From a virus: a stretch of 64,000 nt of DNA. The stretch covers positions 28,161 to 92,160 of the IMG/VR virus record IMGVR_UViG_3300027839_000006, one strand, 5' to 3'. Positions 1 through 64,000 of the stretch are shown here, in pieces. The notes beneath the pieces were generated by a model. It ran no database searches and was not told where the DNA came from. It saw only the letters and a program-made list of their open reading frames with translations. Within the stretch, counting starts at the first letter, position 1. Each line of letters starts with the position of its first letter. The translations under genes and the position numbers were made by a program.

Positions 1-30
1 GAGGAAGCCTTGCTCACCTTGATGATGTAA
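1..30 (+). CDS. 3' end of an upstream gene (partial, ...EEALLTLMM*)
   Basis: Open frame from base 1 to TAA at 28-30, followed by a short intergenic region with the late-type motif. Too short to assign. Confidence 0.35.
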   Translation, partial: EEALLTLMM

Positions 31-78
31 CCGTTTTCCGCTCTATACACCCCCTTATGGTGGGAGCTTTGGACCACC

Positions 79-1218
79 ATGAGTATCGATGTCAGACTTA
101 CATATTCTTGCCCCCACATCACCGTGGAAGAGGTGGTAGAGGTGTTAGACAGACAGGTGTTGAAGACGAGACAACCTGTTGCTTCTACCAAGCTGGTTAG
201 GGTGTTGGTCAATGATGTGTTTGAGATCCCCTCCGAGGGGTCATATTCCCAGGCTCAGTTGATCAGTAGAGTTGGCCCTTACTTCATCGTAAAGAACGAG
301 CAGGAGTTTGTAGTCACCGGGTCATCCGAGACCGTGACTTTGGCTCTTACCTCTACCGAGGACACCGGCAGGTCACTAACGACTAATGAGTTGGTTGCTC
401 TTCTTCGGCCACTTACGACGACCCTGCACTTTGAGAATAAAGGCGGGGCACTCTTGATTCGGGATACCTCGAACATTGGGCCAAGGTCTTCCTTGCGTCT
501 TTCTGGGTCCGCAGCCGAGAACCTCTTTCCTCATCAGACAGGAGACCGGGGAAAACAACTCTGGCCTGGGTGGGACATTTGGACGCCCCCTGGAATGATT
601 ACCTCCAAGTACGTTCGGTTCCGTTCCCCCATTCGGTCTAATCCAAGGATTACTGTGACCTACCCCGTCCGTCGCACCCGTTGTCTTCGATGTCGGGGTG
701 GAGAGGTCGAGAACGATCCTCGCTTCACGGAAGCAGGCCAGATGATCTTGGTTGAGAATGAGAACCTATTGAATCAGTTGGTGTTGAAATCCTTGCTGAC
801 AGATAAGGGTTCTAACCCCTATTTCAAGGGGTATGGGACGCTCCTTCGGAGTAGAATCGGCAAGAAGGCCACAACAGGGATCGCCGCTTCGATATCTCAA
901 GATGTGACGAGATGCCTTGAGAAAGTGAAACAGTGGCAGGGAACCCAGTCAGGGTATCAGTACGTTAGCCGTAAAGAGCGGCTTTCAGAGATCGTGTCCG
1001 TAGACACGTCCCCACACAAAGACGACCCCTCGACTTTCATGGTGGACGTTGTTGTCCGTAATGCTTCTCGGTCACCAATCCGCATTTCAGTGATTTACAC
1101 GGTTCCTGGGGTGGTGGCACGGTTGATTAGGGACGGTATTCCGTTGGCACAAGTAGGAGATACCGGGGGCACGTTGGTAGCTCTCGCAGACCTCAACCCA
1201 AGACGGGGAGCCTTCTAA
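79..1218 (+). CDS. Baseplate wedge protein, T4 gp25/P2 gpW-like C-terminal domain with N-terminal extension
   Basis: C-terminal 'LLNQLVLKSLLTDKGSNPYFKGYGTLLRSRIG' fits the gp25 pattern. CxxC (CLRC) lies just before it. Coupled by TAATG overlap to the gpJ-like gene. Confidence 0.75.
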   Translation: MSIDVRLTYSCPHITVEEVVEVLDRQVLKTRQPVASTKLVRVLVNDVFEIPSEGSYSQAQLISRVGPYFIVKNEQEFVVTGSSETVTLALTSTEDTGRSLTTNELVALLRPLTTTLHFENKGGALLIRDTSNIGPRSSLRLSGSAAENLFPHQTGDRGKQLWPGWDIWTPPGMITSKYVRFRSPIRSNPRITVTYPVRRTRCLRCRGGEVENDPRFTEAGQMILVENENLLNQLVLKSLLTDKGSNPYFKGYGTLLRSRIGKKATTGIAASISQDVTRCLEKVKQWQGTQSGYQYVSRKERLSEIVSVDTSPHKDDPSTFMVDVVVRNASRSPIRISVIYTVPGVVARLIRDGIPLAQVGDTGGTLVALADLNPRRGAF

Positions 1219-4200
1219 TGTCTGAAGTAACCTTTCTTTGCCCCGATGGGGCCTCTCGATCTGACTTCGTGTTCACGACAGACGTGGAGTACCGCTTCTT
1301 CATTGGGACATGCCCCGCAGACACCGCCTATATGCAGATTTCTGTGTTTGGTGGTCCGATGTTGGATGATCCAGACCTTATCACTTTCGAGGGGGATAGC
1401 TTCATTATCCCCAACCCCACCAAGTATCCAAATGGGATGCGGTTGCTGCCTGGGCAAAACCTAATCGAAGTACGGGCAATAAGAACTTCGGGGGGCATCA
1501 CACCCACATCCTCTATCCAAGCCACGTTATCTCAAGACGATGCTCTTCTTCTTTATGCTGCCCCAACTGGGTTGAGGATGGATCGAGAAAATGGGTTTGT
1601 CCGCTTCGTCATAGAGTACACGCAGGGTGATTCTTTTCAAGGGTTCAACGTCTACGCAAGCCCCGACCCTGGTGGGACAACGGGCTACATCAAGTTGAAC
1701 CCGACCTTGATCACGGACCTGTATACGACAGAGGAAGTCGTTACTCCTTTGGGTGAGTTGCAGGCAGATACGGCGATTGTCCTCGATGAAAACGGGAAGC
1801 CGCTGGCAGATCCCCTATATTTCCGAGTGACTGGAGAGCAAGAGGGTCGGTCAGGGAACGCCCTTCAGATGGACATCAATGAACGTATAGCTGTTTCAGA
1901 GACATCCCGGCATCTTCGTACAACTCTCTTGTTAGAGTCAGTAGCGAAGAAAACCTACTATGCCTTTGAGCATCAAAGGGATGCCGTTTACACAACCCCA
2001 GGTCGCTCCACGATTCCAAACTCGATTCTGGCGGGAACCCCAGTAACAGACGATCTCTATTACGTTGCTGCGGCGGTGTACTACGACTCAACCACTTTGA
2101 GGGAGTATTCGTCTCCTTTTTCTGTTGAGGTGACGGGCAAGCCTCTTGTAGTGACCCCGCAGATAGGTACATTCCCCGCTACGTCTCGGCGTCGGATTCT
2201 CAATGAACTGACCCAATCGATTCATCGCAGTAATCCTCATGTAGCGGTTCAACCGGGGTCCGTGCTGCGAGACGTGTTCATTGATCCAATGTCGTCAGAA
2301 TCACAGAGACTCCGGTTCATCCTGGAGTTTCTACACGCAGCACAATCTTTTTCAACACTGCTTGTCATTGATGATCCGACAGGGAGTGGGGTGTCTGTTG
2401 ACACGAAACTCTCCCCTTACAAGCAGGCAATCGGGCAAGCCTTCTATTTGAGCAACACCCTTGATGTGCAAGCTCTCATTGATATGTGTTTCAGCAAGCT
2501 CGCCCACAACCTTGGGATTTCACGGAGGTTGGGGACCAGGGCACGGGGAGAGGTAACTTTCTATACCCCTACTCGACCGACACAGACCATCACAATACCG
2601 CTTGGGACAGTTGTTACAGGTGGGGGTAGGGAGTTCAAGACAACCTCTGCGGCACGGATTCCAGCCACCTTGTCAGCGCAATACTATGATTCTGGGACAG
2701 GCACGTACCGAGTTCGAGCTTACGTTCGAGACGCTGGGGTCGGAGCCTCTGGAAATCTGTCAGCAGGACAGATGTCTTCTTTCAGTTCTTCTGGGCTATC
2801 AAGTGTTTCAGTAATGAACGAGTCCGCTACCTTTGGGGGCCTTGATAGAGAAGGCAACACGGCTTTAGCCATTAGAGCTATGGGGGCGATTGCCAGTGTC
2901 GATAGCGGTACGCTTCGGGGGTACGAACAAACTGTGGCTTCGATGGCAGGGGTGATTGAGTCGAAAGTTGTGGTGGCAGGCGATTCTTTGATGAAGCGTG
3001 ACTACGACTACACCTTGGGACAGAACCGGGGTGGGAAGGTTGATATCTATGTTCGAGGTTTACAACTTTCCACAGTCACGGACACTTTCGCCTTTTCGTT
3101 CGAGACAGCCTATGACGTAGTGTTTGAGCCTGTGGGAGACCCTCAAGATCTTATCTTTCAGTCCCAAGATGAAACACTTTCCGAGGACAACCCCATCATT
3201 GAGATGTTGAACTTCCCAGATAGGACACCCCCGCTGGGTATTCTGAACGCCTCGACCGGAGGCCGATTCGTGCTTGATGGTCTGGAGATTCTTTCTTACG
3301 ACACGATTCAGATTTCCAGCGAGTTCAATGACCCCGCAGACATTGATGTGACTGATGTCATCACGGGAGATTACCGCTATCGGACCAGTCTTCAGTTTAC
3401 CCCCACCCGACAGCCCGTTAGCTCGGTTGTTTTGATGGAAGGTTCTGATGGAACGATTTTATCGTCCCAGGACTATGTTCTCTATCGACTTGATGATCCC
3501 CTGGTCATGGGAAGATCCTCTACGGCAGCAAACTATGTTCAAGTGGATAGTGCCACCAGCATTGGAACGGTTCTTCAAGTTGACGGTGAAGAGCACCTTA
3601 TCCTTGGGGCCAACATTGAGTATCTCTTCATGCTCGGGGCCAACAAGCTGACCATTGTGATCAAGGATAGCGAAGGCACAGTCTTCAATGGACCCGAGGA
3701 AAATAACCCCGATTACCGGATCATTTCTCCCGAAGATTCCCAGACAACTTTTGGTATTCAGAGGACTGAAGACACCGAGATCATTTCTGGGCAGGAGGTC
3801 TTCATTGATTACTCCCATGATGAGAACTTTACGATCCAATACATGACGAACTCCTTGATTGGGACGACCCAAAACTCCCTGGAAGCAGACCGCCACTTGA
3901 CCGCAGATATTGTAGTCAAGGAGGCCACGAAGACGGCTGTTGATATTTCTGCCACGATTGTGCTGGCCTCGGGAGCAAATGTTGAGACAGTTGAGAATGA
4001 GATCCGCAACAAGCTGGTCAATCTTTTCAACAGCCTTCAACTCGGGGTTGCCCTACGTCATTCAGATGTATTGGAGCAGCTTGATTCGACCTCTGGCGTT
4101 TCTTATGTCGTGGTGCCGTTGACCCGACTGGCCCGACAAGAGGGTTCATTGGTGATTCGGGAGAGGTTAGACACCTCTGAATCGGAAGATACTTTGTTCA

Positions 4201-4727
4201 TCAAGAGTTGGTCTTCTGATTTGGTCCACACGTACTTGGTTACAGGGCCTCTTTCTTCGGCCACTCTGAATGGGGGCGGTGAGGGAAATGAATATCGAGC
4301 CATTCAACAGGATGGCTTGGATTTGGTGTTGGAAACCATCATCCCGAATGAAGCAGGACAGCCTCTTCAGAAGAAGGTTGGCAAGTGCTTCATCATCGGG
4401 AACGGTGGCGTTATGATTCCTGGCTACAACGATGATGACACTGTGGCAGCAACCTATCCAAAGATGGATCAAAACGAGCGTTACGAACAGTCAATGTCCA
4501 TGACCCAAAATCGGGTTTTGGTCACGGTAGCTGCTTCAGATTCCCCTACGAACCACAACTATGAGGTGACTTACTATGTGGGTGAAGATCTGGGTGTCGG
4601 GAACATTGAGCCAGAAGCGATTGAGTATCTGACAGCCGGGAACTTCGACTTCATCTTCGATGAGGACACTCCGAGAGTTACTTCTCGGAGTACATATAGT
4701 CGCACCACGTCCACGGGAACCTACTGA
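1218..4727 (+). CDS. Baseplate J-like (gp6/gpJ) wedge protein, extended to 1169 aa
   Basis: Baseplate_J hallmarks: 'PGSVLRDVFIDP', 'ARGEVTFYTPTRPTQTITIPLGTVV', 'GGLDRE', 'GTLRGYE', 'GGKVDIYV', and C-terminal 'IRNKLVNLFNSLQLGVALRHSDV'. Confidence 0.85.
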   Translation: MSEVTFLCPDGASRSDFVFTTDVEYRFFIGTCPADTAYMQISVFGGPMLDDPDLITFEGDSFIIPNPTKYPNGMRLLPGQNLIEVRAIRTSGGITPTSSIQATLSQDDALLLYAAPTGLRMDRENGFVRFVIEYTQGDSFQGFNVYASPDPGGTTGYIKLNPTLITDLYTTEEVVTPLGELQADTAIVLDENGKPLADPLYFRVTGEQEGRSGNALQMDINERIAVSETSRHLRTTLLLESVAKKTYYAFEHQRDAVYTTPGRSTIPNSILAGTPVTDDLYYVAAAVYYDSTTLREYSSPFSVEVTGKPLVVTPQIGTFPATSRRRILNELTQSIHRSNPHVAVQPGSVLRDVFIDPMSSESQRLRFILEFLHAAQSFSTLLVIDDPTGSGVSVDTKLSPYKQAIGQAFYLSNTLDVQALIDMCFSKLAHNLGISRRLGTRARGEVTFYTPTRPTQTITIPLGTVVTGGGREFKTTSAARIPATLSAQYYDSGTGTYRVRAYVRDAGVGASGNLSAGQMSSFSSSGLSSVSVMNESATFGGLDREGNTALAIRAMGAIASVDSGTLRGYEQTVASMAGVIESKVVVAGDSLMKRDYDYTLGQNRGGKVDIYVRGLQLSTVTDTFAFSFETAYDVVFEPVGDPQDLIFQSQDETLSEDNPIIEMLNFPDRTPPLGILNASTGGRFVLDGLEILSYDTIQISSEFNDPADIDVTDVITGDYRYRTSLQFTPTRQPVSSVVLMEGSDGTILSSQDYVLYRLDDPLVMGRSSTAANYVQVDSATSIGTVLQVDGEEHLILGANIEYLFMLGANKLTIVIKDSEGTVFNGPEENNPDYRIISPEDSQTTFGIQRTEDTEIISGQEVFIDYSHDENFTIQYMTNSLIGTTQNSLEADRHLTADIVVKEATKTAVDISATIVLASGANVETVENEIRNKLVNLFNSLQLGVALRHSDVLEQLDSTSGVSYVVVPLTRLARQEGSLVIRERLDTSESEDTLFIKSWSSDLVHTYLVTGPLSSATLNGGGEGNEYRAIQQDGLDLVLETIIPNEAGQPLQKKVGKCFIIGNGGVMIPGYNDDDTVAATYPKMDQNERYEQSMSMTQNRVLVTVAASDSPTNHNYEVTYYVGEDLGVGNIEPEAIEYLTAGNFDFIFDEDTPRVTSRSTYSRTTSTGTY

Positions 4728-6280
4728 TGGCTTACGGGGACGGTGGAGATGGTGGAGACTCCACCAAGAAGACTTCTGGCCTTCCCAGGAGAGGCAGTCA
4801 GCTAAAGGGGGGTCCAGATCTTCCCAAAAACTCTTATGTTGAAGGGTCCAAGAAGATTGTCCCGGGTTCAGTCCCCCTCAACCCAAGCTCTATCCGACCT
4901 GTTGGACAGCAGTACCATGATGTTATCAAGAAGCAGACCGAAAACATCATGGGATTCTTCACCGCTGTTCTTCCCAGCAACTATGTAAGTCAGGTTCGTG
5001 GGCCGTTTTACACACTTCAGTTTCAGTCCGCAGCCGAACAGATTGCGAAGATCCAGATTGAAGCCCAGGAAGCCTTTGCTGATTCGGACTATGACTTCAC
5101 CCGACCCGAGTTCCTTTGGCAGATCCTTGGGACTCTGGTTTTCCCTGCTCACGGTCTTGAGGGTACACCAGACATTCCCATCGACCATGAATACCGCCAT
5201 TTCTTGCGGAGCATGGTGGTGCTTTTCCTCAAGGGGGCACGTCCAGCAACTATTGAAGCTGGTATTACATTACTGACAGACGCTAACCTGACCCTAATCG
5301 AGAAGTCCCTGGAAACAAAGAGGACGACGGGTGCTGCTTACGGGTTGGATGAGCAGTTCGAGTTTGAGGTTAGCTTGGACAAGATCCAGTACACCACGGA
5401 AGAAGACGGCCATTCTCACACCATGCTGTTGGACAGCCGGGGCACTGGAAAGACCACGGAAACCATCGGGCAAGATGGGAACCACACCCATGAGATCCTT
5501 CGGTTCGTAGTACAAGCCTCCCTTGATGACGGCCACTCACACGATCTGGTGTCCGAGTTCCCCGAAGACCCCACACGTCTTCAGTACAACGCAGAGATGG
5601 TCCTTCGGGCACTCAAGCCCGCCCATACAGCCTACCAGTACCGCTACCTGTTTCGAGAAGCCTTTGGGACGCTGTTCGATGACAGCATGAGCTTCACCCA
5701 GGAACAGTTCCATTATGAGGATTTACGCAAGTTCTGTGCAGGGGCAACCCGAGTCGCAGGGATTGGGGAGACCTTGGTGGACAGGCGGTTGTTCAGAGAC
5801 CCAACCAAGAGCTTTCGGTGGATCAAGCCCGGTGCCGAGTTGAACATCACGGCAGGACCGAATCTGGGGCCTTACCGGGTACAGGATGTCTTGGTCTTCA
5901 CCGTGGGCCAAGACAGCACCCTACGCCCTTACACCACGTCCAGCGGGTTGGGGGGATCTCTCACGGTCGATGGGGATCGGATTACGGACCCAGACCAAAA
6001 CTTCACTCTCGCCCAAGAGGGGGAGATCCTGACCATTTTAGAAGGCCCCAACACGGGCAGCTATCGCCTTGCTTACTTGCTTGGATCGGGCGGCGGCCCC
6101 GTAGGGTTTGCAGTCGGCCCCGCTACTTCAGTCCGAGTAGAGCCGACCACCCTTCGCCTGGATACACGGATGCCGGTCTCTCTTGAAGAACAAGCCTATA
6201 CAGTGTCCGTAGATAGACTGGGAACGAGAGTTCCCCAAGTTGTGGAGGGAGAGGATGCCACAGAGCTTTTTTACCTCTGA
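4727..6280 (+). CDS. Baseplate wedge protein, P2 gpI/T4 gp7-like, with HxH-repeat insertion
   Basis: Follows gpJ with a TGATG overlap. 'YRHFLRSMVVLFLKGA' and 'LRALKPAHT' match the gpI pattern. Three GHSH/NHTH motifs. Confidence 0.65.
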   Translation: MAYGDGGDGGDSTKKTSGLPRRGSQLKGGPDLPKNSYVEGSKKIVPGSVPLNPSSIRPVGQQYHDVIKKQTENIMGFFTAVLPSNYVSQVRGPFYTLQFQSAAEQIAKIQIEAQEAFADSDYDFTRPEFLWQILGTLVFPAHGLEGTPDIPIDHEYRHFLRSMVVLFLKGARPATIEAGITLLTDANLTLIEKSLETKRTTGAAYGLDEQFEFEVSLDKIQYTTEEDGHSHTMLLDSRGTGKTTETIGQDGNHTHEILRFVVQASLDDGHSHDLVSEFPEDPTRLQYNAEMVLRALKPAHTAYQYRYLFREAFGTLFDDSMSFTQEQFHYEDLRKFCAGATRVAGIGETLVDRRLFRDPTKSFRWIKPGAELNITAGPNLGPYRVQDVLVFTVGQDSTLRPYTTSSGLGGSLTVDGDRITDPDQNFTLAQEGEILTILEGPNTGSYRLAYLLGSGGGPVGFAVGPATSVRVEPTTLRLDTRMPVSLEEQAYTVSVDRLGTRVPQVVEGEDATELFYL

Positions 6281-6354
6281 TTTCAGGGCGGGCTTCCATA
6301 TCCCTTCAATAGCTCCCCTTGATTGAGGATCGCACTTGATGGAGAGGTTCACCC

Positions 6355-9300
6355 ATGTCGGCCAGTATTCTAACAACGATTGAACGTGACGGGCTGATGC
6401 TCGTCGCAACATACACGGACGTAAGTGCCGAAGTTGCCCGAAAGGGCGACGTAATCCACTGCGAGGCGAAAGACCCTGGTCCGCACACCACGTTTTCGTG
6501 GAGCCTTGTATTCACGCCAGATTCCCCCAACGGGTCGGAATCAGCAGCGGGGCTGGAGACACCCCCTGGCGTAAGCGGGACTGTCTGTCAGTTCACGGTT
6601 GACCATGAAGGGGCCTATTTGGTCCGGTTGGTGGTTGATGCGGGACTTCCTTCCGAGCAGACACGCTTTGTTCGGATTCGTTACCAGACCCTCTTCGGGG
6701 ATGTACGTCTTGTTGCTGCGGGCGAGCGACGGGATGCCGTAGGGGTCATTCCCTATGATCTGACGACTGAGGGGTGGGCAAACCAGCAGAACCAGAACCT
6801 CCAGAAACTCCTTGCTTACGTTCGACGTGTCAGCACTTCTGGCCGAGTGCTGTACGTCGATGCGAACCGAGGACGCCATACGTGGGAAGCTGGGCAAGGG
6901 ATCAACGACGAACAAAACACGGTCCATCTGCCCGGTTCAGACCCAGCCGCTCTGGAGGTTTCGGGCATCACGACTGGTGCCGAGGGGTTCGCTGACTTCT
7001 CGTCAATCAATGCAGCTATCGCTTATGCCCATTGTTGTGCAGAGCGTGATGAAGCGGCCCTAACACCCGAGCATCCTTACTACGTCTTGATCTACCCCGG
7101 CCTCTACATCGAGGACGTGGTGTTCGAGGAAAACGTCCATCTCATCGGTCTTCATGCTCCAGAGAAGTATGTCCGTGGGGTGGTGGTCCAGACCGCTGCA
7201 ACAAGCACCAGCCACATCTATTCGGGGGATAGCGATACAGATCTGGTCATCTGTAAGAACATCGTCTTCGAGAACCTGCGCCCTGAATCTACCAAACCTG
7301 TGGTGGATGTTCGTCGTGGGATGATGCAGATGGAGGGCTGTTCGATCCGACAAACGGTTGGTACGGGTCCAAGTGCCTTACGGGTAGTGACCACTGATAT
7401 CGCCCACATGGCATCAGCGGATTTAGACAACTGTTCTGTTACCAACGGGATCTCCAACGAGGCGATGTGCGCCATCATGGCGGGCAGCGATAATGGCAGC
7501 CTGTCTTTGAAGGATTGTTACGTTCAAGGGCCTTCTGGAATCCGGTTGAACGGGGACTTTGGCAACGGGATCTACGAAGATTACACGGCCAATCTCGTTC
7601 GGAGTAAGATTCTGTCCTCACACGCTGACGGGACTACAATCAGTTCTTCAGCAGATGCCCTGCACATCGTCCACTCGAAAGTTCAGGGCAACGACCCCGA
7701 CAAGAGACTTGTCGTGGGAGGGGGCGGTAAAGCAGGCGATCTCCGTCTGTATCTGAACCACAGTGATCTTGGTGCCGCCGACATTCAGTTCAACACGACC
7801 AATGTCACCGGAACCTCAAAGATCTACCTCGAATCGTCCACCTATGGGGGATTCACGTTCCCCGCAGCCGCTCCCGAGGTGGTATCCGAGACCCAAGGCA
7901 AGTCCGTCAAGCACCTTTCGGTCTATGCGGACCCCTTCAATAATGGGACGGTAGCTGTACCTGCTCCCCACCAGTTGGGTGCCGAGAGCGTACAGGATGC
8001 CGTAGACGACCTCACGGTCCTGGCGACTCCCCTGTCCTCTTCAACGGACGGGTCCAATGTATTCATGGGCCTCGACGGGGCGTATGACGCTTTCACCAGT
8101 GTCGATCCGCCTCTCAAGGGTTCAGGCCACGGTCGGCGTATCGTCGCTGATGCAGGCCCCGTTCAGATCATCCAAGCGGCTGCCCCGGATCTTCCGGGGG
8201 TTACGGTCGGTGCGGGTGCAGGCAACAAGAACGGCCACTTGCAGGTCGAAGGCAGTGTTGAGGTCGGGGGTATCGATACCCCCGAGATCATCCTTGAGCC
8301 AAACCCCTTCCTGGCTGGCCCGCACATCTTGATGGGCGACACTATCTGGCCGTCCGACATCGTTGCGTGTGGGGAAACGATCACCAACCATCGGTCTTTG
8401 CCAGCAGCGATTGTTCAAGCTCGTTCAACGTCTGTTGCCCATAACTACAACATGCGCCTTCAGACGCAGAGCACCAGCAACGCATCCAATGGATCAATCG
8501 GCTGGCTCATCCTTCGGGCAGGTGACTCACTCGACAAGGCGACGATTGGCCCCCATGCGGGCGGTGTCTACCTCCAAGCAGGTAGCTATCTGAACGATCT
8601 GGCTTCTGTCGGGAACGACTGCTCCCCGGGAACGATCTTCTTGGCCCCTGGCTATGCCACGGCTGATGCGGTCCTCACGGGTGAAGAACAATACGGTTGG
8701 GTCCGACTCGTTGATTTGAGTGGAGCCAGCTTCGCCACGTTGACTGCCCAAGGGGCACCCGGCGCTTTCGGGGCCGGGGGTAGCATAACAGATGCGGCGG
8801 GCAAGATCGTCATCGCCACTGCGATGGGCCATGTAAAGGCCAGCATCACGGTAGGCATGGACATCGCGGCAGTTATCGCTGCGTTCAATGATCCAGATGA
8901 AGGCGGAGGGCTCCTGGTCGCCAGCGATGACGGCGCAGGAAAGCTCGTTCTGACTTCCACGGATCGAGGGCCACTTGCAGAGATCCTGTATGTCTTCGAT
9001 GAGCCCACGGACGGCGGGGCTGCCAATGCGGTCTGCCAGACCGTGGGTAACCTCCGAGTCTCTTCGGGTAGCGGGGCTGCTCCCCATGCGGTGTATTCGG
9101 CGGGTTCTTACGACTCGTTCGTCAACATTCATGCTCCCGAGCACAACAAGATCGAGATCGGGGCAGGTGGTCTCGTAGGTTCAATGACCTACGACGCAGA
9201 CACCGGGAAGCTCACGGTCCCCGGTGCTATTGATCCTACCTGTGTGATCTTCGCTGAAGCCGATCATACGGCTGCTGACGGAGACGGCACGGTAGGCGGT

Positions 9301-10815
9301 GTAACTACGATTGCAGGCCAAGGGGCCATCTTCGTCAGTAACGGGGCAGGTGGTCTGATCGACAACGGTCTCTACTACCGCCGAGAGTCAAACGCCGCTC
9401 CGATGCCAGTCGTCACAGGTAGCGGGAATCCCGGCGAGGTAGCCCTTTGGGGGGCCGATGCAACGCTTGAGGGCGATGCAGCACTGACTTGGGACTCTGT
9501 GACGGGCCTCTCGTTCGACATGGACTCCGCTTCGATGATTCGTGTCATCGACAACGGTGTACTCGGGACCAACGCAGACCCACAGGTGCAGTTGCTCGAC
9601 AAGGAGAATGGGGCTGGGAATGATCCAGTTCTCCAGGCTGCTTGGGGTTTTCTCAACCCGGCTAACACCCACGTCTCACTGAAGAACTTTCACGACCCGG
9701 GCAACATCGATCTTGTCACGACCAACGGCGACATCATCATCCCGAATGGGAATGTCCACGTTGAGGCTGGGAAGATTGGTATTGGAGTTGCGCCCGTAGC
9801 TCACTTGAGTATCGAGGATGCAGCCAGCGACCCCGTGATCTCCCTCAAGCGTGCCACCTCTCACTGGAACCTCATCGCTCATCATGCAGATGACTACTTC
9901 GCAATCAACGAAGAGGGTGAAGGTTCGCCCTTCGTCGTTATCCCTGGTGGAAATGTAGGCATCGGTACAACCGCTCCCACGGAGAACCTTCAGATCGGAG
10001 GCGGCGGTGAAAGTAAAGACGGTGATCTAATGCTGTTCTCCGATGCGGGGGATTCACATTCCCTGTTCATCATGGACGCCCTCGGGCTGCACGACGACCA
10101 AGCTGGCATCTACTGGCGACATGGCGGCTCGAACAAGTGGAGCATCACTACCAGGGCCGATGGAGACTTGGACATTTATGACCGTCAAGGTGGCGGCACG
10201 TCGATGCTCCACTTCCAACATGCGGCTGACGGTTGTATTGGCGTTGGTACAGATGCCGCTCTGGTCGAGAAGCTGGAAGTCGCTGGTGCCGTCAAGATCG
10301 GTGCTTCGGCAGATGCAGACGCCGCAGTGGGTACACTCCGCTACGACGGTAATGACTTCCAGGGGCGCACGGGTGCCGGTTGGGAGAGCCTGACAGGTGG
10401 TGCGGTCTTGAGTGTCCACACGGACATTCAAGCGGACATTACCCTGACGGCAGCCGAGTATATCAATGCAGTCTACGTCGGAGTCAATGCAGCCCAGGCT
10501 GATCCTGCTAACAACACTGACATCAACGTGGAGTTGCCGAATACAGAGGCTACTGGAGCTTTGATCGGTCGAAGGATTCACATCAAAGACGAGACCGCTG
10601 GTGGTGCTCCGAGCTTGACGTGGAATGACGATGGTGATGATCCACCAGTAACTCCCGAGGTTCCAGTCAAGATAACGGTGTCCACTGCTGGTGGGGGCGG
10701 CCAGATCGATACCTCTACGGATGCCGTGGAGATGACGGAGGATAACCAGTCCTTGCTGGTGATTTGTGTAGATAACAATGGTGGTGCTGGCCCAGCCAAG
10801 TGGTTCATCATCTGA
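6355..10815 (+). CDS. Tail fibre/tailspike with Ig-like N-terminus, probable beta-helix and fibre repeats (1486 aa)
   Basis: N-terminal 'FSWSLV...FTVDHEGAYLVRLVV' (PKD/Ig-like). Pectin-lyase-type beta-helix cap 'FSSINAAI...VLIYPGLYIEDV'. 'GNVGIGTTAP'-type repeats. C-terminal 'VELP...GRRIHIKDE...WFII' domain. Confidence 0.7.
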   Translation: MSASILTTIERDGLMLVATYTDVSAEVARKGDVIHCEAKDPGPHTTFSWSLVFTPDSPNGSESAAGLETPPGVSGTVCQFTVDHEGAYLVRLVVDAGLPSEQTRFVRIRYQTLFGDVRLVAAGERRDAVGVIPYDLTTEGWANQQNQNLQKLLAYVRRVSTSGRVLYVDANRGRHTWEAGQGINDEQNTVHLPGSDPAALEVSGITTGAEGFADFSSINAAIAYAHCCAERDEAALTPEHPYYVLIYPGLYIEDVVFEENVHLIGLHAPEKYVRGVVVQTAATSTSHIYSGDSDTDLVICKNIVFENLRPESTKPVVDVRRGMMQMEGCSIRQTVGTGPSALRVVTTDIAHMASADLDNCSVTNGISNEAMCAIMAGSDNGSLSLKDCYVQGPSGIRLNGDFGNGIYEDYTANLVRSKILSSHADGTTISSSADALHIVHSKVQGNDPDKRLVVGGGGKAGDLRLYLNHSDLGAADIQFNTTNVTGTSKIYLESSTYGGFTFPAAAPEVVSETQGKSVKHLSVYADPFNNGTVAVPAPHQLGAESVQDAVDDLTVLATPLSSSTDGSNVFMGLDGAYDAFTSVDPPLKGSGHGRRIVADAGPVQIIQAAAPDLPGVTVGAGAGNKNGHLQVEGSVEVGGIDTPEIILEPNPFLAGPHILMGDTIWPSDIVACGETITNHRSLPAAIVQARSTSVAHNYNMRLQTQSTSNASNGSIGWLILRAGDSLDKATIGPHAGGVYLQAGSYLNDLASVGNDCSPGTIFLAPGYATADAVLTGEEQYGWVRLVDLSGASFATLTAQGAPGAFGAGGSITDAAGKIVIATAMGHVKASITVGMDIAAVIAAFNDPDEGGGLLVASDDGAGKLVLTSTDRGPLAEILYVFDEPTDGGAANAVCQTVGNLRVSSGSGAAPHAVYSAGSYDSFVNIHAPEHNKIEIGAGGLVGSMTYDADTGKLTVPGAIDPTCVIFAEADHTAADGDGTVGGVTTIAGQGAIFVSNGAGGLIDNGLYYRRESNAAPMPVVTGSGNPGEVALWGADATLEGDAALTWDSVTGLSFDMDSASMIRVIDNGVLGTNADPQVQLLDKENGAGNDPVLQAAWGFLNPANTHVSLKNFHDPGNIDLVTTNGDIIIPNGNVHVEAGKIGIGVAPVAHLSIEDAASDPVISLKRATSHWNLIAHHADDYFAINEEGEGSPFVVIPGGNVGIGTTAPTENLQIGGGGESKDGDLMLFSDAGDSHSLFIMDALGLHDDQAGIYWRHGGSNKWSITTRADGDLDIYDRQGGGTSMLHFQHAADGCIGVGTDAALVEKLEVAGAVKIGASADADAAVGTLRYDGNDFQGRTGAGWESLTGGAVLSVHTDIQADITLTAAEYINAVYVGVNAAQADPANNTDINVELPNTEATGALIGRRIHIKDETAGGAPSLTWNDDGDDPPVTPEVPVKITVSTAGGGGQIDTSTDAVEMTEDNQSLLVICVDNNGGAGPAKWFII

Positions 10816-10834
10816 TTGAGCTTACGGGGCTGGA

Positions 10835-13800
10835 ATGACGGACCCAAATGATTGTCTTGAACTATCGCCCTTTGGGCCATTCTCTACGGATGACGTGGTG
10901 GTCCCACCCGCTCATCCTGAAGGGGCTGGCTATGGGGGTTCGAGCTATGGTCTCAAGGACTATGGAGACGGCACCCTTGGCGGTGTCCCCAAGGTCTTTG
11001 GCGGGGGCTACGGTAGAGAGGGTGTAGGGTTCGCTCCGTATGGCGGTGGCGTTTTTCCAGCGACCCCTTTCGCTATCAGCGGCGGGTACGGTGGAGATCC
11101 TTACGGCTTCATGGGCTTCGGCTCAAAGGAGTTGGGAGACCCAAGAGTATCGTCTGCTATTTCGATCAGTGGAACACAGGTCGAGGTCTTCTTCACGGAA
11201 CCAATGGACCCACGGAATCCGGCCCTGTCCGATCCGGCGTCCTATGATCTAATCGCTTTAGTTGGGGCGGAGACAGCCATCTTGTCCGTCTCTGTTGGGA
11301 ATGTCAGTTCCGTAGATGCTGGTGCTGACATCCCAATCCCCGAGTATACGGAACCAGCTTCCCTACCCCCCGTTGGTTCCGTGGGACCGAGCGGAGGATA
11401 CGGAGGTACTTTCGACCCTCCGCCCGGTTCTGACTCTGGGGGTGGTGCTTTCGGCGTCCCCGGCTACGGGTCGGCTGACTTCGTTGCAGTTCCTTGGACC
11501 GCCTACGCTGAAGATGCAGACGAAGAACGAATCACGTCAGACGGCGTGACTTCCATCATCCTCACACATCTCGGTACGACCCTTGGCGGCACCTACAAGG
11601 TCAAGGTAGTCGTTGGGATCACGGATATTGCGGGGAACGAGGTAGTCATTCCCACGGACATCGGAGAGGGCGCTAACCTCGACGTGATCCAGTCGAACGA
11701 AGCAGTGTTCTTCGCTCGGGGAGATGCTCCTACATACACCGTGACTCCGGTTGCTGGTGACAGACTGCTTCTCAACTTCAGCAGCGACATGCTGAAGGCA
11801 GAAGAGTTCTCCCCTGGAACCAAGTTCTTACCCTCTTATGCGTTCGCTCCGGTCGATCCATACCCGGTTGATCTGACCGTCCTCCTTGCAGAGCACCCTC
11901 ACAACTACGAGTCGGACAAGGTTCTGCTCTCGGTGAAGGGGATGACGAGCATCGAGTACGGCAGCACTCTTTCACCGGCCTCGGCGATCAGCTACGACGG
12001 GAGCTACCTCCCGAATGAATCTTCAGACTTTTCGGGATCTGAAGTAGGCACTGGATCATCCTACGCTTCGACTGTCCTCTCGATGACTAAAGAGGTCGGC
12101 GATACCTACGGCTGGCAGTTCCTCGACCTCTCGGGTCGGATCATTCCGATCACGTCCACGTACCGCACGGACATCACGTTCGATGCTGGCAACGCCGCTG
12201 TAATGCCCATCATGGGCGAGAACGACACGCTTGCCCAGTTGGTGATTGCAGACGGAGAGACCAAACTTTCCATTTCTTTGTCCAAACTTTCGGGACAAGA
12301 TGTTTTGTCCATTGGGGAGTATGCAGACCTTCCAGCAGTGTGGTCTGAAGGCGTCCACACAATCACTGTAATCCGCAATCAGAAGGCTGGTATCTACGCT
12401 TTCTTGTTCGATGGGACTCCCATCGGAGCTATCGGTACGGCCTTCATTGAAGAGCCTGCGGATTTCGCTGGCGTCTCCTTGGATCTTTCAGCAACTTACA
12501 AAGTTTCTAACTTTCGTCTTCATTCGGTGGGGTTCGGGGCGACCGGGACGCTGTATTCCTCATTGTGGAACTTTATGCACGATGTCGAGGCGCTCTTCAC
12601 GGGGTCCGACTTACTCACCAAGGATCATCTGCTGACCCAGAGAGGTCCGTTGGTCAAAGGGTGGGGGGACGCTACCCCCGCTACCAAGCAGGATGTTGAG
12701 GTCAGGGTAAACGACACCCCCGTCGAGATAGCGGGGGTCAACCCATACACAGGAAGAATCTCAACGGTCATTCCAATCCCGAAGATGCCTGTTGGGGACA
12801 TGGCTATCTCTGTTGACTACAAGTGGTTCGCTACACCTGTGATGGAGATGCGTGGCCTAAACTGGGAAGGTCTGACCCTCAACAAGTGGGATCTTTCCAG
12901 CGCCCACCATGATCCCCCGGCACACGGGGAACAGATCCAAGACGAGACACACCCGAAGGGCGCTCCCGACACAGCACGGTTTCCGATGGGGACAACTCTC
13001 GGTCCTCTTGACCGTAGGACACCCCTTCATATCGGGCATCGGTATCTGGGGTTCGAGCGGGCGTACACAGCCAGCTTGAACAGCCCTGTCACGTTGCTGT
13101 TGAACCAGAACCCAAACTCGGTTGCGGTAAACAAGTTCGAGGACACTCCGGTTCCGATTACGGCCTACTACGAGGGGCTGAACAAGCCGACTGATGTGTA
13201 CTACTTGGAGGACGGGACTCTCTATGACGGCCCGAGGCACGTCATGGCGAACGGCACGATGTATACGGGCGCTTCGCATACGCCGTTTTCCGAGCCGTTG
13301 GGCTCTTGGAACCTCTTTGGGCAAGACGACGGCGGTGTCGATGCGGGTCAAGGCACCTATACACTGACAGATGAGGGTAACGGAGAGCCTGGAGTGGCTT
13401 TCTATCACCGCCTCGTCGAGTTGACGCATCCCACGACGGTACGACTGGTGGCCCGGTTCAAGACCGTGGGGTCAGAGCCTCACGGGGTCTTTACCGGGAT
13501 GTGCTTTGGAACCCACAACAACCGCAACCTGTACTTGGTTGGTGCGCTTGAGGTGCCGTCCCACAACGAAGATGACGACCCGGTTCAACATATCGGACTG
13601 CTCCAAGACGGGGCGAACCCCCATCTCATAGAGTCTTGGATTATCGGTCCTCAAGTCCCCATTGAGATCCTCAACCAGACAACAGCCAAGGCCATCACGT
13701 CGGACCTCCCCCATGATCTGGAAGAGGGGGCGAGGTTTCAGATCTTCGATGGCTCCCAGGAAGGCACCTATCTGATTGAGGCTCTGGTCCACCAGACAGA

Positions 13801-16800
13801 CGGCACCTCTACGATCACTGTTGAAGGAGAGTTTCCTGCTGAAGCTGGCCTCTGGGACAACACTTACTTCACGGTTGTCTTGGAATCTAAACATTCAGAG
13901 ACGCTCTCCTACGTTCTGACGGTCGATCCAATAGAGAAGAAGGCCAAGCTATACGTGTCTGGGGAACTTTCGGGGATGTTCCTTGATCTGACGGACCCCC
14001 CTTCCTTCACAGAGCCCGCCTTGGTCCCCTTGCTCTTGAACACCCAGAAGGAAGGGCAGGTCTTCTGGGGCTCCGTAGATCGTCAGGCAACCAACTCTTC
14101 CGTGTGGTCTTTCTTCAGGTATTCCGTCAGCCCCGACTACGAGATCGTTCATTCGCAGGGGCTTTCGGTGTTCACAGAGATGAACGCTCTACCCCAGGAC
14201 AACCCAAACGACGTTGAGTGGTTTCGGGAACAGATCTTCGGGTATTCGGAGATCGATGCGACCGCAGATGCACTGTTGCTCAAGAGCACGTCTGCCTCGT
14301 CCTCTGCTGATCTGGCATACAGGTACACCCGGTTGGAGCCTTATTTGGCTCCTGACGCCCAGATCGATGTCGATGCCAAGTTCCGTGTCGATAGCGGCAT
14401 CCTTGGTGCGGGAGACGCCCAAGTAGAGGTCCGAGACACCCGCAAAAGGGTTCTCTTGAGTGCCCTTTGTTACATGGAAGCTGAAGGGTTGAGGTTGAGG
14501 CGGTTGGTTTCCATGCCCTCGTCTTCGTTGTCCTGTCTGTATCTTCCCCAGGACGACCCCAACGGGGCCTGGGAAAAGTTAGGGGCTCTCGGGCACAAGA
14601 TTGAAGGCCAGACCCTTGTGACTACCCATAGTGGGGAAGTCGGGGGTCAACTGGTTGGTTGGGAGACCTCTCTTGATCTTTCATCTATGTCTTTTGAGGA
14701 CACTGGCAGCCGGATAGCAGAAGCCCGGTTCGCCGTGAAGTCCTTTGAGGTAGACGACGAGGGAAGGACCGGCATCACCTTCCAAGTGTGGGCTGGCGGG
14801 GTGTTATCCCCCAGAGCGGTACTTGTGACTCTTCGATACGTCGGAGAGGAACCGGCAGTCACAATCAATCAGACCTCTGGAGCCCCTATTGGGGAGTTTC
14901 TGTTCGATTGGACAGATGGGGAGTTCCATACCTATCGAGTTCTAATCGATGCTGTGGGAGACACGGTGGTCCTCGTCTTGGATGATGCCATTAGTGTTCC
15001 CCTGGAGTTCACGGCGCTCCCTTCGGTAGCGAGCAACACCAAGCTCATCTTTGGGCATCACGGCGGCACTGCGGAAGTTCATTGGGATTCGGTGTCTGTC
15101 CATGTTCAGCCTCCCCCAGATGCCAAGCGCACCTTGGGAGTCTGGAGAGGTCGTGATCCAGACAACATCAACAACTGGGAACTGCCCCGTATCGATTCTT
15201 CCACGGCCCCTAACTCTTCCCCTACCGGGCCGGTTATCGAGGAAATGGATTGGCGCAACTCGTTGGACATTCGTATCCATAGAGACCCCGAATGGGGCGT
15301 GACAATCCTTCGCACAGATCTACCACCGCCTCCGTACTTTGATGGGGAGTGGGCAACGGACATCACGTCTCCCAGTGCCGGTTGGATCAATGTCGAATAC
15401 AGGAACCTGCCGGATATCGGCTATGAGGAAACCTTCGGTGTAGTCACGTTTGGCGCACTCGATCCCCGGTCTGTTAGCCAGCAACGATGGGAGTCGCTGC
15501 GTTACCGCATCTACAACCATCCGACTGATGATCTGCGTTCCCCCGAGCACATGATCCTCAATCAATCCAACATCATCACGTCTGGGGAGACGACAGAGGA
15601 CATTTATCCCGAGAAAGTCGTCTTGGAGACGCTCGATTCTTCACGGGTTTCGTTGAAGGCTGCTCACATCTACGCTTCACGGATCTTCAAGGTGTTGGAG
15701 GGGGATACCATCATCCCTTCAGACAACTGGGACTTCGATATTTCCAGTCAGTTGATCACATTGACGGCCACAACCTTCTCCGATGAACACGTTACGGCCA
15801 CTATTATCTTCACGTCGGACCATGACGTTCCGACAACCGAGACCTATCTCAAGAGCCAGCCCCTCCACGACAGCATCACTCTCTTGAACGAAGGCACCCC
15901 GGCCTTCGCCCGTAACCAGACGGCGGACGCCATTAGAGGCATCACGACCGGGGCTCAAATCAGCTACTTCTATGATGTCTTGAACAGTGACCAAGACTTC
16001 GTGTTGAACGACCCCTTCAAGGCGGTCACGTTCGCTGACGATCCAGAGTCCCTCTATGACTCGATGAAGTTCTTTGAGATCTCCAACGACGGAGATATTG
16101 GACTCCTGACCACCCTTTGTGATGATAGGTCTCCAGCCCACGGCTTCCGAGAGATCGCTCTGGAAGGCTCCCTGTTCCAACAGCAACATTCCGGTATCCC
16201 CAAGCCCGACTATGAGCAGTACGGAGGGATGCCCGGGACGATCCTATTCGCAAGCGGTGGGAACCAGACTCTCGGTGGGAACTTGGCGGGCGGCGAGTCT
16301 GTTCGCCAAGGCACAACAATGACATGGCCTGTGGCTCATGGGGGCATAGACCAGAAGACGACTTGGAACATTACGTTGGATCAAGTTATCTTGGACGCTA
16401 CGGACCTGGAGAGCCCAGACAACTATCACCGGCATCTGCATGAGCAGATACTCTTCCTCGGCTCCCAATCAGACAATGTAGCCCCTACGGGACATGCCCT
16501 CGTTACTCGGTTCCCAGACGGGATTCCTGACGCTCCAGACGGGTTTTTGGGTATCCACAATCACGGTGCTTGCTTGGCGACGATGGAGCAAGCCGCCGCT
16601 CATTCTCGGCTGGGACCGTGGGGCGGGTTGTCTTCATTGGTGCCTACGCCCATCCCTGGAAGGCGTGGAGAGCTTTTGGAGCAGCAGATTGAGGTTGGCT
16701 CGGAAGAATATGGGGAGGTGTTCCGTACCGGATCTTTGCTATATGGGGGGAATCCTTTGCAACCGGACGGCATTCCGGCGTTGGGCAACGGTATGGTCTT

Positions 16801-16954
16801 GCAAGGGGGGGCGATGTTGCCTGACGGTTCCGCACACACTTTTGTCCTTCAATCTCCAGACGCCACTCCAACTTATGGTGGATACGGCGGCGATCCCTAC
16901 GGCGGCGAGACCGAAGGTGGGGTTGGTGGGGGATCTGGATCGATTGACTATTGA
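10835..16954 (+). CDS. Large virion structural protein (2039 aa) with GYG repeats, Ig-like and lectin-like beta-sandwich regions
   Basis: Long ORF in the baseplate operon. 'VSSAISISGTQVEVFFTEPMD' is Ig-like. 'FDWTDGEFHTYRV' is LamG/ConA-like. GYG/YGG repeats at both termini. Confidence 0.55.
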   Translation: MTDPNDCLELSPFGPFSTDDVVVPPAHPEGAGYGGSSYGLKDYGDGTLGGVPKVFGGGYGREGVGFAPYGGGVFPATPFAISGGYGGDPYGFMGFGSKELGDPRVSSAISISGTQVEVFFTEPMDPRNPALSDPASYDLIALVGAETAILSVSVGNVSSVDAGADIPIPEYTEPASLPPVGSVGPSGGYGGTFDPPPGSDSGGGAFGVPGYGSADFVAVPWTAYAEDADEERITSDGVTSIILTHLGTTLGGTYKVKVVVGITDIAGNEVVIPTDIGEGANLDVIQSNEAVFFARGDAPTYTVTPVAGDRLLLNFSSDMLKAEEFSPGTKFLPSYAFAPVDPYPVDLTVLLAEHPHNYESDKVLLSVKGMTSIEYGSTLSPASAISYDGSYLPNESSDFSGSEVGTGSSYASTVLSMTKEVGDTYGWQFLDLSGRIIPITSTYRTDITFDAGNAAVMPIMGENDTLAQLVIADGETKLSISLSKLSGQDVLSIGEYADLPAVWSEGVHTITVIRNQKAGIYAFLFDGTPIGAIGTAFIEEPADFAGVSLDLSATYKVSNFRLHSVGFGATGTLYSSLWNFMHDVEALFTGSDLLTKDHLLTQRGPLVKGWGDATPATKQDVEVRVNDTPVEIAGVNPYTGRISTVIPIPKMPVGDMAISVDYKWFATPVMEMRGLNWEGLTLNKWDLSSAHHDPPAHGEQIQDETHPKGAPDTARFPMGTTLGPLDRRTPLHIGHRYLGFERAYTASLNSPVTLLLNQNPNSVAVNKFEDTPVPITAYYEGLNKPTDVYYLEDGTLYDGPRHVMANGTMYTGASHTPFSEPLGSWNLFGQDDGGVDAGQGTYTLTDEGNGEPGVAFYHRLVELTHPTTVRLVARFKTVGSEPHGVFTGMCFGTHNNRNLYLVGALEVPSHNEDDDPVQHIGLLQDGANPHLIESWIIGPQVPIEILNQTTAKAITSDLPHDLEEGARFQIFDGSQEGTYLIEALVHQTDGTSTITVEGEFPAEAGLWDNTYFTVVLESKHSETLSYVLTVDPIEKKAKLYVSGELSGMFLDLTDPPSFTEPALVPLLLNTQKEGQVFWGSVDRQATNSSVWSFFRYSVSPDYEIVHSQGLSVFTEMNALPQDNPNDVEWFREQIFGYSEIDATADALLLKSTSASSSADLAYRYTRLEPYLAPDAQIDVDAKFRVDSGILGAGDAQVEVRDTRKRVLLSALCYMEAEGLRLRRLVSMPSSSLSCLYLPQDDPNGAWEKLGALGHKIEGQTLVTTHSGEVGGQLVGWETSLDLSSMSFEDTGSRIAEARFAVKSFEVDDEGRTGITFQVWAGGVLSPRAVLVTLRYVGEEPAVTINQTSGAPIGEFLFDWTDGEFHTYRVLIDAVGDTVVLVLDDAISVPLEFTALPSVASNTKLIFGHHGGTAEVHWDSVSVHVQPPPDAKRTLGVWRGRDPDNINNWELPRIDSSTAPNSSPTGPVIEEMDWRNSLDIRIHRDPEWGVTILRTDLPPPPYFDGEWATDITSPSAGWINVEYRNLPDIGYEETFGVVTFGALDPRSVSQQRWESLRYRIYNHPTDDLRSPEHMILNQSNIITSGETTEDIYPEKVVLETLDSSRVSLKAAHIYASRIFKVLEGDTIIPSDNWDFDISSQLITLTATTFSDEHVTATIIFTSDHDVPTTETYLKSQPLHDSITLLNEGTPAFARNQTADAIRGITTGAQISYFYDVLNSDQDFVLNDPFKAVTFADDPESLYDSMKFFEISNDGDIGLLTTLCDDRSPAHGFREIALEGSLFQQQHSGIPKPDYEQYGGMPGTILFASGGNQTLGGNLAGGESVRQGTTMTWPVAHGGIDQKTTWNITLDQVILDATDLESPDNYHRHLHEQILFLGSQSDNVAPTGHALVTRFPDGIPDAPDGFLGIHNHGACLATMEQAAAHSRLGPWGGLSSLVPTPIPGRRGELLEQQIEVGSEEYGEVFRTGSLLYGGNPLQPDGIPALGNGMVLQGGAMLPDGSAHTFVLQSPDATPTYGGYGGDPYGGETEGGVGGGSGSIDY

Positions 16955-16966
16955 TCTTGTCTGCTG

Positions 16967-16999
16967 CGGTAGTCGGTCTATCGACACCCAGAAGTAGAG
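16967..16999 (+). promoter_or_regulatory. Candidate late promoter motif
   Basis: CGGTAG-tcgg-TCTAT-cgacacccagaa-GTAGAG, upstream of 17019. Confidence 0.55.
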
Positions 17000-17018
17000 A
17001 TCGATATGGAGTAGATGA

Positions 17019-17654
17019 ATGGCCCAGTATAGAGAACGATTGCGGAGAACCCGGTCAGCCTTCAAGGTTGGTCTGGGACTAAAGCTCGCAGATTATCTGG
17101 ACGCCCCGCACGGTAGGTTCATTTTCCACATGGAAGATGCTCGCACGGGTGGGGTGCTAACCCATTGGGAACGAGACAATGTGATCACCCGAGATGCGGG
17201 TGTTCAAGCGGCTCGTTTGTTCCGTAATAGTGTGGAACCCAACCACGGATGCAACATGCTGTCGGTGGGTACGGGAGCCACGGGTAACCTTCTCTCTCCT
17301 GATGCCCCAAGCGCAGAGCAACGGCGACTCAACAACGAGATTTCACGGAAGTCCTTTGCTTCCACGACCTTCCGCAATCCAGATGGTGTGGCAGTGTCTT
17401 ATCCCACCAATGTTGTGGATTTTACGACGACATTCGGAGAGGCAGAAGCGGTAGGGCCTCTGAACGAAATGGGCCTTGTGTCCACTGTTTCAGCTAACCC
17501 GACCGTGTTGAACCCCAATCCGAACGCTTATCCCACGTATGACGCTACGTTGGATGTTACAGAATATGATGTGCTCTTGAACTACTTGACCTTCAGTGTA
17601 GTCACCAAACCGAGCACAGCCATTCTGACGATCACTTGGCGTCTAACCTTTTGA
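17019..17654 (+). CDS. Tail-fibre anchor/baseplate protein (P2 gpH N-terminal, DUF3751-like)
   Basis: 'NVITRDAG...MLSVGTG...LNNEISRK...FTTTFGEAEAVGPLNEMGL...LTITWRLTF' matches this fold pattern. Confidence 0.7.
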   Translation: MAQYRERLRRTRSAFKVGLGLKLADYLDAPHGRFIFHMEDARTGGVLTHWERDNVITRDAGVQAARLFRNSVEPNHGCNMLSVGTGATGNLLSPDAPSAEQRRLNNEISRKSFASTTFRNPDGVAVSYPTNVVDFTTTFGEAEAVGPLNEMGLVSTVSANPTVLNPNPNAYPTYDATLDVTEYDVLLNYLTFSVVTKPSTAILTITWRLTF

Positions 17655-17666
17655 TGAGGTCGAGGA

Positions 17667-20600
17667 ATGGCTATCAAGGACCACGATAAGCATTACGACG
17701 ACCTCGCGGGCGCAGTCCCGGGACAACCTAATCAGGTTTCCCGTCATCTGAAGCTCGGGGAGCGGTCGCTCAATCAAGTCGTCTATCAGTCGGGGAAGCC
17801 CGTTCTCGACGCAGAACTGAACTTGAGCCAGGACATCTCCGAGTACACTCGGCAGCTTCTCGCCCGCCGAGAAGCCCAGTCCGGTTGGCTGAAGGGTCAG
17901 ACTTTCCGAGACGGCTATTTGGATTTCACTTTCCAGCACTCCTGTGACGAAGGTTTCGCTCCGAACACCTTTAGCATGAAGAAAATGGTCGCCCTCGTTG
18001 CCGGTAATCCGGTTGTCGTGGAGTACACCGATACTTCAGTGGGTGGTGGAAACACCATCACGTTGCCTGCCCCGACCACCTATGACGGCACGAACGCCAC
18101 GATCAAGAGGACCGATTTCGTCTTCTTGGAAGTGTGGAAGACTCTTGTTGCCCCAAGCCCCAGAGCTTGGGCGACGGTTACGATCCATGAGTGTGGCACG
18201 CCCCCTCTTCTGGAGGTGGGTGTAGATGAGGTAGCCATTACGGTTCCCGTCAGTGCCGGAGGTAGCGGCCTCCAGACTCACTTTGTCGTGGCCGCCGAAG
18301 GTACAGGCTACCCCTCGATCCCCGATTCCACGAACTGGGAGATCGGAGCCAACGGATGCTCCACAGCAGATTATCTGGCCCATGCCATCAACAATGCGGT
18401 CATTGGGGTTACCGCCTACACGAACGGTACGGAAGTGATCACCTTGAAGGCGAATCTTCAAGGTGCTTCGGGCAACACGATCTCTATCGAAGTCGTATCC
18501 ACGGAGGCCACAGAGATCGTCATCCCGGGTGGGCTGTTCACTGGCGGCGAAGACCGCCCCAACAAGCCCGCTCAAAACAAGATCTGGCGGCACGGCAACG
18601 TGCAGTCCCCAGAAGTGACATGGCTTGAGGACGATCTGGCCGACCCCTTCATTGATACCGAGTCTACGCAGAGGATTCAGCTTCAGTACCGCATCCGAGC
18701 AACCGGAGCGGGTGAGGGTGTCAACTATAAGATACACCCAGACGGGTTCACCACACCACGGAACATTCCCGGTGGTGAGGGTCAAACGAACGCACAGGGC
18801 GCTCTGTCTGTCCCGGTAGACGAATACCCCTTCGTCCCGGCAGACCGTGAGAGCGTTAGGGACAACTCTGATGCAGTTGCCTATGGAATCCAAGACGATG
18901 GGCTTTTCGTTGCAGGAGACGGGTCCGAGGAAGCCGCAGCGGCACTTGGAGCCGTAGATGGCTTTGTTTATGCCATTCCGATTGGTTTTGTGTTCCGCAG
19001 AAACGACATCTGGAACGCTCCAGAAGCCTTCAAGGGCTTCGACCCGAGGAACAATGCTAACGGCGCTCCTACGCATGACCACGGCGGGTACAACGGCCCC
19101 TTGGGGGTTATCCCTGCGGGCCACTCTGACCGCCCAGATGCGTTGTTCAGCGATTGTATTGATGCCAATGACATCCTGGACCTCCGCCGCCATGTGGCGA
19201 TGGCGGGGCATGATCTAAAGGCCGAGCTTCAATACCAAATCCAGTCTCTTCTGGATGGGGAGTTCCGAACTTGGGCCATCGATTCTTCCGACAAGGACAC
19301 TCTCGGAGGGTCTTCCGGCAACGTCTCTACTCGATTCTTGGTTTGTAACGAGATCGGGAGAGAGCAGGGCAAGGGAGGCAACCCCCCTCATTCGGGTGAC
19401 ACCCAACGGGGCACTACGATTCGGAGTTTCGACCATATCGCCCGCCGATTCGGCGACCAAGCTGTGGTCGAGAGAATGACATTCGCTTTCTGGCCTGGAG
19501 ACCGGGCGGCCTCTGGGGCTGTACCAGACGGAATCCCTGGTCAACTCAATGACGGCAAGTACGTCTCCAAGACAGGCAACGGAAACCGTTGGTCAGAAGA
19601 CGATGTACTCCACTTGAACCTGGGTAGCTTCGACGCTTCAACTTTGGGTGGTGTGTTCTCTGGGGGAGCCTGGGCCAACAGCTTCCCAGACGGGCCTTAT
19701 GTCACGCAGTTCGCCCCTCCCGGCATGGTGATTACCGATGTCTGGCTGGTTCACCATGACGATGGTCACTACGACGCAACCGAACCCGTGGACCAAAGAG
19801 TGCAGATCAAGCACATTGATGGGCTTGGGACCGCTCATGTTGAGCTTCATTTGGATGCCAACGATGACACGGTTTCCGGTGGGTTGCCGGTCATTTTGAA
19901 CTCCAATGATGAGTACAAGCTCGTCCGCTCTGCCGGTGATGATCTGGCTCTCCTTGCAGGCTCTCCACGTCGAATCTTCGTTGAAGTCGAGGTGTCCTAT
20001 CCAATCGGCTACGGCCTGACGGACACCCCAGATGAGAAAGTCGAACCCGATCCAGAGGTTTACCCCTTTGGAGAGATCATTCAGTGCGGCGGCGTACCCC
20101 CGACCGACATGGAACACCCCCTTCCTCCCCAATGGCGTCCTGGCTATCGGGAGGTCAAGCTGGAGTATGTCGCAGGACATAACGGTGGTGGGGCACCCAT
20201 TGGGTCTGTCCCGGGACATGAAGAACAGATCGTCAGCACGACACAAAATCAACTGCGGCTGCCCCGACGAGTTTACCGGAGCGGGAGCCACCTCCTTACC
20301 GTATCCGACGTTCCTGCTACGGCACCCGTAGGTGTAAACGACGACCAGAGTGCCTATGGGTCCAGCGAGAGAGTCATCTCGTTGGCAAATCTATTGAGTG
20401 GGACTCAAACACTCTGCCAAGTGACATACTTCGCTCAAGACCCCCTACCGAACTGGGGAGGCGCAGGAACGGGCTATCAGATCGCTGCCTATTTCCGGTC
20501 CAACGCACCCCAGACATGCGGTGTGAAGGAAGGGGACATCAACGGCCCGCTTGCTGGTGGGCAACTCCCATCGAAGTTGGAAGTCGAACCTCTCATCATG

Positions 20601-21206
20601 GCCGATAACCTGTGGACGGGTCAGGTCGGCATGGGTTCTGTGGATTCGTCCTTCCCTTACATCGCCCCATTGGACCAAATCCCTATCAATGATGGGTCAG
20701 GTCTATCCGGTGAAGTTGGGGGAGATGAAGCCTGGGTCGCTGGTCAAACCCATGAGTGGTATTTCTGCGCTACGGCGCAAACCAGTGTTGACGACTTTGA
20801 CGCAACGACTGGACTGTTGTCACTTCACCCATTTGTCCCGGCTGACAGGACACAACTCCTGCGGCTCGGGGGCGACGAAAACGAGCAGAAGCCTCGAAAG
20901 GACATGGAGTTCCGAGCTTACTATCCGTTTGCGGATGACAGCACGTATCGACCGACGATCATGTCCCAACCTTTGTCGGGAGCAGTTCGCCATAAAGTGT
21001 TTATCCCCATGTTAGTTCGAGCAACCGAGGATGCTAAAGGTGCCGCTGGTGGGATTCTTTATCGACGCAACGAAATGCTTTTGATTGTATTGAGCCGATT
21101 CGCCGCACTCGACACTGATAACACCGTGGTCTTCACCGATGATGGGAACACGACCTGTGCCGCTGTATATCGAACCAAGAACCTTCTTCTCACGGTGGGA
21201 GACTAA
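17667..21206 (+). CDS. Virion structural/fibre-associated protein with DUF4815/DUF6519-like N-terminus (1179 aa), paralog of 45074-51358
   Basis: 'VVYQSGKPVLDAELNLSQ', 'DFVFLEVW', 'RIQLQYRIR', 'DGFVYAIP' and 'DILDLR' motifs. SD GAGG upstream. Confidence 0.6.
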   Translation: MAIKDHDKHYDDLAGAVPGQPNQVSRHLKLGERSLNQVVYQSGKPVLDAELNLSQDISEYTRQLLARREAQSGWLKGQTFRDGYLDFTFQHSCDEGFAPNTFSMKKMVALVAGNPVVVEYTDTSVGGGNTITLPAPTTYDGTNATIKRTDFVFLEVWKTLVAPSPRAWATVTIHECGTPPLLEVGVDEVAITVPVSAGGSGLQTHFVVAAEGTGYPSIPDSTNWEIGANGCSTADYLAHAINNAVIGVTAYTNGTEVITLKANLQGASGNTISIEVVSTEATEIVIPGGLFTGGEDRPNKPAQNKIWRHGNVQSPEVTWLEDDLADPFIDTESTQRIQLQYRIRATGAGEGVNYKIHPDGFTTPRNIPGGEGQTNAQGALSVPVDEYPFVPADRESVRDNSDAVAYGIQDDGLFVAGDGSEEAAAALGAVDGFVYAIPIGFVFRRNDIWNAPEAFKGFDPRNNANGAPTHDHGGYNGPLGVIPAGHSDRPDALFSDCIDANDILDLRRHVAMAGHDLKAELQYQIQSLLDGEFRTWAIDSSDKDTLGGSSGNVSTRFLVCNEIGREQGKGGNPPHSGDTQRGTTIRSFDHIARRFGDQAVVERMTFAFWPGDRAASGAVPDGIPGQLNDGKYVSKTGNGNRWSEDDVLHLNLGSFDASTLGGVFSGGAWANSFPDGPYVTQFAPPGMVITDVWLVHHDDGHYDATEPVDQRVQIKHIDGLGTAHVELHLDANDDTVSGGLPVILNSNDEYKLVRSAGDDLALLAGSPRRIFVEVEVSYPIGYGLTDTPDEKVEPDPEVYPFGEIIQCGGVPPTDMEHPLPPQWRPGYREVKLEYVAGHNGGGAPIGSVPGHEEQIVSTTQNQLRLPRRVYRSGSHLLTVSDVPATAPVGVNDDQSAYGSSERVISLANLLSGTQTLCQVTYFAQDPLPNWGGAGTGYQIAAYFRSNAPQTCGVKEGDINGPLAGGQLPSKLEVEPLIMADNLWTGQVGMGSVDSSFPYIAPLDQIPINDGSGLSGEVGGDEAWVAGQTHEWYFCATAQTSVDDFDATTGLLSLHPFVPADRTQLLRLGGDENEQKPRKDMEFRAYYPFADDSTYRPTIMSQPLSGAVRHKVFIPMLVRATEDAKGAAGGILYRRNEMLLIVLSRFAALDTDNTVVFTDDGNTTCAAVYRTKNLLLTVGD

Positions 21207-21208
21207 CG

Positions 21209-24200
21209 ATGCCCCGGAAAAAGAATCCTGGTGATATCCGGGTTGGGGCGGGTTCTCGATCCGTTGAAGAAACCAACTGGACACTTACTCCCGGTAAGGC
21301 GGGGAAAGTCGATGAGGCAGATGCTTCTCATGCAGAAGCCGAACATGACCACGGCATTGGCCCTGGTGGTGTTGGATCATCTCCCCTGAAAACCCACATC
21401 GATGATGAGACCGGAGCCCATCCGGCAGCCTCTATCTCTATTGATGGGAACCCAGGTGGGGTGTTTACGGCAGATGATGTCGAAGGTGCCCTGGACGAAC
21501 TTTCAGCACTGATCCCTCCGAAGCCTCCCAAGGTTGGCTACGAGCGGTGCTTCCTTGATCTGACTGGAATCCCCGATTGGGGCGTTCTGAAGTTGACCGA
21601 TGCGTCTTTGCTTTTCCGAAGCCCCGCTATCTTTACGCATACATCCAACCCACCGGCATCGATCTATCCCTACTATTGGCACCCCACTCACCCGGCTTGG
21701 GAACACAGGCCCTTTGAGGCAGAGGGCAAGCAGTTCGACAATGACTACACGATGGCGGGGGAGCAGTGGTCTCAAGGCGGTGACGATCCGTGGACAGACC
21801 ACACCTTCAATATCCACGCTGTTACCTATTCGGGCGGCGGTGCAGGTCTAACCCACGCCGGGGCGTTCACTCGATCAGATAACAACAATGTGCATGAGCG
21901 AGTAGACACTGTTCGTATCTACCCTGCGTATGACATCGGAACAGGAACGAACGTCGATGACAACGGACTGATTCCGGTCGTTCTATCTGGGATGATTCAC
22001 CCGGCAGACCGTGGTCTTCTCGCTTTGATCTACTGGCCTCCTGGTGGAGACATCGCAGCGTTCATGGCCCAGGATCTTGCCGAGCAGGTTCCCGCCGCCA
22101 TCTTGTTGGGGCAGGGGATCTTGGGCCAAGGCTGTCCATGTGACGGCGACCCAGGTGGCATCTTCCTTATGGGTGAAGACGAGAACGGAGACTTCGATCC
22201 CTATGAGTGGCCGGGAGCCGCTGCGGGGCAAAGCTCCCTTCAAGAACTGCACAGTGGCATTCGATATGATGGCCTCATCTTCAGTCAGGACTCTCCGTAT
22301 TACAACTTCGATGAGCTACAAGATGAGTCTAAAGAGATTGGTTCCTTCGTCCTCAATGGGACCGAAGTCACCTTTACCGTAACGAATCACCTATTTGATG
22401 AAGCTGATGTAGTCAGTGTTCGAGAGAACTCAACACATCCTTGGTTGAACACTGACTGGATCATTGAGTTGGTAGACAACGACCACTTCCTAATCCGCTT
22501 GGGCGAGGATGTCGGTTCGGCCACCGTTGACCCTGCGGACGGCAAGGTGTTCCGTAAGGTTGGTGCCAACAAGGCCCATTACCCAGACGAGGTTCACACG
22601 CCCTACCCAGGTCAGGTTCGGTTAGGCACCGACCCCCAAGCTGGGCAAGCTATCCCCAATGGTATTCCCATTCTTGGTGCTTACTCCAAGGCTCGGGCAG
22701 GCGGGAACGACAACAACTTCTTCCGCTACCGTCTCCCTTATCTGAACGAATACTCGAATGAAGCCTGTTGGCGTCTGAAGTGGACCCCTACGAGTGAGAA
22801 GGGGCGTTACTACCTAAAGCCTGCTGTTGCCCTTGAGCCCGACGATTTGCTGGCACAAGCAGGCGACTATCCCGACTTCACGAAGGACTATTGGCCCTTC
22901 CAGTTGGGTAGATATCGACACCGCTTCCTCATCAATGCTTGTCCTTGCGTGGGTATCGAGAACGCTCCCTTTGATTTGGGCAGCTATGTTCTGGTCCACT
23001 TCAAGAAAGAAGTCTATTTTGAGGACATGGTGGCCCGGGGCGAAATGCCCACCAAGGACCGCATCTACTCTGCTTATCTGGCTCACTTCGATGATCCAGA
23101 GCATGTCTCAAACGCTGCCAACGCTGAAGAAAGTGGGTGGCAGGCGCTCATTGGACCCGACTTCAACCGGGCACCCTGGTCTTATCACGTCATGCGAGCA
23201 TCGATTCTCGCAGATATGCGAGAAAGCTCTGACGCCCCGACCATCTCAAACGCTGCCTTTGACTACGAGACGGTTGGCGACAATGTGATGTGGGTCTCTG
23301 GAGTGGCATATTTCCACCCCACACAGGCAGATGGTACGGCAGGTTTCTGGCTCAAGGACGTGACCACTTCGGCTGCTGGTCTTTGGGCAAACAACTATCG
23401 GACTTCTGACCATCTCCAACGAGTGTTGAACACACCGAACCCGGCCTTGCTCGGGGTAGCCCCCTTCTCGTACACCACCCATGTTCCTGACTGGGTGGAT
23501 ACGGATGGTGTTGGCAAGCCACGGCGACAACGTGTCGAGTTCGACATGGAATATCTGCTTGGAGCGGTCCCCGGTTTCGGGGTGGATCTTGCACCCATCG
23601 CTACCGCCGCCGCTAACATCTCCGTGGATACAATGAAGCTGTCAGGGGATGCCGCTTTTGCATCCTTCTCGTCCGACGCTCATCCCCGGGCTTGGTTCCG
23701 ACGACCTCTGGGACACACAACGTATAGTCCCGCAAGCACCGTTCTTCCGACCATCGGTGTCTCACTGATGCTCCCCAACGGTCTCAAGTTACTGAACCAC
23801 TCATCTGCTTTGAGCCTCTACCCCATCTTTGGGAACTTCTTTGAGGGCGGCATCCCCCTCCTTTCATTGACTGGCGGGTTGATGGCTGACAAGCCACTCG
23901 CCATCTGGAAAGACTCTGTTGAATGGTTCTTGGATGAGTCATACAGGTACTCGCTTGATTGGTCCCTGGCTCTCAATGGGGGTGATATCCAAGATGAGTT
24001 GAACGCTCGTTTGGCAGGCCCAGGGCTTCCATATACTTCGGGCAACCCCCAACCCATCGAAGTACCTGTACGTGCAGCCCATACTCCGACCATTACAGCG
24101 GTCATCAACAGTGAAGCTGTGGACTGCGACTGGAACAACGCTTCTTGGCTGCAAGCTGGTTTGCACGAACAGTCCCTTACAGTCTTTACCGATCCCGGTG

Positions 24201-27200
24201 AGGCTCAAGTTGCAGGGCTACCAGACCGGAACCCTCCAATGTTTGAGGGGCTCCAATCTCCGTTCCCGGCAAGAGGCATCCTTCTGTACCCCCAGACGAG
24301 CTACACGGGAACCCACCGCCCCCTGGCAGGCGAAGACTACGCAGGCAACGCCCAACCCGACTATTCCGGCATCACGGGCGACCGTGGCTATGTTCGCTGC
24401 TTCAACGTGGGGTTCTCTCGGACAGACTATGGATCTTCCGCAGCGGGTCAGCCATTCTTTACCCTTCGCCTTTGGGGCCTGCATGTAAGCGATATCGCTT
24501 ACATGGCACCCGGTCCTGGATCATATTCCATCTCTGTTCAAGTCAAAGTCCCCGGGCTGACGACTTGGATGGATCTTGGCCGTCCCGATGGGGCAGGCCC
24601 CTCCAAACAAGACCCCAAGCTCGATGGAGCAGGGTGTCTTGTTCGTGGGCCAGAAACGAAGAACAACCCCGCTGAACCCGTTACAGGATTGGTCTCCTGT
24701 GACTTGAAAGTGAACGTCGGCCCGGTAGCTAATCTCTTTGAGAGTACCGGCCATGACTTTGTGGCTGGCGAGGTTCCTGTACTGATCAAGGTGGTCTTGA
24801 AAGACCGAGAGAGTACGCTGCAAGGGAATCCGAATGTACTCCAGTACGATTTCCGCCATCGTTGGGACAGCGAGGACGGAGATTTTGATGGGGGACCACA
24901 CCCAGACTTCGAGTCAGGGTTGGTTCGTGGGTTGGTTGGCATCGAGATTCTTCATCCCGAGGGTCATGCCGCCCCCAGTCCTGCGGCGCTGCCCCCCGGT
25001 TTGCCTGTGGTCACCGCCCCAGCCCCATTCTCTGTGGAGCTTGATGTGGCAGCAGCCGCATCGGCTGCTCAAGCCATCTCCTTCGCTATCGCTGCAACAG
25101 TAGCGTCTCAACAGGTGGTCCAACAGAGCTTTACGACTCTGTTTCCAAGTCTTATGGTAGGGCTCAACGAGGCCATCGCTGCTGCTCAAGCACAATCAAG
25201 TGCTGCCTCCAGCACTGCATCCCCGATTCAGGTCTTCGACTACCAGCCCACGGTAGAAGGGCTCGATCCAAGTGCCACACTGACGGTGGCCCCAGCGGCT
25301 CTGGTAGAGGCCCTGGAGGGGTTGGAGACTATGTTCGCCTCCAAGACCGAAATCTTCCAAGCGTTTGATCCAGTTGCTAACCCACTGTTAGCAACAGAGT
25401 TGATTGGCACTACTGGAGGTTGGGGTTCTATGGACGGTGTTGATGTCGGTGTTGATCCCTTTGGGGTCAATGCAGCGCAGTTGGCATTGAACGTAGCGAA
25501 CGCCGATCTGGTCGCCGTACAATCCTCTTACGATGAGGCTGTTGCCTCTCTCGCTGCCCTTACGACTGCCGTTACTACTCTGTATGATCACTATACAGCG
25601 GAGGGTACTGATCCTACGAGCGAAACCGTTTACAATGGGTTGATCGCAGCACAGACCACAGCGCAGCAGCAAGTTGACCAACTTGGGGCCGCTCTTGCGG
25701 CGGCTCTCGCAGCCGTTGAGGCCGCATCCGCCGATCTGGCTCAAGCCAATGCACGCACAGCCCAATCACAAGCAGCCAGCGCAACTGCAACTTCGACAGA
25801 CGCCGAGAATCAGGCAGCCGCAGCCGTAGCGAACGATGCCGCACATGCAGCCGTTACATCAGCAGCCGCAGCCGTAGCCGATTACCAAGCGGCGATTGTA
25901 TCGGTGACCGATGCAATCGCGACACTGATTGCTGCGTCTGCTCCCACTGGACCCGGTTCCATCGTGGCTACGCTGCAAGCCATTCTTGCAGCGAACGAAG
26001 CGGCATTGGCCGAAGCTATGGCAACGCAAGAGGCGGCGAACGCCACATACGTCGAGACACAAGCAGTCCTCGCATTGGCACAAGCCGCTTACGACGCCTC
26101 ACTCGCCCCCACGGTATCAACGTCTCTGTGGACTCTTGCTACTCACGCCTCTGATCCTGCTGTGCCTGCCGGAAGTGTGCTTGCGTTTAGTAGTTACAGT
26201 GGCACAGCCCCGACCCTTACGGTCTCACATGACCCAACCCTTGGCATCGCCGCACACCTGTTTGGGTCTGACGCAAACGGGATTCTCCTGACCTACGGTC
26301 CCGGGTTCTCAATGGGTGCGTTGTTGGCGTTGTTGGAGTCGCATTATGCGGCGGATAACGCATCCGCCATGTTCTACGACGGGAGTAACTGGCTGGTGTC
26401 AAACACCATGCTTGGCACTGGTGCGGATTTCTTCCTCGCAGGAGCCACTGAATCGTTGAATCTCGGCCCCGCCGAGTTGGGTGCAAATGGTGCTGGTACG
26501 TGGGTCGCCCAGGCTGTGGATCACTCCGTTATTTGGTCGATCAGCACCTACTCTTCCGTACAACCGGGTCAAAACACGGGCGCAACTGCTTGGGGTGACC
26601 TGACTTTCACTGCGTCTACGGCCAACATCCCAGCCGGGGTGACGGGCGTGCTGGTCGAATACGATGCGAACGCCGCTGCGGGCTCGGTGGTAGAACTTTC
26701 TACCACCCCCAACCTAACCTTGAAGTATGGCCCCGGGGTTCAACTCTCGGCGTTGATGGATGCCTGGGCAAACTCCAACCTCATCCCTGGAACAGAGGCG
26801 ACGTTCGTCACAGCCATAGGGACATACGACTCTTCGGCGTTGGCGGCCAGCGCCGAAGATGGCTTCATTCAGACTATCGGACACTTCTCTCTGGAACTGG
26901 TAGCCAACACTTTCGCTGAAACACCCACGGCGATTTCGGGTGAGTGGACATTGGTTACCCAGGACTTCACAACTTCATGGTCGCTGATGACCCCCACACC
27001 GACAGCCATTGGGACATTCGCTGTTACCCAAACTGTCATCGGCCCCGCTACGGTTTCCCCTCAAGTGGGGATTCAGATCGAATACGACGCCAGCGTGGCA
27101 GATTATTCTGGAACCACGGTCGGCGATCCCGGTTCGGATACCTACCAAATCAAGTACGGCGACATCACTCTCGCCACTTTGATGGGGTCCATCGATAGTG

Positions 27201-28810
27201 ATCCAAACCTCCAGTCGGCTGGTATTCGGACTACTGTCGCAACGCTCGATGAGCAGAATGCCTCATTCATAAGTGGAACATCCCCTTGGGATATGGCTCT
27301 GAAGCAAGGCGATAACGTCATCGACTTTGATGAGCAGGCGTGGGGAGCCACTTCATCAGTGACCTGGACATCTCTACCAGTCTTCGTAGCGGCAACATGG
27401 ACCATTCTGGAGATAGATGACTTCCTGCGGCTTGGACATGAGGTCGATCCTGCTGAAACCCGAAGTATTCAAGCCTCGTATGACGCTGCCCGCACCCCGC
27501 ACGAAGTACAGGTCAGTTTCAATGCCTCATCTGGACTCACAACGATTACCTACGGGGCCAACACCACCCTCAGTGAACTGATGATGGGCTGGGAGCTTTA
27601 CGTCAGTGACAACAACCTTTCCAGTCCAGCAGCGGTGACAGCGGGTAATCACCCGGCTGAAGTTGATGGTCTCCCCGGCTTGGGCGATGACAGCATCTCT
27701 GGGGCTGAACTCGTAGCCAACGGCGGGGATATTCCGTTGCTGGGCATTACGAGTGATACTTACGGTTTCTGGAGTCGCAACCTTCCCATAGCGGTGATGG
27801 GTCAGGCGACCGTTGTTACGGCAACCCAGACCGTCACACCTTATCTGACTGACTTCACCTTCACTTGGGACATGCCCGAAGAGTTCGACAACGCTGGTAC
27901 TGTCATCCCTGCCATCGGCAACTTGGAAGTCACTCACACGGCGGTCCCAACTACCGCTTTCAGCAGCTACTATCCCTATGGGCAAGGCATTAGCATCACG
28001 CACGATTCAACCCTCTCGACCTCGTTTGGCAGTCAAATAACAGGGATCGCACCGAATCAGATCGTAGCTATCACGTACAATGACAGCCAGCCGATAGCTC
28101 TACTGATGGCCCACATCAAGACCGTTCTCGAAGCACTGCCATTAGCTAATGGCAGCACCGTTACGGTGACACTTGGCGGGGTCGATGCCAATGCAGTACA
28201 GAGTGACCCCACCGCTAATGTAATGACTCAACTTGGAAGCCAAAGGCTCCTGTTTGATACGCCCACGTCTTTGAACTTGAACACTCCGGCCCCTGCTTCT
28301 TGGGGCTACACGGCGGCGTACAACGAATGGCAGGTTGCATGGACCATTGGTGTCTCGGGGGAAGCTAACAACCCGAACCAAGACCAATCGCACGAACTGG
28401 TGCTCTCACGGATGAGCGTACATACCCCCGAGGCACCCCCGCCTTTTTACAGCATCAGTTTTGAGTACGATTCCACGGCAGCCGCCGGTTCCGTGAATCC
28501 CGTGCAGAACGACATAAATGACCCCACGGCAGGTGTAGTTTGGAAGTACGGGGTCAATGTCTCGATGATGGACCTAATGTATGCCATTGACGTTTCTGCT
28601 TCTTGGGGAGGTAGTGATACCCCGTCCAGATTCTCGACATTGGACGGGAACACTCGGGACGAAGTTCCCGGTGGAGTGGCCGGAGACTTTACACTCGTCG
28701 CATATGACTCAGAGGGCAACGCCGCCAAGGCTCTGTTCCTACCAGCAATCCAGACATGGGATAGCACTGACACGGTGGTCCCAACCCCTGCGACATGGGA
28801 CACAGTATAA
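21209..28810 (+). CDS. Giant virion structural protein (2533 aa): N-terminal core, Ala-rich helical stalk, six degenerate C-terminal repeats
   Basis: Long ORF. Fibre-type motif 'HPAASIS...ADDVEGALDEL'. Sharp change in composition after about aa 1250. Confidence 0.55.
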   Translation: MPRKKNPGDIRVGAGSRSVEETNWTLTPGKAGKVDEADASHAEAEHDHGIGPGGVGSSPLKTHIDDETGAHPAASISIDGNPGGVFTADDVEGALDELSALIPPKPPKVGYERCFLDLTGIPDWGVLKLTDASLLFRSPAIFTHTSNPPASIYPYYWHPTHPAWEHRPFEAEGKQFDNDYTMAGEQWSQGGDDPWTDHTFNIHAVTYSGGGAGLTHAGAFTRSDNNNVHERVDTVRIYPAYDIGTGTNVDDNGLIPVVLSGMIHPADRGLLALIYWPPGGDIAAFMAQDLAEQVPAAILLGQGILGQGCPCDGDPGGIFLMGEDENGDFDPYEWPGAAAGQSSLQELHSGIRYDGLIFSQDSPYYNFDELQDESKEIGSFVLNGTEVTFTVTNHLFDEADVVSVRENSTHPWLNTDWIIELVDNDHFLIRLGEDVGSATVDPADGKVFRKVGANKAHYPDEVHTPYPGQVRLGTDPQAGQAIPNGIPILGAYSKARAGGNDNNFFRYRLPYLNEYSNEACWRLKWTPTSEKGRYYLKPAVALEPDDLLAQAGDYPDFTKDYWPFQLGRYRHRFLINACPCVGIENAPFDLGSYVLVHFKKEVYFEDMVARGEMPTKDRIYSAYLAHFDDPEHVSNAANAEESGWQALIGPDFNRAPWSYHVMRASILADMRESSDAPTISNAAFDYETVGDNVMWVSGVAYFHPTQADGTAGFWLKDVTTSAAGLWANNYRTSDHLQRVLNTPNPALLGVAPFSYTTHVPDWVDTDGVGKPRRQRVEFDMEYLLGAVPGFGVDLAPIATAAANISVDTMKLSGDAAFASFSSDAHPRAWFRRPLGHTTYSPASTVLPTIGVSLMLPNGLKLLNHSSALSLYPIFGNFFEGGIPLLSLTGGLMADKPLAIWKDSVEWFLDESYRYSLDWSLALNGGDIQDELNARLAGPGLPYTSGNPQPIEVPVRAAHTPTITAVINSEAVDCDWNNASWLQAGLHEQSLTVFTDPGEAQVAGLPDRNPPMFEGLQSPFPARGILLYPQTSYTGTHRPLAGEDYAGNAQPDYSGITGDRGYVRCFNVGFSRTDYGSSAAGQPFFTLRLWGLHVSDIAYMAPGPGSYSISVQVKVPGLTTWMDLGRPDGAGPSKQDPKLDGAGCLVRGPETKNNPAEPVTGLVSCDLKVNVGPVANLFESTGHDFVAGEVPVLIKVVLKDRESTLQGNPNVLQYDFRHRWDSEDGDFDGGPHPDFESGLVRGLVGIEILHPEGHAAPSPAALPPGLPVVTAPAPFSVELDVAAAASAAQAISFAIAATVASQQVVQQSFTTLFPSLMVGLNEAIAAAQAQSSAASSTASPIQVFDYQPTVEGLDPSATLTVAPAALVEALEGLETMFASKTEIFQAFDPVANPLLATELIGTTGGWGSMDGVDVGVDPFGVNAAQLALNVANADLVAVQSSYDEAVASLAALTTAVTTLYDHYTAEGTDPTSETVYNGLIAAQTTAQQQVDQLGAALAAALAAVEAASADLAQANARTAQSQAASATATSTDAENQAAAAVANDAAHAAVTSAAAAVADYQAAIVSVTDAIATLIAASAPTGPGSIVATLQAILAANEAALAEAMATQEAANATYVETQAVLALAQAAYDASLAPTVSTSLWTLATHASDPAVPAGSVLAFSSYSGTAPTLTVSHDPTLGIAAHLFGSDANGILLTYGPGFSMGALLALLESHYAADNASAMFYDGSNWLVSNTMLGTGADFFLAGATESLNLGPAELGANGAGTWVAQAVDHSVIWSISTYSSVQPGQNTGATAWGDLTFTASTANIPAGVTGVLVEYDANAAAGSVVELSTTPNLTLKYGPGVQLSALMDAWANSNLIPGTEATFVTAIGTYDSSALAASAEDGFIQTIGHFSLELVANTFAETPTAISGEWTLVTQDFTTSWSLMTPTPTAIGTFAVTQTVIGPATVSPQVGIQIEYDASVADYSGTTVGDPGSDTYQIKYGDITLATLMGSIDSDPNLQSAGIRTTVATLDEQNASFISGTSPWDMALKQGDNVIDFDEQAWGATSSVTWTSLPVFVAATWTILEIDDFLRLGHEVDPAETRSIQASYDAARTPHEVQVSFNASSGLTTITYGANTTLSELMMGWELYVSDNNLSSPAAVTAGNHPAEVDGLPGLGDDSISGAELVANGGDIPLLGITSDTYGFWSRNLPIAVMGQATVVTATQTVTPYLTDFTFTWDMPEEFDNAGTVIPAIGNLEVTHTAVPTTAFSSYYPYGQGISITHDSTLSTSFGSQITGIAPNQIVAITYNDSQPIALLMAHIKTVLEALPLANGSTVTVTLGGVDANAVQSDPTANVMTQLGSQRLLFDTPTSLNLNTPAPASWGYTAAYNEWQVAWTIGVSGEANNPNQDQSHELVLSRMSVHTPEAPPPFYSISFEYDSTAAAGSVNPVQNDINDPTAGVVWKYGVNVSMMDLMYAIDVSASWGGSDTPSRFSTLDGNTRDEVPGGVAGDFTLVAYDSEGNAAKALFLPAIQTWDSTDTVVPTPATWDTV

Positions 28811-28871
28811 CCATGCTTGGAGCACTTGATGAAGCAGTTGATATTTGAGCTTTTTTGGATGGCCGGTGCCC

Positions 28872-28904
28872 CGATAGTCCCACTATACGGCACACCTTGT
28901 AGAG
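28872..28904 (+). promoter_or_regulatory. Candidate late promoter motif
   Basis: CGATAG-tccc-ACTAT-acggcacacctt-GTAGAG, upstream of 28923. Confidence 0.55.
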
Positions 28905-28922
28905 CACGGAGAGTCGAGTCTC

Positions 28923-31900
28923 ATGGCAACAGATAAGGAACTGCTTGAAAAGTTGCGTAAGGCCCTCGAAGAAAAGGGCCATACGACAGCTTTGCGTGAA
29001 CCGTGGCAAGAACACCTTGACCGGCATACCTCTGTGTCTTCAACGGCGTCTTTGCAGGCGTCCGAGATCTTCTCGGACTTCGCTGGATCGTGGGCTGCTT
29101 CCTATCAAGTAGACCCCACCGCCACAGATCTGGACAAGATCTCCAACGAGCGGCTGCCCCCTTCTCCTGCGAAGATGACCTCCAAGCTCGGTCTCCCGGG
29201 CTACCCCGAAGTCAACTTCATCCCGTACAGCCACAACACGAATCGTTTTGGCGTCAAGGGGCCATCTCTTTTAGGCCATCCGATCTCTTTCGAGGTCATC
29301 GGGCCAACCGCCAAGTCTCCCAACGTGGACTGGCAGTGGTTTCTTCAAGAAGGCTCCAGTGAAGACCGCCTCTATTTGGATCTTGGGGCGAACCTCCAAG
29401 ATCCAAATGGAAGCAGTGTTCTGGCTCCTTCGATCACCAGCCTGCAAGACGGTTATGGGGATCTCTACGGTGACAACAGTCAGGCCGGGATCTATGTCAT
29501 CATCACCCAGACGGGTGAGAACTCCAAGACGGACACCCAAGTAACGGGTGTTGGTGACGGCTACATCGCTCTGGAGGGCGTTGCAGGCCCGGGTGGGGGT
29601 CTCCGAGAGGCGATTCGTGCCAAGACCGGAGCCTCGAAGTATGAAATCTTCCGAGTTGTCTCCTGGTCAAACGACTACCTGCAACTCGATCCGGGTAAGC
29701 GGATTCGAGACCACTTTGACATCTCGGCCAGCACAGACCCGATCATCCGGTCGATCATGTTGGTTCGACCAAAGGCCACTCGAATGGTCTCCATCCCCGG
29801 TACAGGGGATGCGAAGGGACAAGAACGTGCCCTCGTTGTGGTTCCTCCCGAGCGGTCCCTCAACTCCGATCTGAAGCCTCCTTATGAGTACGACAACGCT
29901 GCTCCTGGCTCATGGCGAACCGAGGGGTTCTACGGAGCTTGGCCCGGTCTGGGTAATGGCGACTCAAATCTTTACGCTCAAGGGTCGTCTCTTCCGGTCC
30001 CTCGGATCGTGGGCCGGTCCCGGGCTTTGCTCCCATCTACTTTGGAAGTCCCTGGCGTACCCCCCAATCTTCTCGTACTCAAGGCCGCCACTTACTCGGG
30101 GGTTGAAGATGCGAGGGATGAGCTAAAGGCCGGGGATGTCATCCATCTCCATGAGGTCTATTCTGACGAACTTGCGGAGGTAGCTCCGAAACTGACCGCC
30201 TCACCACATGGTTGGTGGGAAGTAACCAGTGTTCCTGCCCGTGGGGGGACAGACCAGTTTATCCAGCTTCGAGGGATCGAGGAAGTAAACCCACGCACGG
30301 GTAAGGCTCACTTCGGTCCGTGGGCAATCGACGGGTCAGGCCAAGATCTCTCACAACCGGTCCCGCAGGTTTGGGTCAAGTTCACGATCCACAAGCCCAT
30401 CAAAGACTTGTGGAGCAACACAGGTACGGGGTATCAGTTTGATCTGGACGCTCTGAAGAGCGCCCGCTTGACCAACTTGATTGACCCTTCTTGGGTCCGT
30501 GAGTCTGGTAAGGCCATTGAGATTGGGCACGAAACGGTCTGGGCCAAGGCCGATAAGGCCATCTTCGATACCACGTCTTCACAGCAGGGTCTTTCTGGAA
30601 CGAACGCAAACCCAGGCAGCTTGCTGGACCTCGGTTTCCGAATGGTCCTCTTCCCCGCTATGGCGTCGGGGGATCATCTGGTCCCAGACTTCGCCAACCC
30701 GATTGATAGCCTGGAGGTTCGTTTAGATGAGGATGCTGCTGACGAACGGCAGTATCTCACTATCGACTATTCAGCAGGCATCGTGGTCCTCTCTCACTCC
30801 CCCAAGCTGGGGTGTGAGCTTGATCCTCATGGGTTGATTGGGCAGATCACCGACTTGAACCCTCGGGGTGAGCTTGTTCTCTTTGCTTCCTGTGTTCCGT
30901 ACTCGATGGAGATGGGACAGCTTGGATCAAGCATCCGAGTCACTTCGGGAGCGATGGAGCCCGACTGGTGCCTCCCCGATTCGACCCAAGCCGATGTCTA
31001 TGGTGCCCGTCACCGTGTAGATATCAAGACGGATGTTGATGGGGCACCACAGATCGTAGGCAGTCAGGTCTTGGGTCAATCCCTCGTCTTGGCGCTGGCT
31101 GTTCCAGCCACACCGATGGAGTTCAAGAAGTCCCTGGCGGCTTTCCCGGTCGCTGGTCACATCGAGATTCTTCAGTCGAGCGAGGCCCCGGCGTTTACCA
31201 CAACGTCATCGACCACGGACACTATCCGACTCTCGACGTTCTCCTATAACGGAGTGGACGTATACACAGACTCGGACGGCCCGTGGGTTCGGTTGCGAAA
31301 TGTCTATGGCGGTGCGGACGCTGGCAATAGCGTAACGGTCAATCACGACGGGGAGTTCCTCGTCGTATTCCGCAAGGACTTCTACCCAGAGACCGTGATC
31401 GACTCCACGGGAGACTCTGACTTCTCCTATCAGTTGGACACGACACACGGTTCTGCCAAGCGTACAAAGACCCTCCGGTTTGCTCACGCCAACCTGTTCG
31501 AGAACCTCGACGGAACCATCACGGTTTACCCAACAGCCGTTGACGGACCAGCAGAGGAACTGCGGGCCTTCTTCCCACTTGGGGGGCCAGACGACACTGC
31601 TCGATTCCATTTGGTCCCCGAGACGCAGATGTGGACCGCAGACAGCGGCCCGTGTCGGGATGATGGGGAGCATGAGGTCGGTATTGAGATCAAGCGGGGA
31701 CGCTTCTTCTCGTCCATGCGAGTGGATGTTCGCCAAGACCACATGCGGTACTGGCGGTTCACCAACCTCGTATCGAAGCTGGAGCTTCAAGCACCACAAG
31801 GACTTGAGACGCCACCAGATACTTTCGTAGCCCACATCAACACCGGGCAGGATGCAACTCAACCCCTGCCTCCGCACTACATGGACTGGATGCCCCAATC

Positions 31901-34900
31901 TGAAGGGGCTCTCTGCGCCGTCATTGAGGGTTCAGTCATCTTCTCCAGAGGACTGGCCGAGCTTGGTAGTTCAGCGGTCTCGGCATCAACGGAAAGCGCC
32001 CGATTCGTTCTCAATGCCCGTATGTATATGGGACTCGACAGTCAGTTCTTTGCTGGCCGCCCGTCTTTCCGTGATGAGTATGCACAACGAGACACCTTCC
32101 CGTCCCGTGGGTTGGAATCCCAGATCGCAGGTATTCTTGCAGAGGCCGAAGAAGGCCCCGCCAACCCGATCAACTGGTTCGCCCACACTGCCGAGGTGTG
32201 GAACAACGACCTCAATGCTGATCGGTGGGAAGTCCGAGCCAAAGAGCTACGTGAAGACGTAAACAACCACTACGGACGGCAGCGTCATGGTGGGATGGGC
32301 AAGATTGCTTCGTTCTACACGGACGCTCTTGAGTCCCCGAACTACAAAGAAGACACACGATTGGCCTTTACGGAACGTCAAGTTTCGACGCTCCCGACCA
32401 AGCCGTATCTGTTGTCTGATCCCATCCCCCAGGACGGGATGGCGTTCCCAGAGGGCTATCGGTACATCCTAACGGTCAAGTCGGCTGACCCGAAGAACGG
32501 CAACGCCTCCAAGTGGATCACTGCCCAGGTCATTAGTACCGATGAGATGCCGGTCACAACTGATCCAAATGTTGTTGCCCACTACCTCAACAATGCGATT
32601 TACGATGGCACCGTTTCCAACAACATCGATGCAGAGTTGGACAACGCAGGGTTCTTCAAGACCCTTGGGGCGGGTGCTTCTTATGCAGCCGGTAACAGTC
32701 TTCTCGGGACGAGTACATTAGTATCCAACCTGACCCGTAACCCCATGCTTACCCGGGATGAACGCCAGTTTTTGTGGTGCGGCCCCGGTGATCCACGACA
32801 CCCCGAACACGTTATCGGAGGCTCCAACGATACTGGTAAGGTTGCCCTGCTTTGCGGTGGCTGGGGTTCTGCTTCTGCTGAAAGTTCTGCTGGCAGCCAT
32901 CGAGACTTTACTAATGTCGTTGTTGAGTTCACCCATACAGCAGACTTTGGAGACGCCGGGTGCTCTGGTTGTGAAGATCTGGCCGAGTTCCTTGGCGGAG
33001 ACTTCGCTCTCGACCGGCCTACATGCGGGTTGTTCTTCGGAGGGCACGCATGGGAGACCTTCCAAGTCGGTGCCCAAGCCTACGGGACAGACCTTCCGAT
33101 AGAGGGCTCGCAGCTATTCGTTGGCAGTCAGGTTTACACACTCACCGCCGATGACAACGTAGTACATCCCGACAAACCCTTCGTTGGCACCAATGTCCGT
33201 ATTGCTTCGGGTGGTTTCGACACACTGAAGAACTTGGTTCGAGCAATCAGTACACACTCTGGGGACAGGGTGTGGATGTTCCTCCCTCCCGAGTACCTTC
33301 AGGACCAAACATCACAAGCCATTATTGAGAACGCTCCCGGTCACATTATTCGTCAAGAAGAAGATGTCACCCAACTCCGGTGGGTGGGTGGTCGTCAAAA
33401 CGACCCGGCCAACCCGTGGTTGACGTTTTCGCAACCGGGCGGCGCTTCAGATCTACATGCCACTGTTTGGTGGTATCGCCCAGCCCCCGCAGTGAACACG
33501 GATGTCAATCCGTGGGAGTTTGGCAGTGGCTTGGACGGTAACAAAACCGAGGCCCGACTTTCGGATGCCCTCGGGTTCCTTCAGCGTGGAACCCCCCCGT
33601 TGGGTTCAATGGCCGGTTCCTTTCCCATTAGGGGCACCTATGGCGACACAGAGGCACTGGTCCTCGGGATGCCGAAGGGAGATAGCCCCTATTACAGTGG
33701 CCCCCAGGCAGGAACAGGGCTCCCGAAGATTCACGGCAAACATGCCATCCCGGGCTACCTGGGACGGTGGGCGTGGGACATTGAGAACACCATTGATCCT
33801 ATTGATGTCACAGACCCCACTACCGCAGGCATCGGTCAGATCCTTGCCACTTACGGTGTAGGGGCTCATTCAGAGAACCATTTTTCCAGCCAGTTGGCGA
33901 ACCGTACCAGTTTGGAAATGGCGGGCGTGGCCCCCGATGGGTTTATCAACACGACGCCCCATCCCCACCATCTCCAAGTTGGGGATGAAGTCACTATCTC
34001 GGGCTCATCCCTCCAGCTTCCTTGGCTCGGTGAGCACAAAGCTCTGAATGGTCGCCATCGGGTGATCGCACTCTCCACCGACCAAGATGGGAACACAGAC
34101 CCGTTCAAGTTCCAGATTGATCTGGGGGACGGCACCGGCTCTGTAATCCAAGACCCAATCGACAACTTCTATGAGTTCCACGGTCTCGGGGAAGTCTCTG
34201 TTGGTAAGACCTTCCAAACAACGGATACCCGTTGTGGGTTCGGCGAACAGCAAACTGGCTACGAGTCCTTCCTTGTCTACGCAGTGGAACTGGATCGTCA
34301 CGACACCGCAGCCCTTCTGAAGAAGAAAACAGTACGGGACTTCATCGGAGTCGGGGACATTATCACTGGCCGCTCATTGAGCATCGCCGGGGATGAGACC
34401 TATCCGTTCGTTCCTGTTGAGGGGCAGCGTAACGATCCTTCGTTCCACGGCCTTGTCTTTGATCCTCTCGCTCCGTTGTCTCTGAAGACCGGGGCTGTGG
34501 ATGAACAAGGCGCTCCGGTAACCGTAGACAAGATCGGTAGCTCGGCCTTTACGTTCCTTGTCCATCGGACGATGAACACGGACCGGGCAGCATGGCCGAG
34601 TTCGGAGCAAGCCCAACTTGCATCGGCGCTCCCCAGTCACCTCCGAATGTCGGAAGTGCAGCCGTATGACTTCGGGTTCAGCACCCCAGACCGGGCGTTC
34701 CCGGTTGGTGAATCCTTCAGCATTTCGATCATCGCTAATGCGAACGCCATCACGTCTTCGGGGACTTTCAAGAGCCTGTATTCCGCTTTGTACGGGATAC
34801 ATGGAAAGGGATACACAGGTACTTCGGCCACCCCCGGTCTCGATGGCGGCTCTGTTACGTCATGGCCTGGAGAGTCTTCGATTCCCAACGCCATCTTCAT

Positions 34901-37900
34901 GGCTGGCGGTCGGATCAACCTTCTGTCCAACCTCAACCCAACGGCCCCCGCAGGGTTGGTGTTCTCATCACCGACGCCCGGGGTCTCCGACGTAAACGCA
35001 GAAGAGCGTTATGCCACGACCTACATTGAACACGGGGTCTTTGTCTCTACGTTCAATGCCCATCATCCTTCTCCGCACTCGTCCTACAAGCTGCCTACTA
35101 TTGGTGTTGGCGCTCCCCTCGATTCTGCTGGGCTCCATTCAGCGTTCTCCACTCTTCGGGGCAACACGGAAGCCCAGTTCAAGGGGGGATCTTCAATCGG
35201 TGGGGTGGGTGGTCTTCGGATCTCCGGTGACGCCACCATATGGCTGAAGAATGTTCGGGGGATGGGCGGTAAGAACGCTTACGTCCGACGCTCTCCCACT
35301 ATCTATTACACAAAGTCCCCCTCGGGTGCTCCTGCCCTCGGCAACACCACTACCGGTCCCATCACGTCCTTCGGTCGTGATGCTGTCTCGGGGCACACCC
35401 CCAGTGGGTTCTCTGCTTCCAAGCGGACAACTGTAAATAGTGATGGAGCAACGCTCCATCTCCAAGAAGCGACGATTGAGATCGGCCTTACCAGGGCTGA
35501 TCTTGCTTCATTCCGATACGCCACAGGCAACCCCGAGTTCCCTGCGTTGCGAGACGATGTTCACGAACCCTTACAGGACCAAGACAGCGACGGTTATTGG
35601 GATGACCAAGGCGAGGGCGAGCGTATGCTCCACTACGCCAACGCCGTCGATTCCGTAGACCTCCCTGTTCCAGCCCGGTTCTTGACTGGCAGCTATCTCA
35701 CGCTATCCCCCACCCAACCCCCTGGTTGGGATGAGGCAGGAAGTCCGAATACCCGGTCAAGCAGCAAGGTGCTTACGGATCTTCGACTTGACGAACAAGG
35801 TAACCCCACCCTCACCAACCCCAATGACGGGTCTTGGAGGATTACGGGCGTACCGATGATCACGGCGAGCTTCCGTACCTCTGGAAGTATCGACGGGTAC
35901 GGTGCCTCGGTTTATCAGACTTTCCCCGCAGGGGATGGGATGAGCAGTGGTCCCGTTGTGGACACTACCTCTCCTGACGAGATCGTCCAGGGCACTGGTT
36001 TCCAGGGCATGTCTGCCTCGGCCTCCGAGTCTTCCATTGTGGCGGTTCTCCAAGTTCGGGTGGAGCGGTATTCCCTCATCTCGTCTAATCCCGCATTGGA
36101 CGAGGGCAGCCTTTTCCATCACCAGTTCGTCCCAGAAAATGCAAACCCAGGCGAGTTCCGTGACGGGGAAGGCATCGCACTGGACTCTGTGTTGTCCCAC
36201 ACTTGGTCTATCTCCGCCGACCCGGGAGGGGACTCCCCCATCCTCGTTGCAGAGGTAATCGATCCAGGCGGTTCACCCACGGGTGCCCCGGCCTCTTTGC
36301 ATGGCCTGACCTTCAACCCGAAGGTGTTGGCTTCTGGAGCCAACACGGTTCCTATGCGCTTGGTCCCGGTGTTCTCCCGCACCCCGCAGACTGATTCGAT
36401 AGCAGGAATGGATACCCGTCTAATGGGCATCCATTCTAATCAAACGCATCGTGGCGAAACTCGCAGCTTTGCGATGTTCACGGTCAAGGGTGTTGGCCGG
36501 TCTCCGGTTATCTGGGATACCGCACAAGAAACCTATTTGCGTGCGACGATCTTCTCTTCCCAGAGGGCAGACCGTCTGGATGATCTGATCAGTAGTCAGA
36601 CGACCCAGGGTGTCTTCGAGAGAGACCAGACTGGTCGAGTGAGCTTCGTTGGACACCCAGCCCGATTGGGCTTGGGCGTAGTCCTTGATGGAGGGCTCGG
36701 CCTTGTTTCAGCCCGAGCGTTCCGAGCGCAACCCAGGTCTCCAGTAACAGACACGGTTGGTTCGTTGACGGTATTCGGCCATAACGCCGCCTACCCGATG
36801 CTGAATCTGCTGAAGCCCCGGCAACACGTTGGAGTGGAGCTACCCTCTACCTTCAACACAGTTGAGTTCTACGAAGACACTGTAATCGTTGGGCCTCTTG
36901 GATCGTTGATCTTTGATGATGGTCGAGCGGTTCACGGCTTACCGGCGATGGACATCGCCGGTCGATATGCTTCGGCGTCATTCAAGTCGTCTCCACACCG
37001 TTTGGGTATTGGTGTCACCAAGGGGTACGCCGCTGCGGGCGCTCCTGGCGACAACTGGAGCATTGGAGACCTAATCACTCGGAGCGATACGCTGTTCCCG
37101 TTCACGGTAGCAGGTATCAAGTTCCATTCCCCAGGCGGGCTCGTTTACGAGCGTGCCTATCGCAGTATTGATGCGAGGACCGGTCCCAAGTCGATGTTCC
37201 TTGGGAAGAAAGCCCAGGCGGGTATCCGTGGGCTGGAGATTCCGTGGACTGGAGAATGTCTCTTGTTGCCGAAGGGGCCGCCGACGATTCACGGTAAAGG
37301 CCATGCCAACTGGCGCTGGACAAATGACAGCAGTGGTTGGGACTACTTTGACTTTGGAGAGGCGAACCGGGCCACGGGGCACACCCCCTTGGATACACCT
37401 CTTTACGAGTTCCACGGAGGCTATGGGCGAGGACATCTCGAACCCCACTTCCCCGTGCTTCCCGGGCCTATCTTCGACACGATGACCACATCGGGGGTCC
37501 AGACCAACCTTATCTCCCCAGACTCTTCCGCTGGGGTGTCACAGCACCGTGGACACCCAGGCAACGTCTACATGGGCTATCGCCACAGTTTGAGTCGAGA
37601 TGATGGCGACATCTTCAAGACTTGGAATCACTGGAATAGCAGCGCAGAATCTTTCACCAAGGTTGCTCGCCAACAGATGCGGGTTCTGGATGGGATGGTT
37701 TTGGAGGACGTGACTAACGGCACATTCTTCACTATCGGCGACATTGGCCGGATGGATGAGATGGTCAAGGGCACGATTGAGCTTGTGACCGACTTTGGGA
37801 GCGCCAACGTCGATTCGTGGGATAGTAAGACCATCATCATTGTCGTTCAAGATTGGGATGACTACGTTGAAGAAGAAGATGGAGACGATGGTTCTGGGGA

Positions 37901-40900
37901 CGATCTAATCACGTTCGTCATCTACTTCGTGGATGTCATCTCTGACCCAGAGACTCAAGTTCAGATCTCTGACGCAACGGACCCGGCAGAGAAGGCCAAA
38001 GAAACCGTCGATAACCTGCTTCAGTTTATGGCATCTAATGACTGGTTCCGTGCTAACAACGTCGGTTGTGTCTTGGATCAAACTGGTTGGGACGAGAAGA
38101 CGGTCCTCCGCTTCAGTGGTCCGGTTTCAGCAAGGCATGAGGCTACTTTCATTACCGGTAGCAGCGTTAGCCCAGTATCGGGGCAGGCTCCTTTCTCTCT
38201 CGTACCAAACAGCTTTAGTAACTACCGTTGGCACAGGGGAACTGGTAAGCCGGGGGAGACTTTAGAGCTTGGTCAGTGGGGCGGCGAGCGTACTGTGAAG
38301 CGGTCTTCCACAGGCGGTTCAGTAACAGCAGGTGGCGGCCAGCCCGGTACTACGGTGTTCCATTTCCTCCAGAACGGCCCCGAACAGGACATTAGTGGTG
38401 GGAGCAACATTATTGCTCCCGGGGAGAAGATCACCTTTGGTGTGTCTCCTGGGCCACCCGATTATCAACAGAACTCCACAAGGATTGGAGCATACTCCTA
38501 CGCATCGCAGCTTGAGATTGATGTTAGTGACTCCACCCTGACGGGTGTCACCATCGCTTTCAGCACCACCGACCCGAGCGTGGACCCCACACTTTGGGCG
38601 AGCGGCGCAGGGCACTGGCAAAGTAATGAGTTCAACCCTGGAACTTCTGGGGCCAAGGTACTCGTTGAGATCATCGGGGATGGGGACTCTTCTGGGGCCG
38701 CTGCGACTCCACAGCCGTTGTGGTACTACGGGGTCACGTCCAGCGGGGACATCCTCGCAGGCGGGTCCGTCACCGTAACTGGGGGAACCTCGGCCAATGA
38801 GGTGGCTCTGTCGGTCCACCCGGGCAGCGGGTATCCTTTCCTCGACGTTGACGGGGCCGGTATTGTAAACGTCGGTATCGTCACTACTTATTCGATCCCC
38901 AGTAGCTACACCACCGACTACAACCTCCTTTATGAGTCGGTGGCTAAGACAGGGTTCCTCAACGTAATGGCACTTACCGCTGTTGCAGACACGCCTGGAC
39001 CCTTCCAGTTCCAGATCGTCAACGGGGACAATAAAGCGACCTTCATCAACTTGGTCCAGGCGTGGAATAACGCCCCCTGGCACGAAGTATTTGACTTCGC
39101 CAACTGCCCAGGATTGAACTACGCCCCCATCGCCCGTCTTATCGGGCAAATCGAGCGGTATTCTGAAACCAGCAGCCAGACTTATTCTGGGCAGATTCCT
39201 GCTTATCCTTGGATCTGGGCTGTCGAGTTTATGACACGAGAGATCGGCCCCGATACATCCAATGGGGCCTTCTTTATGAAGAAGTCCAGTGGGGTTGATG
39301 GTAACGGTGATCCGATTTGGGACTACCTGATGACTTTGGGTGAGGGAAGTTCCACCGAAGTCTTTATCAATGGGGGTATGGGACTCGACATCTCCAAAAT
39401 AGAGGCAGCGGCAGAGGTCTATGGCGGTACCGACCCTAACGGTGATGTAATCCCCGTTAGACCGTGGGACGCAGGCCCCTTCTGGGAGGGGTGGGAGATT
39501 GATGGCCTCATTATCGAACTGATCCCCTTCGTCAATGGTTACACCCCCGAGTTGATCTTCGATCTCAATGGGCACTATGACCCGACCAAAGACCTCTTTA
39601 GTACGCAGGAAGCCGGTTACGGCGACCGGGTTGACGGTGGGATGGTCCGGCGTAATCTGGCAGGACACCTGTATCGGGTCGTTCCAAACGTAGAGTTCGT
39701 GCCTGTGCTTGGTAAGCGTGGCGTGGACGGCGGCCTACTTCCCCCGTTGGCTAACCCCCATGATCCACAAAGCGTAATCCCCAGCGCAGATGCCGTCTTC
39801 TATTCTGCTGGCTACAACTTCCGTGGAGCTTCTTCACACGGGGTCGGGGACATTGGACGATCTCTCTACATCTGCGGGACACACAACTATGTCTACACTG
39901 GTTGGTGGACCATCATCGACGTGGTGGAAAACTACCCCCTTTCAGTATTTGATGACTTCACTCTTGGCCGCCCCGAGAATGGTGACCATTCTCTCCGTAC
40001 CGTAGCGGTTCTTCGTAAATCGAATCGAGGGAACGGAACACGAAACCCGGCAGATAATGGGTTGAACCAAGGGGATGGGGCGCTGCCGTTGCAGTATCGA
40101 CCACCCCGAGTCCGTATGGGGATGAATCACCAAACCAATGGCTTCCCGCAGGGCGATAAGAGGGGAGCGACCCATTACGGCTTTTTCTCCCAGGGGTCCG
40201 TAACAGGAAAGCGGCCCGAATATAGCGACTTGTGGTTGACAGTCACTTTGTCCAAGGGAGGCCCAACCGAAGCGTTACATCGACAACAGTGGCGTGTCCT
40301 CACAGACGATATGTGGGACGGGATCGTCTACGACATCGACTCTGATGGAGTCATCTTCCCCCTCGCCGCGAACCCAAGTCTCCAGGTAACGGATGCTGTT
40401 AGCTTGGCGACGTACTGCAATCAAGACGTTCGTACCAACGGAAAGGCTGTCAAGTTCCCTGCCGGTCACACCCTAAGCAAGCCCTGGATCAGATGGCAGA
40501 CCGACCACAATGTCTCTTCCGTGTACGGAACAGCCGTGGTTGTCAGCTACAACACGAACGAACTGAAAACCTCTCCCCACGCCTCTGAATGGTTGTGCGG
40601 GCCGGGTGGTCGGTTGCAGATCAACTTCTTCTCCAACGCCTCTGTGGGATTTCAAGGCGGCGATCCGAGCGCAGGTGCCCAATACACTATGGGTGTTGGG
40701 TTCTTGTCCTTCACGGGCCACAACAGCGAGCTTGACGCCACAACGGGAGACCGAAACAATCACCTCTGGGCTCATCCTGTAAAGCTGTACGGGAGCCAAC
40801 CCAGTGACGGCATCCTTGAAGTTGACGCTGGTATGCACGTCAACTCCGCAGCAGGCGGGTTGCGATGGGTGTTCTCGGCCCCTCTCGTTGAAGAAAACAT

Positions 40901-43900
40901 TGGATCGTATCTGCATCTTACGAAGCCGTCCGTGTATCGCTTCTCGAAGAAGCTGGCTTCGCAGAAGAATGCCGATGTCTCTTACGAAGAGGACTTCCAT
41001 TGGACCAGTGGATATCCCCGAGAGGGCGATACTTACTGGAACTCTACGGACATCTTCCGAGTCAACCGCTGCCCGAACACCATGAACATGATGGTGGGTG
41101 GTGACTGTGAGACTTACTCACCGGAGATCATCCGAGTGTACCCCTCTGCCGAAACGGAAATCGTTGACGAAGGGGCTACGGATAGCGGTCAAGGCCGGAT
41201 GATCATGTACTCGCCGCTTGGCGTGTGGGGTAACTGGCCGGATAGTGCGACAGGATCGTTGCCCGCATCTGGTTCTGTCAATGAGCCTGTGATCTACGCT
41301 CTTCAGCCCATCGCCCGGGAACGCATCGTCTCTATCAAGGCGTCTGCTGGCAGTTCCAATGTGGTTCGGGGTGCGGGTTATGATCCGATCCAGGGGTCAA
41401 TGAACGACTCGGGGTTGACCAACGACCGATTGGGTCGAGGCCCCCTCTCCGGTGTTCACGTTCAAGAGCATATGGTCGGCGATGTGAGCAGTTCGCATGT
41501 CAGCCCCACTGGGATCATCATGTCCTCCCCGTGGTTGCTGTTATCTCGGGCAGATGCTCAACGAGCAGTGCCGCAAGCTGACGGCCCTTATTCGATAGCA
41601 GAGGCGGCGGAGGATCTTGGGCAAGCTGGGAACAACATTGGATCGAACTTCTTTGGGGACACAGCCAACTGGCTGCTGAACAGCCACGATCCAATCTGGG
41701 TGGACCCCGAGCACGGTGAATGGACTGGTGATCCACAAATCTCCAATGAAGCCCAAGATTCTTACTTCGGACTCGGACAGGTTCCTTCTTACTTCTACTC
41801 TCTCTATGCGTGGGCACCTGCGGGGCAGTGGTGGGAGACTTTGATTCCCAACCTCTCCGAGACGCAGGGTCAGTACAACGCAAGCTGTACGCCGCCGACT
41901 ATGCGCTTTGATCTAACAGAGGCTTACACCCAGGCCATGCAACCCGGTGGCGGAACCAACTCGCCTTACCCGAACCACGCCCCAAAGGGCGCTCGCCTAA
42001 ACCGAATCTGGGTCAACTTCGGCGTGTGGGGTAACGAACCCCAAGGTCGGCATACACAGCTTGGTCTTCCCGGGTACAAACAGAGTGATAACACGACAGC
42101 GCCCAACGAGGTTCTTAGCGAATACCACATGGCGTTCAACTTGGTCTGTGAGCTTCCTGGTTCACAGGCTCGACTGAAGCCCCGTGACCACACCTATGTC
42201 CAACTCAAGTGGGACACCTCCGCTCAAGGGGCCTATTACACTGACACTTATTGGTACGGGACTACGATTACGATCCGACACTCCGATACGATGGGCAACA
42301 TACAGTCCCTCGTTTTTGAAGCTGTGGAGCAGGCTGACCTTACGGCACTGGACGGTGGGGGAGACCCACTGTACGAAACGTCCGACCATAACCTTGGTAG
42401 TATTGGCCCATCACAGACACTTGGGAAGTATGTGGTCCCCCTTGACGCACCGGGTGTTGTCCCAAGCGTAAATCATGTGATCGCTGCTCGGAGGCTGGCG
42501 GCTGAAATCAACCGGGTGTCCACAATCGCCAGCGATCCCAACCACAACGACTATGACCCAAACCTCTCATCGTTCAACCTGACGGCTTACGCCGTGGGTA
42601 CCCGGGTTCGGATTGAGGCCAATGTCCCGGGAGACTCTGGGTTCGAGATTCGGTCCCATCATTCTTACTACTATATCGTTGGGATGACGACGAGCCTCTA
42701 CCAGCCGCCTCGTATGGTTCTGGAAGCTGGAAGCGTAGTTGACAACACGCCTACGGCGTTCCGCACTTTCCGAGGGGGCGCACCCACAGAGCTTCATACT
42801 GGAACGTGCAGCTTCCCCTTTGGGGACCGAGCACCCAACGCTTTGGCAACCTACAACGCTTCCCAGCTACACCATACGGACCAAGGCTCTCGGGCTCCCG
42901 GTGGCACGGTGGTCATTCCCCTGTACTGCAACCGTGAGGCAGGAGACCTAATGCCTAACGTCATGGAGCGGTATGTAGACGTTGGCCCGTATTCCGAGAT
43001 TGGCTACGGCCAGTTGACTCCCGATTGGGCGTTGGGCAGCTATGAGTTTGGTTTCGGGGCGGGTGAATCTGAATGGCCGTGGAAGAGGACCACGATGCCA
43101 ATCGAGAAAGCGGTGCTCCAGGGGGGGATGCTGACAGTGATCAAGATGCTCCCTTGGTATCTTGGCGGGCATATGTGGAACCTCTCGCTGAATGACGCCA
43201 GCTTTTCCATGTATATGGGGAACGCCCATACGCCGGTTGTGTGGGGTGGTATCGACTTCGACACTGCCAACTCCAACCCAGGTGGGTTCCAAGGTGAGCA
43301 AACCGAACGAGGACAGTTCACGGCTCCATTCCTCAAGCCGGAATACAGCATCGCTTTGGCGTCTTTGTTCCCACGCTTGTCCCGAGTCGGTGGTGGTGTC
43401 CGAGACACCTTCACGTCAGGATTGGTAGCAAATGGTGACATTTTCCGCCGCTCTGCTAATGGCACCACAGGGAACGGGCCAGCTTCTTTGAGTGCTGCTG
43501 CCATGACAGGGATTGTTGTGGCTCACAACGCCACCAGTCCTCGCCCACCGCTCCGTACCGATGGCGGCCTTATGTTCGGCGCAGAGACATCACCCTCCTA
43601 TCCCAATGACCAGGATGAGTCTTATGGATATACATCCAGCGGGCAAAGCGGTACGAGTAAGTTCTCTGCAAGGTCACCGGGAACTTGTCCTCATGCGTTT
43701 ACGATTGCTCTTACTCCGGTCGGGGATCGCTTTGATCCACCAAGAGGCGAAGATGGGCATCGAGTCTCTGTGTCACCTCATGGGATTCATGCGGCCAAAG
43801 ATCCGGTTTCCGGTCATCTCGTACCCCGGCCCTACTCATGGGATGGGGACCAGCGGCTTCCGTTCCACGGTAGGACTTTGCAGCCCTACACCGACCGACC

Positions 43901-44195
43901 CTTCAAGGTGGGCAACTGGTTGGATGAGGTACTGAAGGAATACGGGATCGCCACTCCTTCTGGGTCTATGTTGCCGCCCGGTGCCCGAATCTTCCTTGAA
44001 GTGGCGACAGGTCCAGGCCCCGGTGTTGTAAACGCCATCGACAAACAATACTGGATGGAAGGCCAAGATGAGTGGGCACGAGTCTCAAGTGGGTGTTGGG
44101 TCGGTAGTGTGAAATGTGCCTTTGATGTCGAAACGGCTGATGGCACAGCTTACACAAGAGATGTGAATGTTCTCGGCGATGAGGAGGATCGGTAG
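28923..44195 (+). CDS. Giant virion structural protein (5090 aa)
   Basis: Uninterrupted 15.3-kb ORF with SD GGAG and its own late-type motif. Rich in Gly, Pro, Ser, Thr and Asp, with several inserted modules. No enzyme motif recognised. Confidence 0.6.
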   Translation: MATDKELLEKLRKALEEKGHTTALREPWQEHLDRHTSVSSTASLQASEIFSDFAGSWAASYQVDPTATDLDKISNERLPPSPAKMTSKLGLPGYPEVNFIPYSHNTNRFGVKGPSLLGHPISFEVIGPTAKSPNVDWQWFLQEGSSEDRLYLDLGANLQDPNGSSVLAPSITSLQDGYGDLYGDNSQAGIYVIITQTGENSKTDTQVTGVGDGYIALEGVAGPGGGLREAIRAKTGASKYEIFRVVSWSNDYLQLDPGKRIRDHFDISASTDPIIRSIMLVRPKATRMVSIPGTGDAKGQERALVVVPPERSLNSDLKPPYEYDNAAPGSWRTEGFYGAWPGLGNGDSNLYAQGSSLPVPRIVGRSRALLPSTLEVPGVPPNLLVLKAATYSGVEDARDELKAGDVIHLHEVYSDELAEVAPKLTASPHGWWEVTSVPARGGTDQFIQLRGIEEVNPRTGKAHFGPWAIDGSGQDLSQPVPQVWVKFTIHKPIKDLWSNTGTGYQFDLDALKSARLTNLIDPSWVRESGKAIEIGHETVWAKADKAIFDTTSSQQGLSGTNANPGSLLDLGFRMVLFPAMASGDHLVPDFANPIDSLEVRLDEDAADERQYLTIDYSAGIVVLSHSPKLGCELDPHGLIGQITDLNPRGELVLFASCVPYSMEMGQLGSSIRVTSGAMEPDWCLPDSTQADVYGARHRVDIKTDVDGAPQIVGSQVLGQSLVLALAVPATPMEFKKSLAAFPVAGHIEILQSSEAPAFTTTSSTTDTIRLSTFSYNGVDVYTDSDGPWVRLRNVYGGADAGNSVTVNHDGEFLVVFRKDFYPETVIDSTGDSDFSYQLDTTHGSAKRTKTLRFAHANLFENLDGTITVYPTAVDGPAEELRAFFPLGGPDDTARFHLVPETQMWTADSGPCRDDGEHEVGIEIKRGRFFSSMRVDVRQDHMRYWRFTNLVSKLELQAPQGLETPPDTFVAHINTGQDATQPLPPHYMDWMPQSEGALCAVIEGSVIFSRGLAELGSSAVSASTESARFVLNARMYMGLDSQFFAGRPSFRDEYAQRDTFPSRGLESQIAGILAEAEEGPANPINWFAHTAEVWNNDLNADRWEVRAKELREDVNNHYGRQRHGGMGKIASFYTDALESPNYKEDTRLAFTERQVSTLPTKPYLLSDPIPQDGMAFPEGYRYILTVKSADPKNGNASKWITAQVISTDEMPVTTDPNVVAHYLNNAIYDGTVSNNIDAELDNAGFFKTLGAGASYAAGNSLLGTSTLVSNLTRNPMLTRDERQFLWCGPGDPRHPEHVIGGSNDTGKVALLCGGWGSASAESSAGSHRDFTNVVVEFTHTADFGDAGCSGCEDLAEFLGGDFALDRPTCGLFFGGHAWETFQVGAQAYGTDLPIEGSQLFVGSQVYTLTADDNVVHPDKPFVGTNVRIASGGFDTLKNLVRAISTHSGDRVWMFLPPEYLQDQTSQAIIENAPGHIIRQEEDVTQLRWVGGRQNDPANPWLTFSQPGGASDLHATVWWYRPAPAVNTDVNPWEFGSGLDGNKTEARLSDALGFLQRGTPPLGSMAGSFPIRGTYGDTEALVLGMPKGDSPYYSGPQAGTGLPKIHGKHAIPGYLGRWAWDIENTIDPIDVTDPTTAGIGQILATYGVGAHSENHFSSQLANRTSLEMAGVAPDGFINTTPHPHHLQVGDEVTISGSSLQLPWLGEHKALNGRHRVIALSTDQDGNTDPFKFQIDLGDGTGSVIQDPIDNFYEFHGLGEVSVGKTFQTTDTRCGFGEQQTGYESFLVYAVELDRHDTAALLKKKTVRDFIGVGDIITGRSLSIAGDETYPFVPVEGQRNDPSFHGLVFDPLAPLSLKTGAVDEQGAPVTVDKIGSSAFTFLVHRTMNTDRAAWPSSEQAQLASALPSHLRMSEVQPYDFGFSTPDRAFPVGESFSISIIANANAITSSGTFKSLYSALYGIHGKGYTGTSATPGLDGGSVTSWPGESSIPNAIFMAGGRINLLSNLNPTAPAGLVFSSPTPGVSDVNAEERYATTYIEHGVFVSTFNAHHPSPHSSYKLPTIGVGAPLDSAGLHSAFSTLRGNTEAQFKGGSSIGGVGGLRISGDATIWLKNVRGMGGKNAYVRRSPTIYYTKSPSGAPALGNTTTGPITSFGRDAVSGHTPSGFSASKRTTVNSDGATLHLQEATIEIGLTRADLASFRYATGNPEFPALRDDVHEPLQDQDSDGYWDDQGEGERMLHYANAVDSVDLPVPARFLTGSYLTLSPTQPPGWDEAGSPNTRSSSKVLTDLRLDEQGNPTLTNPNDGSWRITGVPMITASFRTSGSIDGYGASVYQTFPAGDGMSSGPVVDTTSPDEIVQGTGFQGMSASASESSIVAVLQVRVERYSLISSNPALDEGSLFHHQFVPENANPGEFRDGEGIALDSVLSHTWSISADPGGDSPILVAEVIDPGGSPTGAPASLHGLTFNPKVLASGANTVPMRLVPVFSRTPQTDSIAGMDTRLMGIHSNQTHRGETRSFAMFTVKGVGRSPVIWDTAQETYLRATIFSSQRADRLDDLISSQTTQGVFERDQTGRVSFVGHPARLGLGVVLDGGLGLVSARAFRAQPRSPVTDTVGSLTVFGHNAAYPMLNLLKPRQHVGVELPSTFNTVEFYEDTVIVGPLGSLIFDDGRAVHGLPAMDIAGRYASASFKSSPHRLGIGVTKGYAAAGAPGDNWSIGDLITRSDTLFPFTVAGIKFHSPGGLVYERAYRSIDARTGPKSMFLGKKAQAGIRGLEIPWTGECLLLPKGPPTIHGKGHANWRWTNDSSGWDYFDFGEANRATGHTPLDTPLYEFHGGYGRGHLEPHFPVLPGPIFDTMTTSGVQTNLISPDSSAGVSQHRGHPGNVYMGYRHSLSRDDGDIFKTWNHWNSSAESFTKVARQQMRVLDGMVLEDVTNGTFFTIGDIGRMDEMVKGTIELVTDFGSANVDSWDSKTIIIVVQDWDDYVEEEDGDDGSGDDLITFVIYFVDVISDPETQVQISDATDPAEKAKETVDNLLQFMASNDWFRANNVGCVLDQTGWDEKTVLRFSGPVSARHEATFITGSSVSPVSGQAPFSLVPNSFSNYRWHRGTGKPGETLELGQWGGERTVKRSSTGGSVTAGGGQPGTTVFHFLQNGPEQDISGGSNIIAPGEKITFGVSPGPPDYQQNSTRIGAYSYASQLEIDVSDSTLTGVTIAFSTTDPSVDPTLWASGAGHWQSNEFNPGTSGAKVLVEIIGDGDSSGAAATPQPLWYYGVTSSGDILAGGSVTVTGGTSANEVALSVHPGSGYPFLDVDGAGIVNVGIVTTYSIPSSYTTDYNLLYESVAKTGFLNVMALTAVADTPGPFQFQIVNGDNKATFINLVQAWNNAPWHEVFDFANCPGLNYAPIARLIGQIERYSETSSQTYSGQIPAYPWIWAVEFMTREIGPDTSNGAFFMKKSSGVDGNGDPIWDYLMTLGEGSSTEVFINGGMGLDISKIEAAAEVYGGTDPNGDVIPVRPWDAGPFWEGWEIDGLIIELIPFVNGYTPELIFDLNGHYDPTKDLFSTQEAGYGDRVDGGMVRRNLAGHLYRVVPNVEFVPVLGKRGVDGGLLPPLANPHDPQSVIPSADAVFYSAGYNFRGASSHGVGDIGRSLYICGTHNYVYTGWWTIIDVVENYPLSVFDDFTLGRPENGDHSLRTVAVLRKSNRGNGTRNPADNGLNQGDGALPLQYRPPRVRMGMNHQTNGFPQGDKRGATHYGFFSQGSVTGKRPEYSDLWLTVTLSKGGPTEALHRQQWRVLTDDMWDGIVYDIDSDGVIFPLAANPSLQVTDAVSLATYCNQDVRTNGKAVKFPAGHTLSKPWIRWQTDHNVSSVYGTAVVVSYNTNELKTSPHASEWLCGPGGRLQINFFSNASVGFQGGDPSAGAQYTMGVGFLSFTGHNSELDATTGDRNNHLWAHPVKLYGSQPSDGILEVDAGMHVNSAAGGLRWVFSAPLVEENIGSYLHLTKPSVYRFSKKLASQKNADVSYEEDFHWTSGYPREGDTYWNSTDIFRVNRCPNTMNMMVGGDCETYSPEIIRVYPSAETEIVDEGATDSGQGRMIMYSPLGVWGNWPDSATGSLPASGSVNEPVIYALQPIARERIVSIKASAGSSNVVRGAGYDPIQGSMNDSGLTNDRLGRGPLSGVHVQEHMVGDVSSSHVSPTGIIMSSPWLLLSRADAQRAVPQADGPYSIAEAAEDLGQAGNNIGSNFFGDTANWLLNSHDPIWVDPEHGEWTGDPQISNEAQDSYFGLGQVPSYFYSLYAWAPAGQWWETLIPNLSETQGQYNASCTPPTMRFDLTEAYTQAMQPGGGTNSPYPNHAPKGARLNRIWVNFGVWGNEPQGRHTQLGLPGYKQSDNTTAPNEVLSEYHMAFNLVCELPGSQARLKPRDHTYVQLKWDTSAQGAYYTDTYWYGTTITIRHSDTMGNIQSLVFEAVEQADLTALDGGGDPLYETSDHNLGSIGPSQTLGKYVVPLDAPGVVPSVNHVIAARRLAAEINRVSTIASDPNHNDYDPNLSSFNLTAYAVGTRVRIEANVPGDSGFEIRSHHSYYYIVGMTTSLYQPPRMVLEAGSVVDNTPTAFRTFRGGAPTELHTGTCSFPFGDRAPNALATYNASQLHHTDQGSRAPGGTVVIPLYCNREAGDLMPNVMERYVDVGPYSEIGYGQLTPDWALGSYEFGFGAGESEWPWKRTTMPIEKAVLQGGMLTVIKMLPWYLGGHMWNLSLNDASFSMYMGNAHTPVVWGGIDFDTANSNPGGFQGEQTERGQFTAPFLKPEYSIALASLFPRLSRVGGGVRDTFTSGLVANGDIFRRSANGTTGNGPASLSAAAMTGIVVAHNATSPRPPLRTDGGLMFGAETSPSYPNDQDESYGYTSSGQSGTSKFSARSPGTCPHAFTIALTPVGDRFDPPRGEDGHRVSVSPHGIHAAKDPVSGHLVPRPYSWDGDQRLPFHGRTLQPYTDRPFKVGNWLDEVLKEYGIATPSGSMLPPGARIFLEVATGPGPGVVNAIDKQYWMEGQDEWARVSSGCWVGSVKCAFDVETADGTAYTRDVNVLGDEEDR

Positions 44196-44198
44196 CCA

Positions 44199-45056
44199 AT
44201 GCGTGTACTTGTTGATCTAACGAGTCATGTGACGGCCCTAACGGGCTCGTTGCCCGACCCCGATCCTGTAACTGGAGTCCCCGGCACCCAACTTGGTGTG
44301 TCCGGTATTACTCAAGTTGAAAAGGATGCGGATCTCTATGTCCCCGTTCCTGTGAACGGGAAGTACATCGTTCCTATCCCCGAAGGACTATCGGTCCATG
44401 TGGATAAGGACTCTAAAGTGCTTCCTATTGATGGGAAGGATATCTCCAGCAAGGCGTATGCGGAGCTTCTGGCTCGATATCCGATGTATGGGCATATCTA
44501 CTTCAACCCCTTGCTGACCGTCTCGAACCTTATGGAGATTGATCCGGTCAAGGAGTTTCGGGACAACTCGGTGAAGCCTCCAAGATGGTTCTCCGGTCGC
44601 TATCAGACTGGTAGGGCCGTGGAAAACCACCCCCAGAATGGGAACGCTCCCAACTCAACGGCGGTGCTTCCGATCAATGCAACGGTTGATCCGGCACGCC
44701 CTGGGATGCTCATTACTGAAGAAATCGACCTCACCCCCTATACCGGGGAAGCGGGGACGGACGAGTTCATGGCTTATTGGAGGATTTACGTCTTCGATAC
44801 GAGCCATGACATTTCGGGAGGGTTGTTCGGACAGCACGCAGGGGTCAACGAACCCGCTATTCGTTCAATCATCGAGATAGATCAAGAACCTGAAGGGTTC
44901 ACAACGTATTTGACGATTGACGATGGAGTGAACTGGTTTGAAGTTGGAAGGTTGGAACCCATCTCGTTTTGTTGCAAGGTTACCAAGGTACGCCTCGCTT
45001 TCCGAAACGACTCCCCAACCAAAATCCATGTGGCTTCATTTGCCTTTATGTTTTGA
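44199..45056 (+). CDS. Virion structural protein (285 aa)
   Basis: Strong SD GAGGAGG. C-terminal Asp-box-like 'TIDDGVNW'. Lies within the structural operon. Confidence 0.55.
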   Translation: MRVLVDLTSHVTALTGSLPDPDPVTGVPGTQLGVSGITQVEKDADLYVPVPVNGKYIVPIPEGLSVHVDKDSKVLPIDGKDISSKAYAELLARYPMYGHIYFNPLLTVSNLMEIDPVKEFRDNSVKPPRWFSGRYQTGRAVENHPQNGNAPNSTAVLPINATVDPARPGMLITEEIDLTPYTGEAGTDEFMAYWRIYVFDTSHDISGGLFGQHAGVNEPAIRSIIEIDQEPEGFTTYLTIDDGVNWFEVGRLEPISFCCKVTKVRLAFRNDSPTKIHVASFAFMF

Positions 45057-45073
45057 TATGAGTGGCGGGAAAC

Positions 45074-48000
45074 ATGGCTGAAGATTTCGGAAATGGCGCA
45101 AGTCGCACACTCTCTGCACTAATGAGGCAGTTTTCTGCCGTTGTATGGCAGAAGGGTAAGCCGCCGCTGGATTCGGAACTCAACTTGATGAGTCAAGTTG
45201 AGGCCGAACGACTGCGGCAAACTGTCAAATCTGTGATGCACAGTGGATGGTTGATTGATCCGACGAGGACCAAGATTGACTTCAGTTGCTCTAAAGACTG
45301 GAGCAACTACTTCGTCTTCGGTAAGCAGAAGTCAGGAGAAAAGGAACCTCTCCTGTTTGCTAACGTCAATGGATGGGTCATTCCCGTTGCTGGCACTTTC
45401 ACCGAGACTGAAGAAGAGAAGACAAACCGCATCCGTCTGAACCCGCCACCCGCAACAGACAGCCGGGTGGATTTGGTGTTCTTGGAGGCTTGGCAGACCC
45501 TTGTCGCCCCCAACCCGAGCGAGGCCAACAAGCCCGCCGTGGATAAGGTCTGGAAGTACGGCAACGTCGAGTACGGCGGGTCGAATATCGAAGACGATCT
45601 GGAAGACCCGACTATTGGGTTCGAGACCTCCGAAAGATGTCAGATTCAATACCGCATCCGTGTCTATGGATCGGGTGCAGGTCTTGGTGCTGGTGTAGCT
45701 CTCGATAAGTATCCAGACGGTCTGGGAGACCTCAACATTCTTGGTCAAGGTACACAGGACGCTCCTGTGGCTGGTTCCTCCTTCGCTAATGTGCGGGAGA
45801 AGTTGGATGACCCATCGCTTTGGCGTGCCGGTGACGGCGACCCAAACAATGCCTTGGGGACAATCGACGGCTACGTCTATGCTATCCCCCTCTGTGCAAT
45901 CTTCCGGCGTAACACTAATACCTTTGTGGCTGTGACTTCGGCAGGGAACCCAAACCAGAACGGTGCCCTTGATCGAAACCCATCTACGGGACAGCTTGCG
46001 GACCCCCGAGAAGGGGCCAAGGCTCTTGCAGTTCCGACTTTGTTGGACAACCTGCTGGCCGATTCCTTGGGGACAGTACAAGTAACTGGTCTCATTGGAT
46101 CTGGGTTTGATGACACGTTGCATCTCCCCGAGGGTCTTTTCCTTCAGGTTGAAGATGAGATCATCGGGATTTCAGAAGTAGACGTTACTACGACCCCCCC
46201 GACCATTACGTTAGAAGACCGTGGCCGTTACGGAACCCACGCCACGACGCATTTAGCGGGCTCACCGATTCAGTTCTTCAGTGTCCGACCTGATGGGTTG
46301 TTCGCTGATGAGGTTCATCCAACTGATATCTTGGATCTCCGACGAGCCGTGACTCCCGGCGAGTGGGATTACCACCGTCTTCTTGAACACAACATCGCCG
46401 CCCTGGCGAAGAATGACCTGCACTCCACCCATAAGAGGTCGGCTGCGGGAGATACCGAGGGTCCAGTCGTTGCCGAAGTCAGCTACATGCTGGCGGACGG
46501 GTCCACAGATGTTCCAAACCATACAGAGGGCTTGGACGGTCCAGACGGCACCCGAATCATCTTCTCCGATGCTTGCAGTGTGCAACAGCAGGTGACGTTG
46601 CTTCTCGATAATGATGCCACGCTCACCCAAGGTGCAGTCAATGATGAGTTCGACTCCAATGTTGGTTGGGATGTAGCACCAGACTTCAAGCCGAGCGGCT
46701 GGGTCAATAACGAGGGCAGCACCGGCTCTTGGACCAACGGATCAGTCATCTTCCTCCATATTGGGGGCGAAGACGGTAGCGGAGGCGCACGGGCGTCATT
46801 CCGTTCTGGGTCCGACAAGAAGGTGCGGTTCGTCACTCCCAAGGAACATTGGAAGACGGGCTACCCTACGGTAAACCCTCTGAACGGCAACCAATACCCC
46901 GTCACAGTGCAGTTCTTGGGGGCACCGGCTCACCAGCCGATGGCTCTCTATGAGCAAGACGTGGACGCCCACGCACTCAAGAAGCACCCGGGTCCGATGT
47001 ACCCCTATCGACGGCTCAACTTCGAGTCCCCTTTCATCGTGTTGGGTGGTCTGCTTGATTCATCTTTACGCATGACTGGTCTGGCCGTTGCGACCAAGTA
47101 CACCGCTATTGCACAGGCGGAGGGCTTCTGTGAGATCCAAGTTGATGTGAACTTCGACACCGAAGGGGTGTACCACACTACGGAACACGGACAGTTCGAG
47201 AACGACCCCTCCACGGTTTCTGCCCCACTCTTGCGGGGTAGCCGAACGCTATACGGCATGTTGACAGACGAGGGGAGAGACCGCACAGGCAAGTCTTCCG
47301 AAGTCTATGTAGTGCTTTATGGGGACAATGCGTCAGGGGGTCGAGTCAACAATGGCTGCTTCCGAGTCATTGGGGCCGGGACAGCCGGATACACGGAGCA
47401 CTCTGCTGATGATGCCTACTCTATTGTAGTGGCCCCTCTTGATCCAGAGTTCACTACGTTCGACACCACCACGGGCGGTGTTGTCACTGCCGAGTTCCGT
47501 TCCCAGTACACCAATGCCGAAGACGGTAATGGACTGACAACCGGAGACCCTGCTCTTTGTATCGTATTGACCGACCTTGGCGGGTTGGCCGACCATCCTT
47601 GGAACAAGGCTCTTCTTGACGATACTGTTGGGGACTTTGATTATTCGTTCCCAATCGACGCAGCAAGTGGTCTGGTGAAGATCGACGCCAAGCTCGTTCT
47701 ATCGACTACGCTGCTTTATCACCCGGGACGTGGAGCTATGGCTCGCTTGCCGGATAGCCTCACCCGGTTCTCGCTAACAAACGCTGATAGCACCTACCTA
47801 CGACAGTCTCCTGGGGCGCTTGACACCACTTTCTCTGCGGCGTCTGGAACCCCAGGGAGCGAAACCTTCTTCGATCCAGTTCATGTCCAGCTTTGGAATC
47901 GTTTGCCGTCTTTGGGTTGGGATGCTCCCGTTGCTCCTGGCTACGGTGGCCGCATTGTTGCGAACACAGAGCAGGATCGAGACAACGAGTTGTTCATCGA

Positions 48001-51000
48001 CCGTGGCAGTAAGACGGTAGTCTTCCGTCCGTACCGTTACCGTCAAATGACGTTGAACGGTATTACGGTTGGTCTGAACACTACTGTTGATCCCTGTGGT
48101 GGGGCAGTGGTTGAAGTGGGGCTGGACGGTAACTACCTCTACCCAGACACTACTCCCAAGGACGCCCACGAACTGTTCACAGGTAGCCTCGCTACTGGCA
48201 AGAGAATGGGGTTCCCCATTCCCACAGAGGCCATGCCTCGGTTTGGTCGCCAGGACATCCCTTACTTCCAAGACATCACAGGGAATGGGTCGGGGACTTT
48301 CCTTGCGGGCATCAACCATATGTTCTGCGATTCGACCACGTTGAACAACGAGGTCTTCAAGATCATCGGTGGAGAGGACAACGAATCGAGTGGCTCCCAG
48401 GTCAAGCCGATATTCTTCCGAACCGGCACCCCCCAGGATTATGGGCACGGCGGCACAGTCATCGGAATAGTGGACAACAAGCCCTACTACGAAGCTCGCA
48501 AGGTCTCTGATATCGATGAGTCCACCGAGAAGGGTACGGTTGTTCGCACCAAGTTCCGAACGGTTGTCTCCAGTGATTTTGGTCCCGGTCTTGACGGTAT
48601 CCAACTGCCGCCGTATCTCGGAGTGGCCCGGTTGTACGGGGTCTACGACTACGATGATTACCAGTCGAAGGGTGGCCGCAGCTTTGAGTCAGATCGTGTG
48701 ACTCTTGAGAATGACCCGGCTACGAATCTTCTACGCACGGATGCTACCGAGCAAACCTTGTTCATCATGCGGGATGGCGCACTCGATCTCACAGGCGAGA
48801 CCGGGGACCATACCTATGTGATCCCCTCCAACGTCATCGATGTGACGCTCTCTCCGAAGCACAAGCTCAACGACTCGACCTCCCAAAAGGAGACTTTCAG
48901 GGACTTCGAGTACGTGGTTGAGATGACAGTGTTCGGGTTCTCCAAGGAATGGATCAACGGGAACAACTACGTGCTGGCTCGCCGTCACGATGCCCAAGGC
49001 AACTTGGTTTCCGATGGGGACAACGAAGAGTTGGAAGACCTCTCGATGGTCTTCCCCTGTGCTGCTTCACTGAACAGCGCAGTGTATTCACTCTACAACC
49101 GCACGGTCTACCAGGGTGACCCCTACATGACCCGTGCTGGTGCGGTCCGAACGGTCTCCGACTATGAGCATCGCTACGGACAAGTCTCTGTTGCAAATGC
49201 CTACGAGCTTGTTCACCCGATCCAGCAGTTCAACGACCAGGGTGAGGCGCAGGTCCAGCTTCCGAACCCTCGGATGTTTGAAGTCTTGGCCTCTATGGAC
49301 TTCTACACCACGCTTGGGACAGGTAAGATCGGCGGCCACCTCTATCCAGGCACGTTGTTGGATGTTGGCTACACGGAAGACACCCTGAGTTCTTCTCGAA
49401 GAATCCCTGGATCATCCGACGACTCGGCATGGCGAGTTCTGACCCGTGCCTTCACCGAAGGCCAGAAGACCAACAGCAACCGAGCAGAGGCAGAGATTCG
49501 GTTCCTTCCCGGCTCTGTTAGTGCGATGGACGGGGCAACGATCACGATCACCGATCTGGACGGCCTCTCCTTTGACTTTACAGCGAGGGCTGCCCTTACT
49601 GATGAGGTTGTACTTGGAGAAGACGAGTTCCGTATCGTTACAGGATATCGTCCCCTCGTTTGGACCCAACAGTTGGACTTCCCCGCCCTGCTCCCCGGCG
49701 AAAGCACCTCTTTCACTATTGGTGCAGACGGTAGCGGAGAGAACTACGAGACCCACATTCTGAATAACGCAGGACTTCGGTTCGGGAATACCGTAGACAT
49801 CAATGCGATGACGGGGGCTGATTACCCAGAGAACTTGATAGTCCAGGCGCTCGTTACGAACGATAACGTCCTCAAGGTTACCGCTACCAACTCGGCGGCG
49901 ATGGCTGTTCGACATCCTTCAGTCAAGGCCCAGCACGCATGGGACGGCACGGATGGGGTGGCCTCTACAGGAAGCGCCCCGGTCACAATCTTGGCGCACA
50001 CTGCCCACACCAGCACTGCAATCACAGTAGCCGGGGCGGGTCTCAATGATGTGGTTCTGGTCAACATTCACGGGATAGACAGTGATAACGATGACGAATG
50101 GGACGGCCCCGTCTCTGGGATCATCGCTGACGGCTATGTCTCTCAAGCGGGTGAGGTGAAGATACGTCTCACGAACACCACGGATGCAGATATCGCATTA
50201 GAAGATTCTGCTGTGACTTACGAGATTCGGGTCTTCTTCGCAGACGTGGAAGCCACAACGACTGATCCAGTCGCCCAGAACTTTGTCATTCGGGCTCTCG
50301 ATACGCATCGGGACGTTGAACTCACAGCCAACCGCTTTGCCATAGCTGTCAATCGACGCACTGGAATGGGGAACGCTATTCAAGCGATGGCCGCTCATGC
50401 TGACATGGTTCGGTTGATTGGTGTTCCCACAGGTGCCGAAGGCAACGGCTTGAAGGTAACGACCACCAGGGACAACTCGGGTGCCAACGTGGACGCCGCA
50501 AAGACGGTAGCGAGACTGTTTCAGATCGTTGTACCGCACTCCAACAACCTGCCCATTGATTCGTTCCTGGGGGCGGTGTTTACATCAGCCTATTTCCGAG
50601 GTGGTGCAGACATCCCTATGAACGCCGGGGACGGCACCAGTCAGATGGGTCTGACTGGAATGACGGACCGGTTCCCCTTGGGGATCTTGCTGCAAGACAG
50701 TGATTTCGTGTGCGAGAATCCGCTGAACGACCAAGCTACGGCGATGAAGACCAGTCCTTCGGGGTTACGTCCGATTCAGACCATGCTTCCTTTGTCGGAA
50801 CGTGGTGAAGAACACGACCGATTCATGGGTGAGCCGGGTGAGATGGTCAGCATGTCAGACGGCTCTATCTTGGTTTACACGCCGTTCCATGATGCCAACC
50901 GTCCGACAGGCACCCACAACTACCGTGTCTATCGTGGTGGCGGGGCCGTGATGGCGATGTCAGGCAAGAACCCAGGTGGCCCGGTGGATTGGGTCAGTGA

Positions 51001-51358
51001 GTCTCTGATCGCCCCCCTGAAGCCCGTTCTGAAGGCCGGAGCACTGTGTTGCAAGGCTATGTTGGTTCGGAACTTCGTGGAAGCCGCTTTTGCCGACCCA
51101 ATGGAGGTCTCGGCGGGTGACGAGATCCAGATGATTATGATCACTCATGGCGTCCTTGGATCGGGGAACACCCAGAACAACGGCGTGATGATTGCTGGCA
51201 CAATCAGTCCCACTGGTTATGGTGAAGGCTATGCTGCCGCAGACCGGTATCGTATCGACGGTAAGCCCATGATGGGCTCTGCCCACTCCAGGGCACATCG
51301 TCCGTTCGATGCTGTTGAGCCAGTGCCGCTCATTACTGATAACGATCCTATCGAGTAG
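45074..51358 (+). CDS. Large virion structural protein with DUF4815/DUF6519-like N-terminus (~2094 aa), paralog of 17667-21206
   Basis: 'VVWQKGKPPLDSELNL', 'DLVFLEAW', 'QIQYRIR', 'DGYVYAIP' and 'DILDLRR' motifs. ATG at 45074 preferred over GTG at 45062. Confidence 0.6.
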   Translation: MAEDFGNGASRTLSALMRQFSAVVWQKGKPPLDSELNLMSQVEAERLRQTVKSVMHSGWLIDPTRTKIDFSCSKDWSNYFVFGKQKSGEKEPLLFANVNGWVIPVAGTFTETEEEKTNRIRLNPPPATDSRVDLVFLEAWQTLVAPNPSEANKPAVDKVWKYGNVEYGGSNIEDDLEDPTIGFETSERCQIQYRIRVYGSGAGLGAGVALDKYPDGLGDLNILGQGTQDAPVAGSSFANVREKLDDPSLWRAGDGDPNNALGTIDGYVYAIPLCAIFRRNTNTFVAVTSAGNPNQNGALDRNPSTGQLADPREGAKALAVPTLLDNLLADSLGTVQVTGLIGSGFDDTLHLPEGLFLQVEDEIIGISEVDVTTTPPTITLEDRGRYGTHATTHLAGSPIQFFSVRPDGLFADEVHPTDILDLRRAVTPGEWDYHRLLEHNIAALAKNDLHSTHKRSAAGDTEGPVVAEVSYMLADGSTDVPNHTEGLDGPDGTRIIFSDACSVQQQVTLLLDNDATLTQGAVNDEFDSNVGWDVAPDFKPSGWVNNEGSTGSWTNGSVIFLHIGGEDGSGGARASFRSGSDKKVRFVTPKEHWKTGYPTVNPLNGNQYPVTVQFLGAPAHQPMALYEQDVDAHALKKHPGPMYPYRRLNFESPFIVLGGLLDSSLRMTGLAVATKYTAIAQAEGFCEIQVDVNFDTEGVYHTTEHGQFENDPSTVSAPLLRGSRTLYGMLTDEGRDRTGKSSEVYVVLYGDNASGGRVNNGCFRVIGAGTAGYTEHSADDAYSIVVAPLDPEFTTFDTTTGGVVTAEFRSQYTNAEDGNGLTTGDPALCIVLTDLGGLADHPWNKALLDDTVGDFDYSFPIDAASGLVKIDAKLVLSTTLLYHPGRGAMARLPDSLTRFSLTNADSTYLRQSPGALDTTFSAASGTPGSETFFDPVHVQLWNRLPSLGWDAPVAPGYGGRIVANTEQDRDNELFIDRGSKTVVFRPYRYRQMTLNGITVGLNTTVDPCGGAVVEVGLDGNYLYPDTTPKDAHELFTGSLATGKRMGFPIPTEAMPRFGRQDIPYFQDITGNGSGTFLAGINHMFCDSTTLNNEVFKIIGGEDNESSGSQVKPIFFRTGTPQDYGHGGTVIGIVDNKPYYEARKVSDIDESTEKGTVVRTKFRTVVSSDFGPGLDGIQLPPYLGVARLYGVYDYDDYQSKGGRSFESDRVTLENDPATNLLRTDATEQTLFIMRDGALDLTGETGDHTYVIPSNVIDVTLSPKHKLNDSTSQKETFRDFEYVVEMTVFGFSKEWINGNNYVLARRHDAQGNLVSDGDNEELEDLSMVFPCAASLNSAVYSLYNRTVYQGDPYMTRAGAVRTVSDYEHRYGQVSVANAYELVHPIQQFNDQGEAQVQLPNPRMFEVLASMDFYTTLGTGKIGGHLYPGTLLDVGYTEDTLSSSRRIPGSSDDSAWRVLTRAFTEGQKTNSNRAEAEIRFLPGSVSAMDGATITITDLDGLSFDFTARAALTDEVVLGEDEFRIVTGYRPLVWTQQLDFPALLPGESTSFTIGADGSGENYETHILNNAGLRFGNTVDINAMTGADYPENLIVQALVTNDNVLKVTATNSAAMAVRHPSVKAQHAWDGTDGVASTGSAPVTILAHTAHTSTAITVAGAGLNDVVLVNIHGIDSDNDDEWDGPVSGIIADGYVSQAGEVKIRLTNTTDADIALEDSAVTYEIRVFFADVEATTTDPVAQNFVIRALDTHRDVELTANRFAIAVNRRTGMGNAIQAMAAHADMVRLIGVPTGAEGNGLKVTTTRDNSGANVDAAKTVARLFQIVVPHSNNLPIDSFLGAVFTSAYFRGGADIPMNAGDGTSQMGLTGMTDRFPLGILLQDSDFVCENPLNDQATAMKTSPSGLRPIQTMLPLSERGEEHDRFMGEPGEMVSMSDGSILVYTPFHDANRPTGTHNYRVYRGGGAVMAMSGKNPGGPVDWVSESLIAPLKPVLKAGALCCKAMLVRNFVEAAFADPMEVSAGDEIQMIMITHGVLGSGNTQNNGVMIAGTISPTGYGEGYAAADRYRIDGKPMMGSAHSRAHRPFDAVEPVPLITDNDPIE

Positions 51359-51365
51359 GAAGAAT

Positions 51366-51590
51366 ATGCCTTTCGTAAGCAGAGCCGAAATCGACCAGAA
51401 GGTGCTTGTTGCATCAATGGACACGTATAGGCAACGACTACGGCAAGCACTCCTTGATCCTGCCCTCACTGGTGACCAGCGGCAGAACATCAAAGAACGG
51501 CTCACTAATCTTGGACAGCCCAAGGTTTACCGTGAAGATACACCACCACCACCCGGCGCTATCGAACTACCAGTAGATAACGAAATCTGA
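51366..51590 (+). CDS. Small hypothetical protein (74 aa)
   Basis: ATG at 51366, 7 nt after the previous stop, with AGGA upstream. Predicted helical, with a Pro-rich tail. Confidence 0.55.
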   Translation: MPFVSRAEIDQKVLVASMDTYRQRLRQALLDPALTGDQRQNIKERLTNLGQPKVYREDTPPPPGAIELPVDNEI

Positions 51591-51643
51591 TTCGTTCGGT
51601 AGAGTACCCCGGCTAATACGACGATACTGTAAGGAGATCGACT

Positions 51644-52261
51644 ATGTTGAAGCATTATCTGGTAGCTACCGTTGCTGCTTTTCTTTTGATCACAGCCGTT
51701 CCGGCATCTGCCGAAACCCCAACTAATACCGGCAATACTGCTGTTGCCACCACCACTGCCACCACCGGCAATACTGCCGAAACGGTGACAACTGCGGGCA
51801 CCAACACTGCCAAGACGGTGACGACAGAAGCAACGGGCACAGCAGGCACAGTGGCTACTGGTGAAGAAGCCAAGCCTGACGCCACGTTTGAGGCTACGGG
51901 AGAGGGCCTGGAAGGTCAGCTTTCCGATGAGCAGATGACTCAGGCCGTTGACGCCATGATCCAAGCAGTGGGAGATGAAGCAGGACCATTCGCGTTCCTG
52001 GCTCTTCTCTGCATGTTCATAGGGACACTCCTGAAGAACATGGTGCTGCCCCGAGTGAACATGGACAAGAAGTGGACCCCAGTCGCTACGATGGGTGTGT
52101 CTTGTCTTGCTGCTGTTGGCTATTGCATGTGGGCGGGTGTTCCGGTGCTGGAAGCCTTACCGACCGTGGCTCTCGCTGTGGCAACCGCCGTTGGCGGCTA
52201 CGAGATGGTCGTGAAGCACGTCATGGCGCTCGTCAAGTCAGACAAAGAGGCTGAAGCCTAA
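51644..52261 (+). CDS. Holin-like membrane protein with signal peptide and Thr/Ala-rich N-terminal repeats
   Basis: SD AAGGAG. Signal peptide ending in ASA. Three C-terminal hydrophobic segments with 'KKWTPVA' and 'AVGGYEMVVK', typical of small holins. Last gene of the structural block. Confidence 0.55.
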   Translation: MLKHYLVATVAAFLLITAVPASAETPTNTGNTAVATTTATTGNTAETVTTAGTNTAKTVTTEATGTAGTVATGEEAKPDATFEATGEGLEGQLSDEQMTQAVDAMIQAVGDEAGPFAFLALLCMFIGTLLKNMVLPRVNMDKKWTPVATMGVSCLAAVGYCMWAGVPVLEALPTVALAVATAVGGYEMVVKHVMALVKSDKEAEA

Positions 52262-52301
52262 TACAACTCGACCCCGCTCTCTGCCCCCAGGGTAGCAGCG
52301 A

Positions 52302-52339
52302 AAAAAGCCCCTTACCGGTTCGCCGGTAAGGGGCTTTTT
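52302..52339. terminator. Bidirectional intrinsic terminator
   Basis: AAAAAGCCCCTTACCGG-TTCG-CCGGTAAGGGGCTTTTT: perfect stem, TTCG loop, A/T tracts on both sides, between convergent genes. Confidence 0.92.
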
Positions 52340-52343
52340 AGTT

Positions 52344-52664
52344 CTAACTGTCGTCTTGTTTTCGCTGATAAGACTTGCGGTGGAAGACCGCTTGGGATGC
52401 GTGTTCACGGTGCGGCTGGTGATTCCGGTCTTCTGGGATTTCCAGGGTGTACCGCATCTTCCGCTTACCCCCAACCGCTGCAAGGAGCGTTCGTAACGCA
52501 TCTGCGTGGGAACCCCCTCGACCGATGACTTTGCCTACGTCTCTGGGATCTACTGTGAGTTCGAGAATACAGGTGCGTGACCCAACGACTTCCAGACACG
52601 ATACTTGGTCTGGATAATCTACGATCTCTCGGATTACCACTTCAACTAACTGCGGCACATCCAT
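52344..52664 (-). CDS. khpA: KH-domain RNA-binding protein, KhpA (YlqC/UPF0109) family
   Basis: 'IVDYPDQV...LELTVDPRDVGKVIGRGGSHADALRTLL...RYTLEI' with an intact GXXG loop. SD GGAG. Confidence 0.88.
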   Translation of the reverse strand: MDVPQLVEVVIREIVDYPDQVSCLEVVGSRTCILELTVDPRDVGKVIGRGGSHADALRTLLAAVGGKRKMRYTLEIPEDRNHQPHREHASQAVFHRKSYQRKQDDS

Positions 52665-52750
52665 GACGGTCTCTCCGTTACATTTTGATTATGATACAGC
52701 AAATCCAAGGATTGGAAATGCTGTTGGAGGCGGGGGGTATGGAACTTTGA

Positions 52751-53539
52751 TTAGAGCCAAGGCCGCTCTCTCCAGATACGACGGTAACTTCTCATTTGGT
52801 GGCGGGCGTACCTGCGGGCACCTTCACCGCTGCCATTATAGATCCTAAAGGCTTCTTGAGTATCGCCTCGGCTGCGTTTGTTGCACCGCCAGAGGATATA
52901 AGCCGCCGCACGTAGGTTGGTGAGGGGTTTCCACAGATCTTCCTTGGAGGAAATGCCAAGCTCCTTCTTGAGTGTTTCAAGCCACACTCGGGGGTAGATC
53001 TGGGTTAGCCCAATCTCCCCGACTTTACCAAAAGCCTTCTGTGAGCACTTCGATTCTCGGTACACAGTCAAAGCAAGAGCTTTCGGGTTGATGTCATATT
53101 CCCCGGCAGCTTGAAGAATCAAGCTGTCGAAGTTTTCGGGTGGTTGGATCTTGCAGTGTTCCGAGAAGCGTTCCTCGACTATTTCCCCGGCAACCTCCAG
53201 ACAATCGTCTGCTTCATCACCTCCGCAGCACATTGTCGTGACGCAACAATCGGGGCACTTGGCACAGTTGTCGAGGATGTACCTCTCATGCCATGAGAGG
53301 TCTTCCCAAGAAGGATCACTTATGTCCTGCGTGGAGACCTCGGTAGCCTCGACCGACACTTCACTTGGGAAGTAGTATTCCGGTTCCTCAACTCCGAGAC
53401 TGATCGTGTACTCGCCAACATTGGAGAGTCCAGCGGTCCCACCACCGGGTTGGTGATAAGCGTTGTTGGTGTCACCCGCATCAGCGTTACCGGCACACGC
53501 ATACAATAGGAACGAGAGGCATAGCGATATAGTTCTCAT
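52751..53539 (-). CDS. Lytic transglycosylase (SLT domain) with putative lipoprotein signal and Cys-rich linker
   Basis: Catalytic 'VYRES', 'GEIGLTQI', 'PLTNLRAAAYIL' and 'AFRIYNG'. N-terminus 'MRTISLCLSFLLYAC' resembles a lipobox. Confidence 0.85.
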   Translation of the reverse strand: MRTISLCLSFLLYACAGNADAGDTNNAYHQPGGGTAGLSNVGEYTISLGVEEPEYYFPSEVSVEATEVSTQDISDPSWEDLSWHERYILDNCAKCPDCCVTTMCCGGDEADDCLEVAGEIVEERFSEHCKIQPPENFDSLILQAAGEYDINPKALALTVYRESKCSQKAFGKVGEIGLTQIYPRVWLETLKKELGISSKEDLWKPLTNLRAAAYILWRCNKRSRGDTQEAFRIYNGSGEGARRYARHQMRSYRRIWRERPWL

Positions 53540-53636
53540 CAGACTTCTCCGTGCAGCTTCCTTCAGACCCCAACCATACTCACTGGAGTTCAGAAGTTAC
53601 CTACCACCTGCTATTGAAGGAAAACCTGGGAAGCCC

Positions 53637-53939
53637 TTATGCGAGCCCCTCTTTACGAAGAGCCGCACGAAAATCTGCATCGGAGCGGGCTTCTTGACGG
53701 GTGCGGAGTCCGTAGTCACGGGGGCGAGCCCGTTGTGAACCTTGGGAGTTCCATCGCTGACCTTTACGGAATCGACCCGCTTGCTGATCGCAAGCACAGG
53801 TGACCAGATCACGGGGCGAAACCCCCGGCACCCAATCACGGTTGAAAGCACCATCCTCCCCGACTCGACGGACGTGGATAGCCAGATGTTTACGCCACTC
53901 ACGAAGAGTACGCTCTCGTTCCAATGCTGCACGACGCAT
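53637..53939 (-). CDS. Small basic hypothetical protein (~100 aa, CxC motif)
   Basis: Part of ORF 53637..54011. Start reassigned to ATG 53939 because SD AGGAG lies 8 nt upstream. Arg-rich, with 'CACDQQAGRFRK'. Confidence 0.55.
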   Translation of the reverse strand: MRRAALERERTLREWRKHLAIHVRRVGEDGAFNRDWVPGVSPRDLVTCACDQQAGRFRKGQRWNSQGSQRARPRDYGLRTRQEARSDADFRAALRKEGLA

Positions 53940-54103
53940 GGCGTCTTCTCCTATCATTTCCAGAACGGCGAACCGTTCAAGGGCTTGGGGGTCGATGCCC
54001 ACGGGCGGCACCTTGATTTTTGACGGAAGCAGCCCACCTGCTCCCTAAACCATGCACATACGTTGGTGTTCTCCTACGTGTTGAGGTTCGAGGTTATCTC
54101 CGC

Positions 54104-54142
54104 CTCTCACAACGTCTACCCCCGGTATCCGAAAGGTAACAA
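54104..54142 (-). promoter_or_regulatory. Bipartite early-type promoter motif, copy 1 (leftward)
   Basis: Minus strand TTGTTACCTTTCG-gataccgg-GGGTAGACGTTGTGAGAG, an inverted copy of 54183-54221. Confidence 0.65.
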
Positions 54143-54182
54143 TAAATCATAAAACCCAATGATTTCAAGGACTTACGAAAGT

Positions 54183-54221
54183 TTGTTACCTTTCGATCCG
54201 TCAGGGTAGACGTTGTGAGAG
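54183..54221 (+). promoter_or_regulatory. Bipartite early-type promoter motif, copy 2
   Basis: TTGTTACCTTTCG-atccgtca-GGGTAGACGTTGTGAGAG. Confidence 0.65.
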
Positions 54222-54296
54222 CGATGGCATGGACGAAGCTGGGTGTAAGCCCCGCAGGGAACGTAAGTCGGGATGCCCGAAGTGCCGTCACCTCTC
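54217..54296 (+). ncRNA. Candidate structured small RNA A (~80 nt)
   Basis: Begins about 6 nt after GGGTAG. The 5' GAGAG-C-GATGGCAT pairs with the 3' GTGCCGTC-AC-CTCTC. Internal hairpins GGG-TGTAAG-CCC and TCGGG-ATG-CCCGA. No credible ORF. Confidence 0.5.
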
Positions 54297-54309
54297 TTAC
54301 ACAGCCCCG

Positions 54310-54337
54310 GTTACTTTTCGGTACCCGGGGGTAGACG
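54310..54337 (+). promoter_or_regulatory. Bipartite early-type promoter motif, copy 3
   Basis: GTTACTTTTCG-gtacccgg-GGGTAGACG. Confidence 0.65.
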
Positions 54338-54456
54338 AAATGAGGGTAGTCCGATTCGGTCGGAAACAGGGTCCAGAGCGAAGCCACCACCGAGAGGTCT
54401 GGGGCCGAGTGTTGACGGACAGGGAGAGAGTAGGCCGCTCCCAACTACCATCATTT
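54338..54456 (+). ncRNA. Candidate structured small RNA B (~120 nt)
   Basis: The 5' AAATGA-G-GGTAGT pairs with the 3' ACTACC-A-TCATTT. Internal helices GGTCCAGA/TCTGGGGCC and GGGAG/CTCCC, hairpins GC-GAA-GC and CC-GAGA-GG. Ends just before the next motif copy. Confidence 0.5.
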
Positions 54457-54461
54457 TCCTC

Positions 54462-54489
54462 GTTACCTTTCGAGAGGCGAGGGTAGACG
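54462..54489 (+). promoter_or_regulatory. Bipartite early-type promoter motif, copy 4
   Basis: GTTACCTTTCG-agaggcga-GGGTAGACG, 31 nt before ATG 54521. Confidence 0.7.
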
Positions 54490-54520
54490 AGGCAGGACAC
54501 ACAGCGAGAGGAAACAGAAC

Positions 54521-55492
54521 ATGGGTTCATCAGACCACATCAAAGTTGCGGACCTTCACGGGATGCCCGTGCCAGACTTTTTCACCACCTGCTATTCGCT
54601 GACGGCGAGTCACTGCTGCGTGTGTGCAACCCCTCTCCGAGATGCCTTGAGCGTCCAGCTAATGATCGGCCCTACCTGCCGTAAGCGGTACGGCTACCTC
54701 GATCTCCCCGAGAACCCCAACATGCCCGTGGCGTTGGGTCTGGTCGCTGCGTTGGAGCAGCAGGACAACATCAAGCCGATGGTGGTCCGCTACCTGCTCG
54801 CCAACCGGGACGACCCCCGAATGATGTGCAACATCTTGACGGCGTTCGCCAGCGTCCACTACTCCGACAAGACGTTGGTCTTGGCGGCTTCCCCCATCAT
54901 CCGTGCGCTCGGTTACCCGAAGCTCGCTGAAAAGCTGGAGTGGGACCGCAGCGTGGTCCAGATCCGCAAGGATTGGGCAGCGAAGCGCATCGAAGTCTAC
55001 ACCCCCTACAACCGCCAGTTCGTTGTGGACCTCCACAAGCTGACTGGACAGTCTGCCGAGAAGGTCTACAACGAGCGCAAGGACCGCAGCGGCAACGTCC
55101 GTCAGGGCAAGTTCAAGTGCTGGTCTATACCGGAGCGATTCGAGGCCGATCTCATGGCCCTGATTCGGGGCTACTACGAGGGCGAGGCCATTTATGACGG
55201 TGAGGGCGTGAGCGTCATCCCCGGCCCCACAGATGCCGAGAAGGCTGTCGCCGTGAAGGTGAAGGTCTCCCTGGCTTCCCAGGTTCGCATCGAGCCTGGA
55301 AGTACCTCCCGTGCCCGAGTGGCCGTGTTCAGCCCGCCCCCGTGGGAAGACGAGGCGTGCAAGGCGTTCGTGGACGGTGTTCGGAACATCCGTGGTCGCT
55401 CGTTCGACCGTGACCGCAAGTGCTGGACGGTTCCTGCCGCTGCCTTGCAGCGAGTCGAAGACTTGAAGGCCCAACATTTCGGAGCCGAGTAA
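54521..55492 (+). CDS. DUF6011-type Zn-binding domain protein with two HARP-like domains
   Basis: 'CCVCATPLRDALSVQLMIGPTC' fits the DUF6011 pattern. 'IEVYTPYNRQFVVDL...KCWSIP' and 'FVDGVRNIRGRSFDRDRKCWTVP' resemble HARP-type domains. Confidence 0.65.
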   Translation: MGSSDHIKVADLHGMPVPDFFTTCYSLTASHCCVCATPLRDALSVQLMIGPTCRKRYGYLDLPENPNMPVALGLVAALEQQDNIKPMVVRYLLANRDDPRMMCNILTAFASVHYSDKTLVLAASPIIRALGYPKLAEKLEWDRSVVQIRKDWAAKRIEVYTPYNRQFVVDLHKLTGQSAEKVYNERKDRSGNVRQGKFKCWSIPERFEADLMALIRGYYEGEAIYDGEGVSVIPGPTDAEKAVAVKVKVSLASQVRIEPGSTSRARVAVFSPPPWEDEACKAFVDGVRNIRGRSFDRDRKCWTVPAAALQRVEDLKAQHFGAE

Positions 55493-55527
55493 GCCAGTTA
55501 CTTTCTCGGAGTAAGCCAGTTACTTTC
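55487..55527 (+). repeat. 19-bp direct repeat GAGTAAGCCAGTTACTTTC, two copies 22 bp apart
   Basis: Copies at 55487-55505 and 55509-55527. Contains the stop codon and the upstream half of the promoter motif. Confidence 0.85.
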
Positions 55528-55546
55528 CAACCCCCGAGGGTAAACG
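55519..55546 (+). promoter_or_regulatory. Bipartite early-type promoter motif, copy 5
   Basis: GTTACTTTCCA-acccccga-GGGTAAACG, 22 nt before ATG 55569. Confidence 0.7.
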
Positions 55547-55568
55547 TCGCAGAGGAAGGAATAGCACT

Positions 55569-56093
55569 ATGTCATACTACACCATCCAAGCAGCAGCAGA
55601 GGCCGCAAGACTGGGTATCCCCTGGAAGGTCCGTCTGGAATACACGGGCTACAACGACAAAAACGCCAGCGGCAACAGCTACAAGTTCTGGGAGGCCAAC
55701 GGCGTTCCAGGCTCTACGGCTGTCACCATTCGCTACGGGCGCATCGGCTCGGCAGGGCGACCGCTCCAGAAGGATTGGAGCTACTTCGTTGAGAAGTTTC
55801 CCGAGAAGCAGGCCAAGGGGTACGACTATGATTCCCGTACCCAAAGTGCCGTGGATCAGCCCGAGGCTACGCCCGTCACGACTCTGGCAGACGGCACGAT
55901 CTCCGAGATTGAGGTCAGCCAAGTGGTCGCATCGACCTTCGGCGCAGGCCCCTACGGTCAGATCCGCAGCGTTCTCCGCTCGGTGATGAGCGGTACGGAG
56001 TGCTGGTCGGCCTATGACGAACACGGCACCCTCATCATGCAGTTGCCCGAGGCTGGCGTGGAAACCATCAAGGAAGCGGTACTGGCAGTATGA
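55569..56093 (+). CDS. WGR-domain protein
   Basis: 'RLEY...NSYKFWE...VTIRYGRIGSAG...EKQAKGY' is the WGR signature. Confidence 0.8.
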   Translation: MSYYTIQAAAEAARLGIPWKVRLEYTGYNDKNASGNSYKFWEANGVPGSTAVTIRYGRIGSAGRPLQKDWSYFVEKFPEKQAKGYDYDSRTQSAVDQPEATPVTTLADGTISEIEVSQVVASTFGAGPYGQIRSVLRSVMSGTECWSAYDEHGTLIMQLPEAGVETIKEAVLAV

Positions 56094-58009
56094 GCAAGCA
56101 AGTTACCAGCCTCGCAGCCAAGCTCACCCAGGCACGGGACGCCTACTACAACGGCAAGCCCATCATGTCTGACCTTGAGTTTGACGTGATGGAAGACAAG
56201 CTGCGTAAGCTCGATCCAGGCCACGCCTTTTTCTCCAAGGTCGGCGCTGCTCCTGTGAGCGGTTGGTCCAAGGTCACGCACAAGATCCCCATGACCAGCT
56301 TGAACAAGGCCCAAGACGCCGACGATATGCGAACGTGGGGTAACGGTCGCACTGGCTACATCGCTGCCGGGGAGTTCATCTGGATTGAAAAGCTGGACGG
56401 GATCTCGATCTCACTCCGCTACGACAAGGGCATCCTGACCCAAGCTGTGACCCGTGGTGATGGCTCTGTGGGCGAAGACATTACCCGCAACGTCAAGCTA
56501 ATGAAGGGTCTCCCGAGTCAACTCGCTGTTGATCCATCATGGTCAGGCTACGTTCGTGGCGAGATTGTCTGCCTCCGGTCTGACTTCGATGCTCACTTTC
56601 CCGGTGAGTCCAACCCTCGCAACACGGCTTCCGGTACTGCCAAGCGTCAGTCCGATCCACGTCCATGCGCTCACCTGACGGTGATGCCGTTCCAGTGCCT
56701 TCCAGACACGGGAATGTACGCCACCAAGAAGGGTGAGCTTACTGCCCTGCAATCCTTGGGGTTCACCCATACCCCTCAATGGTGGACAAGGGACTCCCTC
56801 ACAGCCATCTTCGACACTTACAACGAGTATGTGGCTACGAGGCGGGACAATCTGGACTACGAGATCGATGGGCTGGTGGTCAGCCTCAACGACAACCAGA
56901 AGTGGGAAGATGCCGGGGAGAAAAACCATCGCCCCGCAGGATCAATCGCCTTCAAGTTTCCCCATGAGTCAGCCACAACCCGGCTCCAAGATATCATCTG
57001 GCAGGTCGGCAACTCCGGTCGTGTGACCCCCGTGGCCGAGTTTGATTCGGTGCCACTGGCAGGGGCCAACGTCCGTCGAGCGAGCCTCCACAACATCAGC
57101 AACATCGGACGCATCGCAAGCGAGGCAGGACACACGGCACTGCGGAAGGGTGATCTGATCATGGTCAGCCGCCGCAACGACGTGATTCCATACGTCGAAG
57201 CCCTCGTCACGCCCAAGACAAGCGGTGCTTTGTTGTCTGTACCTCCCACCGACTGCCCGTGCTGCGGCACGGCGTTGCAGATGGACGGTGAGTATCTGGT
57301 CTGCAACGGCACGATGTGTTCGGCCCAGGTGTCGGGCAGCATCAAGCGTTGGGTCAAGAAGGTCGGCATCCTCGATTGGGGGACCAGCGTGATTGACGTT
57401 CTGGTGGACTCTGAACTCATCAAAGATCCAGCAGACCTCTACAAGCTCGACGAAACCACTCTCTCGGCTGTCCAACTTTCGGGTCGGCGGGTCGGCTCTG
57501 GTGCCAAGACCATGCTCGCCAACCTCCACGCCAAGACCGATCTCCCCGTGAACGTGGTGGTCGGCTCGCTCGGCATCGACCTCATGGGTCGGTCAATGGT
57601 CAAGAAGCTGGTTGACGCTGGCTACGACACCCTGGACGCTCTGGCGACCGCTACGGTCCAAGAGTTTGCTTCGGTGCCCGGTATGGGTCAGACGAAGGCA
57701 GAAGCCTTCCATAGTGGCTTCCACTTCCGCTCTGGTCTCATCAGCAAGCTGGTGATGAACGGTATCACCATCAAGGCTCCCTCTACTGGCTTCCTCAAGG
57801 GCATGACAGTCTGCATGACAGGCTTCCGTGACGCTGCGATGCACGATGCGATTGAAGCCGCAGGCGGGACCATAAAGTCGAGCGTTGTTCGTGACCTCGA
57901 TTACTTGGTCGCCAAAGACCCAAGCTCTACAAGCGGTAAGGCCAAGAAGGCCCGTGATCAACTCACACACATCGTCAGCATCGAAGATATGCAAAGCCTC
58001 TTGAGCTAA
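56090..58009 (+). CDS. ligA: NAD+-dependent DNA ligase
   Basis: Motif I EKLDG, TRGDG, NPRN, YEIDGLVV, IAFKF, OB fold 'WQVGNSGRVTPVA' and 'RASLHN', Zn finger CPCC...C...C, HhH repeats and a C-terminal BRCT. Confidence 0.96.
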   Translation: MSKQVTSLAAKLTQARDAYYNGKPIMSDLEFDVMEDKLRKLDPGHAFFSKVGAAPVSGWSKVTHKIPMTSLNKAQDADDMRTWGNGRTGYIAAGEFIWIEKLDGISISLRYDKGILTQAVTRGDGSVGEDITRNVKLMKGLPSQLAVDPSWSGYVRGEIVCLRSDFDAHFPGESNPRNTASGTAKRQSDPRPCAHLTVMPFQCLPDTGMYATKKGELTALQSLGFTHTPQWWTRDSLTAIFDTYNEYVATRRDNLDYEIDGLVVSLNDNQKWEDAGEKNHRPAGSIAFKFPHESATTRLQDIIWQVGNSGRVTPVAEFDSVPLAGANVRRASLHNISNIGRIASEAGHTALRKGDLIMVSRRNDVIPYVEALVTPKTSGALLSVPPTDCPCCGTALQMDGEYLVCNGTMCSAQVSGSIKRWVKKVGILDWGTSVIDVLVDSELIKDPADLYKLDETTLSAVQLSGRRVGSGAKTMLANLHAKTDLPVNVVVGSLGIDLMGRSMVKKLVDAGYDTLDALATATVQEFASVPGMGQTKAEAFHSGFHFRSGLISKLVMNGITIKAPSTGFLKGMTVCMTGFRDAAMHDAIEAAGGTIKSSVVRDLDYLVAKDPSSTSGKAKKARDQLTHIVSIEDMQSLLS

Positions 58010-58287
58010 TGGCTCGCAGGTTCGCCCGCTTTGATCTTGGCGGGACGACCGTATTCTTCATGGGCAAAGTTTCACCCCAAAGTTTGCCCCTCAAACATTG
58101 AAAAACGCACTACTTCCAAGCATTTACGCTGGGTCTCTCAAATCGAAGTTATTGACGGAGCCCCTCGAACGTGATAGGGTGGTGTATGGGGTTAGGTTAG
58201 CTAACTCCCCGAAGAACCTGGGTTTTTCGGTCTTGAGCTTGATTCCGGTTCGGTCGGGGTCGTAACTATGTAAACATTGAGGAAACA

Positions 58288-59817
58288 ATGGGAAACAAAC
58301 ACGTCGAAGTCGATCTGAAAGGATTGGCGAAACTGCTCGAACGAAAGGGTCTGCACTGGCTGGCTCTTGAACTGCTCCAGAACGCTCTGGACACAAAGAC
58401 CACCGTTATCGATCTCACGATGACGGCGATCCCCAACCGCCCGATGGTGGAGTTGGTGATCACGGATGAAGATCCAGATGGGTTCCTCGACCTGTCTCAC
58501 GCCTACACGCTCTTCGCCGAGTCTACGAAGAAGGACGACCCCGAGCTTCGTGGTCGGTTCAACTTCGGAGAGAAGTTGGTCCTCGCATATGCACTTGCGT
58601 ATGGGGGAGAGGTGGAGATCTCCACGACCAAGGGAACGATCCTGTTCGATGATAGTGGACGGCACTCCAAGCGCCTCAAGCGTTCCGAAGGTAGCCAAGT
58701 CCGAGTCATCGCCAAGCTGACCCGAAGCCAGATGGCCGAGGTCGAGGCAGCGATCCTCTCGATCATCCCTCCCGCCGCCGTCGTGGTCACGTACAACGGG
58801 AAGCCACTCCAGACCCGTGTCCCGGTTCGGACCTTCACTGCGACCTTGCCTACGGTGAAGTCAGACAACGAGGGCATCCTACGTCCCACGAAGCGGAAGA
58901 CCGAGGTCGAGGTCTACGAAGTCGTGGGCGATGAGAAGCCCACGATCTACGAGATGGGCTTGCCCGTCGTGGAACTGCTGGGTGACGACAAGTACCACGT
59001 CAACGTGAAGCAGAAGATCCCTCTCAACATGGATCGGGACAACGTGACCCCGGGGTACTTGAAGAATGTGCGTGTCGAAGTGATGAACGCCACCCATGAT
59101 CTACTCGACAAAGAAGAGGCCGCATCAACCTGGGCTACGGAAGCTCTCGGTGACGACCGGATTGGGCAAGCCGCTGTCTCGTCAATCTTGGACCAACGCT
59201 TTGGAGAGAAGCGGGTTATCGCTGACCCCTCCGACCCCGAGGCTACCAAGGAAGCTGCCCGTGATGGCTGGACAGTCATCCCTGGAGGCACCTTTGGCGG
59301 GAAGCAGTGGGGCAACATCAAGCAGAACACCAGCCGAGGCGGAACCCGCCCTGCTGGTCGTGTGACTGGCACGTCCTTTGGGACATTCAGTGCTGCCCGA
59401 AACCCTGTTCTGGACCCAAGCAAGTACACCGATGGGATGAAGGAGTTGATCCCGTACATCATTCAAGTGGGCTTCCTGCTTACGGGTGGGGACATCGACG
59501 TGATCATCACGGATGATCGGGCTTGGGGTCATTCGGCCAACTACGAGGGCAGCGTGCTGACCCTCAACCTTGTTCGGAACGGACACAGCTTTTTCAACGA
59601 CAAGACCCCCGCAGGGTTCGTCCGAGTCAACTCGCTGTTGATCCATGAGTTCGCAACCCACGTCACCCGGGACCGACTCTCCAGCCAGTACCATTCGACC
59701 CTCGCTACCTATGGAGCCAAGCTCGCCGTGGCGGTAGCCACCATCGGCGCAGACCTTACGGACGCTTGGAACCTGGGCACGGGTTCCACTGCGGTCGATT
59801 GGGACGCCCCTATTTAG
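58288..59817 (+). CDS. GHKL (HATPase_c) ATPase with C-terminal zincin-like segment
   Basis: N-box 'ELLQNALD', 'ITDEDPDGF' and lid 'STKKDDPELRGRFNFGEK'. C-terminal 'LLIHEFATH'. Confidence 0.75.
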   Translation: MGNKHVEVDLKGLAKLLERKGLHWLALELLQNALDTKTTVIDLTMTAIPNRPMVELVITDEDPDGFLDLSHAYTLFAESTKKDDPELRGRFNFGEKLVLAYALAYGGEVEISTTKGTILFDDSGRHSKRLKRSEGSQVRVIAKLTRSQMAEVEAAILSIIPPAAVVVTYNGKPLQTRVPVRTFTATLPTVKSDNEGILRPTKRKTEVEVYEVVGDEKPTIYEMGLPVVELLGDDKYHVNVKQKIPLNMDRDNVTPGYLKNVRVEVMNATHDLLDKEEAASTWATEALGDDRIGQAAVSSILDQRFGEKRVIADPSDPEATKEAARDGWTVIPGGTFGGKQWGNIKQNTSRGGTRPAGRVTGTSFGTFSAARNPVLDPSKYTDGMKELIPYIIQVGFLLTGGDIDVIITDDRAWGHSANYEGSVLTLNLVRNGHSFFNDKTPAGFVRVNSLLIHEFATHVTRDRLSSQYHSTLATYGAKLAVAVATIGADLTDAWNLGTGSTAVDWDAPI

Positions 59818-59878
59818 AGTCAGGGGCGGTCAAGGGGCAGTGGACAGGGTAAGGTGTTCTCCCATCACGGAGTTTACC

Positions 59879-60247
59879 GTGCCCTCCGCTGGCCTCGACC
59901 TTTTCCTCAAGTCCCCTCACTTCAAGCTCCGTATCACCGAAGCCGACAGCTACGCCCAGGAGGTTGGAAGAAACCCGTGGGCGGTTCGTGTCGCCTGGGT
60001 CTCTTTGACTGAAGGTCCGTTGGTGGCTCGCCGCTACCTCAAGAAGCGACGGGCTTACCAAGACACAGCCCCGTACCAGATGTACTGCCGCCTCATCGAT
60101 GAAGGGATCTTCTCGGAAGACCCTCAAGGGGTCTACTATGAGTCTGCTCCAAAGTGGGAAGACGACGCTGGCACGATGGCATGGTTCAACACCATCATTC
60201 TGATTGCAGAAGGCATGGAGGTGCCACAAGACTTCCCTCGGCGGTAG
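59879..60247 (+). CDS. Hypothetical protein (~122 aa; start uncertain, GTG 59879 or 59840)
   Basis: ORF fills the gap between neighbours. SD GGAG precedes GTG 59879. Confidence 0.55.
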   Translation: MPSAGLDLFLKSPHFKLRITEADSYAQEVGRNPWAVRVAWVSLTEGPLVARRYLKKRRAYQDTAPYQMYCRLIDEGIFSEDPQGVYYESAPKWEDDAGTMAWFNTIILIAEGMEVPQDFPRR

Positions 60248-60274
60248 CCTATCTATCGACCACTGTTTGTGGAA
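60242..60274 (+). promoter_or_regulatory. Candidate late promoter motif
   Basis: CGGTAG-ccta-TCTAT-cgaccactgttt-GTGGAA, upstream of 60291. Confidence 0.55.
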
Positions 60275-60290
60275 CTGTGGAGGTAAGTCT

Positions 60291-61061
60291 GTGCAAAGGA
60301 TCAAGCTCATACGATACGGCACTCTGACCGTCACCCCCGATACCAGGGATGTCCTTGAAGCTCTTGGCAACAAGGCCACAGAGGTAGGGTGGCGAGTTGG
60401 GTTTGATCCGAGCCCGTGGGCAGAGGATGACGGAGCGCCCCGGTATCTTTCCCTCTCCCCCGCAGGCAGAGGCTTCAAGATCGAAGCCCTGCATGACCAG
60501 ATCACAGCGCCCACAGCCTGTCTGGCGGCTCTCTGGAGCATGACCGTCCCACTCGGGTTGACTCCGTGGAACCGCTATCCGGTCCCCGGTCACAAGGACC
60601 ACCAGTTCCACAACTTCGGGCCGTGGAAGCCTCTTATGGACCGCCTCTTGGCAGAAGGTCGTGGACACCTCGCATGGCCGTCCGTCTGTTGTGCTGCCCA
60701 AGTAGATGCCGGGATATGGAAAGGCGACAAGACCGTGGAACGCTTTGTTCAAGCGCAGCTACATCGGATTGGGTACAACGTCGGACCAGTCGATGGGATC
60801 ATCGGTCCCCGTACAGCACAGGCTATCGAGACGATGGGCTTGTCTGGCATCCCTCTCAAACAGATTGCCGAAACTCTGGTTGACCGGGAGCCCCCCACCC
60901 CTTCCAAGCGGGATTCTTCTACCGGGCACATCGTTGTCCCGGGTCGTTCACTTTCCGTAGCGAGCTTCGGGGATGTACGGACGGTACAGACCAACAACGG
61001 AGTCAGCTTGGATGTTCGTGGGCGGGGTCGAGTTGTTGTAGATATCGGGGGGAGTCGATGA
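60291..61061 (+). CDS. Peptidoglycan-binding domain protein with a possibly degenerate M15-peptidase-like N-terminus
   Basis: 'VQAQLHRIGYNVGPVDGIIGPRTAQAI' is PG_binding_1. Start reassigned to GTG 60291 (SD GGAGG). Confidence 0.7.
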   Translation: MQRIKLIRYGTLTVTPDTRDVLEALGNKATEVGWRVGFDPSPWAEDDGAPRYLSLSPAGRGFKIEALHDQITAPTACLAALWSMTVPLGLTPWNRYPVPGHKDHQFHNFGPWKPLMDRLLAEGRGHLAWPSVCCAAQVDAGIWKGDKTVERFVQAQLHRIGYNVGPVDGIIGPRTAQAIETMGLSGIPLKQIAETLVDREPPTPSKRDSSTGHIVVPGRSLSVASFGDVRTVQTNNGVSLDVRGRGRVVVDIGGSR

Positions 61062-61675
61062 TTGACCACCTATCATCCCTCTGGTCCAGACTCACGGGCA
61101 AGCCCCCCAAGATCCCTGAACCTGTGGATACTCCCAGCGCCGAGAAGATCCTCAAGAAAGTTGGGACCGAGATGCACAAGAAGCTGCACTCGACCTACGC
61201 TTCCTTGGCTCTGGCGTACATCGTAGAGGAATGTCAGAAGAAGGACTTTGAGACACCCCAGATTGCTTACTTGCTGTGGGTTCTCTACAAGTCGCAGAAG
61301 ACATGGCCCACCGTAGATCGACACCAAAAGCGGTGTTTGGTTTTCTTCCTCAATCTCATCGTGAGGGCAGGGAAACTTCCCAACTACAAAACCGTGATAG
61401 AACCCCAAGATGGGGAGACCGAACTTCAGATCAATGAGATCATCAAGACACTGGCGAAACGCTCAATAGACCTAAAGCAGATAGTTTTCAGTGGGTTAGT
61501 AGATATCTTGAAGAAGTACCAGAAGGAGTGGACGAGCCTTCATTCAGAGACCGCCTCCAAAGATATGCTCGGATATTTCTCGTACTCTTTCGGGGATCAG
61601 GCGAAGAATCGTTGGACCTTGTGGGGTGGTGAACCCGGGGATACTCTGCGACAGTATGCTCTCTTGAACTATTGA
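61058..61675 (+). CDS. Hypothetical helical protein (205 aa)
   Basis: ATGA overlap with the previous gene. SD GGGAG. Confidence 0.6.
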   Translation: MIDHLSSLWSRLTGKPPKIPEPVDTPSAEKILKKVGTEMHKKLHSTYASLALAYIVEECQKKDFETPQIAYLLWVLYKSQKTWPTVDRHQKRCLVFFLNLIVRAGKLPNYKTVIEPQDGETELQINEIIKTLAKRSIDLKQIVFSGLVDILKKYQKEWTSLHSETASKDMLGYFSYSFGDQAKNRWTLWGGEPGDTLRQYALLNY

Positions 61676-61724
61676 CGGGGGTAGATTCTCTTCGTGGCCG
61701 GGTAGATGCGGTAAGGAGGGAACT

Positions 61725-63323
61725 ATGGACGACGACAATCTGGAGGCCGTACATAAAAGGCTGAAAGGACTGCGGGAACGCACGGACCTTTCCCTCCGAT
61801 CCACGTCCCATTTGAAGGACACCTTCACGGGGTTCGACGGTCAAGAGCACCCTCTGAAACTCCGGTACTATCAAATCCAAGGGTTGCTCCACCTTGTCGC
61901 TATGAAGCGGTTTCTGTTGGGGGACGACACCGGACTCGGGAAGACGCTCCAAGCCATCGCCGCCCTCTGTTATCTGTGGGAGAAGAACCCCAACCAGAAG
62001 GCCATCGTTCTGACCAACAAGTCTGCTGTTGAACAGTGGGCCGGTGAGTTTGATAAGTTCACCACGGGCGTCAAGGCCATCATCTGCAAGGGCACCCCGG
62101 CCCAGCGCAAGAAAGCCTACGATCTATTCGAGGCAACACTCGGTCCGACCGTCTTGATCATGGGCTATCGGTCAGCGGTTAGAGACATAGGGCTTCTCCA
62201 AAGCTGGACAGACTTCATCTTCATTACAGATGAGGCAACCGCCTACAAGACCCCCACCACACAGATTCATCAGGTCGTTCGGCACCTCTCCCAGAACGCT
62301 GCTCGGACGTGGGCTCTCACGGCCACACTCATCAAGAACCACTTGATCGAGGGGTGGGGTATCTATCGGGTGGTGGTGCCTGGGTTGTTTGAGAGCACCA
62401 AAAACAAGTTCATGGTCAACTACTGCATCATTCGGATGCAGAAGATCCCACGCAGCAACCGACAGATTCCGGTAATCGTGGGCTACCGAAAAACCGATAT
62501 TGAACGCTTCAAGACCCGCATCGATGCGTATTTCCTTGGACGCCCGAAGTTCACCGTAGCCAGCGATCTACCTGTACTCACACGCAAGGTGATCAAGGTG
62601 GACATGACCAGGGCTCAAAACCTCAAGTATCAAGAAGCCCTATCGGGGCTGTTGGAGGTTGGGACTGGTCCTGACGCAGACCTCAAGGAGACCACCAAGC
62701 TCACGCAGATCATCTACTGCCAACAGATTGCTAATCACCTGGGGTTGATCGGCTGCGAAGGGGAGTCTTCCAAGCTCGATGCGCTCATCGAGCTTGTCAA
62801 AGAAGGGGACTTTGCCGATGAAAAGGTCATCGTGTTTTCTCGGTTTAGGAAGATGATCGACATCATCTGCCCTGCTCTGGAGAAGGCAGGTATCGGGTAC
62901 GCTCGTATCACGGGTAGCGAGACCGAGACCCAACGCAAAGTGGGGCAAGACGCCTTCCAGACCCAGGATTCGGACACTCGGGTTATGTGCATTACGACAG
63001 CCGGGACCGAGGCGGTCAACCTGCAAGCCGCCAAAGCTGTTGTCTTCTTCGACTCCCCTTGGAGTGGTGGAGACTACATCCAAAGCGTTGGACGGATGAT
63101 CCGTATCGGCTCCATCCATGATCGTTGCTATGCCATACACCTCATCGCCAATGGCTCTGTGGATGAGCGGGTGATGGAGGTCTTGCACAGGAAGATGAAG
63201 CTGATTGAAGCTGTTATTGGCAAACGCATCCAAGGTGAGGATGATGACGATGTTGAGATTATGGCCGACAACGACATCTCCGATATCTTCGATCTGCTTC
63301 AAGCAGACGCACGGGGGTCTTGA
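61725..63323 (+). CDS. SNF2-family (SF2) helicase/ATPase
   Basis: 'LRYYQIQG', 'LLGDDTGLGKT', 'DEAT', 'ALTAT', 'SSKLDAL', 'KVIVFSRF', 'EAVNLQAA' and 'QSVGRMIRIG'. Confidence 0.9.
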   Translation: MDDDNLEAVHKRLKGLRERTDLSLRSTSHLKDTFTGFDGQEHPLKLRYYQIQGLLHLVAMKRFLLGDDTGLGKTLQAIAALCYLWEKNPNQKAIVLTNKSAVEQWAGEFDKFTTGVKAIICKGTPAQRKKAYDLFEATLGPTVLIMGYRSAVRDIGLLQSWTDFIFITDEATAYKTPTTQIHQVVRHLSQNAARTWALTATLIKNHLIEGWGIYRVVVPGLFESTKNKFMVNYCIIRMQKIPRSNRQIPVIVGYRKTDIERFKTRIDAYFLGRPKFTVASDLPVLTRKVIKVDMTRAQNLKYQEALSGLLEVGTGPDADLKETTKLTQIIYCQQIANHLGLIGCEGESSKLDALIELVKEGDFADEKVIVFSRFRKMIDIICPALEKAGIGYARITGSETETQRKVGQDAFQTQDSDTRVMCITTAGTEAVNLQAAKAVVFFDSPWSGGDYIQSVGRMIRIGSIHDRCYAIHLIANGSVDERVMEVLHRKMKLIEAVIGKRIQGEDDDDVEIMADNDISDIFDLLQADARGS

Positions 63324-64000
63324 TGGGGGAAACACATCCTTACCCGGGGGGTGACGGGAAACCAGACTGCTCAACTTGTGGCGGAAGGGGTGCAATCTCA
63401 ATCGAGGGGGCTATCCCTCCTGCGGTACGGCGGTGTCAATGCGTCTTGGTGCGGGACGTACTGGCGAACGTAGAGCAGGGCTGGAAGGGGTTGTCCAAAG
63501 CCAGGGTCATAGAAGACAGCGATCTCAAGGGGCTGACTGAACGGAATCTGTTGATCACGGGAGCGGACCGGGTGTTTAGACGCCACCTTCGTCACGTTGC
63601 TGTCCGTATGGGACCAGAGTGGAACTTCAAGGTTGTCTCCGATGCAGACCTCATCACGTCTTGGCTGGCTTCCGTAGCCCTCAAGGGTGGTGAGTTATTC
63701 GATCCAGATGCCGCTACCGTTTCGACTCGGTACATCACGTTGGTTGATCTAATCGATCCACCTCAACTCCTGGTTATCCGGCTCGGGGTGAAGAAAGCCC
63801 GCAACGTAGCGATGTCTGAAGTGTTGTTGGAGACGCTTACCCACCGACACCACAACAACAAGCCCACTTGGATTACAGACCAGCCGGATGATCCTCTCGG
63901 GGAGATGCACCGATGTTGGTCCACGGAACTTACTTTGTATATGCAGGAATGGGACCACGTTATTCTGCGACAAGGCTTCGAGAATCTCGCTGCGAAGTCT
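63323..64000 (+). CDS. DnaC/IstB-like helicase-loader homolog with Zn finger and degenerate P-loop (runs off the window; missing from the ORF track)
   Basis: TGATG overlap with SNF2. Translated by hand: MGETHPYPGGDGKPDCSTCGGRG...RRCQC...RNLLITGADRVF...PQLLVIRLG...RHHNNKPTWIT, open to base 64000. Confidence 0.65.
   Translation, partial: MGETHPYPGGDGKPDCSTCGGRGAISIEGAIPPAVRRCQCVLVRDVLANVEQGWKGLSKARVIEDSDLKGLTERNLLITGADRVFRRHLRHVAVRMGPEWNFKVVSDADLITSWLASVALKGGELFDPDAATVSTRYITLVDLIDPPQLLVIRLGVKKARNVAMSEVLLETLTHRHHNNKPTWITDQPDDPLGEMHRCWSTELTLYMQEWDHVILRQGFENLAAKS

Follow-up and report, generated by a model that had tools for sequence, protein, structure and literature searches.

Three copies of one sequence motif stand in a row on the same strand ahead of a gene in this phage DNA, and the question they raise is what the two short segments between them are. 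The first-pass annotation of the 64-kb window (the whole 64,000-nt stretch of DNA analysed here) read the motif as an early promoter and the two segments, unit A (54213–54309, + strand) and unit B (54338–54461, + strand), as discrete small RNAs arranged like gene cassettes. We put the probability at about 0.6 that the locus is an ordinary tandem-promoter array feeding a DNA-metabolism operon, with units A and B as nested 5′ leaders of its transcripts.

The motif has the consensus GTTACYTTTCG-N8-GGGTAGACG, and five copies are present in the 64-kb window. The three + strand copies of the first-pass annotation, P1 (54185–54212), P2 (54310–54337), and P3 (54462–54489), lie exactly where it had placed them, and two further copies were absent from it, namely a perfect match on the − strand at 54113–54140 (P-left) and a degenerate + strand copy with three mismatches at 55519–55546 (copy 5). 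Dinucleotide shuffles returned no motif match against the five real copies, a looser core pattern recovered the same five sites where 0.16 were expected, and a weight matrix built from the five copies found no additional site anywhere in the window. Every copy is intergenic and faces the gene that follows it. Each consists of two conserved blocks (11 and 9 bases) separated by eight variable bases, an architecture with the look of −35 and −10 elements.

P-left and P1 are arranged back-to-back and share the extended identity GGGTAGACGTTGTGAGAG as inverted repeats. Between their divergent −35 elements lies an AT-rich spacer of 44 bp (54141–54184; 27% G+C), which may act like an UP element or, should the hub double as an origin, like an unwinding element. 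At the other end of the array, the ATG start codon at 54521 follows the last base of P3 at a distance of 31 nt, and the interval contains the ribosome-binding site GAGAGGAAAC. Copy 5 occupies the 76-nt gap ahead of a WGR-domain gene and stops 22 nt short of the ATG at 55569, again with a ribosome-binding site (GAGGAAGGA) between the two. This region carries a 22-nt tandem duplication (55487–55527), in which two identical 19-nt direct repeats (GAGTAAGCCAGTTACTTTC) follow each other at a 22-nt interval, and which duplicates the stop-codon region of the upstream DUF6011 gene together with the −35 half of copy 5. Because of this duplication, copy 5 has two −35 elements, only the second of which is correctly spaced from GGGTAA. 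The duplication looks like a recent slippage event.

The motif is best described as a predicted SigB/SigF-type promoter. The promoter reading of the first-pass annotation is supported by the bipartite motif with its variable spacer, the intergenic placement and co-orientation of the copies, and the SigF/SigB-type geometry GTTA-N15-GGGTA, which all five copies share; for these reasons we accept the motif as a promoter and infer its activity. The SigF consensus of Mycobacterium smegmatis is GTTT-N15/16-GGGTA, with a range of GTTT-N14-19-GGGTA (PMC4694148), and the SigB consensus of Bacillus subtilis is GTTTAA-N12-17-GGGTAT (PMC9847131). Relative to the former, the phage motif has a single mismatch (A instead of T as the fourth −35 base), and it falls within the range of the latter. 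The motif thus fits a promoter recognised by a group 3 sigma factor, a class assignment drawn from its letters: GTT at −35, GGGTA at −10, and the spacing between them are common to both. It differs from SigB/SigF promoters in the fourth base and in its conservation, which extends far longer (11 + 9 bases). Such extended conservation is usual for phage promoter sets. No sigma-70-type promoter was detected in the array, where the lone weak match falls within the AT-rich spacer, and no sigma domain was found among the window ORFs scanned. Such promoters may depend on an alternative sigma factor of the host or on a phage-encoded one, and the label “early” is therefore an assumption about their timing. 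We set an operator or iteron reading of the motif aside, since its conserved blocks are not symmetric to each other and its middle is variable.

The gene context places this hub at a boundary between gene blocks. The window is phage-like, with a + strand run of giant ORFs (up to 5090 aa) that have baseplate matches, followed by a short − strand block, the hub, and the + strand DNA-metabolism genes. Within the − strand block, the probable first leftward gene (53637–53939, − strand; 100 aa) starts at ATG 53939 behind the ribosome-binding site AGGAG, and an alternative start at GTG 54011 would give 124 aa. Downstream of it are an SLT transglycosylase gene and a gene for a KhpA/KhpB-type KH-domain protein of 106 aa (52344–52664, − strand; PF13083, E 6e-18). 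Judged from this domain match, the KhpA-like product is a cellular-type RNA-binding protein that the phage encodes in the leftward operon predicted to be fed by the hub. The leader of this operon (~170 nt) contains a four-codon mini-ORF at 54044–54058 on the − strand (ATG TGC ATG GTT TAG), 10 nt after AGGAG; as a whole, the leader folds no better than shuffles (z −0.56). In the rightward direction, the first gene (54521–55492, + strand) encodes a protein of 323 aa that was assigned a DUF6011 motif by homology and domain match. It is followed by the WGR-domain gene (55569–56093, + strand) behind copy 5, the NAD-dependent DNA ligase gene (56090–58009, + strand), and an SNF2 helicase gene. Two gaps farther along, 58010–58287 (278 nt) and 59818–60203 (386 nt), contain neither a long ORF nor a motif copy.

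In the reading we prefer, a single promoter class, used five times and by its sequence recognised by a SigB/SigF-type sigma factor, would drive a divergent hub. P-left would fire leftward into the operon that includes the transglycosylase and the KH-domain protein, and P1–P3 would fire rightward into one DNA-metabolism operon (DUF6011, WGR, NAD-dependent ligase, and onward), whose transcription copy 5 would re-initiate ahead of the second gene. Units A and B would not be genes of their own; they would form nested 5′ leaders on transcripts initiated at P1 and P2, with or without cis-acting signals. Tandem promoters separated by more than 35 bp occur frequently and give higher output with no occlusion (PMC8830795). 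The + strand copies are spaced 125 and 152 nt, with no terminator-like site and no homologue-bearing ORF between them; they are too widely spaced to occlude one another, so several polymerases could load at once and the operon would be transcribed more strongly.

Phage T7 provides the classic phage likeness for such an array. Its early promoters A1, A2, and A3, reported by Dunn and Studier in 1983, are said to lie ~125 nt apart ahead of gene 0.3. The hub is similar in having three same-strand, presumably strong promoters 125–150 nt apart, with no gene or terminator between them, all predicted to feed the first gene of an operon at a gene-block boundary. In contrast to T7, its consensus is GTTA-N15-GGGTA and not sigma-70-like, and a fourth copy would fire in the opposite direction from the same hub. 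Further likenesses are the rrn P1–P2 pair and the native tandem promoters of Escherichia coli (PMC8830795).

By folding, the two units do not stand out from shuffled sequence. Both are non-coding; unit A (97 nt) is probably a 5′ leader segment of P1 transcripts, and unit B (124 nt) is probably a leader segment of P1 and P2 transcripts alike. Their G+C content (61% and 58%) exceeds that of most intergenic gaps in the window (45–59%), and the units are therefore not typical spacer DNA. They share no repeat family beyond the motif itself, consistent with the earlier statement that they are unrelated in sequence. The claim that each unit folds end to end is only weakly borne out: the minimum free energy (MFE) folds do pair 5′ with 3′ ends, but not above shuffles when neutral boundaries are used, with each unit taken as the full interval between successive motif copies. 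With neutral boundaries, the fold z-scores were −1.09 for unit A and −0.64 for unit B; with the boundaries of the first-pass annotation (54217–54296 and 54338–54456), they were −1.82 and −1.50, and the opposite strands gave values of ~0. The duplex between the 5′ and 3′ ends had p values of 0.11–0.31 at neutral ends and of 0.004–0.03 only with hand-picked ends. Folding was thus essentially no better than that of shuffled controls (z −0.6 to −1.8), an outcome that the first-pass annotation itself would count against its small RNAs. The sequence TTGTGAGAG, which it had used as the 5′ arm of the unit A closing stem, is part of the extended promoter repeat, given that P-left and P1 share GGGTAGACGTTGTGAGAG.

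The whole leader (54213–54560) likewise folds no better than shuffles (z −0.54). In this fold, unit B keeps a closed domain, and unit A loses its outer stem to alternative base pairs. The terminal CUCUCU of unit A (54291–54296) pairs there with GAGAGG (54505–54510), the ribosome-binding site ahead of the DUF6011 gene. In this predicted structure, the pairing could be an anti-Shine-Dalgarno switch for P1 transcripts only, or chance between short simple sequences. An 11-mer, CGGGATGCCCG, which forms a small hairpin, occurs both in unit A (54269–54279) and at 54559–54569, 40 nt into the DUF6011 gene, and this recurrence may also be chance.

Transcripts from P1 and P2 should run on into the DUF6011 gene, because no terminator-like site (a stem-loop followed by a T run) was found in 53400–55800, a region for which shuffles gave a mean of 2.0. 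P2 lies within a G+C-rich palindrome, CCCCGGTTAC...GGTACCCGGGG (54305–54329), which reaches −16.2 kcal/mol as RNA and has no U run. In hosts that terminate without a U run, this predicted hairpin could be a transcription stop. It is the only strong one, with nothing comparable at the other four copies, and the hairpins around all five promoters taken together are not above chance (joint p 0.17). A terminator–promoter cassette, in which a hairpin would bracket every promoter, was rejected on this result, as P2 alone stands out. Cassettes of a related kind are the PeSLs of T4-type phages, where terminator and early promoter motifs flank small variable genes (PMC2839356, PMC4122927). The hub resembles them in that a repeated promoter motif brackets short unrelated segments and P2 carries a stem-loop. 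However, PeSLs flank real ORFs with a terminator stem-loop, whereas the hub segments contain no credible ORF, and a strong hairpin is present at one of the five hub copies and a U run at none. Lacking terminator stem-loops and ORFs, the hub is not a PeSL-type cassette.

Searches for known RNAs gave no family for the units. Rfam, which the first-pass annotation had proposed as a check, yielded no match in the window at gathering thresholds, and the best sub-threshold matches of a permissive scan (E 0.48–7.9) all correspond to the inverted repeat of the divergent promoters. ARAGORN found no tRNA, and no other part of the window is significantly complementary to either unit.

It is unlikely that units A and B are independent, unrelated, trans-acting small RNAs, each transcribed from its own SigF-type promoter in a cassette array. 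Their 3′ ends would have to arise by U-run-less termination at hairpins overlapping P2 and P3 or by a nuclease (e.g., RNase III) acting in the closing stems, and the RNAs might serve as decoy, sponge, or anti-defence RNAs, perhaps with the KhpA-like protein encoded ~1.5 kb away. A full motif copy, i.e., a predicted promoter, does precede each unit, the MFE folds close the 5′ end on the 3′ end, the P2 hairpin is strong (−16.2 kcal/mol), the units are richer in G+C than most intergenic gaps, no gap ORF searched has a homologue, and a KhpA/KhpB-type KH protein (E 6e-18) is encoded nearby. Yet the lack of a terminator-like site in 53400–55800 leaves these RNAs without a 3′ end set by an intrinsic terminator, no Rfam family matches them, and their z-scores and neutral-boundary end pairing are not significantly better than those of shuffled sequence. 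Moreover, unit A does not keep its outer stem in the full-leader fold, promoter hairpins across the five copies are at chance level, and no complementary target was found within the window. The two discrete small RNAs proposed at first thus gain no positive support from terminators, Rfam or tRNA matches, or above-shuffle folding. Some of the same observations could point instead to cis-acting leader elements for processive antitermination, mRNA stability or processing, or translation control, a possibility that we also consider improbable. With no terminator, the units would be transcribed as part of the mRNA, and transcripts from P1, P2, and P3 would behave differently; in the translation version, the terminal CCUCUCU of unit A would have two alternative partners, the GAGAG at the 5′ end of the same unit and the GAGAGG that serves the first gene as ribosome-binding site. 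In favor of such elements, the whole-leader fold pairs the CUCUCU at the end of unit A with the region of the ribosome-binding site near 54505 and not with the unit A 5′ end, unit B remains a closed domain, and the G+C content is again higher than in most gaps. Against them, the whole leader folds like its shuffles, GAGAG and CUCUC are short and simple sequences, the units match no known leader or riboswitch family, and P3, the promoter nearest to the gene, yields a transcript without either unit. The put RNAs of phage HK022 are structured leaders that act in processive antitermination. RNAs of phage phiKZ have been detected by dRNA-seq (PMC8244752). Both resemble the hub units in being short non-coding segments directly downstream of phage promoters, but they are defined by mapped transcripts or conserved structure, whereas the hub units have no Rfam match. 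Several features count against the tandem-leader reading as well, including the high G+C content of the units, the end pairing at hand-picked ends (p 0.004–0.03), the closed domain of unit B, and the −16.2 kcal/mol hairpin positioned exactly at the end of unit A.

A protein-coding role for the gaps is extremely unlikely. On the + strand, ORFs of 39, 85, and 109 aa can be read mechanically, as can ORFs of 116, 77, and 63 aa on the − strand; their codon scores are intermediate between those of coding and off-frame segments. One of them, the 39-aa ORF at 54215–54334 (or 36 aa from ATG 54224), has a codon score of ~0.0, which is above 98% of off-frame segments but within the lowest 2–5% of real coding segments. 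Its sole RBS-like sequence is a GAGAG only 2 nt from the ATG, and the ORF crosses P2, ending at the TAG of the P2 GGGTAG. No homologue was found for this ORF among 1.84 billion representative proteins, nor for the 85-aa and 116-aa ORFs among 5.8 billion clustered proteins. The earlier statement that the gaps hold no credible ORF therefore stands as far as it can be tested, and a conserved small ORF, which would have spoken against the small RNAs, was sought by homology and not found. That the hub doubles as a transcription-activated replication origin, with an AT-rich unwinding element flanked by promoters, is very improbable too, if slightly less so. The primary origin of T7, located at tandem promoters, is the analogue for such an arrangement. 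The 44-bp spacer of 27% G+C between divergent promoters and the DNA-metabolism genes directly downstream would suit an origin, but the GC-skew profile makes no turn at 54 kb, there are no iterons apart from the promoter motif, and AT-rich DNA upstream of the −35 element is usual for strong promoters.

Relatives of the locus itself were not recovered from the databases searched. The DUF6011 protein is on record on 12 contigs, the longest of 208,680 bp, and the phage genome should therefore be at least ~209 kb. Proteins 95%, 70%, and 53% identical to it exist on short contigs. GenBank phages contained no related DNA by blastn, and GTDB genomes contained none by protein and pattern searches. In IMG/VR, the exact promoter pattern returned nothing and a loosened pattern returned single chance matches only; searches with the DUF6011 protein, singly and as an alignment, gave no related DNA for the units, and the neighbouring SLT gene found nothing. 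The DUF6011 loci on JGI metagenome contigs were only ~30% identical, and none had the motif or a comparable gap ahead of the gene. The ligase is 54–56% identical to those on three huge-phage fragments in IMG/VR, which CheckV rates as 9–22% complete, implying genomes of ~450 kb. These fragments have no other gene in common with the window and no motif copy, which suggests, as judged from gene content, that the NAD-dependent ligase may move between huge phages.

The tandem arrangement of the hub is ordinary, and its SigF/SigB-like consensus is unusual for a phage. Only if the gaps do encode discrete RNAs would the locus add a new kind of phage RNA locus. The five near-identical sites provide a clean promoter consensus for an uncultivated huge phage (at least ~209 kb), and the hub lies where its block of virion genes meets its block of DNA-metabolism genes. 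The form of the consensus suggests that transcription of the hub genes may depend on an alternative sigma factor or on one encoded by the phage itself, and the consensus is useful for annotating the remaining genome and for guessing the host.
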